DNA of 63,614 nt, counting the filler, from Stramenopiles sp. TOSAG23-2 (Eukaryota), in the NCBI GenBank assembly GCA_900128395.1. It is 8 parts of 8 records of this genome, joined end to end, with 100 filler letters (N's around TTAATTAATTAA, not from the genome) between each part and the next. Parts side by side here need not be neighbours in the genome. Positions count along the whole stretch, not along the records: positions 17,799 to 26,582 come from LT650165.1; 7 more parts are not named here. One strand, 5' to 3'. The position numbers were made by a program, and so were the translations under genes. This document shows positions 1 through 63,614 of this stretch, in pieces. Numbering within the stretch: the stretch's first letter is position 1; each line of letters begins with the position of its first letter. The notes under the pieces are model-generated. The model made no database searches. It had not been told where the DNA came from and saw only the letters and a list, made by a program, of their open reading frames with translations.

Positions 1-467
1 TAGCCATTTTCGTCGCACCCTTTAAATCTTCAATATTTTCACTTAAAGATGGTATTCCGCCATTAAAGTTACCATTTTCGTACTAACATATGTAGTTTCT
101 GCTGTAATACGAAGGAAAAAGAAGATTGATTTATGGATATAATAATACGAACGGGCCAGCGCGTTTAATGAGAGCGCTATCATAGGAAGGATAGATACCT
201 ACTCAATGTTTATAGAGTATTAGAGTGCAGACGTATACATTAGAGCTTTACTGATATTCGTAGTAGGGATTATTGACTGTGTTTCTGCGATTGAATATTG
301 AGCATATTACTTAGCACAGGAAGTAAAAATTATTATATAATTATATAACTCTTTTAATTTTAACCATCAAATTAAAATATCCATTTAATATCGAAAACGA
401 ACCCTCCCTTCGTACGAACGTACGGAGTTCGTATAACCGACGGGTCGTACTAATAAATTATATTTTC

Positions 468-3227
468 TCAACTCTTTACTTGCTTTGCAAATATCTCTGA
501 AATTTGCTCGCTTTTTGTACATTGGTTAACAATTTTATCTGGTCTTAATCTTATAAACCGTGGAAAACGCAATGCCAAGCCTTTTTCATCGGATGATACT
601 CCATGATGTATACCAATACTTGCACGATGCACAGGTGAAATGCTTAATTCAGCCCCACGAATCTCTATAACAAAAGATGTTGATGGTTCAAACCAATACG
701 GGCAATTTTCTCTTGTATCAACATCACGCGGTTTTGTATTCAAGACACCATTTTCTTTTAGCCTTGCAGTAAGCATTGAATACATTTCATCATTAAAACC
801 ACTCATAACACGGCATAAACTTTGATATTCTTCATTATCTTCATCATACACAGCAACAAGTAATGGACTAAACCAATTTTTCTTTCTTCCATTTCCGTCC
901 CATGCACCAATAACAACTACATCGATTGAATCACAAAGAGTACCGCCCTCCATATAATCTGCTTTAAGCTTTCTCCATTCATCTGATCGTTTACCTGCCA
1001 TATATTTCGCAGATATCATTTGCATTTTGATTTTTTTTTTCGATGGTGATTTTCCTTTTTCTTCATTGTTATTGGCTATTGTTGGTTTACTTAACAATTT
1101 TACCATCAGACCCTCACACCCATCTTTAATACTAGTATTCAATGCATCAATGATTTTACTAGAAGCTTGTTCATCTTGCGAATTTACAATTGTTGATTTC
1201 GCAAATTGAAATAAGTTTAAATTATTAGCAGCCTGTTTTGCATTAAAATAATCATGCAATATATACCTGCGTTCCTCTAATGTTTTTTCTACCAACGATT
1301 CATCATTTAATAAAATAATATCAAATACAATTAACGCAACTATTACATTGTTTGCGCGGCCATTATTATTACTGCTACTACTACTAAAACTGCTAGTACT
1401 AGATGACCCGTGATGATACTCCATCATCATCATCGTTGTATTATTATTATCATTATTATCTACTTTTCGTTTTCTTGTACTTAGTTTTTGAAATGGTAAA
1501 ATTATATTTTTTGCAGGATCATATGCTACAATTTCACAATCTAATATGCAGGAATGAACAATTTTCTCTTCAATCATAACATTTTCAATTATGCGTTTAA
1601 TTTCAGGAAATCTACATGTTGTTTCAGCACAATGACGTGAAAAGATATGAAATTCATATTCATTATCATTATCATTATTTGTGTTGCTTTTGTTAGTATC
1701 TGAACGACTCCAATGAATTTGTGCTCTCATTCCATCATATTTCCACTCACACAAGATATTTCCATCATTATTGACACCAATAGATGACAATATATCATCT
1801 GCCGACATTGCTGGTTTTGCCAACATTGGATCAATTGGTATACCAATTGACACTTGGCATATACGTTGCATCTTACGAATACCACCAATCCTTAATGCTT
1901 CTACTACTGAATATAAATCATGATGTATAGCATATGTCTGTCTAACAATTTGATCTATTTCATTGTTTTCAAAATGTTTTTTTTTAGATCCAGATGACAA
2001 AGATTTCGAATCTTCTTCCTCTTCTTCTTGCTTCTCATTATAATATTGTTCACATGCTCTGCCACAACTGCTCATTATTGTAATCATTGATGCATTAATT
2101 CGCATATTTCGTAATAGACATCGTGTTAAGAACCGAAGTTCAGGTGCACCTTTACTTTTTGATGAAGAATTACTACTACTACTACTACTACTGTTACTAC
2201 TACTACTATTACTACTATTGCTGCTGCTGTTATTGCTGTTATTCTTATTACTACCACCGCTTTTCCAACCAAATGATTTAGACGATGATATATCGCATCG
2301 ACGAAACAATGATCCAATAATTCCTTCTTTGCGTCCAGTTGAACCAACGCCAGATTGTTTAGAAATTTTAATCAGCGCATTGAAGATATCCATTATCGTC
2401 AAAGGTTTCGGTTTTGAAAACAATGCCTGTCTACCCTTACCAGAAGCAAGGTCCTCCGCTGCATCGCCAAGGTCACCAAATTTTTTGTAATGGGTTCTTA
2501 ATTTTGTTCGATCGCATCCTAATACTTGTCTTAGAGCTTTGGAAATCGATGAGCCACCGACTCCCAGTTGATTTTGTTGTTGTGTGTCACCACTCTTATT
2601 ATTACTAGTAGTAATATTATCAACAAAATTGTCAGCATTACATTTTTGTTCTTCGAACGATGACGGTAAAGAATCTGAAGCTAAACATACCGCTGGGAAC
2701 AGTTCCATTGAGTTTATTTTCATAATATTGTAAAATGCGTTTGTCAATGCATTTGTGATTTCAATTCTACCTTTTGTTGCAGCACATATTGTAAATGTGG
2801 ATGCTAAAATAGAAAATGGCGCAGCATTTTTCTTATTATTCTTTTTTGTTGTTGCCAAAGGAACTGTTATTTCATGTTTGATTACTTCATCACTGTTATC
2901 TTCATCCTCAATTATAATAATTTCCTGTTTTGCATTATTAACCTTTTTTTCCTTCTTTGTACTATTTGTAATTAACGATGATGTACCATTCGCACTACTG
3001 GAACCTCCTTTAGCATGATTGTTACCATTGACATTCTTATTAGTATTATTATTGGACATTTTATTAAAAAAATAATGTTGTATTTTCTTTTGTTTATCTT
3101 TCTTTAGTTGTTTTATTAATAATTTACCATTTGAATTAAACTTCAGCGTGGATTGATTTTTATCAAGGCCAGCTTTTGCATGTGTCCGTTTCTTACCTTT
3201 CTTGTTATTCCTACTACTGTTGCTCAT
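468..3227 (-). CDS. ATP-dependent DNA ligase, Lig1 family (LIG6/Adl1-like paralog)
   Basis: Motifs PMLAKP, CEWKYDGMRAQIH (KxDGxR), LDCEIV, EGLMVK, WRKLKADY and LRFPRFIRLRPDK; N-terminal DNA-binding domain (GDLGDAA); Asn/Ser low-complexity inserts. Confidence 0.95.
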   Translation of the reverse strand: MSNSSRNNKKGKKRTHAKAGLDKNQSTLKFNSNGKLLIKQLKKDKQKKIQHYFFNKMSNNNTNKNVNGNNHAKGGSSSANGTSSLITNSTKKEKKVNNAKQEIIIIEDEDNSDEVIKHEITVPLATTKKNNKKNAAPFSILASTFTICAATKGRIEITNALTNAFYNIMKINSMELFPAVCLASDSLPSSFEEQKCNADNFVDNITTSNNKSGDTQQQNQLGVGGSSISKALRQVLGCDRTKLRTHYKKFGDLGDAAEDLASGKGRQALFSKPKPLTIMDIFNALIKISKQSGVGSTGRKEGIIGSLFRRCDISSSKSFGWKSGGSNKNNSNNSSSNSSNSSSSNSSSSSSSNSSSKSKGAPELRFLTRCLLRNMRINASMITIMSSCGRACEQYYNEKQEEEEEDSKSLSSGSKKKHFENNEIDQIVRQTYAIHHDLYSVVEALRIGGIRKMQRICQVSIGIPIDPMLAKPAMSADDILSSIGVNNDGNILCEWKYDGMRAQIHWSRSDTNKSNTNNDNDNEYEFHIFSRHCAETTCRFPEIKRIIENVMIEEKIVHSCILDCEIVAYDPAKNIILPFQKLSTRKRKVDNNDNNNTTMMMMEYHHGSSSTSSFSSSSSNNNGRANNVIVALIVFDIILLNDESLVEKTLEERRYILHDYFNAKQAANNLNLFQFAKSTIVNSQDEQASSKIIDALNTSIKDGCEGLMVKLLSKPTIANNNEEKGKSPSKKKIKMQMISAKYMAGKRSDEWRKLKADYMEGGTLCDSIDVVVIGAWDGNGRKKNWFSPLLVAVYDEDNEEYQSLCRVMSGFNDEMYSMLTARLKENGVLNTKPRDVDTRENCPYWFEPSTSFVIEIRGAELSISPVHRASIGIHHGVSSDEKGLALRFPRFIRLRPDKIVNQCTKSEQISEIFAKQVKS

Positions 3228-3819
3228 TTTATTTTCATCGGAGGAGGCAAATGTATAGATAGACTAGATAAATAGTTTATATCGAATTCTGCTTGTTGCG
3301 TTCTGTGTTCTATCTATATATCATTCTAATTAGTCAATATATATTTCTGTTCGCACTATGATGATAAAAAATACAATCCGGATATGTGTGCATATCATAT
3401 ATCATCATATACCCAAGTAGTAATAACACTCACTTGCCTCTCTTTTTGCTTGATGTTCGTACTTTAGTATGTTCGTATTATTCCACAGTCCAGGTATAGC
3501 TATACGTATACTATTATAGCCAATAGTATAGGGCTAGTATTATAGATATTCTAGACTAATACAGTATTGTACTATATTTTCTAGTATCCTATATGTATCT
3601 GATATCATTTGAGGAGATGCGCACTTTCACAATCATTTTTAAAATAATAATATCTATATATTGTAGTGCATTTAATACAATATGACTTATAAGGTCGTTG
3701 GCCAGTAGAAATATATATTATATTCCATAGAAGAGATAAACAGTACACCAATATACTTCATTGAACCTATTTATGTAAAGATTACAACTTTGTAGATCAT
3801 TCATATTTATATTTTTACG

Positions 3820-6800
3820 ATGTTTCAACAAACAAAATCAAATATAAATACGTTTTTCACTTCTTATCTAGAATCAAGAGCAACAATAAAAATACTTGTT
3901 ATTCCAGTTGGAAACATTTCAAATAAAAATTTTCAAAATTATTTCAATCGATTATGTCAATTTAGTTGCATCCCACTTCAAACGATCACACCGCCAGCAA
4001 AACTAGTGCCTCCTACCAATGTAAATACGTCGTCATCCATAAGTTCATTTGGCAAATTAAAAAAGAAAAGAAATAGTCACAACGAAGGCTCATCATCTGT
4101 TTTCAATATATCTTATGAATATGGTGCGATTTATTTTCAATTTATAAATGGGAAAAAAATATTAGATCGAAATGAAATGTCAACTTTAAAAACATCGGAT
4201 CTGAACGCGCATGACAGCCCGCTTGCAATATTTGGATTGTGTCATTGTCCTAGCACAGACGATATAGCAGAAGCATTTTCAAAGTTTCAAAATAAAGCGG
4301 ATTATTTGATAGCACCAACTATTCATAAAAAAAATGTCTCACCAGCAAGGAAAAATAATAATAAAAGCAATAGTAATAATAAGAATACCAACAATAATGT
4401 AAACACTACTATTTTGAAACATTGTTTTGCTTTTGACATAACAGATTTACAATTAGAAAAACAAGAAACTTTTTCTAATATAAAAGATTTGACAGTATTT
4501 GTTGCAGATAGACGTAATGCGGAAGAAGGTTCAATATTAGAATTTCAAATGCAAGTAGATCTTGGTAATATTTGTAATAAAATTATACAATCATTAGATG
4601 AGAAAGTGAAAAGTGCATTGAGTGGAAAGAACTTACCAGCATTGCGTTATGGCTTAGACCCAAACTTAGCAAAAGAAGATGCAATTATGAGAAATAAACA
4701 AAAAAAAAAGTGGGATATGAGATATGCTGCACGTTTACGTAAATGGTGTGCCGATTATTGTTTAGTTGCAGGTGCGTCGATTGATGCATTGCAAAATTAT
4801 ACAATGGCATTATCATTGATGAAACAAAATGGGAAACCAATAGATCATTTATGGCTAGGATCTTGTTATGAAGGTTGTGCATCTGCAATTATTATGTCAT
4901 CCATTCAAGCACTTGATATGTTTTCAGATGTTGTTGCAGTAGCTACAGGGGCGATTGATTTATTTAATAATACACGCATCCCATTCCAACATGATGTTGA
5001 GCGAAATTGCATATTAGCAATAAAGCATTATAAAGAATGTAAATTGGAAAATGAACGGTATTTAGGCATGATATTGAAATTATGTCGTTATTACACCCGT
5101 TTAATAAAACCAAAGCCGGTCCAAGTGATGAAATTGATCAATGAAGAATCACTCATACATCTTAGTAAAGTTAGAACTTCATCTAGAATACGTTTTTATG
5201 TTGAGGTATGTTTATTATGCGAAATAATGGGTTTACGTCGTAAATTTGGATATTATTGCCATAAGATTGCCACTATGTATGCTGATCTAATGAATTGGAA
5301 TACTGCTTTGTGCTTTTTACAACTTGCATCCGAGGCATATGGCTGTGAAAAAAATAATTATGCGGAAGGTATGGTCATTAATGGTGAAAATAACAAGACG
5401 ACTTTGGAAAGAATTACAAATGCAAATGTTAAGGATAATAATGCAAAAGACAAGTCAACAGCACCATCAATAGCAACCGATCAAAGTGCTATTCTTGAAG
5501 ATAATATTGATGGTTGGCCCCAAATGAAGAAACAATATTTATTAGAATTATTACAATTGTCGATATTGACGAATAACCATGATTTAGGAACAAAATATGC
5601 TATAGAAACTTTACGAGCGTTGCAAATAGAAAATAATAATGTGAAATCTTATAGTGATCCTTTCAAACTAAAAGCAAAATTAGAGGTGGAAGATTTATTT
5701 GGTGTGAAACAGCAGCAAAAAGAAGGAAAAGTGGCTTTTGGTGATAAACACAAAAATACCTTTGGACTTGTAAATAATAATCGCAACCGATCCTTATTAT
5801 CCCTTTCAGCGACAAATTATAACCAATCAACATTTAATGACAATAACACGAGCCAATGGAAGTACGATGATAATAGTAATGTTGCAAACATTTCTCAATT
5901 GTCTATAGACACCTCGTCAATACCAATATATGCTGCTACTGATGATATAAACACAAATCCATCTATGTGGATCTTACCAAATGGAAGAACAAAAAGTCAA
6001 TTGTATATCATGAGGAAATTGAATGCCATAACTAGCGGTTTAATGCCGAAAATAAATGTAGATATGACAAATATACCCGAAATCGTTATGATTGAACCTT
6101 GTTCGATATCATCCATGCGAAAACATGAAAAATACATTCCTGTTGATAACGAAAATGGTAACGGTAATGGCGGTATACCATCTTTAAGTGAAAATATTGA
6201 AGATTTAAAGGGTGCGACGAAAATGGCTAAACACGGTACTAAAATTTATTATGACCCATTTATACCATCTTTAAGTGAAAATATTGAAGATTTAAAGGGT
6301 GCGACGAAAATGGCTAAACACGGTACTAAAATTTATTATGACCCATTTGCAATTGATAAAGAAAAGGACGAGGAGAAAATCATTGAATGGGTAAAAGGTG
6401 AGAATTGCGAAGTGCTGGTTACATTGCGAAATAATTTAAAAGTACCTTTGTACATTCAAGATATTGCAGTTGCGTCAATGGACAATAACAATAGCAATAG
6501 TAATACTGTTACTAATCACAATGACAAACATTCTATTTTGCAGAGCTTTGGCCAGACATTATATTGCCCCCCTTTATCAACACAGAAAGTTAAATTAACA
6601 GTGAAGCCATTGATTGAATGTGAACGAATGAATATAAATGCTTTATCTATTACAATTTGTAATTTAACATGGTGCCACCCATTTGCTTATAGCAAAGACA
6701 TTATTGACGCAAAAAAACGTCGAAGATCCGGTAAGAAAATATCTTCTTTTCCATGCGTAAGAGTATTAGCGCCACTGCCGTTGATGATAATACGTGACGT

Positions 6801-8809
6801 GAGAAACTCACCACGTTTTGAATTGGCGGGTGCAAATGCCAACGGCAAAAACAATGTATCGCATGCCACTACTAATAGCCAAAAATCAATAAGTCGTTTA
6901 TCTGGTACGAATGTTACTAATTTAGCATTGCTTGATGGACAAGTTCATAATCATGGGTTGCTCGTGCAAAATGTTGGTCGTGTACCAATTTCGTATATAC
7001 GCATCAATTTAGTATTGGCAAAGCGTAAAATACAGAGGTTGCGAAACAGAAACCATCAACAAAGTGTTTCTGGGATAACAAACACAACAGACTCTTTACA
7101 ACGATTAAATCCAGTAATCATTTTCTCAACCCTGGAGAATGAAGTTCCAACATCATATAATTACCTCAATCGAGATGGTGATAGTAATAATGCAAATGAA
7201 AATCATGTTTTTCATTTTGAACCCGCCGTATTAGAAAATTTGAAGATGCACTTGCCTTTGAAGCCAGGTGAGAAAATTACATTGCCATTTACAATAGACG
7301 CTCAAAGAGATATCCCAGCTGCTGAACTGATTATATATTATGGCCAAGATCAAATTCCTGACATATGCAGGTCCTTAACGACCCCATTTAAAATGATGAC
7401 AAGCTCTAGTTTAAGTATTGTTAGTATCGATACAGTTTCTTTCCATGATGGAATCCTAGAGGAATATGGAGATTTTGGCGCATTATCAAATCAATTTAAG
7501 AACACTTCGCTCATACGTAATAATGATAGTAATAATTCTGATTTTTTTTTAGTCTTACTTGTCAGTAATCCAACCAAACGTTCTTTTGAAATATCTGGCT
7601 ACCAACATATGGATAGGATAGATGACATAGATTTACCAGAAATTGTAGGAAGGAAAGGTAGTGATACTAGCAGTAGTATTGCAACGACGCCTATGACAAA
7701 TCGAGCGAATAGTTTTCATACGCCAACCGCAAGTGAAGAAAAGCGACCAAAAAGATCAAGCAGTGCCAGTAGCAACAGCAGTATAATATCTGTGCAACGA
7801 AGAAGAGGCAGTTCGCAACGCCCATCATCGCCGATGTTTGGAGATAGCGAGGAAAGTGAATATCAAAAGCTTTTTGTAACGCCATTAGATGCGGGCGAGG
7901 TACAACGAATTGTTATTCCTATATCTAAATATGCATACTCGAAAAGTGTACCATTAAATGGCTCTGTGAAAGATCAAGTAAAAGGAAATGTAAATTATGA
8001 TTTAGATAACCCTATGATACAAAATTTTCTGAAAGATTGCATTGTTTATGTTCAAAGTAAATTGACATTGACTTGGAAATCAAGTAATGGAATGGTTGGG
8101 ACATTATCGTTGCATACAGCATTATCAAGTCTAACATTGAATGCTTGTAGACGCATGGTGCAAATACCAATGAAGGTAATTACATGCGTCCACTACAATA
8201 ATAAAATGCATTTAGTTGGACAAAGCGTAGGCAACAAAGTCACGAAAGAAGTGGAAAGCAACAATGGTAAAGCATCTAACTCCCCGAACATTAGTAATAA
8301 TAATAATGTTAGCAGCATATATAGTAAATATTATGATGGCACTACTGATTATTCATCACCAGTAAAATTATCAAATATCCACGAAGACAAAAGTCTTAAT
8401 GATAATAATCAGTCTACGCCCAAAGAGAAAGAACGGGCGTTGCCTTGGAATATATATGTTGGTGATAGACTGGTATTATCGTTCACATTTAAGTTTATGG
8501 ATATTCAACGAAACTTTCCAGGTGAAAAATTAGTTAATAAAACGCTGAAAGTCCGTCTAGTTACTCTCAAAGTCACTTCAAATACTGAAAACATTTACGT
8601 GTTGAAGGAAGAAGATTTGTTGGAGCATATGCATTTCAATGGAATGATGGAAGTATCCATCATGAAGGAAGCTGACGACAAAACAGATTGCAACATGGAG
8701 ATAGAATTGCTGTTTTTAAAGAAAGGAATGTATAGGTTCTTATTGGAGTGTAATGATGGTTTAAATGCATGGATAAATGAAATAAATGTTGGGATAAATG
8801 TATTGTTGC
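3820..8809 (+). CDS. TRAPPC9: TRAPP II subunit TRAPPC9/Trs120-like; runs into the contig end
   Basis: N-terminal IKILVIPVGNIS..F..Y; ARLRKWCADYCLVAG..DAL..Y; DHLWLGSCYEG; G.RRKF; YDPF...WVKGE.CEV.VTL.N.L. These match Trs120 architecture. Contains an exact 87-bp duplication at 6174-6347. Confidence 0.85.
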
Positions 8810-8909
8810 NNNNNNNNNNNNNNNNNNNNNNNNNNNNNNNNNNNNNNNNNNNNTTAATTAATTAANNNNNNNNNNNNNNNNNNNNNNNNNNNNNNNNNNN
8901 NNNNNNNNN
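8810..8909. other. Artificial contig linker (N44-TTAATTAATTAA-N44); identical linkers at 17699-17798, 26583-26682, 35463-35562, 44332-44431, 53191-53290, 62048-62147
   Basis: Seven identical 100-bp N-padded six-frame stop linkers. Intervening contigs are 8789, 8784, 8780, 8769, 8759 and 8757 bp, i.e. size-sorted. Confidence 0.98.
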
Positions 8910-9568
8910 TCTGTAAATAAATTAATTATTTGGCCTCGATTGCATGATGCAAATAATATAGAATAATTTTGTAATATGCAGATATGCAGATATGCAGGTG
9001 AATCAGGAACCACAGGTGAATACGACGGACCAGGTTTTTGAACCCCAACAATAGGAAACTCTATACCTAAGTATAAACGGAAGGGCCTATAAGGCAAACC
9101 TGGCAAAATGGCAAACCTGCAGCAAACAACACTTACTGTGGCCTTTTTTTATATTAATATATATGATGAATTAATTAATAAAGATCAATAAATATATCAA
9201 TAAGATCTACATGAGAGAGATGGACGGGGTAACACATTCCATACATGTACCTCTGTCAATAACCAATCTATCCCCGTTTACAAACATATTATAGTTACGT
9301 ACAATCGTATATATACATTCATAATAGTAGTGATTCGACGTTTTGTTGTTGTGTTGTTATTTTTCTTCATCTTCTTCTTGGAAAATTATTATTATTATTT
9401 GTATTAATAAATCATTTAAAATTAGTAATACAGTTTTAAATAAATTGATAATACAAAAATATTAAGGCAATTATTAATCATAGACTATATATATATATAT
9501 ACATATAGTAACTTCACCAACAATATAATACACGACCAGCCAGCACAAAAAAAAACACAAAAAAAAAC

Positions 9569-12500
9569 ATGTCACAGAGCGATCCACACGTATGGGAAGA
9601 AAAATACAATGCATTGCAAAAACAATTTGATGAGTTTCAAGTGCAATCAGAAGAGTTTGAGCAAGAGTTGGAACAAGATAAATTATTAGTAGGTATGGGA
9701 AGAAAAATACAATGCATTGCAAAAACAATTTGATGAGTTTCAAGTGCAATCAGAAGAGTTTGAGCAAGAGTTGGAACAAGATAAATTATTAGTAGAAAAA
9801 GAATTGGAACAAAAAGAACGTGAATATGAGAAATTATTAAAAGATAAAAATCGTTTAGATGATCAATTGCATCGTGAACGCGAGACACATAATTCATCCT
9901 CCAACGATATCAATAAATATTTAAATCAAATTAAATTATTAAAAGCGAAAAATATTAAATCCAATCGTGAAATACAAAAATTAGAAACATCTAATGATAA
10001 TTATGAAAATAAAATACGTATTTTAACGCAAGATTTAGAAAATAGTAATAATAAATTAGAAGAACATATGGAAGAAAATATATTTTTAAAAAATGATCTT
10101 GAAGATTTAAAACGTGAACATGTAGAAACAAAAGAACATTTACAATTGGAAATTAAAGAACAAAAAGATGAAATTGAATTTTTAAAACGTACATCATCTG
10201 AAACAGCGAATAATGGTAACAACAATAATAATAACAACAACAACGAAAAACAATCAAGTAATGTTACAGCATTAAAAAATCAATTTGAAGCAAGTAATAA
10301 TGACAACAATCACAACAACGAAGATACAATTGTAGATGATATGTTTAATAGTCGTGAGGAGCAAGTTACAACACCATTAAAATTAAGAACAGCATCTAGA
10401 ACTGCAGAAAGTTTACCACCACCACCGATGCCACCAATGCCATCTGTATTACCACATGAAGATGTTGTCGAGGAAGCAGATGAAGATAACAATAATGAAG
10501 AAGAATTATCTGAATTACGATTAGAAGTCGAAGAATTATCTACTGCTATGGATGAAATGTCAGAAGAAATGGAACATTTAACTGAAGAGTTACAAAGTAA
10601 ATCAAATTTGATTAAAAATTTAGAAACACAATTAAGTGAATCTCAAAATTTATTATTAACATCAAAAGATGAAAATGAAATATTAATCAATAAATTATCT
10701 TCCATATCAACAAATACGGCAAATGATGAGAATGCTGGTAATACTACTACCACGAATAATGAGGACGATATTAATAATCAAACTTCATTATTATTATTAG
10801 AACAAATGACAGAAAAATACAATGATAGTTGTACTACCGTTGCAGATTTAATGGGTAATGTTACTTCATTAGAAACGGAATTACAAGAAGCACAAACGTT
10901 ATTAGTTCAAAAACAAGAACAATTTGATGTGGAACTTGGAAACAAACAAGTTGAAATTCAAAAATTAAATCAACAAATAACACAACATACAACGTTTTTA
11001 AAAACACACGAGACATTGCATAAGAATACAATCAATAAACATGATGAAAAACTTAGTACAATGGAAAATGAGTATATGAATCAACTGGAAACGTTAAAAG
11101 CAACACATCAAACATTATTATGCATAAGAATACAATCAATAAACATGATGAAAAACTTAGTACAATGGAAAATGAGTATATGAATCAACTGGAAACGTTA
11201 AAAGCAACACATCAAACATTATTAGGAGATGTTACAAGTAAACATGAAGAAATACTATCTAAGATGACGATAAAACATCAAGAAAACATGCAAAACCTTG
11301 TTATAAAACATGAAGAAAATGTAAACGTTATGAAAGGAAAGCATAATGAGGATATGAATACCATGAAAACAAATTATGATAATGATATTGTTACAATGAC
11401 AACAGAACATAGTACAGAATTATCAACATTGAAAGAACAACATAGTACAGAATTATCAACATTGAAAGAACAACATGGTACAGACTTATCAACATTGAAA
11501 GAACAACATGGTACAGAGTTATCAACATTGAAAGAACAATACAAAGTTGGCAATGATAATTTATTACAAAGTAATATATCGGATATAACAAGTAAACATC
11601 AATCATTGATGGAACAAACAATTGATAAATATGAAAAAGTTGTAAATGAACATTCAGAAACAATTAAAACACTTGAAACAAAATTGGAAGATTCGCTGGA
11701 AGATATACGTAATCTTCAATCGGAAAAAGAACAATATGAAAATACCATTGCATCATTAAAAGAACAAATGACTACTGGTATAAAAAATGAACAAGATATA
11801 ATTAATACTATGCATCAAGAGGAAACAAATAATTTAAAGAATCAAATCACGGAGTTAACATCTAATTTAAACATAGCAACATTAAAACATGTCAAGTTGG
11901 AAGAAATAAATACAAATCAGTCAAATGAATTGATCAAATTAAATCAACAAATTGATGAATTAAATATATTTGTTGTCAAGTTAGAGCAAGAAAAAACAGA
12001 AACAGAAGCCAAAATAAAAGATGTAGAAAGAAAACATAAAACGACTATAACAAAATTACAGGAAAATATAAATCGAATGGAAATAAAATATAATACGACG
12101 AAAACGACATTGGAAGAGGTACAAGCAAAATTACAAATTAATATGAAAAAAACAGAAACAGAAGCCAAAATAAAAGATGTAGAAAGAAAACATAAAACGA
12201 CTATAACAAAATTACAGGAAAATATAAATCGAATGGAAATAAAATATAATACGACGAAAACGACATTGGAAGAGGTACAAGCAAAATTACAAATTAATAT
12301 GACAAAACATGAAAATGTACAAAAACAACTAAAACATGCACAAAATCAAGAAATGACATTAAAAGAAGAAATTGACTCGTTAAAGAATCAAAATAAAGAA
12401 TATGAAGTTTTTATTAATGTGCAAAACAAAGAAGTAGAAGATATACATGTAAAACATAAAAAATCAAGAAATGACATTAAAAGAAGAAATTGACTCGTTA

Positions 12501-14508
12501 AAGAATCAAAATAAAGAATATGAAGTTTTTATTAATGTGCAAAACAAAGAAGTAGAAGATATACATGTAAAACATAAAAAACAGATTGAAGAACAAGAAC
12601 AAAAATATGAAGAACAAATCGAAGAGTTTCATGAACATATAAATAAATTGATGTTAAAAGAAGATGCGGCAGAAAAAGAGAAACAACTTCAAGAGGCGAA
12701 GAATATCAAAAACAATAAAAAAGATGAAGAAACATCAGCTGCAATTACACAAGAATTGCAATTTACTATTAAAACGTTAGAAAAAGAACTTCAAGCGCGG
12801 CGCAATGCTACTACAACACAGATGGAAGATTTCAAAGCATTGAGTATAGAAAACGAAGCACATAAACAAGATATTTTACATTTACACTCACAAATACGTA
12901 TGTTTGCAATTAAAAATAAAAAATTAGAAAATGATTTAAGTGAAACAAAGGATGATGTTCATACTTCACAAGATAAATTATATGAAGAAATTAATGAGTT
13001 GAAATTAGAAAATGGGAAATTAAGTAAGCGATTTAGTATAGAATTACATGAAAGTGAAGTAAAAGCAAAGGAGGCATTGGAAGAAAAAGAAGTTGCATTA
13101 ACTCGATTAAATAATTTCCATCAAAGTATGGAAAACAAGACAAATATTATAAATGATTTAAAACGTCAAATATTTGTATTGAACAATCCACTTACACCAT
13201 CCCCACGAAGTCCTAGATATGGCTTTAATAAACATGCAAAATATGTACAATGTACTATATTAACAGATGGTGATGATGCTCAAAGTGATATAAAATATAT
13301 CGATGATGAAGTGAAAGTGAAAGAAAATGATTTATCTGAATTGCCAGTATTATCATTAAATGAATTAAGTGCTTCATCCTCTAATAATAACAACAGCAAC
13401 AACAATAATAATAATAATAGTAACAGCAACGGGAATAGAAGTAATACGAGTCAACGACGTAATCTTGCCAGTATTATCATTAAATGAATTAAGTGCTTCA
13501 TCCTCTAATAATAACAACAGCAACAACAATAATAATAATAATAGTAACAGCAACGGGAATAGAAGTAATACGAGTCAACGACGTAATCAACAAGCATCTA
13601 ATAGTAATAGCAAAAACATTGCGAAAAAAAATAGAAAATTAAATTTCGCTGAATTGTTAAATGAATCGATGAATAGTAGTAATAGTAGCAGTGCAAATAT
13701 TAGTTTATACAATTCACTTAAAAGCAATAGTGGTGGAACAAAAGATTCCTCTGGTTTAATATCATCCGCTTCTAGTAATAGATTAAATGAATCGATGAAT
13801 AGTAGTAATAGTAGCAGTGCAAATATTAGTTTATACAATTCACTTAAAAGCAATAGTGGTGGAACAAAAGATTCCTCTGGTTTAATATCATCCGCTTCTA
13901 GTAATAGACGTTCGGAACAAGTTTTACGTAAAAAAATTAAAAAATTACAAAGTGATTTATCAATATTGAAATATAATAAAAAAGAACATGAAGAGGTAAA
14001 AGCAATGTTATTAGTAATGACGGATGAACATGCTAAATTACAAAAGAAATTAAAGATAGTTACAGATCGATCACAACATTCTAATCATTCGTTTTTATCA
14101 TCTTCACTTAAACGTAATATGAGAAATAAATCAAAGGGAGCCGATAGAAATAAGCAGAAATCTAGTAGTAATAGTAGTAATGATAATAAGATAATAATTA
14201 AAGATCTCCAAACAAAAAATGTTGTTTTAAATGACGAAATTAAACGTTTACGTGCAAAATTAATTTCAATGAAACAACGTACTAACAAAACTGATGCTGC
14301 TGCTGTAGTAAGAAGAACACCTGGTAAATTGAGTGTTTTAAATGACGAAATTAAACGTTTACGTGCAAAATTAATTTCAATGAAACAACGTACTAACAAA
14401 ACTGATGCTGCTGCTGTAGTAAGAAGAACACCTGGTAAATTGAGTATTGCAGAGAGAATGAAATTGAGGCGACGGGAGAAGGAGAAGCTGCAGAAACAGA
14501 AGCGATGA
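9569..14508 (+). CDS. Long coiled-coil protein with NudE/NDEL1-like N-terminus; a single ORF of about 1365 aa once seven exact tandem duplications are collapsed
   Basis: MSQSDPHVWEEKY..FDEFQVQSEEFEQELE..KLETSNDNYENKIR..EENIFLKNDLE resembles the NudE coiled coil (EFQEGSRELEAELE..ELEQANDDLERAKR..ERNAFLESEL). Duplication lengths 103, 104, 118 and 124 bp account exactly for the four frame changes between the listed ORFs. Confidence 0.7.
11405..11540 (+). repeat. Imperfect 33-bp coding tandem repeat (11-aa unit EHSTELSTLKE, about 4 copies)
   Basis: Units differ by substitutions (HST/HGT, E/D), unlike the exact duplications nearby. Confidence 0.85.
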
Positions 14509-14918
14509 GATATATAAAATGTTCTCTTACTCATATATTAGCTCATCATATATATATGAAATATGAAACGAGAGTATTTTTATGATAATTATATTGGTTA
14601 AAATCTAAGTTATAATAATTTTACACTTCTCGTGTTAAAGTAATATGCTCAATACTCAATCGCAAGAATAATATGCTATCCTACTATAATAAAGCTCTCT
14701 TAAATTTTATATATAAATCATTTTTGATTTGAGATGTTAATGAACGGGGGAGTAAAAGAAATTTATATATAATAGATGAGTAAGAGAACATTTTATATAT
14801 ATATACACACGTGAGTATTGAGCGTAGTATTTACCCACGGGAAGTAAAATTATTATAACTTATAAAGATTTTAAACATCATTATACACGCGTTATACGAA
14901 CGTATCATATGATTTATC

Positions 14919-17126
14919 TTATAATCGTTTCAATGCCTGTTTAAATTCTTCCTCGGTCAAGTTTGGATGCACTTTTTTTCCAGGCCTCCAACATTGATCC
15001 ATTTGTTGCTCTTCTTCAATTTGGGTTTCTAAAGTCTCCAATGCATTGGTCGCATAAGCATTATGTAGGTTGCTAGTTCTCTGAAATTGCATATATGTAA
15101 CTTGACGGAAATATGCATTTAAAAAGTTAAGCTGATCACCATTTATTGGTGATTTTTTTGTTTTAAAGCTGATTCTATAATCCGAAAAAGCACCACCCAT
15201 CGTAGATTTACCTTGACCAATCACTAGCAAATCGTCAGCCAATGTAAACGCATTTTTATTCACCAGTAAAACCATGGAGATCATCTCACACGCATCACGA
15301 TTTAAAAACAGCGAAAATTGTGTAACTTTTCCACCCTTACCAGAAGTGAACATGGTATCAAATTCATGCCATGACGCGCCGCTTGCCTGATCACGAAAGG
15401 GTTGAGAATAAACTTTAAGCGCCGCATTCGCTTGTTTTTTATTCATCCCTATATTTTTCTTTAGATATCGATCCAATGTTTTGTAAAAGCTCATTGCTTG
15501 ATGACTTTGTCCACCTGCATAGAAACGTTCCTCAGAAACATGTGTATGTACATTAATACTTTCTAATCCCCGTAAACGGAATCGATGTACCAATGTCTTA
15601 TAAGTGCTGGTACCAAACATGCTCATTATAGTCTTTATTGCTCCTACACCTTTGGACACTGCACCTAAAAAACTTGCAATACTAGTAAGTCCAGTGATGA
15701 ACAATTTTCTACCACGTATTAAGCGACGTTCACGACTATGATATTTTGGTTCCTCTTGTTCTTGTCGTTGTTGATTATAAAGAGCTACTAATGATCTTTC
15801 ATCAGATTCAGCCATTACATCATATCTTTCATCGTCCATTTCATCGAATGACATACTACCACCAGAAGCTTCATCTAAAATACTTTGAAGTTCTCCTTGG
15901 TTTACCGAGATTCGTAAGACTTTCTTTGGATTTTTTTTATGTAATATAACATTATAAAATTTTCCATTTGCTTCATTAAACCAAGCGCAAAATGTCTTGC
16001 TTCTGCAAATAATCTTTTGCTTACCAGCTGAATTACGCAAATTAATCTTCTTTACTGATTTGCATTTGAATCCACTCTTTCTCTTACAAATAGTTTTATA
16101 AACTTCTTTTTGACTTTGTGGCGAGCTGTAACTTGGATAACCACCATCGTCTGGATAACCACCATCGTCTGGATAACCACCATCGTCTGGATAACTACCA
16201 TCGCCATTACCTGGACCGAAACCTGGATCAATAGGTTGAGTCAATCCACCTGGTTGAGGTACGTTAAAAGCACTTGCATCAAATGCGTCGCTGCTCATGT
16301 CGTAAGTATGTTCATTCTTCATCATCATCTCCTCATCATGCCATTCATCTTTTGCCCAATCTGGCAAACCAGGGAAAGGTGGCAAATTTTCGCATTTGTC
16401 AGGTTTAGTAGCCATTCCAGCGAGTTCACGGCTCTCTTCAATAGCTTTAAATGCTGTCAATTGGAAATATTGACTTACAAACATTGCATCGCGTACAGTT
16501 AATGGCGCATCACGTAGTTCTTCTTTAAAATTGACATTATTAAATGCACCACCTAATCTCGATGTACTTGTCGTGATGACAAAGATATCTGGAGCAAGCT
16601 TGAAGTCAACATTTGCATGGGCAACTAGCATCTGCACCTCGTCACAATCGTCATAATCATTTGCAATTCTATGAAAAAAGAATTGGATAGTTTCACAATT
16701 TCCACCTTTACCAGTAGAGAATACAAGATCGTTTTCCACCCAAACAGACTCTTCTTTTGGCCTGTACAGAAAGTTTTTAACCATTTCATTAACTTGTTTT
16801 CCATATTTTCTTGGAAATTTGATTGCTCGAAGCTGTTGCTGAACAAAGTTTCTCATTTTTTTTGTGGGAAACTGCATAGTCCGCATTTTAAATTTTGCTT
16901 TAATATTATCAAATCCACGTTTTTCAAATGAATTTGTTAGCGATTCTGCACGCGAACTCCCAAGCATAGACAATACGTTACCAGCTAAATCTGCAGCACT
17001 ATTTCCAACTTTAAGAACTGCACCTATGCCTTCTAGCAAGTTCGCAAATGTAGCATTTGTCACTACTATTGTTGACATGCAATATATTAAAAATAATATG
17101 ACGTATTTAATATTTAATAATTTCAT
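14919..17126 (-). CDS. Secreted protein with two homologous ~210-aa domains and a YPDDGG-repeat linker; function unknown
   Basis: 735-aa ORF with a signal peptide. Internal homology: FSTGKGG..FFFHR..FKLAPDIFVI....SRLGGAF versus FTSGKGG..LFLNR..FTLADDLLVI....STMGGAF. Confidence 0.85.
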   Translation of the reverse strand: MKLLNIKYVILFLIYCMSTIVVTNATFANLLEGIGAVLKVGNSAADLAGNVLSMLGSSRAESLTNSFEKRGFDNIKAKFKMRTMQFPTKKMRNFVQQQLRAIKFPRKYGKQVNEMVKNFLYRPKEESVWVENDLVFSTGKGGNCETIQFFFHRIANDYDDCDEVQMLVAHANVDFKLAPDIFVITTSTSRLGGAFNNVNFKEELRDAPLTVRDAMFVSQYFQLTAFKAIEESRELAGMATKPDKCENLPPFPGLPDWAKDEWHDEEMMMKNEHTYDMSSDAFDASAFNVPQPGGLTQPIDPGFGPGNGDGSYPDDGGYPDDGGYPDDGGYPSYSSPQSQKEVYKTICKRKSGFKCKSVKKINLRNSAGKQKIICRSKTFCAWFNEANGKFYNVILHKKNPKKVLRISVNQGELQSILDEASGGSMSFDEMDDERYDVMAESDERSLVALYNQQRQEQEEPKYHSRERRLIRGRKLFITGLTSIASFLGAVSKGVGAIKTIMSMFGTSTYKTLVHRFRLRGLESINVHTHVSEERFYAGGQSHQAMSFYKTLDRYLKKNIGMNKKQANAALKVYSQPFRDQASGASWHEFDTMFTSGKGGKVTQFSLFLNRDACEMISMVLLVNKNAFTLADDLLVIGQGKSTMGGAFSDYRISFKTKKSPINGDQLNFLNAYFRQVTYMQFQRTSNLHNAYATNALETLETQIEEEQQMDQCWRPGKKVHPNLTEEEFKQALKRL

Positions 17127-17816
17127 TGTTATTGTTGTTCCTTTTTAATGTAATATTTATAAATGCTTTTACAACTATTTGAATGGATAATATAATAGTA
17201 ATAATGATAATAATATTATATATGTTGAAACAGTCGTCTCTTCTATCTTTTTAATTTTGTTTTCCTTTTTGTTTTCTTGGGTTTTTACAAAAGAAAGTTA
17301 TTATGTGTATAATAGTATACTACATTTTATTATAGTATTATAAGCTAGAGAGGATCTTTGTTTATGTTGCTGAAATTTAAAATAAAATCTAAAATATGTT
17401 GATATTACATTAGCACAGACATAGCATGTATATCCACATGCGATTATTTTACTCATTTTTTGATGATGTGCTGAAATGCTGAAATTAAAAAATTAGGTTT
17501 AAGGTTAAAGTTGAATTATATATATAGACGTTTTAGTTTGGAGAAGAGCAATGGCACAATGCAAGAAGAAAAATAGAAATAATTATATTTAATATTGGTT
17601 AAAATCTAAGTTACTGTATAATATTTTTACACTTCTCGTGTTAAAGTAATATGCTCAATACTCAATCGCAAGAATAATATGTTATCCTACTATAGTAANN
17701 NNNNNNNNNNNNNNNNNNNNNNNNNNNNNNNNNNNNNNNNNNTTAATTAATTAANNNNNNNNNNNNNNNNNNNNNNNNNNNNNNNNNNNNNNNNNNNNAA
17801 TGCTAAAATTTTTTCT

Positions 17817-19295
17817 AAATTAGGCAGGACTTTCCTGCCTAAATTCAAAGCATGAAGATAGCATTAGAACCCTAATATTAACTATACAATACCCTAAGAC
17901 TAACCTTATAACAAATGTAAAAAAAGAGGGCATCATGATTTATTTCGTCTGTAATAATTATATATATTATTATTATTATTATTGTAGACATAGATAGACA
18001 AATCGAGATAGACAGAGCGAAAGGAAGAAAGGAAGGAAACAAAAAGGAACCATGGTAAATGCAACAAAAAAAACAAGAACAAAGAAAAGAAAATCTCGTA
18101 ATACAAGGCAAATAACCAACAGAGCTGTTGTTCGAGCTAGAATCCTAACTTGGAAAAATACAGACGTTGGTGCTTCTAGCTTATACGGGTACACACGGAA
18201 AATTAAAGAATTTCATGAGTTTTGCACCAACAACGAACCGTCTGTTCTACTTACAGAGAGGCAAGCCAACACATTACAAAAAAAATTGAAGTTACCAGAT
18301 ACGAAAAAAATTGCATGCCAATTTAATCTTGCAAAGCTAAAGCTTAGCGGGTATGAGAGCCATAGTTGGTAATGCCAACAATGGTAAATACATTGCAAAA
18401 ACGACAAAAAGGTATAAATCAAAACCTGTAGCAGAATTGTCAATTTCCACAGTTCGGCGTAGGATGAGCCCATATGTTGTTACAAATGCTACTACTACTA
18501 CTACAGGTAGTAGTAGTGTTCCTGCTCCTAGTGCCTCTATTAATAATTGGACAACAAGGGCTAATGTACGTACACCAACAGGAGAACAACTAGGTGAAAT
18601 ACGTGCATATTTGGAGCAAGAGCGTAATGTAGATGTTAATGGAACTGGTCCGATGAGTGTTGATGATCCTGTTTTCCGTTTTTAAGTGTATGATATTTAT
18701 TTTTTATTTAGTGGAAGTAGCCATTAGAATATCCTATCACTTAATGACATTGTCGCGGTTTAGGTACAAACGTCCCTAAATGTCTTCGTATTATAAAGTG
18801 AATTTGTAGTATGTGCCAATGGACATAGGCTTTAAAACCATATTTATACTTAAAAAGGGAATTAGAATACTAAATATTTTTCTGAGAAAAATATTGACGA
18901 AAATTTGACTGTATTTGTGCATATATTTTGATTTATGTACATACATTGGTATTGGCGCGTTGTATGAAGAATGTCCATGATCGTACTATACTTCGAATTG
19001 CACTTCGTTCATAGTTTGAACATTTACCAACTCGCATAGTTTTTCATAACAATAAATAAAAAGATAAATCGGCTGAGGAGAGCCGTTCAAACTTATATGT
19101 ATTGTATAGAAATACAAAAAAATAATCAAACAGCACATGGCGTATATAGTTAGAGTTAGGGTTTTTAGATCATATTACCATACTAAATTCATAATTTATA
19201 TACTACCAAGTACACCGAAGGTGTACTTGGTGATATTCCCTTCTTATACCATCTTTTACCATCTGAATTTAGGCAGTGATTTTCCTGCCTAAATT
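17817..19295 (+). mobile_element. Putative internally deleted tyrosine-recombinase (Crypton-like) element bounded by related palindromic sites
   Basis: Palindromes TTAGGCAG-N7-CTGCCTAA (17820-17842) and AATTTAGGCAG-N8-CTGCCTAAATT (19266-19295) flank two overlapping broken ORFs (18052-18685). Confidence 0.5.
18052..18685 (+). pseudogene. Frameshifted or deleted remnant resembling the N- and C-termini of Crypton-type recombinase proteins
   Basis: SSLYGYTRKIKEFHEFC resembles the first helix of YR core-binding domains. KRYKSKPVAELSISTVRRRM resembles Crypton C-termini. Frame changes near 18353-18372. No R-H-R-Y catalytic region is present. Confidence 0.4.
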
Positions 19296-19750
19296 GTCCT
19301 CATTTTAAAATTATACTTAAACTGGTAATTAGAATACAATAATTATAAATATAAAAATAGCATTGAATATCACTGTTTTTACATACTAAGCTAAACGACT
19401 GCCCTGCAATCGATAAAAAAGAAAGGAAAGATATATGGAGGCTAATGTACAGTCTGAGAGATACATCAACAGTAGCAATTTGTTCATTGTAGATATAGTA
19501 GAGTTATCTATATCGGAACGTGCTTTCAATATGTTGTTTGGAGAGTTTGATGAGCAGCCCGGTATGATGAATGGTGAGGAGAAAAATCTAGTGGTGTAGA
19601 ATGCGTAGATCGGGATCCAATAGGCCTATTGATGGATAGAGAATTGACTCGTTTTCAGTTTAGTTGGTTTACAATGAGTCTTCCTTGGTACCAGGACTAA
19701 CATATAAGAGTTGGAGAGTTTTTGTATTTGACGTTTAAAATTTAAATTAT

Positions 19751-20137
19751 ATGTATTTTATTTCTCGACAAAAGTACAAAAGAAGCCATGATAATGCACG
19801 TGCTAACGGTTCTCACTCTAATGCATCAATAGTTCCATTCACAGTAGATACGCTGGGTAATTTTTGCTCAGTTGCTATTACCATTTTAAAAGCAGTCGCT
19901 AAAATCAAATTTGCAAAGATCTCGAACATAGCCGAAGTAAAGGAGCTTGCAGCTTCCAATTGGATTTCTACTACATGTAGGGATATACAAACTGCGATTA
20001 TTAAAACTTGCGCTTATAATAATCGTTTTGCTTCAAAATGTGCATTTGGTGAGTCGTATAATAAATTGTACCCCGGTACAATTTATTCTCCGCCTTCCTA
20101 TGATGTTCGTTTTTCATCAATTGCTACGAGTAGTTGA
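19751..20137 (+). mobile_element. 3' fragment of an RLE-type (CRE/R2-like) non-LTR retrotransposon ORF
   Basis: QKYK...IVPFTVDTLGNF..VAITILKAVA...RDIQTAIIK..A matches the K..KY...F.P...ET.G......L....SI.IQR.NA pattern of restriction-like endonuclease C-termini. Followed directly by dispersed repeat B. Confidence 0.65.
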
Positions 20138-20142
20138 TACCA

Positions 20143-20280
20143 TCTATTTACCTTCAATGGTATTCTCTATTATGGGAATATCAACACACTAGTGTGAGAT
20201 AGATTATTTCAATTATTGTATTCTTTTGAAGAGGAGTATAGGAATTATTATGAGTAAATTAAAAAATGAATTATGCGTAA
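20143..20280 (+). repeat. Dispersed repeat B (second copy at about 39434-39580)
   Basis: Shared TTTACCTTCA.TGG.ATTCTCTATTATG..GAATATCAACACACTAGTGTGAGATA..ATTCTTTTGAAGAG..AGGAATTAT.ATGAGTAAATT..AATTATGCGTA on two different contigs. Confidence 0.92.
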
Positions 20281-20716
20281 ACTTATTATATCATATATGC
20301 GTAAACTTAATTATTAATATATATTAAAACATGATAGAAAACAAATAAAAGAAAACACTTGATATATTTAACTTTTGTCCCGCACTCTAAACAAACACAA
20401 AAAATAAAATTCGTATGATACCAAAAGTTATTTTTCAACTTCAAAAATGATTAAATTTGTCGTGCTGATTGCAATATTCCAATATGCAATCATACTACTT
20501 CGTCAACACTCAAGTATTAATGAATCACGCCCAATTAGACCCACCCTCTTCGCAGATCCCAGAATTTAGTCGCGGTGAAGAAGTTCATGTCGATTCTGTT
20601 GCATATGAGTCCATGGACACTGATGGTCATTTCCATCCTATATCTGAATCGATGTATATGCATTTATGTTTATGTATTAAGAGGATCTTTTACTTCGACA
20701 ACCTCACCTTTTTCGA

Positions 20717-20911
20717 ATGAACCCGACGTCCAGCGCGTTCAACGAGAGCGCACGGAAGGATAGAAACCTACTCATGCTTGTAGACTATTAGTTTACAGAG
20801 ACGCATTAGAGCTTTACTATATAGTAGGATAGAATATTATTCTTGAGATTGAGTATTGAGCAATTATTACTTAGCACGGGAAGTAAAATTATTATAACTT
20901 GGATTTTAACC
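20717..20911 (+). repeat. Dispersed repeat A, long copy. Other copies: ~147-368 (+), 14596-14698 (-), 14812-14877 (+), 17597-17698 (-), 26529-26582 (+), 61797-61866 (+), partial ~49036-49068 (-)
   Basis: Consensus AGAGCTTTACTATAGTAGGATA.CATATTATTCTTGCGATTGAGTATTGAGCATATTACTTAGCACGGGAAGTAAAATTATTATAACTT.GATTTTAACC seen on five contigs. Two contigs terminate inside it. Confidence 0.95.
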
Positions 20912-20982
20912 GTCATTATTAAGAGAATTATTTTTAAAATATGATATTATAAACATTATCATATTCGTATGATACTATGATA

Positions 20983-22215
20983 TCATGCATAACACGACAA
21001 GACCTTTTTAGAATCCCCACAATATAACTCACCCTCCCTTAATACGTTTCCACATAAATTGTGTGTGATCCTTACGTATCCTCTATTATTAATATTGATT
21101 TGTGGTGAGCATTCACATAATTTATCACATTTTTGAAGGTTGTTCCATGCGGTTTCAAACCAAAATAAGTTATTTGCACATTTTCCATAATTTGATCTTT
21201 CATACGGAACAATATCTTTAATTGCTAATAGTTGAGATTGGCATATTTTAATTTTATCTTTACAATTTTGAAAATCGGGCATGGCTCCCCAATTAGAATC
21301 AAAAACTCTGCAAAATTTTATATCATCTTTATATTTCCGCCCCAACTGATCAAACCAAATACCAAGCGCAGCATCCTCCATCCACATTCTATGATCCAAT
21401 ATATCAAAATCTTTTGCTATGTAAAAAACTAAGTTAATACTCAGAACATGACCCCACCCAGAGGCAAAAAATGGTAAGAAATTATCATGTATTAAATGCG
21501 ATTTTAGCATACTAAATTCAATGTACCAAGGATTTGATTTATCCTGTTCCGGCTTTTGAAACCTAAAATCCCCCCACCACCATGCTACATTGTTAATATT
21601 AGGTTTGTTAAGAATATTAGTAGATAATTTATATGCGATTTCATTTAGATTCGGTAATGTATCATCATCCAGTTTCATTACACATGAATAAGTATTGAAA
21701 TTTTCGACTACAAATTTATAAAATTCTAACATTTTCATTGCGCTTGTCTTGTATGTATCGACCGTAGATAAAAAAATCATGTCCTTAAATCTATCATTTT
21801 CTTTTGAAATCTTAGAATTTAAAATGTTGCACTCGCGGGACTTACAAACAGAACTCCCAAGAATAAAAATTATGTCAAATTCAATCATTTCATTCTTATT
21901 CACGTTAGATAAAGCTTTTTTTATCCAAGTTTTTCTAGCCAATGCTCTTCTTTTGAAATTTCCTCTCCCACTTAATATACCTATTAAAATCTTTGCGCGT
22001 TTCAAGGGATTTACACCAATCTCATTTATATTTCGTTTTCCAGTGAAAGGGACCACACTCTGTGACAAATTTAGATGTTCTTGCAAATCAAGTGTGTTGA
22101 AAAATACTAACGCAGTTAATAATAACAAATAAATTATAATTAATTTCAAACCGCTTCTAGTTCTTATAAGCTTTCTATGCTTAGTAACCCATGTTGTTTT
22201 TTCTTTCCAATACAT
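20983..22215 (-). CDS. GT31 beta-1,3-glycosyltransferase (B3GALNT2/B3GALT-like), type II membrane protein
   Basis: N-terminal TM segment; ILIGILS...KRRALARKTW; MKLDDD (DxD); WWGDFR; FASGWGHVLS; EDAALGIW. Confidence 0.92.
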   Translation of the reverse strand: MYWKEKTTWVTKHRKLIRTRSGLKLIIIYLLLLTALVFFNTLDLQEHLNLSQSVVPFTGKRNINEIGVNPLKRAKILIGILSGRGNFKRRALARKTWIKKALSNVNKNEMIEFDIIFILGSSVCKSRECNILNSKISKENDRFKDMIFLSTVDTYKTSAMKMLEFYKFVVENFNTYSCVMKLDDDTLPNLNEIAYKLSTNILNKPNINNVAWWWGDFRFQKPEQDKSNPWYIEFSMLKSHLIHDNFLPFFASGWGHVLSINLVFYIAKDFDILDHRMWMEDAALGIWFDQLGRKYKDDIKFCRVFDSNWGAMPDFQNCKDKIKICQSQLLAIKDIVPYERSNYGKCANNLFWFETAWNNLQKCDKLCECSPQININNRGYVRITHNLCGNVLREGELYCGDSKKVLSCYA

Positions 22216-22880
22216 ATATCCAATTGACTAGTATACATGAGAGGTTAGTATTTACAAGTTCAAATGGAAAACATATCCATTTTGTGCTGGGTATTTTGGA
22301 AATTAAAATAATTTGAATATGAAATAATATTAATATATTATTATCATCACTGTCGTCCCAATGCCAATGTATCGATAATAGTTTGTAACCGAAGCTGTGA
22401 TGGTTTAATTTTAATAGTAAACAGTGTAAAATAGATTCCTGTTAGAAAAATAAACCGTATTACTAATAGTTTAATGTCAATTTCAATAGTAAACAGCTAT
22501 AAAGCGGACGGCAACAAACGGCGTTTTCCATTTTGCCAAAAAAATCACATCCGACGGATTCAATAGTCTAAAATCCAGGGTTGTAGCGTTTAGCCCGGCG
22601 GGATCTAAGGCCTTAGGCTGAAAAGCCGAGGCATTGGATAACAATAGTTAATTTATTTTATTATACCCTTACGCTCAGTATTCGTACTGTTTCCTTCCTA
22701 TATAAGCGATTAGCTTAAGGATACAGCAGAACTCTTCACATATATTATTTTGTTGTCGCCTAAGTTGCGCAACTATGCATATATTTGTGACTCGTTGTTA
22801 ATATATATAATATATATATATACATCCTTGCTTGATACCTATCTCGCTTTTTCCCTTTTTTTTCTTTCAGTTACCCCCCT

Positions 22881-23246
22881 CTAAAAACACACATCGTCGA
22901 TATGTATTAAGGAAGGGTAGGTACTGTGATGGTGGGTGGGAGAGATATTGTTACTAATCTTATCACTATCTTTTCTCTGCTTTTGATTAAATCGCTTGAC
23001 TTTTAGCTAGGCGTCAATGATTTCTTGCAGTGGATCTAAATTGCGAAACCTATATTGCTTAGGAATTTGATAAAAACCTGCATCCGTTTTAGTAAACAAC
23101 AACACTGCATCTACTTTGTGTTTTTTCCTGAAGTCGTGTATCATGCTCTCAACTAACGTGGATTTCCCAGACCTTCTGGGAGCAATGACACTAATAAATG
23201 CGTCTTGAGGAATACCCAAGACTTTATGAAGGAGTAGCTTCTTCAC
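22881..23246 (-). pseudogene. Decayed A32/FtsK-type viral DNA-packaging ATPase fragment (Polinton-like virus or virophage type)
   Basis: FISVIAPRRSGKST (Walker A) followed by AVLLFTKT..F.QIP..Y. In-frame TAG at 23007-23009, after which the frame continues LKVKRFNQKQRKDSDKISNNI..LIHIDDV (possible Walker B). Confidence 0.65.
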
Positions 23247-23306
23247 CTAACTCTAAATCACAGACAGAGGAACCATCTTTTGAATACTAAATAATTTACC
23301 AAACTT

Positions 23307-23392
23307 TATAAATCATTTTTGATTTGAGATGTTAATGAACGGGAGTAAAAGAAATTTATATAATATTATGAGTAAGAGAACATTTTATATAA
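23307..23392 (+). repeat. Dispersed repeat C (second copy ~14712-14800; inverted partial copy ~14512-14534)
   Basis: TATAAATCATTTTTGATTTGAGATGTTAATGAACGGG..AGTAAAAGAAATTTATATA..ATGAGTAAGAGAACATTTTATAT is nearly identical on two contigs. Confidence 0.92.
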
Positions 23393-23701
23393 TATATAAA
23401 CTAAAATAATTTATAAATAAATTATGCGTAAATTAATTATACCTGGTATGACCCAAGCCGGGCAAGCTGGGCAAGGCTCAAGGCTGATAAGATCCGTACG
23501 ATGGGTAAATACCTTAATATTAATCCGGGGATCCCTTGATATTCCCGATATTTTCGTATACTAATTACCTATGATTTAGTATAACATGTGTTTTGCTCCC
23601 CTTTTCCTTTTTCCTGTACTCAAAGGCTACGGAAATTTAGTAGACGACACTGTAAAATGGTATGCCTGGTATGCATAATATATTTATTTTCGCACACATT
23701 T

Positions 23702-25498
23702 TTATTTTTGTGACAAAATATTACTATTTTCAACACCATTCAGCACACGTATCAATATCGTAACAACAGTATCCGTGCATAAAGCTATTGATGAATTTGT
23801 TTTGTAAACAGACTCAGAGTGCTGTATACAAAATGCATTTGCTGCCAATAAAGGTGGTTCTTCGTAATATAAATCTAAATTCGCCTCTACGCTACCAAAA
23901 TTCAATGGCAATTGGAACAGTTTAAATTTAGATGAGTATCTACGAGCTTCGTCAATTACCCGTTTAATCAAAGCTTTTTCTAAGGTATTGATCATTTCAT
24001 CAACTAATGGATTTGTTACTTGGTTATTATCCTCAATGAAATCAATTGCACTTAGAAATGTATCGAACCCGGCCATATATTCAAACATTGCTTCTTTTCC
24101 ATTTGGTAGCTTGACTGGAAATGCAAGTAATGGCTCTGCACTTTTTGGAGCTTTCTTCCCTAGGGTAGTTAAAACATTTTCAATTTTTTTCGTCAAGGCA
24201 GCAACTAATTTCATTGCATTTGGACTGTCGTTTAAAACTGGTCGATTCCGAATAAATCGCCGAGCGGCATCTTTCGGTCTTTGAGATGAATAAAATTTCA
24301 ACATTCCATACATTTGGTTATCAATTTCCACCGGCACTTCAAATAACGATTTACTGCTCCCTGGCGTGTTTTCTCCTGAAGTGCGAATAATATTACTATC
24401 AATATCATCGTTCTTAGTATTTCCAATATTTGTACCTTGATTTACATCGTTTTTCATTAACAATTTTCTTTTTGAAACTATTTGCTGTGTAATAATATTT
24501 ATTACGCTATTTTCATTTTCTTTTCCTAAAATGCCAATTTCGGCAGCAAATACCTTTGCAGCACTTTCCGCATCGATGTGATCAGGAACTTCAAAACGTT
24601 TGGTCGCATTATCTACTACCAAGTTTAAGACTATTTTTGAAAGTGGTGACAATGTATCACCAAACGTATTGCCATCATCTTTTTTTTGATCATTCAAAGC
24701 ATGATTGTTATTCCAACTCCTATGACGATTTTGTAAAGATTCAGATATGACCTTTTGAATCAGAATTGTTCTATATGTTTTAAATTTATCGTTTGTTTTC
24801 AAAATTCCATTTGATGTTAAAAAGAAATCAATTTTGGAATAAATATTATTTTCTACCCTTGGATTAAACATAAATTGCTTTACTTTATCGTTTCCGAAAT
24901 CAACAGGAAAGACTATTTCAGATTTTATATTTAACTTATCCATATTATTCTTATGTTTCGTAAATATTGATGAATACTGTAGTTCAAGTTCCTTTAATAA
25001 TTTTTGCGCTGCAACCTCTGAGTCAATATTAAACTCTTTCATGAAGTTACGAACGGTGTCCATAAAAGATGAGTTTTCATAATGTAACATTTGTACCGTC
25101 TTACCATCGTCTAATGTCACTGGAATTTGTACAATAATTTTATTTGATTTTGCACTTTTATTTCCGTCAATAGTTTTCTTCGCTGATATGTATTCATTAT
25201 ATTTTTGAATTAAGTGCTTACTCAAGCCTGCTACAAGCTCGATATATTTACTTTCTTTTCCGCGTACATTAAATCCTTCCATATTCAACCAATTTTTAGC
25301 AGCCATTTGAGGATTTTGACGAATGTCATTTGAATTTATCTGCACTGTCTTATCAAGACCTTCAATATTAATTGGAAATTTCAAAACATCAGATTTTACA
25401 GTTTTAATACTTATAATACAAATGGTGAAGAAAAAATAAGATATTGCAAGTATTATAAAATTAACCTTGAATCTTCCTTTTCCAATGTTTGTATACAT
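23702..25498 (-). CDS. Secreted or membrane-anchored protein with about 7 tandem ~75-aa PFU-like repeats
   Basis: Hydrophobic N-terminus. Repeats follow the pattern hhxhPVxhxxG...h.h.....p..AA..F (e.g. LFEVPVEIDNQMYGMLKFYSSQRPKDAARRFI; LFQLPLNFGSVEANLDLYYEEPPLLAANAFC). Confidence 0.8.
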   Translation of the reverse strand: MYTNIGKGRFKVNFIILAISYFFFTICIISIKTVKSDVLKFPINIEGLDKTVQINSNDIRQNPQMAAKNWLNMEGFNVRGKESKYIELVAGLSKHLIQKYNEYISAKKTIDGNKSAKSNKIIVQIPVTLDDGKTVQMLHYENSSFMDTVRNFMKEFNIDSEVAAQKLLKELELQYSSIFTKHKNNMDKLNIKSEIVFPVDFGNDKVKQFMFNPRVENNIYSKIDFFLTSNGILKTNDKFKTYRTILIQKVISESLQNRHRSWNNNHALNDQKKDDGNTFGDTLSPLSKIVLNLVVDNATKRFEVPDHIDAESAAKVFAAEIGILGKENENSVINIITQQIVSKRKLLMKNDVNQGTNIGNTKNDDIDSNIIRTSGENTPGSSKSLFEVPVEIDNQMYGMLKFYSSQRPKDAARRFIRNRPVLNDSPNAMKLVAALTKKIENVLTTLGKKAPKSAEPLLAFPVKLPNGKEAMFEYMAGFDTFLSAIDFIEDNNQVTNPLVDEMINTLEKALIKRVIDEARRYSSKFKLFQLPLNFGSVEANLDLYYEEPPLLAANAFCIQHSESVYKTNSSIALCTDTVVTILIRVLNGVENSNILSQK

Positions 25499-26841
25499 CG
25501 TTTCTATGTATACTAATGTGGAAGAAAGCGCTGTCTAATTAAATAACAATTGCTAATATATCGTGTATATAATGTAGTTGTTCATGTCATGGTGTCATCT
25601 CTTCAGAGATGTATAATGCAGTAATAATAATTATTGTTTGTTATAAATATAATATTTTTTGTTGGGGGGTGCTTTGCTGGGCTTGCTGGGCTTGCCAGGC
25701 CCAGCTGGCACTCCAGCATTCGGCATTCCAGCACTCCATGGCACTCGACTATTTATATTAGTTAGATTTACATGTTTGCTAAAGCACTTTCCTACTAGTA
25801 AGATAATATTACTTAATTTTTGTACTTGTTGTGATTTAAAAAAGTAGTCTAGTATAGACACAGCATTATTGTTAAAATAAATCACGGATATTTTGTAACA
25901 AAAATCCAATTTTAGGAAAATCGGGAGGTGGGATTTTGCCAACTTCACGCCGCCGAGTCTTCGCTTGCGCTCAGAATTCCTGATTATGGGCTGTAGCCTG
26001 TACAGTAGCAGGCGAAGATGAGGGGATCGAGTATATTTATATTACAATGTGGTGGCATGCTGGGCATGCCTGGCATGGTGCTACCCTTAAAGCACCCAAA
26101 ACTGTGCACTTAAAACTATTCACTATGGGGGAAATATTCATCATTTTTTCTATATTTTCGGATATTTGCTATTTTTTACAAATATATGAAAAATAAAATT
26201 GGTATTTAAGAAAACAATATGTATTTTCAATAGTAAATAGTGTTAATTTGTTAGTGCACACAGTTGGGCGGTTTGCACAGTTTTGGGCGCTTACTGTAAA
26301 GAGGGTACTGATGTAGCACTGCGATAGCAGAGTGCCAGACTGTACATTAATTTGATGGTTTGTACCGTATCCTTCCTGGCTTCCAGCACACAAGTGCACA
26401 ATACAAATTTAAATTAAAATTAATCTAAATTTTAAAGAGCAAGATTTCGTATCTTTTTCACATCATTCGGGTAACTATCGCAAGACTTGTTAAAATTTGG
26501 GATAATGCTATTTACCTGCTAATTGACAGAGCTTTACTATAGTAGGATAACATATATTATTCTTGCGATTGAGTATTGAGCANNNNNNNNNNNNNNNNNN
26601 NNNNNNNNNNNNNNNNNNNNNNNNNNTTAATTAATTAANNNNNNNNNNNNNNNNNNNNNNNNNNNNNNNNNNNNNNNNNNNNTATGTGATAATTAATATT
26701 ATCCATGTAGAATCATAAAATCATTCTGAACAAATTAAACGTATCAAAATAAGAATATATATATATATATATATATGAACATAACGAAAAAGCAAAACAA
26801 ATTAAACATAAATATATATCATACCTTTTTTTGTAGTAAAT

Positions 26842-28331
26842 ATGAATAATACTATTAACAATTTTTATTCCAAAAATTATTTTTCTGCTATATTATCGTC
26901 AGCATTGATATTATTACTGATCATAGTAACCATAAAAGCAGACAACAATGCAAATTTAAATGTTAATTACTTGGCATTTATCCCATATTGGGGATGGTCA
27001 AATCAAATAATGGAATTAAAAACAATGGCAACCATGGCAAAAAATACTCAACGAACATTGGTTATACCAAAATATGCGTTGGGACGACAATACACCAATA
27101 GCATGGATAGCTATCAATTGAATCACAACGATTGTCATTATGCAGGAGCAAACGGTGATAAGTGGGAGAAAGAATGCGATTTATTTGAAGATTTAATCGA
27201 TTTAGAACAATTGCAAAAATTTGTACCGATCATAAAAGAGGAAGATTTCCTTTTCCAAAATACCATTAAACGATATGATGAATTTCCATCGTATGAAGAA
27301 ATAAATTTTGGAGTTGATTTTTCAAATAAAACATTACGAATGTCACATCGTATCAAGTGGGTAGATGAACATCTTAGTTACGATTATAACCCAAAGAAAG
27401 GTGGCGATGATGAAGATAAAGAAGAGGAACAAGAGGGTAATGGGCGGCAACAATGGTGTTACCGTGGAATAATATCCGTTCGTACATGCCTTCGTTCAAT
27501 TTATGAGCTACGAAATAATGAAAAAATGTTGATCCTATTCCCTGAATATCATTCTTTCGGAGTTGGAAGAATTAGATCCAAAGCAAGAGGAAAACAATAC
27601 AAGTATGACAATGACGTACACAGATTCATTGTTCCTTCTAAAAGGTTACGTGATTTGTCCATACAGATCATAAATCAATTTCCGTTAAATTATGTTGCCG
27701 TTCATATACGCAGGGGAGATTTTCTAACCGAGACATGGGCCAAAGATCATGTGAAGGATATTGAAAGCTATGCCATTGAACTGTTCGAGGATCCAAAAAT
27801 TGGAAACAAAAGAATGATATATATTGCTACGGATGAAGTTGATGAAAATATGTTAGGTCCATTTAACGTATTAAACGTTACTTTTTTAAATGACTTTTTG
27901 AATTCTACATCAAACGGAGAAAAAGGTAAATTTTGGCATTTAAATATTTCAATACCAGAGAAACAATTATCACGATCATATCTGGAACAATTAATATGTA
28001 TAGCGTAAGTAAACTCTTCTATCATATCATACGATAATAATTTTTATCAATTTCCGCATCATCTAACTCAGCATCACTCTTTTACATATATAATGAATAT
28101 GCGCAACTCAGATCTGAACAATTTTTCCCACAAAAAGCATCAACATTCTCACGATATATTGAGATGGTAAAAAAAACACAATGGGTTTATCTTGCTCATG
28201 GGTTTTCGTTGCAATCTTTTCGAAAGCAGATATCATATTATAGCAAGAAAAGACCGGAACCTAAAGAACAAGCTAGTGCCCAGACAATAACAGCCGTAGA
28301 GAGAAAAGAAAGCGATAAAAAGGAATTGTAA
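26842..28331 (+). CDS. GDP-fucose protein O-fucosyltransferase-like (POFUT/O-FucT), ER-luminal; exons 26842-28004 and 28112-28331
   Basis: Signal peptide, GWSNQ, YVAVHIRRGDF, IYIATDE. A GTAAGT...CAG intron at 28005-28111 restores EQLICIASEQF....STFS and gives a C-terminal KKEL. Confidence 0.88.
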
Positions 28332-28517
28332 AACACGTGATTCGTGAGAGTACGAAAAACGTATTTTGATAAAAATTAGGTGTGTGGTGTGGGTATGTAT
28401 TATCACCGATTCAATAAAATATATTTTATATTAATATACATCATATACTTCTATGGGCATTATTTTTAAATGAAAAATATACACACTCGTATGCCTTCCG
28501 TTAAAATGTTTTTTTTT

Positions 28518-29675
28518 TTACTTCTGAGGCGAAATAAATTCCTCTTTCTTCTTTTGCTCGTTAGTATCAGCTGTATTATTACTTATTTTACTACTAGTTC
28601 CATCGCTAACAATAGCATTTTCTCCATATTTTTCTATGACAATTTTATTTAGTAAATCTTGTTGTAATGATTTTAATGCTTTTCTAGATGAGGAATGTCT
28701 TATTTCGTATGATGCCGTTAAATCAACGCGTTGATGGTGCTTTCCTTTTCGATAATGGCGATGTCGTCGCCGCCGCTTTTTCTTCTTTTTTCCAACTAAA
28801 CTTCTAGGTTTTTTTGGCGCACCTATGTATGGAAATGCAAAGTCTTGTGGAAATGCTGATTGCCGTTCACCTCTCGATAATGTAAAGGTTTCTTGTTCAA
28901 TTTCTCGTATGGTTGCATCCAATGTTTGGTCAAACATACGTCGTTTATTTATAAGTTTGTGACGAGACTTTGCGTCGTATTTTTTAAAAGTATTAAATTT
29001 ATCTGCAGCTTGTAACAATTTTTGCCGACGGCTTACGCTTTGAAACAACTGATATGGATTGATTTGATTTCCCAGCTTATGATAATTGCGTGTTAAAATA
29101 GTTGAATTTCGTACCCATGTTGCAACTGGAACTTCACGACGTAAAGTAGCTTCGTCAGTTGAGCGTAAAGTTTTTAAAAATGTCGGCCGTTCATAAAATT
29201 CAGCAGCTGCCACATCTCCAGTTTCATTGCCATAATGATTTGGTGTTACAAAAATGTGGTTAAATTCGGAATCTTCTAGTGATTCTTTCTCTATTATTTT
29301 ACCGCTACTATATTTTTTTTCAATAGCAGCTTTTGTTGTTGCTGATGTTGGTGTTGTAGTAGATGTATTTGACAATGGTGATAGATGATGTGGTTGTTTC
29401 TGCTTGTGTTCTTTATTTTGGTTATTGCGACGGTTCGTTTCTGGCATATCTTCCTTGTTTTGGTTCTTTATGCCAACATTTGCTTTATCCATACTATCTG
29501 CTTCCTTTTCAGCTTTTGCAATATCTTGACCTGGATTTTTAGAAGAAATTCCTGTCATAAAGTGTTTAAATACATTATGATGACTCGATTGTCTTCGAAA
29601 CTGATGCCATTCTTCTTTGTCAAAATGGTCGTTACCACCAGGCTGGTATGAATCGTATGATTTTGCACGATGCAT
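28518..29675 (-). CDS. Hypothetical protein, 385 aa, with a basic NLS-like tract
   Basis: Long ORF in an AT-rich background; KKKKKRRRRHRH tract; no recognisable family. Confidence 0.7.
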   Translation of the reverse strand: MHRAKSYDSYQPGGNDHFDKEEWHQFRRQSSHHNVFKHFMTGISSKNPGQDIAKAEKEADSMDKANVGIKNQNKEDMPETNRRNNQNKEHKQKQPHHLSPLSNTSTTTPTSATTKAAIEKKYSSGKIIEKESLEDSEFNHIFVTPNHYGNETGDVAAAEFYERPTFLKTLRSTDEATLRREVPVATWVRNSTILTRNYHKLGNQINPYQLFQSVSRRQKLLQAADKFNTFKKYDAKSRHKLINKRRMFDQTLDATIREIEQETFTLSRGERQSAFPQDFAFPYIGAPKKPRSLVGKKKKKRRRRHRHYRKGKHHQRVDLTASYEIRHSSSRKALKSLQQDLLNKIVIEKYGENAIVSDGTSSKISNNTADTNEQKKKEEFISPQK

Positions 29676-30359
29676 TATATTTGTTCCACAATCGCAACAA
29701 TAGAATTTAACCCGTTTTAGCCATTCAAATGATTTAATTTATTATTTCTAATAATACATAAAGTTCATTGCAATATATATATATATATAATTATTAGTAA
29801 TACTTATTGTATATACAGTAGCAGTATTGTTGTCTATTCTGTTATTTATTAATAATGATGTGTGTTGTCTGTGTTGTCTTCTTCTCTTGTTCTCAAATTG
29901 CTAAGTTAAAGCCTTTTTTTCCGACCACAGCAAAGAAACATATTTGTTGTCTAATGCTATTTATATATATATAGGATAGAGAAGTACAAATTACACATAT
30001 TTTTTACAAGTTTTTTCGTAACTTCCAGTGATAAACGTTTTACCTTTTTTTTGTAAACGGAACTTCTCAAGGCAGACTCACGAAAAAAAAAAAGGCTGTA
30101 TTGTATGTGTTCTTCTACGGTATCGATATATAGGAGCGTGCCCAGCGTGCTTCGTGCTGATGTAAATTGTGTGGCGTCGTAGACCTTAAAAAAAATAAAA
30201 TTATTACCAAATAAAAACAGAGAGAAGATAAAAATATAAAATATCCTAATAACAATAACAAATAAATGTATGATATATTTACATGTATATATAGTATATA
30301 TGTAGATTCATATGTAATATTCAAAAATACATAAAATAGAAATTCAATATGTAATCAAT

Positions 30360-31001
30360 ATGGAGACTCAAAACAATAAGTTGCACAATGCTATATTATC
30401 CCATTTAGCATCGGATGTTATAAATAACATAATTGAAAGAGATCATCTTAATCCAAATGAACTTTCAAGCGAAAGCTTTAGTTTAGGTGAAAATATCACG
30501 CCTCTAATTTTAGCCTGTACTTACAGTAATATTGAAGTTGTGAATACGTTGATTCGATACGGTGCTGATGTTAATCTAGTTAATGCTTTTGGCGAAACGC
30601 CACTGCTGCATGCGGTATGGAACTGCAAAGACGATATTGTAGATGTTTTGATTGAAAATCAGGCCAATGTAAATAAAATAGATGTATATGGGCGTTCTCC
30701 ACTTTATTATGCTTGTCAAAAAGGAAATGAAAAAATAGTTGAAATTTTAATAAATCATAACGCTCAAGTGAACTTGATAGATAATGCTGGTAAAAGTATT
30801 TTGTCACGTGCAGTATGTTGGGGTAATTATGACATTGTAAAAAAGTTGTTAAATCATAATGTAAAAATATTAGATATAGATATAAAAGAAGGTATAGAAT
30901 TCCAACAAAAAAGAATTGTTGAATTATTGGAAAAAGAAAAGCAAGTGCAGAGGTGTAGAGATCTGGGAGATCTGGGAGATGGTAAAAAATACGAGTCGTA
31001 A
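30360..31001 (+). CDS. Ankyrin repeat protein
   Basis: Four 33-aa repeats: TPLILAC..., GETPLLHAV..., GRSPLYYAC.KG..., GKSILSRAV.WG. Confidence 0.95.
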   Translation: METQNNKLHNAILSHLASDVINNIIERDHLNPNELSSESFSLGENITPLILACTYSNIEVVNTLIRYGADVNLVNAFGETPLLHAVWNCKDDIVDVLIENQANVNKIDVYGRSPLYYACQKGNEKIVEILINHNAQVNLIDNAGKSILSRAVCWGNYDIVKKLLNHNVKILDIDIKEGIEFQQKRIVELLEKEKQVQRCRDLGDLGDGKKYES

Positions 31002-31172
31002 TATTTTTTTTACTATTTTAATACAGTCATCACATAAAAAACATAATTTGTTTTTAAAAAAAAGTATAATATATATATATATAGACTATTATAAATGCAT
31101 TATATATATATATACACGCGAATATATGATACTCGTATATTTTTACAAAAATATTAAAAAGCAAACATCTTT

Positions 31173-31935
31173 TCACAATTTCGAGAGAATAATATTCTCC
31201 TCATGACTCAAATTTGGCTCTTCCTCTACATCTTCCAAATTCCATAAAGCCTGTAAATCATCATCAATTTCATCTAATGATTTCATATAAGCTATTAATT
31301 CATTTGACTTAGCCAATGGCCTCAATATATTTTTTGGAACACTGAAGTTTATTCGAGGAATAATGCTACCATCAGCTTGTCTTGCATTCGATGTTACCAT
31401 ACCAATCAAACGCCCATGTTGATCTAAAAGCATACCACCACTATCACCACGATAAACACACGCACTTGATTGTACAATAGCTTCTTGGTTTGAATAATAT
31501 GTCACATTTGATATAACACCTTTACTAACACTAGGGCGTATCTCTAACGATGGCTCAAATAATGCATGGCCTAATATAGTACCCGCTTGCCCTCGAATAA
31601 TATCCCCAGGTGCAAAGACAATAGGTTTAGCACCCAAAGGTACATCTGCAAGTTTAACAACAGCTATATCAATTGTTTTATCACATACATATATAATTTC
31701 AGCATCTTGCCATATACCTATAAAACTACCATCACAACGTACGCTAACATTGTACCCCGTATTTAATTCCGTTTGACTATTATTTCTTAAAAATGGCTTT
31801 AATAAATGGGCGCAAGTCAAAATATAACCTTGATCATCTAACAAAATACCACTTGCCCAAGATTTACCAACACGTAAACAGACCAATGATTTTTCAGCTC
31901 GCATGACCCCGTCCCGTATAGATTTTAAAATGATT

Positions 31936-31966
<31 letters not shown>

Positions 31967-32942
31967 CATTATTATTATTATTATGATTGTGATTATTATT
32001 ATTAAAGTCAGTAAAAATAGAGGTATTGTTTTTTGACATTGTGCTAAAACCGGCGACTAGATTACGTGATAATCGATTCATTGGAAAACTTCGATAAAAT
32101 ACAGGTCGTTGTGGTTTCACCCATCCACGCCTACTCATTGAGCGCCAACATGAATGTATTGGTAAAATACACGTAAATTCCAGGCCAACTTTTGTGTCAC
32201 GCACTAATGTTGGTGCAATTAAACCAATTAAATGGCCATTTGCATCAGCAACACCACCACCTTCACCTCCGGCATGTATCACAGCATCTGTCAATAACAA
32301 CGACGGTTTATCAATTCCCCTTTGATAGATTACATTACTTAACGTCCCACTTGATAATGAATTACGAAATACTTTTGGTGAGACTAAACCAAAAGGGGAT
32401 GAAATGATTGTTAATGGATCGCCACGTTGTAAATTTCGTTCATCATCATCATTCGTAATAAATCTATTGTTATCCACATTCTTATTACTATAATCGTTTA
32501 GTTGTTCTGGGAATGTAAATGCTTGTGGTTTTCTTATTTTTAATACGCCGACCATAGCAAACCCAGTGGATTCCAATTTTTTCAAATCATTTACATTAAT
32601 TAAACGACTAGCTGCTTGTATACAGTCACGGCCGACTGATACTACACCAATAAATTCAGTGCTGTACCATTTAGCGTCTTGTTCATGGGTTTTATTATTT
32701 TGGATTTCCATGGATACTAATACCTTCGTTCCTTTAACCAACTTTGCACTGCGAGGCCTCATTGATGTCAGATATGGACTCAACGTATTGCCAGACACTA
32801 AAATGGTTCCATTTTCAAATATCACACCAGAAGCAGATAAAGTAGTAATACCTTCCTCTGTAATAAAAAAAGTTCTATCCTCTGTTTTGCTTTCATTTAC
32901 ATCTGGTCCGTCAACACGTACTAAACAACCATCCCATAACAT
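31173..32942 (-). CDS. TYSND1: Peroxisomal leader-peptide processing protease, TYSND1/DEG15-like
   Basis: Two trypsin-like domains. The first is degenerate (SPFG, GGEGG); the second has LTCAHLL, DIAVV and GDSGG. C-terminal PTS1 SKL. Confidence 0.9.
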
Positions 32943-33574
32943 ATTTTTAATTTGTTGCTCACTATATGATATTCTATTTTTCTTTTTTTCTCTTTGTTAT
33001 TGATGTTGTTGTTGTTGATATAATATTAAATATCCTGACATATATATGTCTTATTCATCAGTTTTATAGTCGTCTATTAATAATAATAATATAGTATTTT
33101 ATTAATTATTATATGTGTCTGTCTAATGCTAATCATTGCACCATTTATATATATTAGATTGAGCAAAATGAGCGCTCGAAAATTTGTTGGTTCGCACTTC
33201 GCACGCGTGTGTTGTGGTTCATGAAGAAACTAAAACTAAAACCCCTTTTCCAAGTACATCATCATCAAAAAACAATTGTAAAAGTGGATTAAGGGATTAG
33301 CAAATCATAGAGGAAAATGAGGAGGGCTGGAAACGACGACTGTTAAATTCCCAGCCCGGCCAGCACTACCAGACCAGGTATATGATGCATATATATGTAT
33401 ATATAATTGTATGATTCATATTAATAGAATTAATTTGTAACCTTTTTTAAAACAATATCCTGTAGAGTGCTTCATAATATAATAATATAGAGATATTTCA
33501 AAAGAACGTAGATTATAAAAGTGTTATAAAATACATTATATTACAGTATATATATATATACATATTTTGTAAAC

Positions 33575-34831
33575 ATGGAAAGAAAGTCAGATAATAAATT
33601 ATGTTGTAAACAAGAAGGAGGTGGTTTTGGAAACCAATTTTTTTTATTGTTTTTTTTCTTTTTTGTATTAGTTGGTGGGATTATAACTGCAATTGTCATA
33701 AATGTTAATAATATGAATTATGTCGAAGAAGAGATACAGTTATATAGGAACGTCACAAGTGGCAATAAATCTGCACTGATTCCTGTATTAAGTGACAATA
33801 ATTTAGATGAATTTGGTTGTGCACAATCTAATATGCAATTTAATTTAGGTCAATATCGTGTTTTAAAGCATATTGGTATAGTAACGGCGTCATTATCTTT
33901 AGTAGGTTCGTCGTTTATAATTCTAACTTGGATATTATTTCGTAATTTACGAACCTTTCCGTTTAAGTTGATTGTGTTTCTCTCTGCTTCCGATTTTTTT
34001 GCTAGTATAGCATATTTATTCTCTGTCAATGAAAGCATGAAAAATTGTAATCAACAAGAATATTGTTCCATTATTGGTTTTTGTTTACATTTTTTTCTTT
34101 GTGCTAGTTTCATGTGGATTTTTGCAATATCCATTAATTTAAATTTGTTACTTGTGCAACGTGTTGGTAATGATATATTGAAATATGAAAAATATTACCA
34201 TCTATTAACATGGGGAACGTGTATCATCTTAAGTGTTGTTCCATTGTTTTTCGATGGTTATGGAGATGCTGGTAATTATTGTTGGATAAAAATGGAAAAC
34301 GAACTTTATTTAGCGACATTTGTATACCATATTCCATTATTACTTGTTATGATTATGTCTTCAATTAATTTTTTAGTAAGTTCAATAAGCGTAAAAGCAG
34401 GTCGGGATCGTAAAACTACCGGAGAAACAGTACGTATTAAAATTAGATTAACTATGTACATTGTTGTATTTGTTTTGTTTCATTTTTTTGAAATAACAAA
34501 GAAAATACATATGTTGGCTGATTCTCAAAATCCAAGTTATGGTTTGTATTTTTTGGCTAGATTATTTACACCATTAAATGGATTAGGCAACGCTGTAGTT
34601 TATGGATTAAATAGAGCAGTTGTAAATACGTATCGTAAAGCATGTTGTGGTAATTTTACCCGGGGTAGTAGTAGTAATGATAGAAGTGCTAATATGATAA
34701 AAGCTGACGATGTTGAAAATCGTGATGGATTTTCAAATATTACCACAACAACAACAGAAGGGGGAGGAGGAGGAAATCTGGATGACGATAATATAAATAA
34801 GAAAGGTAGAAATTCATGGATAAAACGGTAA
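33575..34831 (+). CDS. cAMP-receptor-like / GCR1-like GPCR with an extra N-terminal TM segment
   Basis: SLSLVGSSFII..; LIVFLSASDF; ASFMW...IS; YEKYYH...WG; YGDAGNYCWI; PLNGLGNAVVYG. Confidence 0.88.
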   Translation: MERKSDNKLCCKQEGGGFGNQFFLLFFFFFVLVGGIITAIVINVNNMNYVEEEIQLYRNVTSGNKSALIPVLSDNNLDEFGCAQSNMQFNLGQYRVLKHIGIVTASLSLVGSSFIILTWILFRNLRTFPFKLIVFLSASDFFASIAYLFSVNESMKNCNQQEYCSIIGFCLHFFLCASFMWIFAISINLNLLLVQRVGNDILKYEKYYHLLTWGTCIILSVVPLFFDGYGDAGNYCWIKMENELYLATFVYHIPLLLVMIMSSINFLVSSISVKAGRDRKTTGETVRIKIRLTMYIVVFVLFHFFEITKKIHMLADSQNPSYGLYFLARLFTPLNGLGNAVVYGLNRAVVNTYRKACCGNFTRGSSSNDRSANMIKADDVENRDGFSNITTTTTEGGGGGNLDDDNINKKGRNSWIKR

Positions 34832-35894
34832 ATAATCCCAGATACAATAATATAAACGCATATATAATGCTTTACAAATGCTATGATAGATTGAAGAGAA
34901 AATATGACTTTATATGTATATTCAAGATTGTATGTATGTATGAAACAACAGGTATTATTTACCGACGTGCATTGGTAGTATTTTTTTAAAAATAAGAAAT
35001 GTGCAGATCTTTTTTAATATGTATAAATTTATTTCATTTATTATATTTCAAATCAATTATTGCCAATAATAATTATTATTAATTCTATTTAGTGTATTTA
35101 TATTATTATACCAGGTAAGTATTGTGCAATTTGCTAGATCCTAAATGAAAGCAGTCACACAGCACCAATAAGTTCAAATTTGGCATTCCTGTGGCACCTG
35201 GCATACCTGTACTGTATTATTTAGAATTATTAGTATCATCATTGCCTATTTTAATTTATATACTACCAGGTATTCATTATTCTATTTTTCATATATACCT
35301 TAAATATTTTTCAAATGAATTACAGGAGTGTAACACGTGTTTTAAAATAAGCCTAATAACAAAGAAAAAAAAAACTAACAAAATTGTTAGTATTAAAATA
35401 AACCATTTTATAATGAATTTTTAAAATACCTGCTGCTTCAATGGTAGAAACACTTGCACTTTNNNNNNNNNNNNNNNNNNNNNNNNNNNNNNNNNNNNNN
35501 NNNNNNTTAATTAATTAANNNNNNNNNNNNNNNNNNNNNNNNNNNNNNNNNNNNNNNNNNNNTAAAACCATTAGATAAAAATAATAAAGAAATTCCATTT
35601 ATGGAATTAAGTGATGTTAAAGAAGGAAGCACAAATGTAACAACATAACATCGTAAAAAAAAAAGGTATATATTGAACGTGAAAATCACATGGTGTGAGT
35701 GAGAGCATGTGTATAAAAAAAAAAAGCTTTTTAAAATCACACGAAAAAATAGAATTTGTTTTACGCGTGTGCGTGTATTTTGTTATTATAATTTATGTGT
35801 GGTTTTATTTTGAGACTGTGTGTGGTGTAAAAAATTAGTCCTCTCTCTCTCTCTCTCTCTCTCTCTGTCTGTCTGGTCCAGCTATTATAAATTT

Positions 35895-36785
35895 TTACAA
35901 TTTCTTCTTTGCTAAATCTAATTTATACCTTGCAAATACATTTTTTAATATTGGCCACACTTCATTTGCCAACATATTATATCCATCTGTATCTAAATGA
36001 ACATTATCTACACTTCGTGGTGTTTTATATTTCACATGTGTCATATTTGCACCTTCAAATACACGCCCTGGATTTTCACGGCATAATTTATGTATACCAG
36101 TATTTTTATAATTAAGTTTTCCCATAAATGTTTTTTCTGCTTTTGTTTCATATTCATAACGTACATCTAATAAGCTACATATTAAAACATATTTATTCAT
36201 TTCCAATAATTTATTCACAATTGTTGTAATACGATCCATTGTGTATTTCACTGTTGAACCTTCTTCACTACGACGACAATCAAATGATCCAACTACGATG
36301 ATAACAATTTTAGCATCATATCCAGGAGTACCTTTTTTAAACACTGAATTAAACAAAGGGTAAAAACCATTTAATAAAGGCATATACAATGGTGCTCGTA
36401 AACAATCTGGTAACCATTCATCTGATATGGAGGCAAAATGTCCATAATTAAAAATTTTCCATTTTAACAAAATAGTCTCATCCTCCGTAATTTTCTCTGT
36501 TAAACGTCTTGTCAGACCACCATTTTGTCCCATTTTAATCCAATCCCCAAATCCAGCAGCGATTCCATCACCAATGATGGCAATTTTGTTCGGTTCATCT
36601 GGTATTAAAAATATGTGACTGACCATGCGATTTAATACCAACCATGCAAAAGATACATTTGCTTGTACAATGAAATAAATCCATATCAAAAAACTTAATG
36701 GATTGCCATCCATTACTTTATATAGTATAAAATACATACCAAGTATGACAACTACTAACGTTGCAAATCCATGTACATCAACCAT
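35895..36785 (-). CDS. Membrane-anchored SGNH/GDSL hydrolase-fold protein
   Basis: Two N-terminal TM segments; block I IAIIGDGIAAG; IVVGSFD; block V DNVHL..GY..LA. Confidence 0.75.
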   Translation of the reverse strand: MVDVHGFATLVVVILGMYFILYKVMDGNPLSFLIWIYFIVQANVSFAWLVLNRMVSHIFLIPDEPNKIAIIGDGIAAGFGDWIKMGQNGGLTRRLTEKITEDETILLKWKIFNYGHFASISDEWLPDCLRAPLYMPLLNGFYPLFNSVFKKGTPGYDAKIVIIVVGSFDCRRSEEGSTVKYTMDRITTIVNKLLEMNKYVLICSLLDVRYEYETKAEKTFMGKLNYKNTGIHKLCRENPGRVFEGANMTHVKYKTPRSVDNVHLDTDGYNMLANEVWPILKNVFARYKLDLAKKKL

Positions 36786-37431
36786 GTTATGTATTATTAT
36801 TGCTATTATTATTATATGTATCTTCTTCTAGTTATTATTATTATTATGTATATCTTATTTACAATTAATATCTTTCGACCTTCTTTTCAGTAACATTATA
36901 TAATTCATATTCATATATTGATACATATATATATGTATTTATAGTCTTTTTTTCTACCACAAAAAACAATTCACCACGCGTTCACAAAAGATAGATGGGG
37001 GATTTTGGGAAGGAAATTTATCCTTAATAATTGCGTCATTATCATATGTAAAATTAACCCTTTTTAAGTAATTATTTATTCTTAATTAATTATTGATACA
37101 TACACTAGAATTAATGATATCAAAAATTATTTACAATTTCCTATTAATCTACTAGAAATTAGAAATTACTACCAACTACAAATCAACAAAAAAAAATAAT
37201 TTATTTTTAAAATTCATATATTCACAATAAAAATCTAATTAAAGAAGTCCACAAAATGTCAAATACAATCAAGAAAGAATAATTTTTTTTCTTGTTTCTA
37301 ACTTTTGTGCGTGTGTTTTAATACGAGTAAGAACGTGATATAAACTAACAAGATGAAGAAGAAGCAAATTTTGTTTCTAACTTTTGTGCGTGTGTTTTAA
37401 TACGAGTAAGAACGTGATATAAACTAACAAG

Positions 37432-39267
37432 ATGAAGAAGAAGCAAATTACATATGTATTGACGAGAATTTTATTTATACGTGCAATATCATTTATCTAT
37501 TTTATAGCATTTTTAATATCATATAACCAAAACCCTGGATTAATTGGTGATGATGGATTATTGTCTTCCCAATTGTATTTCAAACGTTTGAAACAACATG
37601 TTGGTACGAATAGTCCTCCACTTGATAGTGTCATGAAAATACCATCATTATTATGGTTTTTCGATGAGCAACAAGTTTTCAATAATATTCAACAATTTGC
37701 ATTAGCTGGCTTGACTATTTCTGCTTTGACATTCTATCATGGTGGTTGTAATGCTCCAATTATGTTTATTTTATGGGCACTGTATCATTCCATTGTATCA
37801 GTCGGTCAAAGATGGTATTCCTTTGGATGGGAAACGCAATTATTGGAAAATGGATTTATTGCAATTTTTATGTGTCCATTATTATCATTGGATCGATTTG
37901 GTAAAGTTTCCCGCGTTTCTATATATGCAAATTGGTGGTTAATTTTTCGTATTATGATTGGTAGTGGAATGATTAAGATACGTGGAGATCAATGTTGGCG
38001 CGATTTGACTTGTATGGATTGTAAGTAGTAATAATATAATAATTTCGTTCCTAATGTATCATCTTCATCTAACACATGTTGGAACATTTACATATATTTA
38101 TTCTTATAAAAATAGATCATTATGAAACACAACCTGTACCCAATCCATTATCATTTTATTTACATCATAATTTTCCATCATTTCATAAATTGGAAACAAT
38201 GGTAAATCATATTGTAGAATTATTTACACCTTGGTTTATGTTTCTATCACGCGATTTAAGAATAATGAATGGTGTATTTCAAATTATTTTCCAATTGATT
38301 CTCATATCTTCAGGCAATTTATCGTTTTTAAATTGGTTAACAATATTGCCATCATTATGCTTTTTAGATGATCAATTTTTAATATCATGGTTTTCTTTTT
38401 GTTATAATGATGATTTAAAAAAGAAATATGGCGATGAAATGATTGATGATGAGGATGATAGTGATGATGATGATGATGATACCAAAGCAGAAAATTTCAA
38501 AGCAACAACATCAATTTTACAAACATTTGGTTATGTAATTCATTTTATCAAAGATGTTTCATTTGCTGTATTGATTATATATTTGTCAATACCTGTTGTC
38601 AGAAATCTTTTAGCTTTAGATGGTCATCAACATATGAATACTTCTTTTGATACATTTAAAATTGTAAATACGTAAGTAAAACAGACGACTTACAGTTGGT
38701 ATTACGAAAAATATCTAACATTTATATATATTTATATTTAAATTTTATATATCATATGTATATATTGACATATTTAGCTATGGAGCTTTCGGTTCCATCA
38801 CAAAAGTACGAACTGAAGTAATTTTTAAAGGTACAAATGATGATGTCAGGTCCATTACGGACGAATCTAAAATAGTTTGGAAAGAATATGAATTCAAATG
38901 CAAACCTGGCGATGTCAATCGTAGACCTTGTTTAATTTCCCCGTACCATTATCGTCTCGATTGGTTACTATGGTTCGCAGCCTTTGGTGATTATAATCAA
39001 CATCCATGGATTCTTCATTTAACATGGCATTTATTAAAAGGTAAAAATGAAGCGAAAGATGTGTATGATTTAATTGAATTTGATCCATTTTTTAATCAAA
39101 CTGAACCACCAAAATTTATTAAAGCGGAGCATTATGAATATAAATTTGCACCATGGAATTATAAGAAAAATCCGAAAGCATGGTGGGTACGAAAATATTT
39201 AAAAGAATATTTACCACCGTTATCTTTAGATAATGAAAGCTTGAAGAGAATTTTAGGAAAGAAGTGA
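37432..39267 (+). CDS. LMF1: Lipase maturation factor; exons 37432-38020, 38116-38671, 38778-39267
   Basis: GLIGDDGLL, WYSFGWETQLLE.GF, GMIKIRGDQCWRDLTCMDYHYETQPVPNP, IVNTYGAFGSITKVR, WKEYEFKCKPG, SPYHYRLDW. Two GTAAGT..AG introns restore the frame. Confidence 0.95.
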
Positions 39268-39819
39268 GAAAAGAAGAGAACACAGATCAAAAATATTCGT
39301 ATTCTTCGCACATATATGATATAGTTCGTATGATAGTGTGTATGCCAGTATGTACCGAGGGATAAAAAATATTTTATATATTATTTTACGAAAAAAAACC
39401 CTCTTTATATTATATTAAAAAACATATATAATTCTATTTACCTTCATTGGCATTCTCTATTATGTGATGAATATCAACACACTAGTGTGAGATACGTAGA
39501 TTATTTCAGTTAATTAAATTTTATTCTTTTGAAGAGTAGGAATTATCATGAGTAAATTTTGAAACAATAAATTATGCGTATGATAAATTAAATTATTTTA
39601 TAAAAAATATATATAATATAATATTATATATATTCATGTGTGTGTACATTTTTCATCTCTCTCTTTCGCTCTCTAATTATATTTATACTTTATTACACAC
39701 ACTACGGAAAAACAGTTTACACTCTCTTCGTATTTTTTAATTTAATATTGCGATGCCCAGTACGTCAGTACGTACATGTATTCGAAATCATTATTTTTAA
39801 AAATGATATTTATTATTTT

Positions 39820-40611
39820 CTAATAATATGAACCTTTACCTTTTGCCAATTTTCTTTGACGACCTAAAGTAAACAAACCCTCGTCAACCAAACGTTCAGC
39901 TTTTTCTAAAGCTTCAGCATCATACTTGTTTCTTAATTTTCCAATATCCCTTCTAGCATTTTCAACTATGCCGTCATTTGATATACCGCGATGTTTATAA
40001 CCTTTTGCCATCCCAGTTTCTTTATCACAAGTAATAAATTTCCCTGTTTTGTCAATATGTTTACGCTCGTTACCAAACTCTGGTGCATCATCCAAAAGTT
40101 TTGATAATTTATCCATTAAAACTGTTGTACATGCTAATTTCGGTATTACTTCTACATTATTCAACGTACTTGACAAATTTAATTTGAAGTTCTTTTCCCT
40201 GTCTTGGTTGGTTTCCATTAAAGGGCTATGCCTGCGTAACGCTTCGTACTTTTGAAAGACACTTCTACACATTAAACGTTGTGCCTCGTTTAAACGTAAA
40301 CGTAAAAATATTTCAGACATCATTAAATAGTTAACAGCTCTTGATTCTAATAATTCTGCAGAAGATGGTGGTCTCCAGCCATATTTGGTTGGGCCGGTCC
40401 CAACAGAACGTGATCCTTTTCTGTACACTGTGTTTCGTGGCCTTTTGGACCCACTTGACGATGCGTTTTCTTTTTTTCTTTTCTTCCCCGATATCTCCGA
40501 TGAGGAAGAACCTGTACTATTACTATTAGTAGTAGTAGTTGTTGTTGTTAACATTGTTGTCGTTGATGTACCATGAACATCATCATCAACATTAATTCCA
40601 TGACTTGACAT
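39820..40611 (-). CDS. Hypothetical protein, 263 aa, probably nuclear
   Basis: ORF with a Thr/Ser-rich N-terminus and KKRKK...KRPR NLS-like motifs. Confidence 0.65.
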   Translation of the reverse strand: MSSHGINVDDDVHGTSTTTMLTTTTTTTNSNSTGSSSSEISGKKRKKENASSSGSKRPRNTVYRKGSRSVGTGPTKYGWRPPSSAELLESRAVNYLMMSEIFLRLRLNEAQRLMCRSVFQKYEALRRHSPLMETNQDREKNFKLNLSSTLNNVEVIPKLACTTVLMDKLSKLLDDAPEFGNERKHIDKTGKFITCDKETGMAKGYKHRGISNDGIVENARRDIGKLRNKYDAEALEKAERLVDEGLFTLGRQRKLAKGKGSYY

Positions 40612-41401
40612 TGTCCAAATAAAATATTTACTGTGTGCTGTTTTGTTGAATATACTAGTTATGTGTAATCTACACTGTATGATTCAATAAGTCTTACTTT
40701 CTTTTTCCTACTCATATATGATCAATTAATTTGTTTTTATGTATACATATATATTCTATAGCTGTAGTGCTGTAATCCAGGTATAGCAACTATAATATTT
40801 TTTTGCAACTTTAACTACTTTTGCAACCTGGCAACTGTATACTGTATACCAGTATATATACCACCAGGTAATAAAAAAAGTTAAGGTATAATAATATGGG
40901 AATAGCATTGAGCTGAGTCTCTTCACATCACAAGATATATATCAGTATGGTCCCAGTGGTCGGATAGAAGGAAGAACGAGAAGAAAATCATTGAAAATAG
41001 TTGTGAAATATATTCGTATTTTTAATGGCAATTCATATTAATAAGAAATACGAGCTCGTACAATCATGTCTTTTATACGAAATATTTTCGTGTGTGTGTA
41101 TATATATAAATAATTTAAATCTTGATATATTTTTATTAAAATATAAATTTTATTATTTATTAATTTTTAGATTTTAACCATCATTTAATTATCATAAAAT
41201 CATTTATTTATATTCGAGATTTTAACCAAAATTATTCGTGTCGTGTCATTTTTAAATTTTCTTTATATATATCATATAAAAAATAAAATAGAAAATACTC
41301 GTATGATACACGGTATATTATCAAAATATACGTTCGTACTCACATACCTGATTTTGATTGTTTGATGTTATTATTGCTGTTGCGCTGAGGATGATATTAT
41401 T

Positions 41402-44331
41402 TTACAAAGAATTCCAAAACTCAGCAGGTTGCTTTACTATAAAATCATACTTCCATGCTATCGCTAATACTGGAAATAATGAATAAATAATGATAGCTCC
41501 AAAAGCAATTAAAATCAAATATAAAATTCGAAAAAGAATAACATCAACAGGCACAATGATTAATTTCATTAAATACATATGATCTGTACTCTTCATCAAA
41601 CGTATGATATCTATAATATTGCTTGTTGCATAATCTAGTTCATTTGCTTTTGCACTGCTCCTTTCGCCATCGTATATTATTCTTTTCTCTTCTAAATGAG
41701 TATGGTCTTTCAATACCAATGTTGAATGTTTCAATGTTGATTGCAATATAATTTTATTTAAAATAAATTTTTGTTCAACAATTTGTTGGTTTATTAAAAA
41801 AATATACACGGTAGGAAAACCAACTGTAAATATGAAATAAAACCCAGCCACAAGAAGCAAATTTATAATCGATATTAATTTCTTATATTTCTCAAATAAT
41901 AAAAATGCAACTAACAGCAATATAACCAATGCTTGAAATAAACTTGTTGCCATCCAAAAATAAATATCACTTGTTACTTTTGGCAAAGAGAGCAAGAAAT
42001 AATATCGCATTTGCGACCATGCCACGACATTTTCAAGACGTTCTAAATCTAAATATCCAGGCAAATTATGATCTTTTAATTTATGATCTTTTCCAATAAG
42101 ATTCCTATATGTTGAATCATCGTAATTCATTGCACTAATAGGGGTTGCAATACTAGTCATTTTTGTTAATGCACGTGCAACATAAACAAGTTTTGTTGAA
42201 ATTGCATAGTTGATGGTAAATGCCCCAGGTACTAAAAACGACATGGCAATTATGTAACGAATTTGGCACCAGAGATCGTGCGAAACATTTTGGAATTGAA
42301 GCAAAGGCTTGCATGCATCAGGAAGCGATGATTTGCTGCTATTTGAAGTGTCAATCGCGGGATAACACTTTGTTTGAAAAGTTTTATCAAAATCAGTACA
42401 AAATATACAAGATTGTTTCAACAAAAAATTGTCTTTGTACTCCGATTCCATGGGGCAACGTATACAACCACCTTTAATTTTAGAACATCTTTCATCAAGG
42501 CCAAAACCCCTGCATTTCAATAAACTGCGTAAAACAGCGGGTGAAAAGGAAATGGTCAAAGTAATTAGTAAACATAATACAAATTGAAAGACTAAAAAAC
42601 GCCTTGGTATTGTTTTCAACAAATTAAAAACTTTTTCAATGGATGGCTTTCTTAAATCAATCGTTTCATGGTCTAAAACAATACCAATGTCGCAAAAATA
42701 ATCATAAGCATTTTCATATACATTTTTCTTGGTTTTATCAAATGTTACTGGTGATATAGGTAGTTTTTTTATTTTTGCTAATTTTCGTTTCACTCTGTAA
42801 TCATCTAAATCCGTAGCTTCATCTTCCGAAGGTAAACCATTTAAAAGTGAGAAATATGTTGAAATAAATAAATATCCAATGAATGGGCCGATAATTTCAA
42901 ATTTACTTAATAATGTAACTGGGTTTGTATACTTTTTGTTTACGTCTCCCTGTTTTAATAGATAAAACAATAAATTAAACATGCAAACAAACCATAAACA
43001 ACATCGTATAAGATACTTAAGGAATAAGATGATGATAGTTCCAATTGTCATTGAATTACAATTGTTCAAACTCAACGATTTTCTTCCACCATGTTGGATC
43101 ATTTCATATAGACCGAAAAATGGAAATAACATGTAAGAAAACCAAGTCCAAGAAAAATTTGCCATAAGAAATACTTGACCTTGTAATATTGCATTTGCAC
43201 TTCTATATAATATACCTAAATTGTACCGTAATCCCGCTGGACCTTGAAGTTGCTTTTGCATCGAATTATTCTTTGTAAGGCTAAGTCGAATGATATTAGT
43301 GTTGCTCCTATTATCTGAATTATCATGATGGTGATGAATTAATTGTTTTTCCAGTTCAACCATAATTGTTTCCCATGGAGATATTAATTGAAAAATAATA
43401 CCAACAAACGCTTCTACCGTTTCAATATATTCATATCCATTCTCTAAAAAATATTTAACAATATCTTTCTCCACATTATTTTTTTTAACATCGTAACCAA
43501 TCATTTCTAAACTTTCAACAAATATACGTGCAGAAATTTTGCCTGAAATTGTTCCATTATTCACATCTACATGGGTAAACATAACTTTGAACTTGGCCAC
43601 TTTAGTATTCAATTCATTTAATATTTCACCTGGTGTATTTAAAAATATATCACTTGTATCGTTTAAACTTGCAATGGCGTTTTTACATCGGGCCAATGCC
43701 TTTATTTTACTCATAAGTAATTTATGATCAATATTTTTTTCCATCACTTCAGTAGCAGTAGATTTTATTTTTTTCTTCTTTTCTATATAATTCATTATAC
43801 ATGACATTATGATATTTTCATTATTATTATTATTATTATCTTCCTTGCCATCATTAAAAAATGATATTAATAATATAATTAAATCAATACATGAAACTTC
43901 ATATTCAAGTACTTTGGATGATAATGTCTTTGTTTTCTTACGATCATAGTTACTACTTGTTAAAACAGTTTTATTGAAATTTCCCCCTTTGTTGTTGATA
44001 GAACCATCATCATCACTACGGCGTAGTGTCTCCTCNNNNNNNNNNNNNNNNNNNNNNNNNNNNNNNNNNNNNNNNNNNNNNNNNNNNNNNCCATACAAGT
44101 AGTGTCTCCTCTGTCATCATCATCATATTGCTATTATTTGTATTATCCTTTGCAGAAATATTATAAAATGTTTCTAAAATATTAATAAATTTATATTGCC
44201 AACTTTCAAACTTTTTATATTCATCAGAAGCATGTTTTTTATTTGATAATTTAATACCACGTTCATCTAATGTAAAATCATATATTTTATAAATAAACAG
44301 GAAATCTTTTACGAACAATTTGTTGTTGTTG
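41402..44331 (-). CDS. Multi-pass membrane protein with an EF-hand-like segment and a Cys-rich loop; 5'-truncated, spans a false gap at 44036-44090
   Basis: ORF of about 900 aa with many TM segments; FTHVDVNNGTISGKIS...F; Cys cluster. The gap flanks share GTAGTGTCTCCTC, which joins ..MMMMTEETLRRS... Confidence 0.8.
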
Positions 44332-44522
44332 NNNNNNNNNNNNNNNNNNNNNNNNNNNNNNNNNNNNNNNNNNNNTTAATTAATTAANNNNNNNNNNNNN
44401 NNNNNNNNNNNNNNNNNNNNNNNNNNNNNNNTATACATATAAAAAAGAAACAAGAATTTTGAAAATTTATAAACATTCTTCATACCTCCATATTATAGAT
44501 ATAATTTTTTTTAAAATATAAA

Positions 44523-45938
44523 ATGGGTTCAGGTGCAAGTGTACCAGACGTACTAGATGAAGCAAAAGCCAAGGAATTAGCTGGAGATAAATGGAATCAA
44601 GAAGCATTTAATGCAAAAAAAGATGCAGATGGAAATATTACGAAGGCACAATTTGAAGAGCAAGCGGCTAATAACACAGACACAAAGGTTGGACAACAAT
44701 TACCTGCTAATTTAGATGAAATTAATGAAGATTTTATCACATTTGCATTGAAAGGTAAAGGTTTGATTGAAGAAAACGTTAAAGTTGTATCATTCGAAAA
44801 AACAAAATATGGCAGAGAGAAAGGTTATTTAGGTGATAAATGCTTATTAGAAAATATTAAATATGAACCGGAAGCTTCAACAACAACAAGTCCTCCAAAT
44901 TCAATATTTGTCAAAATGTTTCCAACTGATATGGTTGTTCCACCTGGTGCAATTGCTTCTATGTTTAAAAAATCAGTTGATTTTCTTATACGAGCAAAGA
45001 AAGAATTGCCTGATGCTAACGATTTTAAAATACCAAGTATATATTTTGCTGAAATGGAAGAATCAGACGATACAAAACTTCCACCTCGATGTGTGATACT
45101 CATGGAACCAATTAAAGGAAAACCAATTGATCTTCTTACATCTATGCCAATAGAACATGCTATACAAGCGGTAAAAGATATAGCTATTTTACATACACCA
45201 TATTGGGGTTTTACGAAAGAACAAAAAGATAAAACATTTCCAGGATATGGACATTTAGATGATCCAGGTGCAAAACAACAAACACCTGGTATGTTTAAAA
45301 TGGGTAGTATGATGGGACTTCAAGTTTTTGGTGCAGATGGGCCACTTACGGATGAACAAAAACAAGATTTCTCTGGTTATATTGAATTTTGGTCTTATTT
45401 TGGTCAAGAAATTTGGCCACATTTACAAACACGTTGGAGTGCAGTGATGAATCGATGGGCAAGCATACCAGCAGCATTGATTCATGGTGATTTTCATGTG
45501 GAAAATATGTTTTGCATGGAAGATGGTTCTAACGTTTACTTTGATTTCCAAGCTTTAAATTTTGGTCCAGGTGTGCGTGATTTAGTATGGCTTTTAACAA
45601 GTTCTCTTACATCAGAAGCTCGTAAAGAACATGAAAAAAATATCGTTCAAGCATATCACGAGGCACTTGTTGCACGTGGTGTGAAAGATTATGCATGGGA
45701 GAATTGTTGGGAAGATTATGTATTTATGAAGATTGATGGGTTATGGCGTGGTATGCTTGGTGCTGGTATATTTGCTGTAAAAAATTTCAAAGAAAAATCT
45801 GGTATTTTTGCACCAGAACCAACTGAAGATGCCATTGTCGAGCGAAAAAGGAATAATCTTCTTTTTATACAAGTTGTTGATGATATGAAACATAGCAATT
45901 GGCCGGATATAATTAAAGCATTGCCTGTTGATGATTAG
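44523..45938 (+). CDS. APH/choline/ecdysteroid-kinase-like phosphotransferase with a myristoylation-type N-terminus
   Basis: IFVK; LIHGDFHVENMF (Brenner motif); YFDFQ....GPGVRDL; AYHEAL..GV..Y....CWEDY. N-terminal MGSGAS and DADGNITKAQF. Confidence 0.88.
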   Translation: MGSGASVPDVLDEAKAKELAGDKWNQEAFNAKKDADGNITKAQFEEQAANNTDTKVGQQLPANLDEINEDFITFALKGKGLIEENVKVVSFEKTKYGREKGYLGDKCLLENIKYEPEASTTTSPPNSIFVKMFPTDMVVPPGAIASMFKKSVDFLIRAKKELPDANDFKIPSIYFAEMEESDDTKLPPRCVILMEPIKGKPIDLLTSMPIEHAIQAVKDIAILHTPYWGFTKEQKDKTFPGYGHLDDPGAKQQTPGMFKMGSMMGLQVFGADGPLTDEQKQDFSGYIEFWSYFGQEIWPHLQTRWSAVMNRWASIPAALIHGDFHVENMFCMEDGSNVYFDFQALNFGPGVRDLVWLLTSSLTSEARKEHEKNIVQAYHEALVARGVKDYAWENCWEDYVFMKIDGLWRGMLGAGIFAVKNFKEKSGIFAPEPTEDAIVERKRNNLLFIQVVDDMKHSNWPDIIKALPVDD

Positions 45939-46265
45939 TATAGAGTACAAGCTATAAAAGTATTATGGTGATATCTCGCACGGGTGTTAATATTATTTAT
46001 AAAAAATATGATGTACGTATTTACATATATACTAGATGATAAATACGAGTGTATAGTATCTGGAAGTCTGGACCTCAATATTAATAGAAAAGAGAGCGTA
46101 CACACATACACATCCACATAATACGAGACGTAGTAAGAACACAAAATTTAAATGGAAAGACTCTATAAAGTGAAAGTACGAGCGTAAATATCAAAATATT
46201 TTTTTATAACACCCCCTCTATGCCTTCTTCTTTTTTTTTATACCGCACACATAAAAAAAGATTTT

Positions 46266-46895
46266 TTAAAGTTCCAAATTATTGTTACGAAAATCTAACG
46301 CCACATTTTGTAAATGATCATCAAAATCATATAATTTTAACTGTGTTTCTTTTTGTAAATGTCCCGTCAAAGAATTAAACGTTCCTTGGCTACCTTCGAT
46401 TTGTAATGTACTGGTGGAACGTTCCTCAAAATTACTGTCAGCATGGTTTGACTTTGTTAATAAAACTAACCCAGATTTCTTAGGGTTGTCTAATTCCTTT
46501 CCATTGACAACAAGTGCACAACTACCTGGGCAATTATTATCAACACTTTGTGCTATCATAGTACCCATAATACCTAAAGTTTTATTATTTACATGTTCGT
46601 TTGCATGATAATAACCTATAATTACATATTTGTCTTTTTTATATAATTCTTCCACTAATAATGCAGATGCTTCTAACATTGGCGCTGTTGGCAATGTATG
46701 AAAAATTGGTATGGCATCCACTATTTTTACGTCTGTATTATTTTTTTCTGCTGATACATTTGCTGATTCTTCTGATTCACCACCACTATTATTATTACGT
46801 CCTATTAAATATCCACATATTGGTAATGTTGGATGTTTCGCAGCATGTAACATAATTTTTAAATATGCCTTTTTCGATAAATTATACACTGGCAT
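46266..46895 (-). CDS. EMC8: ER membrane complex subunit EMC8/9 (UPF0172, MPN fold)
   Basis: AYLKIMLHAAKHP...CGYLIG; DAIPIFH; PMLE; IGYYHAN; LYDFDDHL....DFRN. Confidence 0.93.
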   Translation of the reverse strand: MPVYNLSKKAYLKIMLHAAKHPTLPICGYLIGRNNNSGGESEESANVSAEKNNTDVKIVDAIPIFHTLPTAPMLEASALLVEELYKKDKYVIIGYYHANEHVNNKTLGIMGTMIAQSVDNNCPGSCALVVNGKELDNPKKSGLVLLTKSNHADSNFEERSTSTLQIEGSQGTFNSLTGHLQKETQLKLYDFDDHLQNVALDFRNNNLEL

Positions 46896-47481
46896 GGTTG
46901 ATTGTTCTTTTTTTTTAAAAAATTTTCTTTACACCAATATATTGAAATATATACGTTTCTGTGAATGATGTTGTAGTAGTTTTTTCTCCACACACAATCT
47001 CTCTCCACACACACATAGTATATCAAATATTATATTCATCAATTCCCAACTTTAACTAAATTAAATAATTTTCGTGGTGTTATACCAGGTACAACAAAAT
47101 TGTTTTGGATTTTGGATTTACGAATTGATTTCACCCTATCAAATGACACATACTGTAAATTTATACTTGAATGGATCTCAGTGCCTCTCTAGTGCCAAAA
47201 TAAAAACAACATGCACACATCTTCTCGTCTTGTGCTCTTCTTCTCGTCCAAAAAAAAAAATAATAATAATAATAATCATCGATTTGAATGATGGCGAGTT
47301 TAGATTCTGATATATCTAATATTATTGAATTTTATTATTTTTCTTGGGAGACGCGACGGGTAGGAAGAAGTGTGTTGTATGGTATACAATCAAAATACGC
47401 AGGATACATATATATATATATAGATTTATAATAACTTTGAGTAATCATAAAAGTACAACATTATTGACGTAGGATATAAAC

Positions 47482-48873
47482 ATGATAGCAACAACGACAC
47501 AAGGAAATGAAGTAGAAACGGGACATCAAGCAATGATACATGATGCACAACTTGATTTTTATTCAAGACGTTTAGCCACTTGCTCATCTGATCGTACGAT
47601 AAAAATATTTGCAGTAAGCGATGAAGGAAATCAATACTTAAACGACTTGCAAGGCCATGATGCGCCAGTTTGGGGTGTTCAATGGGCACATCCACGATTT
47701 GGAAATTTAATTGCATCATGCGGTTATGATGGTCAAGTTTTAGTACACAGAGAACAAGCACAAAATCAATGGTCAGTTGTATATCAATACAAGCACAAAT
47801 CAAGTGTCAATAGTGCCTTTTGGGCACCACATGAATATGGCCTTATCCTAGCAGCAGGCTCAAGCGATGGTAACGTCAGTGTACATTTTTATCAACCGGA
47901 TAATACATGGTCCGTTCAAACTTTCCAAGTTTCCAAATTAGGAGTCAATTCGATTAGTTGGGCAACAGCAACTTCTATTGGTGCAAAAACAGAAGATGGA
48001 AAATATATTTTAAGAATAGTTACTGGTGCTAGCAATAATACCGCAAATATCTGGAAATGCGAGCTAGGAAAAACAGAATGGGAAAAAGAATTTTCGTTGC
48101 AACAACATACTGATTGGGTACGGGATGTTGCATGGCGGCCATCCACTTCTACGAAAATAAATACACTTGCAACTTGCAGTGCTGATGGGACTGTACTTAT
48201 TTGGAAACAAGAAAAAGCAGGAGAAGAATGGACATCAACATTGTTGAAAAAATTCCCAGCACCTGTATGGCGTGTCAGTTGGTCCATTACTGGGCATGTT
48301 CTTGGCGTAGCTACTGGTGACAATGTTACATCTTTATGGAAGTATTCAGTAGAAGATAAATGGGAAGAAATTGCTGATATGCCTGTTGAGGAAGAAGAAA
48401 CAAATGATGGTGGCGCAGATGATGAAAAGAAGGAAGCTGCAACAACAAATGATACTAAGAAGGTAGATTCCAATACAACAGCAACCAGCAATGGTTCTAC
48501 CAATCCGCCAGCGCCAGAAGTTCAACAACAACAGCAGCAGCAGCAGTATCAACAACAACAACAACAATATAACCAACAACAACAATATAACCAACAACAG
48601 CAATATAATCAACAACAACAATATAGTCAACAACAGCAATATGGACAACAACAAACTCCATCATATGGTCAATACAATCAACCACCAACCCAACAAGGAT
48701 ATGGTCAAGCATACAATCAACCACCAACCCAACAAGGGTATGGTCAAGGACAGCAACAGCAACCACAACAACAACAACAACAACAAGGATATGGGCAAGG
48801 ATATGGACAAGGATACCAGCAACAACCAGGTCAAGGATATCCACAACAAGGGTATGGTCAACAACAATATTAA
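47482..48873 (+). CDS. SEC13: Sec13 WD40 protein with a Q/Y/G-rich C-terminal extension
   Basis: ETGHQAMIHDAQLDFYSRRLATCSSDRTIKIF, GHDAPVW.V.WAHP.FG, WAPHEYGL.LA, HTDWVRDVAW, VWRVSWS.TG..L. Confidence 0.96.
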   Translation: MIATTTQGNEVETGHQAMIHDAQLDFYSRRLATCSSDRTIKIFAVSDEGNQYLNDLQGHDAPVWGVQWAHPRFGNLIASCGYDGQVLVHREQAQNQWSVVYQYKHKSSVNSAFWAPHEYGLILAAGSSDGNVSVHFYQPDNTWSVQTFQVSKLGVNSISWATATSIGAKTEDGKYILRIVTGASNNTANIWKCELGKTEWEKEFSLQQHTDWVRDVAWRPSTSTKINTLATCSADGTVLIWKQEKAGEEWTSTLLKKFPAPVWRVSWSITGHVLGVATGDNVTSLWKYSVEDKWEEIADMPVEEEETNDGGADDEKKEAATTNDTKKVDSNTTATSNGSTNPPAPEVQQQQQQQQYQQQQQQYNQQQQYNQQQQYNQQQQYSQQQQYGQQQTPSYGQYNQPPTQQGYGQAYNQPPTQQGYGQGQQQQPQQQQQQQGYGQGYGQGYQQQPGQGYPQQGYGQQQY

Positions 48874-49114
48874 ATCAATGGTGTATCAGAAAACTACGAA
48901 GTATAAAATATAGATGTGTATCAAGAGAGAGATTTTTAAAATATTCGTTACGTACCGAACGTTCGTATGATACACTAAAAATTGCATAATTTTAAGATTT
49001 ATATTGATGTAATTAAAATCTACGCGTAAGAAGTGTTATAATAATTTAACACTTCCCACTGCGAGTAAATATAAAAAATGATATTGTACACCACATTATA
49101 AATATACACAAACA

Positions 49115-52100
49115 CTACTCTCCTTTAATTTTTTCAATTCTTGAACCACCATGACCATTCAATTTCAATAAATTTACATGGTGTTTGATCAATGTAGGGC
49201 GATGACCAACACTTATTACAGTAATATCATACTCTTTACATAGTCCCATACATCGATCTTCCAATTCAATATCCAATGCACTTGTTGATTCATCCATTAT
49301 ACAAAATCGTGGTTGGTGATAAAATAAACGTGCAAATCCAACTCGTTGTTGTTCACCCCCACTTAACATATCTTGCCATGGTTTTGTTGCATCCAAACCA
49401 TTTTCAAAATATAATAAATGATTTAAATCCATTTTTTTTAATATATTTACCAATTCATCATCACTCATCATCTGCTCATCAGGTCTATGTGGATATATCA
49501 ATTGTTGTCGGAGTGTGCCCAATGTAATATACGGCCTTTGTGGTAAAAATAATATACCATCACGTCCGATTGTATCTGGTTTAAATAAAGTACCTTCCTC
49601 AAATGGCCATAATCCACCTAAAACGCGTAATAAACTTGTTTTTCCAGAACCAGACGGGCCCATCACGATCATCGGCTCACGATGTTTCACTTCAAATGTC
49701 ATATTATCAAATAAAACTTTCGATTGATCTGGTGTTGAACATACAAGATTTTGAACGCCTACCATGTCTGAAGTGATTTTACTTCGTCTTTCTTCATACA
49801 AATCTGCTGCAGCCAATGCACTTTTTTCCAATTCCTCGTACAAATAACCAACTCTATTCACTAAGCCAACTGATGAGGCAAAATTAAAAAGTAGAGTTGG
49901 AATTGAAGCAAATGCATTAAAGAAAACACCAATAGCAACTATATGTATGATAACAAATTTCTGGCCTGGTGGATTCTTCGGATCGCAAGGATAAATCCAA
50001 TTGAAAAATACAGCCGATAATACAATTGCAGAACTTTGGCCAAATTTTGTTACCGCTAGCAATAAGTATGATCGTTTCAAGTATAAATCATAAGATTTGT
50101 ATAAATCATCATACGTGGCGTTCATATTAGCCAATTCTTTTTTTTCACCTTTATAAAATGCAATGGATTCTGCAAATTCAGCTGTTCTTGCATGTATACG
50201 ACGAAAATTACCTTCTTGTTTTTGCTTTTCTACCATAGCAGCTGCGACTCTTTGCATTAAGATAACAGACACGACAATAAAAAAGAAACCGTAAAGAAAG
50301 TAAATGCAAATTTTGAACCCAAACACACTTTTTAATTGATACAAACCCAAGCCAAATTTTATAAGAGTTACAACAAGACCAAGATTTTGATCCAATATTG
50401 GTGTTATAACACTTGACGTCATTTGTTTTAAGTCCATAGTTAATCGTTGATCAACATTATCTAAGTTTTTTGGACTAAGATTATTAAGATTGTAAATATT
50501 CATTCCACGGAAATACACTTCATGCATTCGTTCTATTATTTCAGATCTCCATTCTAGTGCAACTCTTTGCAAAGCCCAAGCATTGAATATGACCATGATA
50601 CCAGTGACAACACAAATACTAAACAACGCGAACAAGGTAGACGTTGAAAAATCTCCTTTTTCAACCCAATCCTCTTTGATTCTAGGAACAAATATCTGTG
50701 CACCTCCAGAAAATTGCAAGATAAAAATGGTTGGCACGAAAATACATGATATCGTAAGCAAACATATAGAAAATCTATTACAACCTATGCGTGTAAGCAT
50801 TTTAAATCTTGCACAACAGGGTTTTAATCCATGGTTCCTATTACTTTCATTGTCAAGTTCATTTAAATTTAACCTTTCAAACACATGGTCGTTTTCAAAT
50901 GATATTGGCGAGCTTCTAATTTTATCTGCTATATCTTTATTAATACATGAAATTGTTTCTTCCTCATCTTTCTTATTTTTATTATTTGTCATACCAACTT
51001 TTTCGATGCTAAAACCACCATGACCATTCAATTTCAATAAATTTACATGGTGTTTGATCAATGTAGGGCGATGACCAACACTTATTACAGTAATATCATA
51101 CTCTTTACATAGTCCCATACATCGATCTTCCAATTCAATATCCAATGCACTTGTTGATTCATCCATTATACAAAATCGTGGTTGGTGATAAAATAAACGT
51201 GCAAATCCAACTCGTTGTTGTTCACCCCCACTTAACATATCTTGCCATGGTTTTGTTGCATCCAAACCATTTTCAAAATATAATAAATGATTTAAATCCA
51301 TTTTTTTTAATATATTTACCAATTCATCATCACTCATCATCTGCTCATCAGGTCTATGTGGATATATCAATTGTTGTCGGAGTGTGCCCAATGTAATATA
51401 CGGCCTTTGTGGTAAAAATAATATACCATCACGTCCGATTGTATCTGGTTTAAATAAAGTACCTTCCTCAAATGGCCATAATCCACCTAAAACGCGTAAT
51501 AAACTTGTTTTTCCAGAACCAGACGGGCCCATCACGATCATCGGCTCACGATGTTTCACTTCAAATGTCATATTATCAAATAAAACTTTCGATTGATCTG
51601 GTGTTGAACATACAAGATTTTGAACGCCAACTGAATTTGCAGTTGGTTGTATTGATTTCGTTGTCTGTGATGCCATGCTATCACCAATTTCATCTAAAAT
51701 TTCAATGATTTCTCCAACTCGATGTGTAGTACCAGCAGCCGAAGGTATTTTAACACATGTCAACAAAAAATTTGTCAATCCTACTAAGGCAGTCCCAACC
51801 AAAGAAACATTGACAGCCAAAGAGGGATATGTAATTGGAACGCCATGTTCTCCATGAAATGAAAATCTACTTGGCACTGTAGCATTCGTAACATTTGATG
51901 GATGTATTTGAATTCGGGTAAGTTGAGATGCAATTGCAACATATTGAAACCAAGTAGTAAGTGTTGCAGACATAATAGGTGCGACTACCGAAAATGTCGT
52001 CCATTTTATTAACAATTTATTATTACCATATAACATGGCAAAAGCACTATTCGCAGATTCCTCTTCAACACTAGTACCTTTATAAAAAACAATTGATTCA

Positions 52101-52987
52101 GAGAATTCTTTTACCCGTGTATGTACAAAACGAAAGGCACCTTCCAACAATTGTTGTTGAAATGTAAATTTAACAACTTGTGGATAAAATATTATTGACA
52201 AAATGAAAACAATTAGTGTATAAACAATTACGTAAATTGCTGGCGATGGAGTTTCTAACTTTCCTAAACTATCAATACTTAAAACAATCTTCAAAATTGG
52301 GCCAAGCAACCCTGCGTTAGTATTTCCATCGCCAAATATACAGTTCCATAACATCAATGTTGCTTGTTCAACGTCAGCAGCTACACGTTGGTCAACATTA
52401 TCAACTTCTCTTGATATATTATTCAAATAATTTGATACATTTGGTGTTTCAAAAAGTTTCTGATGTAACTTTTGCGTGACTGTACTTCGAAGGCGTAAGC
52501 GGACATTACTACCCCAATATTTTACCAATGATGATATAATTGTATTTGCACCAATCAATATGGTATATTTGTAAACAATTACAATGAATTGATTCGCTTT
52601 GCATGTGTATAAAGGTGGTAACACTTCGGCATTTCCATTAGTAGTTATGTAAAAAGTCAAAAAGTTTATTCCTATGAGACATATAAAAATAATATATGTT
52701 TCAATTGCCATCCTTGATAGAGGTGAACCATAACCAACTTTTAGAATGTTGGTAAATCTTCTCCAAAATACTCTATTTATACCGTTTGCATTTATTTTCT
52801 CGATATCAATTTTACCTACACCCAATGCCTCGCTAGATATAGTCGTTTTTTTCCTACTTTTAAACTTGATATCATGTTCGATACTAGACGATGACCGTTT
52901 CATTTCATATGTATTGTATTTTTTTTTATTATTATTGTCATCATATGATCCAAGCAATGGCATGTCACCGGTATCTTGATCATCCAT
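49115..52987 (-). CDS. Full-size ABCD-family transporter (TMD-NBD-TMD-NBD)
   Basis: Each half has DNVDQR...D, an EAA-like motif EG.FR..H.R..EF.ESI.FY.G, GPSGSGKTSL.R.LGGLWP, FLPQRPY, LSGGEQQR, MDESTSALD and SVGHRPTL. Confidence 0.95.
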   Translation of the reverse strand: MDDQDTGDMPLLGSYDDNNNKKKYNTYEMKRSSSSIEHDIKFKSRKKTTISSEALGVGKIDIEKINANGINRVFWRRFTNILKVGYGSPLSRMAIETYIIFICLIGINFLTFYITTNGNAEVLPPLYTCKANQFIVIVYKYTILIGANTIISSLVKYWGSNVRLRLRSTVTQKLHQKLFETPNVSNYLNNISREVDNVDQRVAADVEQATLMLWNCIFGDGNTNAGLLGPILKIVLSIDSLGKLETPSPAIYVIVYTLIVFILSIIFYPQVVKFTFQQQLLEGAFRFVHTRVKEFSESIVFYKGTSVEEESANSAFAMLYGNNKLLIKWTTFSVVAPIMSATLTTWFQYVAIASQLTRIQIHPSNVTNATVPSRFSFHGEHGVPITYPSLAVNVSLVGTALVGLTNFLLTCVKIPSAAGTTHRVGEIIEILDEIGDSMASQTTKSIQPTANSVGVQNLVCSTPDQSKVLFDNMTFEVKHREPMIVMGPSGSGKTSLLRVLGGLWPFEEGTLFKPDTIGRDGILFLPQRPYITLGTLRQQLIYPHRPDEQMMSDDELVNILKKMDLNHLLYFENGLDATKPWQDMLSGGEQQRVGFARLFYHQPRFCIMDESTSALDIELEDRCMGLCKEYDITVISVGHRPTLIKHHVNLLKLNGHGGFSIEKVGMTNNKNKKDEEETISCINKDIADKIRSSPISFENDHVFERLNLNELDNESNRNHGLKPCCARFKMLTRIGCNRFSICLLTISCIFVPTIFILQFSGGAQIFVPRIKEDWVEKGDFSTSTLFALFSICVVTGIMVIFNAWALQRVALEWRSEIIERMHEVYFRGMNIYNLNNLSPKNLDNVDQRLTMDLKQMTSSVITPILDQNLGLVVTLIKFGLGLYQLKSVFGFKICIYFLYGFFFIVVSVILMQRVAAAMVEKQKQEGNFRRIHARTAEFAESIAFYKGEKKELANMNATYDDLYKSYDLYLKRSYLLLAVTKFGQSSAIVLSAVFFNWIYPCDPKNPPGQKFVIIHIVAIGVFFNAFASIPTLLFNFASSVGLVNRVGYLYEELEKSALAAADLYEERRSKITSDMVGVQNLVCSTPDQSKVLFDNMTFEVKHREPMIVMGPSGSGKTSLLRVLGGLWPFEEGTLFKPDTIGRDGILFLPQRPYITLGTLRQQLIYPHRPDEQMMSDDELVNILKKMDLNHLLYFENGLDATKPWQDMLSGGEQQRVGFARLFYHQPRFCIMDESTSALDIELEDRCMGLCKEYDITVISVGHRPTLIKHHVNLLKLNGHGGSRIEKIKGE
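49144..51628. repeat. 616-bp direct repeat (49144-49759 and 51013-51628) covering both NBDs of the ABCD gene
   Basis: Appears nucleotide-identical; the alternative-frame ORFs at 49276/51145 and 49515/51384 are also identical. Offset is 1869 bp. Confidence 0.95.
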
Positions 52988-53290
52988 GATTAATAACGGT
53001 TCGTCGAAATTTCAAAATTAAAATGGCAAGGTATTTATGTTAACAATTTTTTTCATGATATATCTATACACATACACACGCATATATATTCTTAAGAATT
53101 ACATATATCTATATGTATATATATTTCTACTAAATAATTTACAATGAAATCATTTATCTATATTCCTGAAATATCAATTTACATATTTATNNNNNNNNNN
53201 NNNNNNNNNNNNNNNNNNNNNNNNNNNNNNNNNNTTAATTAATTAANNNNNNNNNNNNNNNNNNNNNNNNNNNNNNNNNNNNNNNNNNNN

Positions 53291-53764
53291 TGCATCCATT
53301 GTAAATATACTTAATGCACAAACGACATATGCAAAACTCATCACAACAGTAAACTCATTATGTGGGCTCATAACATCTACAACGACATTGCAAATTGTTA
53401 ATCCTAATACCACAAGTACATTGACTTCGTGAAACACACGATTTAATACAACTAGTGATATATTGTTATGATATATAAAATAAAAAGCACCACAATATGT
53501 TAACAACGATAATAGCACAAACCAATTCAATAATATATAAAAATCTGACATGACATAAAATACTATTCCAAAAGAACCCGCCACAGCACATACTTTTTGT
53601 GCATTTTTCACACGTCGTTTTAGTTTTTTACGTTCTTCACTATCTGTATTTAATATAGCATTGTCGTCATGCTCATCGTCGTCCTCCGTTTTATTATTTC
53701 CATCTTCAATAGAATCAAGTGATTCACTATATCGTCTTGTTGTTTCACCATTTTTAGTAGGCAT
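53291..53764 (-). CDS. 5' part of a multi-pass membrane protein (MPTKNGETT...SIFTMDA)
   Basis: ATG at 53764, several TM segments, runs to the contig start. The last 55 bp recur inverted at 53984-54038. Confidence 0.75.
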
Positions 53765-53983
53765 TGTGTGTGTGTGTGTGTGTGTGTTTATATATTTGTA
53801 CCAGTGATTATGTATCTTTTGTCTATCTGTTGTGTATAATTTGTTTTTGATTGATTGTACGTGTGTGTGTTTGTGTGTGTATCTGCAACTCTGCAACTTA
53901 CTTGCAACTTGCTGGCTTGCACAATTATAGATATTAGATATTAGATATTATTAGATCACTTTTGTATTAATAATTGAGACACG

Positions 53984-54729
53984 TGTGATGAGTTTTGCAT
54001 ATGTCGTTTGTGCATTAAGTATATTTACAATGGATGCAATTGAAATTAAAAGTCGAACTATGGTATTAACAGTTGGTAAGTAATATGATATACATATATA
54101 TCATAACTTTTTAGAGAATATAATAAATTAACAACAATACATACATACATACATGCATACATAATTACATTATTGAATGAAAAAAAAAAAAAGGAACGAT
54201 TTTTTCAGTTTTAACGCTATATAATTTATACAGTTATACCTTTTCAAGTTTTGCATTTGGTATTGAATTATATAATTTTGGTAATGGCCATGTATTCTAT
54301 AAACGTAGTGTTAAACGATCGATATATTTTAATATTTGTACATCCTCTATTAAAGGATTAAAAAATATGTTTAAAGATAAAGATATGAATTTATTGATGT
54401 TTGTGACAGATCCAGTTTATCGTGATACAGGAGATACATTGCCACCTGATGATGATAATGCTAATGCAATTGGACGTGGACGTGGTTTGACAACATACCG
54501 ATCAAGTCGTAAATTGGAACTTGAATTAGCAAATAGATCAAAATCTTCATCACCACCAGTTGAGAAGAAAAAATCATCATTTAGTTTTGCTGAAAAACCA
54601 AAAACATCCATGATGGAGAAAACAAAAAAAATTAAAAAAAAAAAGAAAAAGAGTAAAAAAGATACTGCGACATTATTACCATCGGGTGCATTATCAGATG
54701 ATCTAACATTACGTAAAGACAGTATTTAA
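53984..54729 (+). CDS. 3' part of the same membrane protein, displaced by an inversion; intron 54076-54193
   Basis: VMSFAYVVCALSIFTMDA-IEIKSRTMVLTVG, then a GTAAG..AG intron, then TIFSVLTLYN..YKRSVKRSIY..MFKDKDMNLLMF, in frame with ORF 54367-54729. Confidence 0.72.
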
Positions 54730-54775
54730 AAACAGAAAATATTTAAAAAAAAAGATTATATATTAAAAAGTGAAC

Positions 54776-54902
<127 letters not shown>

Positions 54903-55195
54903 TATAGGAGCGATTTTATATATCGCGCGTGTGTTGTCATCAATTTAAAGTAGCAAATGTACTAAATAGTATACTAATTTTATATAGGAGCGTTCTGTTT
55001 AAAACAAATTTAAAAACCCCAGAACCCAGAACCCCGACAGTTGACAGTCGTTAGTAAATTTTACAAACTTCTATGACCGGTTCTGTCTTCCTCTACCTTC
55101 CTCGAAGGCACTCTTAACTCCCTCCTTCAGAGTATACATGCATCGTAAAATTCACACTGCAAAATCACACACAATTTTTTGTGCTCCTTGTATGC

Positions 55196-56864
55196 TTACT
55201 TCTTCGATTTTCCATTAGCATTAGATTGTAATTTCTCCTCTATCTCAGACAACGAAAGGCCTTTTGTTTCAATTGGTAATGAAAACAATAATAAAATACC
55301 ACATATTAATGAACCTATTGACCATATATAAAACCATACTTCACGATTTGCAACTGATGTATATATCAATAAAAGTATACTATCCAAGAAATATAAAAAT
55401 GCATAACAAATACATAAACTAATCGCACGTGTTTTTGTTGGTAAAATTTCAGATGACAAAACAAAAAATGTTCTGTAGTATCATATATATATTATATAAT
55501 ATAAATGTAATGTAAAAATTCAAATGTGTGAGTGTGTGTGTGTGTGTGTGTGTTAGTCGTATATAATATATATTTAAAAAAGTCAGGTGATTTACATACG
55601 CTTGTGGGCCAATTTGATATAAAAACATATATATTAGAAATAATATTGTTGTAAATGATGATGATGGTGTTGTTGGTGATATCGTTATTAAAATTGCTAA
55701 TGCTAAACTGGTAATAAAGATACCAAACAATCCAATAAAAAGCAATGGTCTCCTACCAACTGTATCAATTAATGGAATACCCGCACAAACACCAATTAAA
55801 TGGACAATACCAACATATACAATATTTGATCCATTTGTTGCATTTGTGAAAATAGCTGGAAGAATGTAATCTAATTCAAACATGGAAATTGTTCCTCCAC
55901 CAAATACATTTGCAATTCCAATCAAACATGCTAATGCTAATGGTTGAAAATATTTTTTTTCCTTGAATGTTATTGAAATGATACTTGCAATTTGTAAAAA
56001 TGGTGCTTTGATACCATTTGATACTTCGTTGCGACTATGGTGCATTGCAGTACTAGATAATGATTTCTTGCCATTCTTCTTTGTAGCATCCTCGTCCTCA
56101 TCGGTACTATCATCATGATGTAATAATGATTTGTTTTCATCGTTGCTACTATTATTATTATTATTATTAATATTATTATTGTCATTATTGCTTTCAATAT
56201 CATTCTTATTGATATTATTATTATTGTTAGAAGTTTTTCGATTAGTCATTTGCAACCATTCTGGTGATTCTGGCAATACATATATAGTTAATAATATTAA
56301 TGCCAATGCAGGTACAATTCCAACAATCACTAACCATCTCCAAGGTGTATTTATAATACTAGAGCCAGTAGTTGATTTTAATAAAAATGCAGAATTCATA
56401 CCAATGGATGATGCTACTGAAAAAACAACTAAGACTGCGCCACGATTGGATTTATTACTAAGTTCGGCGATATACATAGGTTTCATTAATGAACAAATTC
56501 CAAGTCCAAAACCAAGGACAAGACGAAATGAAAGTATGACGGATATATTACCAATTAAATGTCCAATGGTTCCACAAATGACTATAATTTCACCAGCTAT
56601 CACTGCCGTTTTTCGTCCATATGCATCTGCCATATATCCACCAATAAAGCAACCAAATACGCATCCAAACGTTATACTTGAATTCATAAATGCTTCTTCA
56701 ATTGGATGATTTAACATATTTTCTCCACGTAATAAACTTATTAATGTAGAACCTATATAAAAATTGTATCCATTGTTTATACCAGCAAATAATGAAAGTA
56801 AAATCAATGATATTACACTTGCATTGTTATTATTGGATGGTAATTTTGTTTTTGCCGTATGCAT
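55196..56864 (-). CDS. MFS sugar porter family transporter; exons 56864-55600 and 55472-55196
   Basis: DAYGRK, R.VLGFGLG, PMYIAELS....RG, WRW, PESPEWL, IDTVGRRPLL. A GTATGT..CAG intron gives GPQATFFVLSSEILP..R and ETKG.SL.EIE. Confidence 0.93.
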
Positions 56865-58624
56865 ATTATTGCTTTGTATTTTCGTAATTGAAAGAATGTT
56901 ATATTATATTATTATTTCAAATTTGGTTTCACAAAATTAATAAGATATAAATATAATATATCTAATTTGTTTTATTATTTATTAAAATTAAAATGTGCAA
57001 ATCTTCAACCAAAAAAAATAAATAATGAATATAATAAAATTTACCAAAACTATTTTTATCAATAGAAAGAAACACAGAAAAAAAAGAAAGAAAGAAGAGA
57101 AACAAGACAAGAAAAGGCAATGTATTTATCGCTTCACGATAATATCGTTCACTTCTTATCTTTTAAAAGTCTATGTTTTTCTATTATGTATTTATATATA
57201 TATTTTCTATCTTGTTGCTTGTTGTTCCAGAACAAAATTTTGCTGTAGTAATACACTACTAATTAATATACTTAATAGAAATGAGATATTAGCCGATCTC
57301 ATAGTTTGTTTAGTGCTATGACCGTGCTATATTACTATTATTAATTTTTAGAATGTACCAAAAAAAATAAAAAGTTATACGCCAACAGGCCAACAGTAAA
57401 CCAGTAGGAGTGTTAAAGTGTATAAGCGGAGGTAAAAATCGATTAATAATTTTTTGAACAGCAACAAAAGGTGCAAAGGTAAAAGAAAAAGCATATATGA
57501 ACATGTAACATATGAGTACAATGTTGGTATCATCACATGTCATATGTTTTTATTACTTTCCATCTTCTTCTTCTTCTTCTTTTCGTTTTGTGATCCAATT
57601 GGTAAATTCACTTTTACGCCTTTCTGGGGGAGGAGGAGGATATATGTACACTGTTTTAGATTCTATATGTTTCTTATTGTGCTGATGACATAAATTTGTT
57701 GGACGAGGCCATATATGATCATGTAATTGTGCAATTTATACTCGACTTAGTTCATATATATTTATATATTTATACATGTTTTTAATATATAACTACACAT
57801 AATTGAAATTTAATACAATAAGAAGAAGAAGAACTCTGGGATCTTTATCTCTTTCTTATAACGATTTTTACTATTCATTTTTTATTTAAGGTGAAATTGA
57901 CATAGTGTTGTTTTATCTTTATATGTGAACACAGCAGGCACAAGGTACACAGGCTGGGGATCAATTGTTGGCTGGAAATCTTAAGGTGTCAACGGTGCAA
58001 AGGCTCGAAGAAGAGATTTTGTGTGATTGTTTACCATGCTAGACGAACATGAGTTGGTAGAATCCTTAAACGGCGTTTTTGATAGGGGGGGGAACGTGTA
58101 CATAGAGTATCGCAACTACTGTTTATGGGGAGTTTTGCTTTTGTGGCTATATTTAAACGCGTTTGCAGGATATCGTTGATTCATCATCGTAAAAAACAAC
58201 TATTTATACTATATGTGGATATCGGACAGAAAATAATTATTTGATCTCTTCACCACCGTAATACCGTAGACCGTAGTAATATTATTCTATATTATGTATT
58301 GAATAATGTTTTTTATAATAATAATATATTTATGTACTTATACAGGGTACATATATATTATTATTAAATGATAATATAAATTATTATTTGTAATTTGTAC
58401 TTTTTGTACATATATTATTTAACATCTTGGCAGATCAGAAGTTTTGTTGTCAATAAGATTCATTCATCGTAGAACAAAAAAAACAAACTACACGCAGAGC
58501 ATCTTTTGTTCAAACGCTTTTTCAAGTCAAACGAATACCAATATTATACACCACGAATTGATAAGAAACGTTTAATATACACACACAAACGCAAAAATGA
58601 AAGCAACCACATAAAAACCGTGTC

Positions 58625-58894
58625 GTGTTTTGGTTGGCTCAACTGTCGTTTGTAATTACCTGTCTCAAGTTTCTTAGTACGGTAATTTTATTGGCGGCGA
58701 AAGAAGACGAAGTAGCGAGTATAGGAATGTTATTGATTGGTTTGGATGTACTTTTTTTTCTAGGAAGTCTAGTTGGGTCTGGGATTGCAATCTATTTGGT
58801 TTGGGCAAAGATCAAATCGATTGATAAGACAAAAATAACGCCTGTTACACCTCCAACATCAAAAGCAGAGAAAGCATGGCGAGTGGAAGAGTGA
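58625..58894 (+). pseudogene. Isolated C-terminal fragment of a membrane protein
   Basis: Two TM segments and a TKITPV tail; no ATG-initiated upstream frame. Could be a last exon or a gene remnant. Confidence 0.4.
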
Positions 58895-59504
58895 TAATTT
58901 TTTGCAAAGAAAATATAAGTGCATGTGATAGGACCCCAAATCCCGCTTGGGAATCCAAAGACGTTCAGGAATACCTACGATGGGTTGGGTGGATTCACTA
59001 CACGTTTGATTTTCGGGATGTGGTAAGGACTCTACACCGCGGTTTGGGTGTGCAATGAAATTAGGTACCAAGGTAGAAAATCGATGATGATAGAGTCATA
59101 TTTTATTTAAGGTGAAATTGACATATTTTTGTTTTGAGTATTCTAACTGTCCTATTCCAAGTACAACCTAAAAATGCTTGTCGGGTCAAAGTGATGATTT
59201 TCCATCATTTCGAGCAAAGAGGAAAGAAGTAATACTGTAATAGTAAAAATTATGTGTCATTTAAGGTGAAATTGATGAATATTTTTTATTAATCGGTTAC
59301 AACTTACGAATTATATATATGTTGTTGCAATAAATACCAGGTAGTATTAAATACATATGCCTTAAATGTAAAAAAGCCCACATTTACAATATTATTATAT
59401 ATATATATATACTCGTATATATCTAGTTGATGTGAATATATATACATGAAAAGCCATTGTCTCTGTGTGTGGCGCTTACTGTATCAGAGTACAAACACAT
59501 AGCT

Positions 59505-63614: not shown

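Follow-up and report, generated by a model that had tools for sequence, protein, structure and literature searches.

A probable internally deleted Crypton-like element with candidate palindromic recombinase-binding sites in a stramenopile genome

In the window, the whole stretch of 63,614 nt from Stramenopiles sp. TOSAG23-2 that was analysed, positions 17799-19311 probably represent ~1.5 kb at the right of a Crypton-like element with an internal deletion, two palindromes acting as its cis sites. Both ends of a tyrosine recombinase gene, out of frame with each other, lie between the palindromes, and related palindromes recur in a gene-less unit on a metagenome contig. The gene and the palindromes are linked at one locus only, that in the window, so we hold this explanation with moderate confidence. 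The features on which it is built are the following.

17799..17853, plus strand: left conserved block with palindrome 1, 55/55 identical to both copies of the metagenome unit (L056)
17820..17842, no strand: core of palindrome 1, TTAGGCAGGA-CTT-TCCTGCCTAA, from pattern match and fold
18052..18360, plus strand: ORF1 remnant, the first ~102 recombinase codons from the ATG at 18052, from matches to P0047 and P0045
18357..18358, no strand: deletion junction, with ~548 codons (~1.64 kb) gone and a +1 frameshift, from P0047 and the X3 and X4 contigs
18359..18685, plus strand: ORF2 remnant, the last ~108 codons and the stop in the next frame, from matches to P0047 and P0003
19205..19231, no strand: a further perfect hairpin in the 3' region, with a 12-bp stem and GAA loop (-12.2 kcal/mol, z -6.4)
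19261..19311, plus strand: right conserved block with palindrome 2 (19266-19295) and the putative right end ...CATTTTAAAAT, from alignment to L056

The window is a chain of ~8.8-kb contigs (8,809 down to 8,757 nt, in size order) separated by seven N44-TTAATTAATTAA-N44 linkers. The element's contig occupies 17799-26582, has a G+C content of ~31%, and also encodes an ordinary eukaryotic galactosyltransferase ORF. The contig begins at 17799, just 18 nt ahead of palindrome 1, and the DNA to the left of that position is therefore unrelated to this site. The last 55 nt of the contig, at its right end, belong to a repeat of very high depth. A k of 55 is commonly used by assemblers, and we infer that the 55-nt stretches at both contig ends are k-mer overlaps left by the assembler at repeat borders. 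Rfam scans of 17799-21000 and of 17799-26582 gave one far sub-threshold chance match only, and tRNA scans of the same two stretches gave none. Five of the seven G/C-containing perfect hairpins of the window fall within 17820-20087. Very high-depth repeats lie immediately to the right of this hairpin-rich stretch.

The original prediction described two related palindromes at 17817-17845 and 19266-19295, 1.45 kb apart, and both were verified in the sequence at these positions, 1449 nt from each other. Inverted arms of ~11 bp had also been claimed and were found, with complementarity at 10/11 positions in site 1 and 11/11 in site 2. The spacers, described as asymmetric and 7-8 nt long, do have these lengths (GACTTTC, 7 nt, in site 1 and TGATTTTC, 8 nt, in site 2), but the complementarity of the arms extends into both. 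This reach of the self-complementarity into the "spacer" is seen in the single-strand folds of the two sites: site 1 pairs over 10 bp around a loop of 3 nt (-10.1 kcal/mol, z -4.4), and site 2 forms 11 bp, a bulge and 2 bp more, also with a 3-nt loop (-9.8, z -5.7). Equally good folding was obtained in 0/200 shuffles for each site. When the two sites were aligned as direct repeats, the score was 44 over 34 columns versus 37 for the inverted alignment, and the claim that they are co-oriented is therefore right.

The pattern TTAGGCAG-N(2-12)-CTGCCTAA matches the 63,614-nt sequence twice, at 17820-17842 and 19269-19292, and was found in 0/100 dinucleotide shuffles. The 8-mer TTAGGCAG occurs four times in the window against 0.92 expected, all four occurrences being the arms of the two sites, and four copies were reached in 1/100 shuffles. 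The 9-mer TTAGGCAGG is present in three exact copies and one copy that is one letter off, with none outside the conserved blocks in the 63.6 kb. These 9-mers form inverted pairs around a T-rich centre of 5-8 nt. Site 1 lies ~210 nt 5' of the start codon and site 2 ~580 nt 3' of the stop. With one palindrome upstream and one downstream of the ORF, the pair could be taken as promoter and terminator signals of the gene, or as hairpins that arose by chance. There is hardly any likelihood of either, because the sites and their flanks are kept in a unit that has no gene (described below), the shuffles did not produce the pattern, and no Rfam family came near its threshold.

Between the palindromes, a broken ORF had been proposed, and it is indeed present as ORF1 (18052-18372) and ORF2 (18341-18685) in differing frames. 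Searches returned eight proteins for ORF1 and three for ORF2 at E <=1e-3, and the matches of the two halves belong to one family of 680-754-aa proteins, for which a profile search yielded 28 matches at E <=1e-3. The undeleted form, P0047, has 754 aa and is encoded on 7 contigs, of which the longest measures 3,993 nt. Its residues 3-99 correspond to window positions 18070-18360 (96/97 identical) and its residues 645-752 to positions 18350-18673 (106/108 identical), whereas residues 100-647, which include every catalytic motif, are absent from the window. The window copy itself thus encodes no catalytic domain, and its halves are out of frame. Two more proteins match one half each: residues 1-103 of P0045 correspond to 18052-18360 (99% identical), and P0003 is 99% identical to ORF2. 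In P0047, Ala-Ile follows both breakpoints, a possible sign that the deletion ends share a short repeat. An alternative reading of the locus as two exons with a 61-nt GT-AG intron (18351-18411) was rejected because in relatives of ORF2 the stretch taken as intron is coding, in the frame of ORF2 (AIVGNANNGKY...).

The same junction is visible in contigs of other sequencing runs. We mapped Logan contigs from four runs on the window at >=85% likeness and found that, in two marine metagenomes (X3 and X4), contig matches break exactly at 18357|18358. An X3 contig of 342 nt matches 18220-18357, and its next 204 nt are unlike the window. An X4 contig of 1,677 nt matches 18025-18357 only, with 1,265 and 79 further letters on its sides, and another X4 contig begins at 18358. 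The X3 cover of 18358-18760 is almost nil in the ~55% of the run that was examined. A contig from X1, a run from which the assembly may derive, bridges the deletion junction by just 30 nt. In a poly(A) metatranscriptome (X16), a contig covers 18424-18671 with 0 differences, which places the sequence in an RNA library but does not tell the transcribed copy apart. Other members of the family have their breaks elsewhere: in P0006, 68 N-terminal residues are fused to the last 14, in P0010, 79 residues run into ~100 C-terminal ones, and P0045 and P0048 diverge after ~117 and ~235 residues, respectively. Given these copies broken at various points, and the existence of longer forms, the earlier description of the locus as a non-autonomous deletion derivative fits.

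The family is a predicted Crypton-type tyrosine recombinase with the Cre/Flp fold, as judged from alignments and from a structural model. We counted motif residues in the informative rows of a 30-member alignment (31 with P0047). R203 is kept in 27/27 rows, K230 in 28/28, R312 in 30/30, and Y347 in 27/27; position 309 is H in 20 and Y in 10, and position 338 is H in 8 and W in 14 of 26. The catalytic set R, K, H/Y, R, H/W, Y is kept in canonical order in the full-length relatives. In hhalign, all six catalytic residues of Cre, which we take to be R173, K201, H289, R292, W315, and Y324, are in register with the family. The comparison with Cre, XerC, XerD, and lambda Int together gave E = 1.6e-4 and a probability of 50.8%, and lambda Int alone gave an insignificant 20-column match to the family profile where the core-binding domain begins.

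The AF2 model of P0047 (mean pLDDT 79.5) contains the two-domain fold, core-binding plus catalytic. Foldseek placed Cre on top for this model (E 3.8e-4, TMt 0.55-0.60), and all 50 entries listed by VIA-align are tyrosine recombinases or Ndc10. Flp aligns with Z 16.2 and an rmsd of 3.2 over 228 residues, and Cre with Z 15.6 and an rmsd of 3.5 over 259, within model residues 28-339. Because model residues 27-345 align with Cre 28-320, ORF1 is modelled as the basic tail together with the core-binding domain's first helices. Together with the P0047 comparison, the model bears out what had been suspected of the broken ORF, namely a core-binding-like start and a Crypton-like end with no catalytic core between them. 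The model further aligns with D1-D2 of the Ndc10/Cbf2 N-terminal domain (PDB 4aco and 3sqi, Z 13.9-14.2). However, Ndc10 and DUF3504 proteins are domesticated and catalytically dead, whereas the P0047 family keeps R-K-H/Y-R-H/W-Y.

That the sequence profiles of Pfam, PHROGs, and the PDB do not recognise the family counts against our explanation. No Pfam family, including PF00589, PF12012, and PF16787, reached threshold for the ORF halves and 40-odd relatives, the only matches being sub-threshold ones between the N-terminus and the SAM-like domain of phage integrases (best E 2.7e-4). The PHROGs search matched no integrase family, the PDB sequence profiles found no recombinase, and a protein-alignment search of viral contigs and genome contigs found no relative. 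The named relatives are from Phytophthora, from an ochromonad (Ochromonadaceae), and from an MMETSP transcript. In the Atlas, the neighbours are oomycete hypothetical proteins and NDC10_II, Phage_integrase, and DUF3504 clusters, which we take as a lead only, as we do the nearest neighbour of the C-terminal part, GCR1_C/NDC10_II (0.85). Full-length proteins (682-754 aa) have no other Pfam domain, and the longest contigs are 3-6 kb, those of P0021 and its cluster measuring 3.3-6.2 kb.

A relative of the element without the gene came from metagenome contigs. The scan of these contigs for the palindrome pattern listed at least 123 stretches, and the related ones among the matches listed were three loci (L056-L058) on one contig; the remaining listed matches are unrelated hairpins, including a 25-nt family found on many contigs of one project. 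In viral contigs, the palindrome scan gave 69 stretches, 0 of them related to the window, and a longer palindrome pattern gave nine stretches in genome contigs, all of them bacterial hairpins. The contig with L056-L058 is 27,352 nt long, of which 11,912 nt were examined. It carries a 1166-nt unit, the L056 unit, in two head-to-tail copies that are identical at 1166/1166 positions. Its neighbours are a JmjC gene on the one hand and DUF3089 and palmitoyl-thioesterase genes on the other, which place the unit in a eukaryotic chromosome.

The L056 unit starts with CTAGAAGAATTAGGCAGGCTG..., which contains a single half-site, and has a third, slightly degenerate palindrome ~90 nt from its start. Site 1 follows ~400 nt into the unit, site 2 comes 723 nt later, and the unit ends in ...CCTGCCTAAATTGTCCTCATTTTAAAAT, 16 nt past site 2. 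This makes seven half-sites, counting the left tip, the third palindrome, and sites 1 and 2. The spacers measure 6, 7, and 8 nt, and the centre of site 2 (GAAATTTC) is fully symmetric, hence directionless. The 9-mer TTAGGCAGG occurs in the two units in 12 exact copies and two that are one letter off, and nowhere else in the 11.9 kb. Another motif, ATAGCATT, shows enrichment in L056, where 6/6 copies in the 11.9 kb fall within the two units, but no clear enrichment in the window (10 in 63.6 kb), and was dropped. The inverted arms and the 6-8-nt spacers seen in both the window and the L056 unit agree with the tyrosine-recombinase core-site geometry that had been proposed, and the TTAGGCAGG repeats are probably conserved cis sites and candidates for recombinase binding. 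In its interior, the unit is unlike that of the window element and has no ORF of >=100 aa and no recombinase remnant. Palindromes found singly and without the ORF had been named as evidence against the original prediction; here they do occur without the ORF, but as a set, not singly.

Comparison with the L056 unit also revealed where the conserved sequence stops. Around site 1, the sharing with L056 extends 21 nt to the left and 11 nt to the right, and the similarity drops at 17854. On the other side, positions 19261-19310 are 46/50 identical to L056, the sharing extending 8 nt to the left and 19 nt to the right of the TTAGGCAG...CTGCCTAA core of site 2. Beyond ...TTTTAAAAT, three different sequences follow, one in the window and one after each of the two L056 copies. 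We infer from these alignments that the right end of the element is at 19311, 16 nt past palindrome 2. An X3 contig ends at 19310. The left end is probably beyond the contig start at 17799, and the window element likely continues leftward like the L056 unit. Because the contig starts 55 nt before the divergence point at 17854, the left block probably occurs at least once more in the source genome, flanked there by other sequence. The contig piece from X1 that begins at 17824 would fit a branch at 17853|17854.

These borders bear directly on the role of the palindromes. The original prediction took them as the boundaries of the element, and this part has to be given up, because sequence shared with L056 runs past both sites. 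A more specific form of that idea, in which the palindromes are lox/dif-like crossover sites that border the element, release a 1.45-kb circle, and leave one site behind, is unlikely. It accounts well for arms of 8-11 bp and spacers of 6-8 nt, for the direct orientation with T-rich centres on the same strand, and for the Cre/Flp fold of the enzyme family, but not for the conserved sequence beyond both sites or for the borders of the L056 unit, which lie ~400 nt to the left of site 1 and 16 nt to the right of site 2 and not in the spacers. In addition, in the four runs 0 contigs skip 17830-19280 and 0 join the right end to the left end, but with the DNA to the left of the element absent from the window the first is a weak argument and the second says nothing. 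In a broader comparison, the element resembles Cre/loxP, Flp/FRT, and XerCD/dif in the enzyme fold (Z 15-16) and in having inverted 8-11-bp arms around 6-8 nt, but it differs from them in having three to four sites per element, junctions outside the sites, and centres that are partly or wholly self-complementary. With the junctions outside the inverted pairs, recombinase-binding sites that mark and pair the ends are favoured.

Some of the same observations weigh against the preferred reading of a deleted Crypton-like element with its own cis sites. The junctions fall outside the palindromes and leave 29 nt between the closest inverted half-sites, which is not a canonical crossover geometry; the stems enter the "spacers" and the site of one relative is a perfect palindrome, which resembles a hairpin signal more than a lox-type spacer; and the sites exist in the L056 unit without any trace of a recombinase gene. 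The palindrome blocks might be a separate family of hairpin repeats, mobilised by an HUH/Rep-type or another enzyme, with the recombinase remnant nested in it or brought there by rearrangement. Besides the L056 unit, this reading can draw on a stretch crowded with other hairpins and repeats and on the subterminal hairpins that are typical of Rep transposons (PMC10288648). We nevertheless consider it doubtful. No L056 interior flanks the window gene, contrary to what nesting predicts, neither the window contig nor the 11.9 kb of L056-L058 yielded a Rep or other transposase, and the ends are not 5'-TC/CTRR-3'. Moreover, X4 contigs with ~98% identity extend across the 3' region as far as the right block, and X4 also has the undeleted gene, although the two are unjoined. 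Compared with Rep/HUH transposons such as Helitron, IS200/IS605, and Replitron (PMC10288648), the likeness is a stable hairpin 16 nt inside the right end; the differences are that there is no Rep gene here, the termini are not Helitron-like, and the only enzyme is a tyrosine recombinase.

The unlike interiors of the window element and the L056 unit allow for yet another arrangement, in which the TTAGGCAGG palindromes are true Crypton recombination sites and allow the DNA that two of them enclose to be exchanged in an integron-like manner. The window recombinase gene and a 630-nt filler of L056 would then be interchangeable cassettes framed by the same two sites, and the hairpin-forming sites would be recognised as folded or duplex DNA. 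We regard this as a long shot. The likeness to integron attC/IntI (PDB 2a3v, Z 12.8) is that related imperfect palindromes separate unrelated DNA, whereas here no cassette array is seen, the blocks are longer than the palindromes, and the host is eukaryotic. If true, a protist would possess an exchange system of a lox-cassette or integron-like kind.

Of the eukaryotic DNA transposons, Cryptons, reportedly described by Goodwin et al. (2003), form the class that is understood least. As described by Kojima and Jurka (2011, PMC3212892), they lack terminal inverted repeats and carry direct repeats of just 4-6 bp, and the sites of tyrosine recombinases consist of 11-13-bp inverted repeats around 6-8 bp, a description that the inverted TTAGGCAGG pairs match. 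Three sources portray Cryptons as lacking inverted repeats and conserved structural features, and their borders as hard to define (PMC3212892, PMC12130899, PMC13465315). Non-autonomous Cryptons are known (PMC3212892, PMC5753468), and one of them, CryptonI-1N1_RPro, is described in the former as sharing only terminal parts with its master, a situation like the one proposed here. Full-text literature searches found no Cryptons with defined recombinase-binding or palindromic sites.

As for the type of Crypton, the named stramenopile relatives and the Atlas clusters point, as a lead, to membership in CryptonS. The features in common would be one large tyrosine recombinase whose C-terminal region is conserved and which has no Pfam match to GCR1_C, the stramenopile relatives, and a possible AAAT direct repeat at the ends of the L056 unit. 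The borders of this unit have a 4-nt AAAT ambiguity on both sides, which is trivial in AT-rich DNA. In contrast to CryptonS, most of which end in TATGG according to PMC3212892, the element described here has several inverted 9-mer pairs, and the ends of the L056 unit are CTAGAAG... and ...TTTTAAAAT, not TATGG. The two ends share an inverted TTAGGCAGG motif.

Under the preferred explanation, that of a deleted Crypton-like element with palindromic cis sites, an intact element would encode the 754-aa Cre/Flp-fold tyrosine recombinase represented by P0047. Subunits of this recombinase may bind the palindromes, as core-type or accessory sites, and pair the ends of the element. Excision would then yield a circle in which the right end abuts the left, and insertion into AT-rich DNA would use a short stretch of shared sequence (AAAT in one case). 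The deleted, frameshifted window copy is unable to make its own enzyme, but since it retains the sites, it could be moved in trans by full-length copies. Recombinase binding, the circle, trans-mobilisation, and the left end are each proposed here as parts of a model. The only hint of such a circle is the head-to-tail joint of the L056 units, which could stem from a circle that re-entered a resident copy, or else, and this weighs against the explanation, the two identical tandem copies could be an assembly loop.

What sets this case apart is the combination of a 754-aa enzyme that has an intact catalytic set with a specific 9-mer in inverted pairs. Nature has in addition provided two "minimal substrates", the gutted window copy and the gene-less 1166-nt unit. 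With the enzyme, the 9-mer, and the minimal substrates together, binding and recombination become directly testable, and if the sites work, they would form with the enzyme a compact new eukaryotic recombinase-target pair.

The contigs that make up the window are ordered by size, and between them stand N44-TTAATTAATTAA-N44 linkers that carry stops in all six frames; the adjacency of features across a linker has no meaning.

Linkers in the window:
8810-8909, linker
17699-17798, linker
26583-26682, linker
35463-35562, linker
44332-44431, linker
53191-53290, linker
62048-62147, linker

A 2.3-kb stretch (17820-20087) holds five of the seven perfect hairpins in the window, counted as those with a stem of at least 9 bp and at least three G/C. 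Two of these five lie at the following positions.
19205-19231, 12-bp stem with a GAA loop
20060-20087, 13-bp stem
Within ORF2, the C-terminal coding remnant of the recombinase of the Crypton-like element, an 11-bp palindrome at 18489-18517 consists of a run of ACT codons and, after it, the reverse complement, AGT; the stretch translates as TTTTT-G-SSS.

Immediately outside the right end of the element, at 19311-19337, lies a 27-nt word, TTATACTTAAA..GG.AATTAGAATAC, a second copy of which (89% identical) was located inside the element at 18844-18870. The bin spanning the outer copy (19297-19403) has a very high summed depth in the sequencing runs X1 and X3. Telomere-like CCCTAA words follow the left palindrome, site 1, both in the window (17870-17905) and in the ORF-less unit of the metagenome contig L056, where they stand directly to the right of site 1. 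In the window, TTAGGG is also present (19150-19166), approximately 100 nt ahead of the right palindrome, site 2.

The 3′ region of the element may contain a separate small repeat at 18809-19170, over which the summed contig depth is higher than over the ORF. One contig of run X4 runs through 19015-19170 and then returns to 18809-19028, a path that would be that of a 362-nt circle or tandem, and a contig of run X3 diverges from the window immediately to the left of 19169.

A 25-nt palindrome different from sites 1 and 2, TTAGGCAG...CTGCCTAA, was found at more than 30 metagenome loci among the matches listed (L001-L123), several of them from one project. Its flanks are constant (gccgggcc... and ...tgggtaat), and it is a repeat family unrelated to the window sites. 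A public database lists P0047, the full-length recombinase of the protist element, under 'bacterium' and as a hypothetical protein; the contig encoding it was probably binned by mistake into a bacterial metagenome-assembled genome.

High-depth short repeats lie at four positions.
19725-20366, short repeat
20688-21000, short repeat
26528-26582, short repeat
17644-17698, reverse strand, short repeat
In two metagenomes and in the source-like run, their summed contig depth reaches thousands to tens of thousands, compared with approximately 15 in the adjoining DNA. Two contigs of the window terminate in this repeat, which is 84-86% identical to parts of L056 and is possibly a miniature element of very high abundance.
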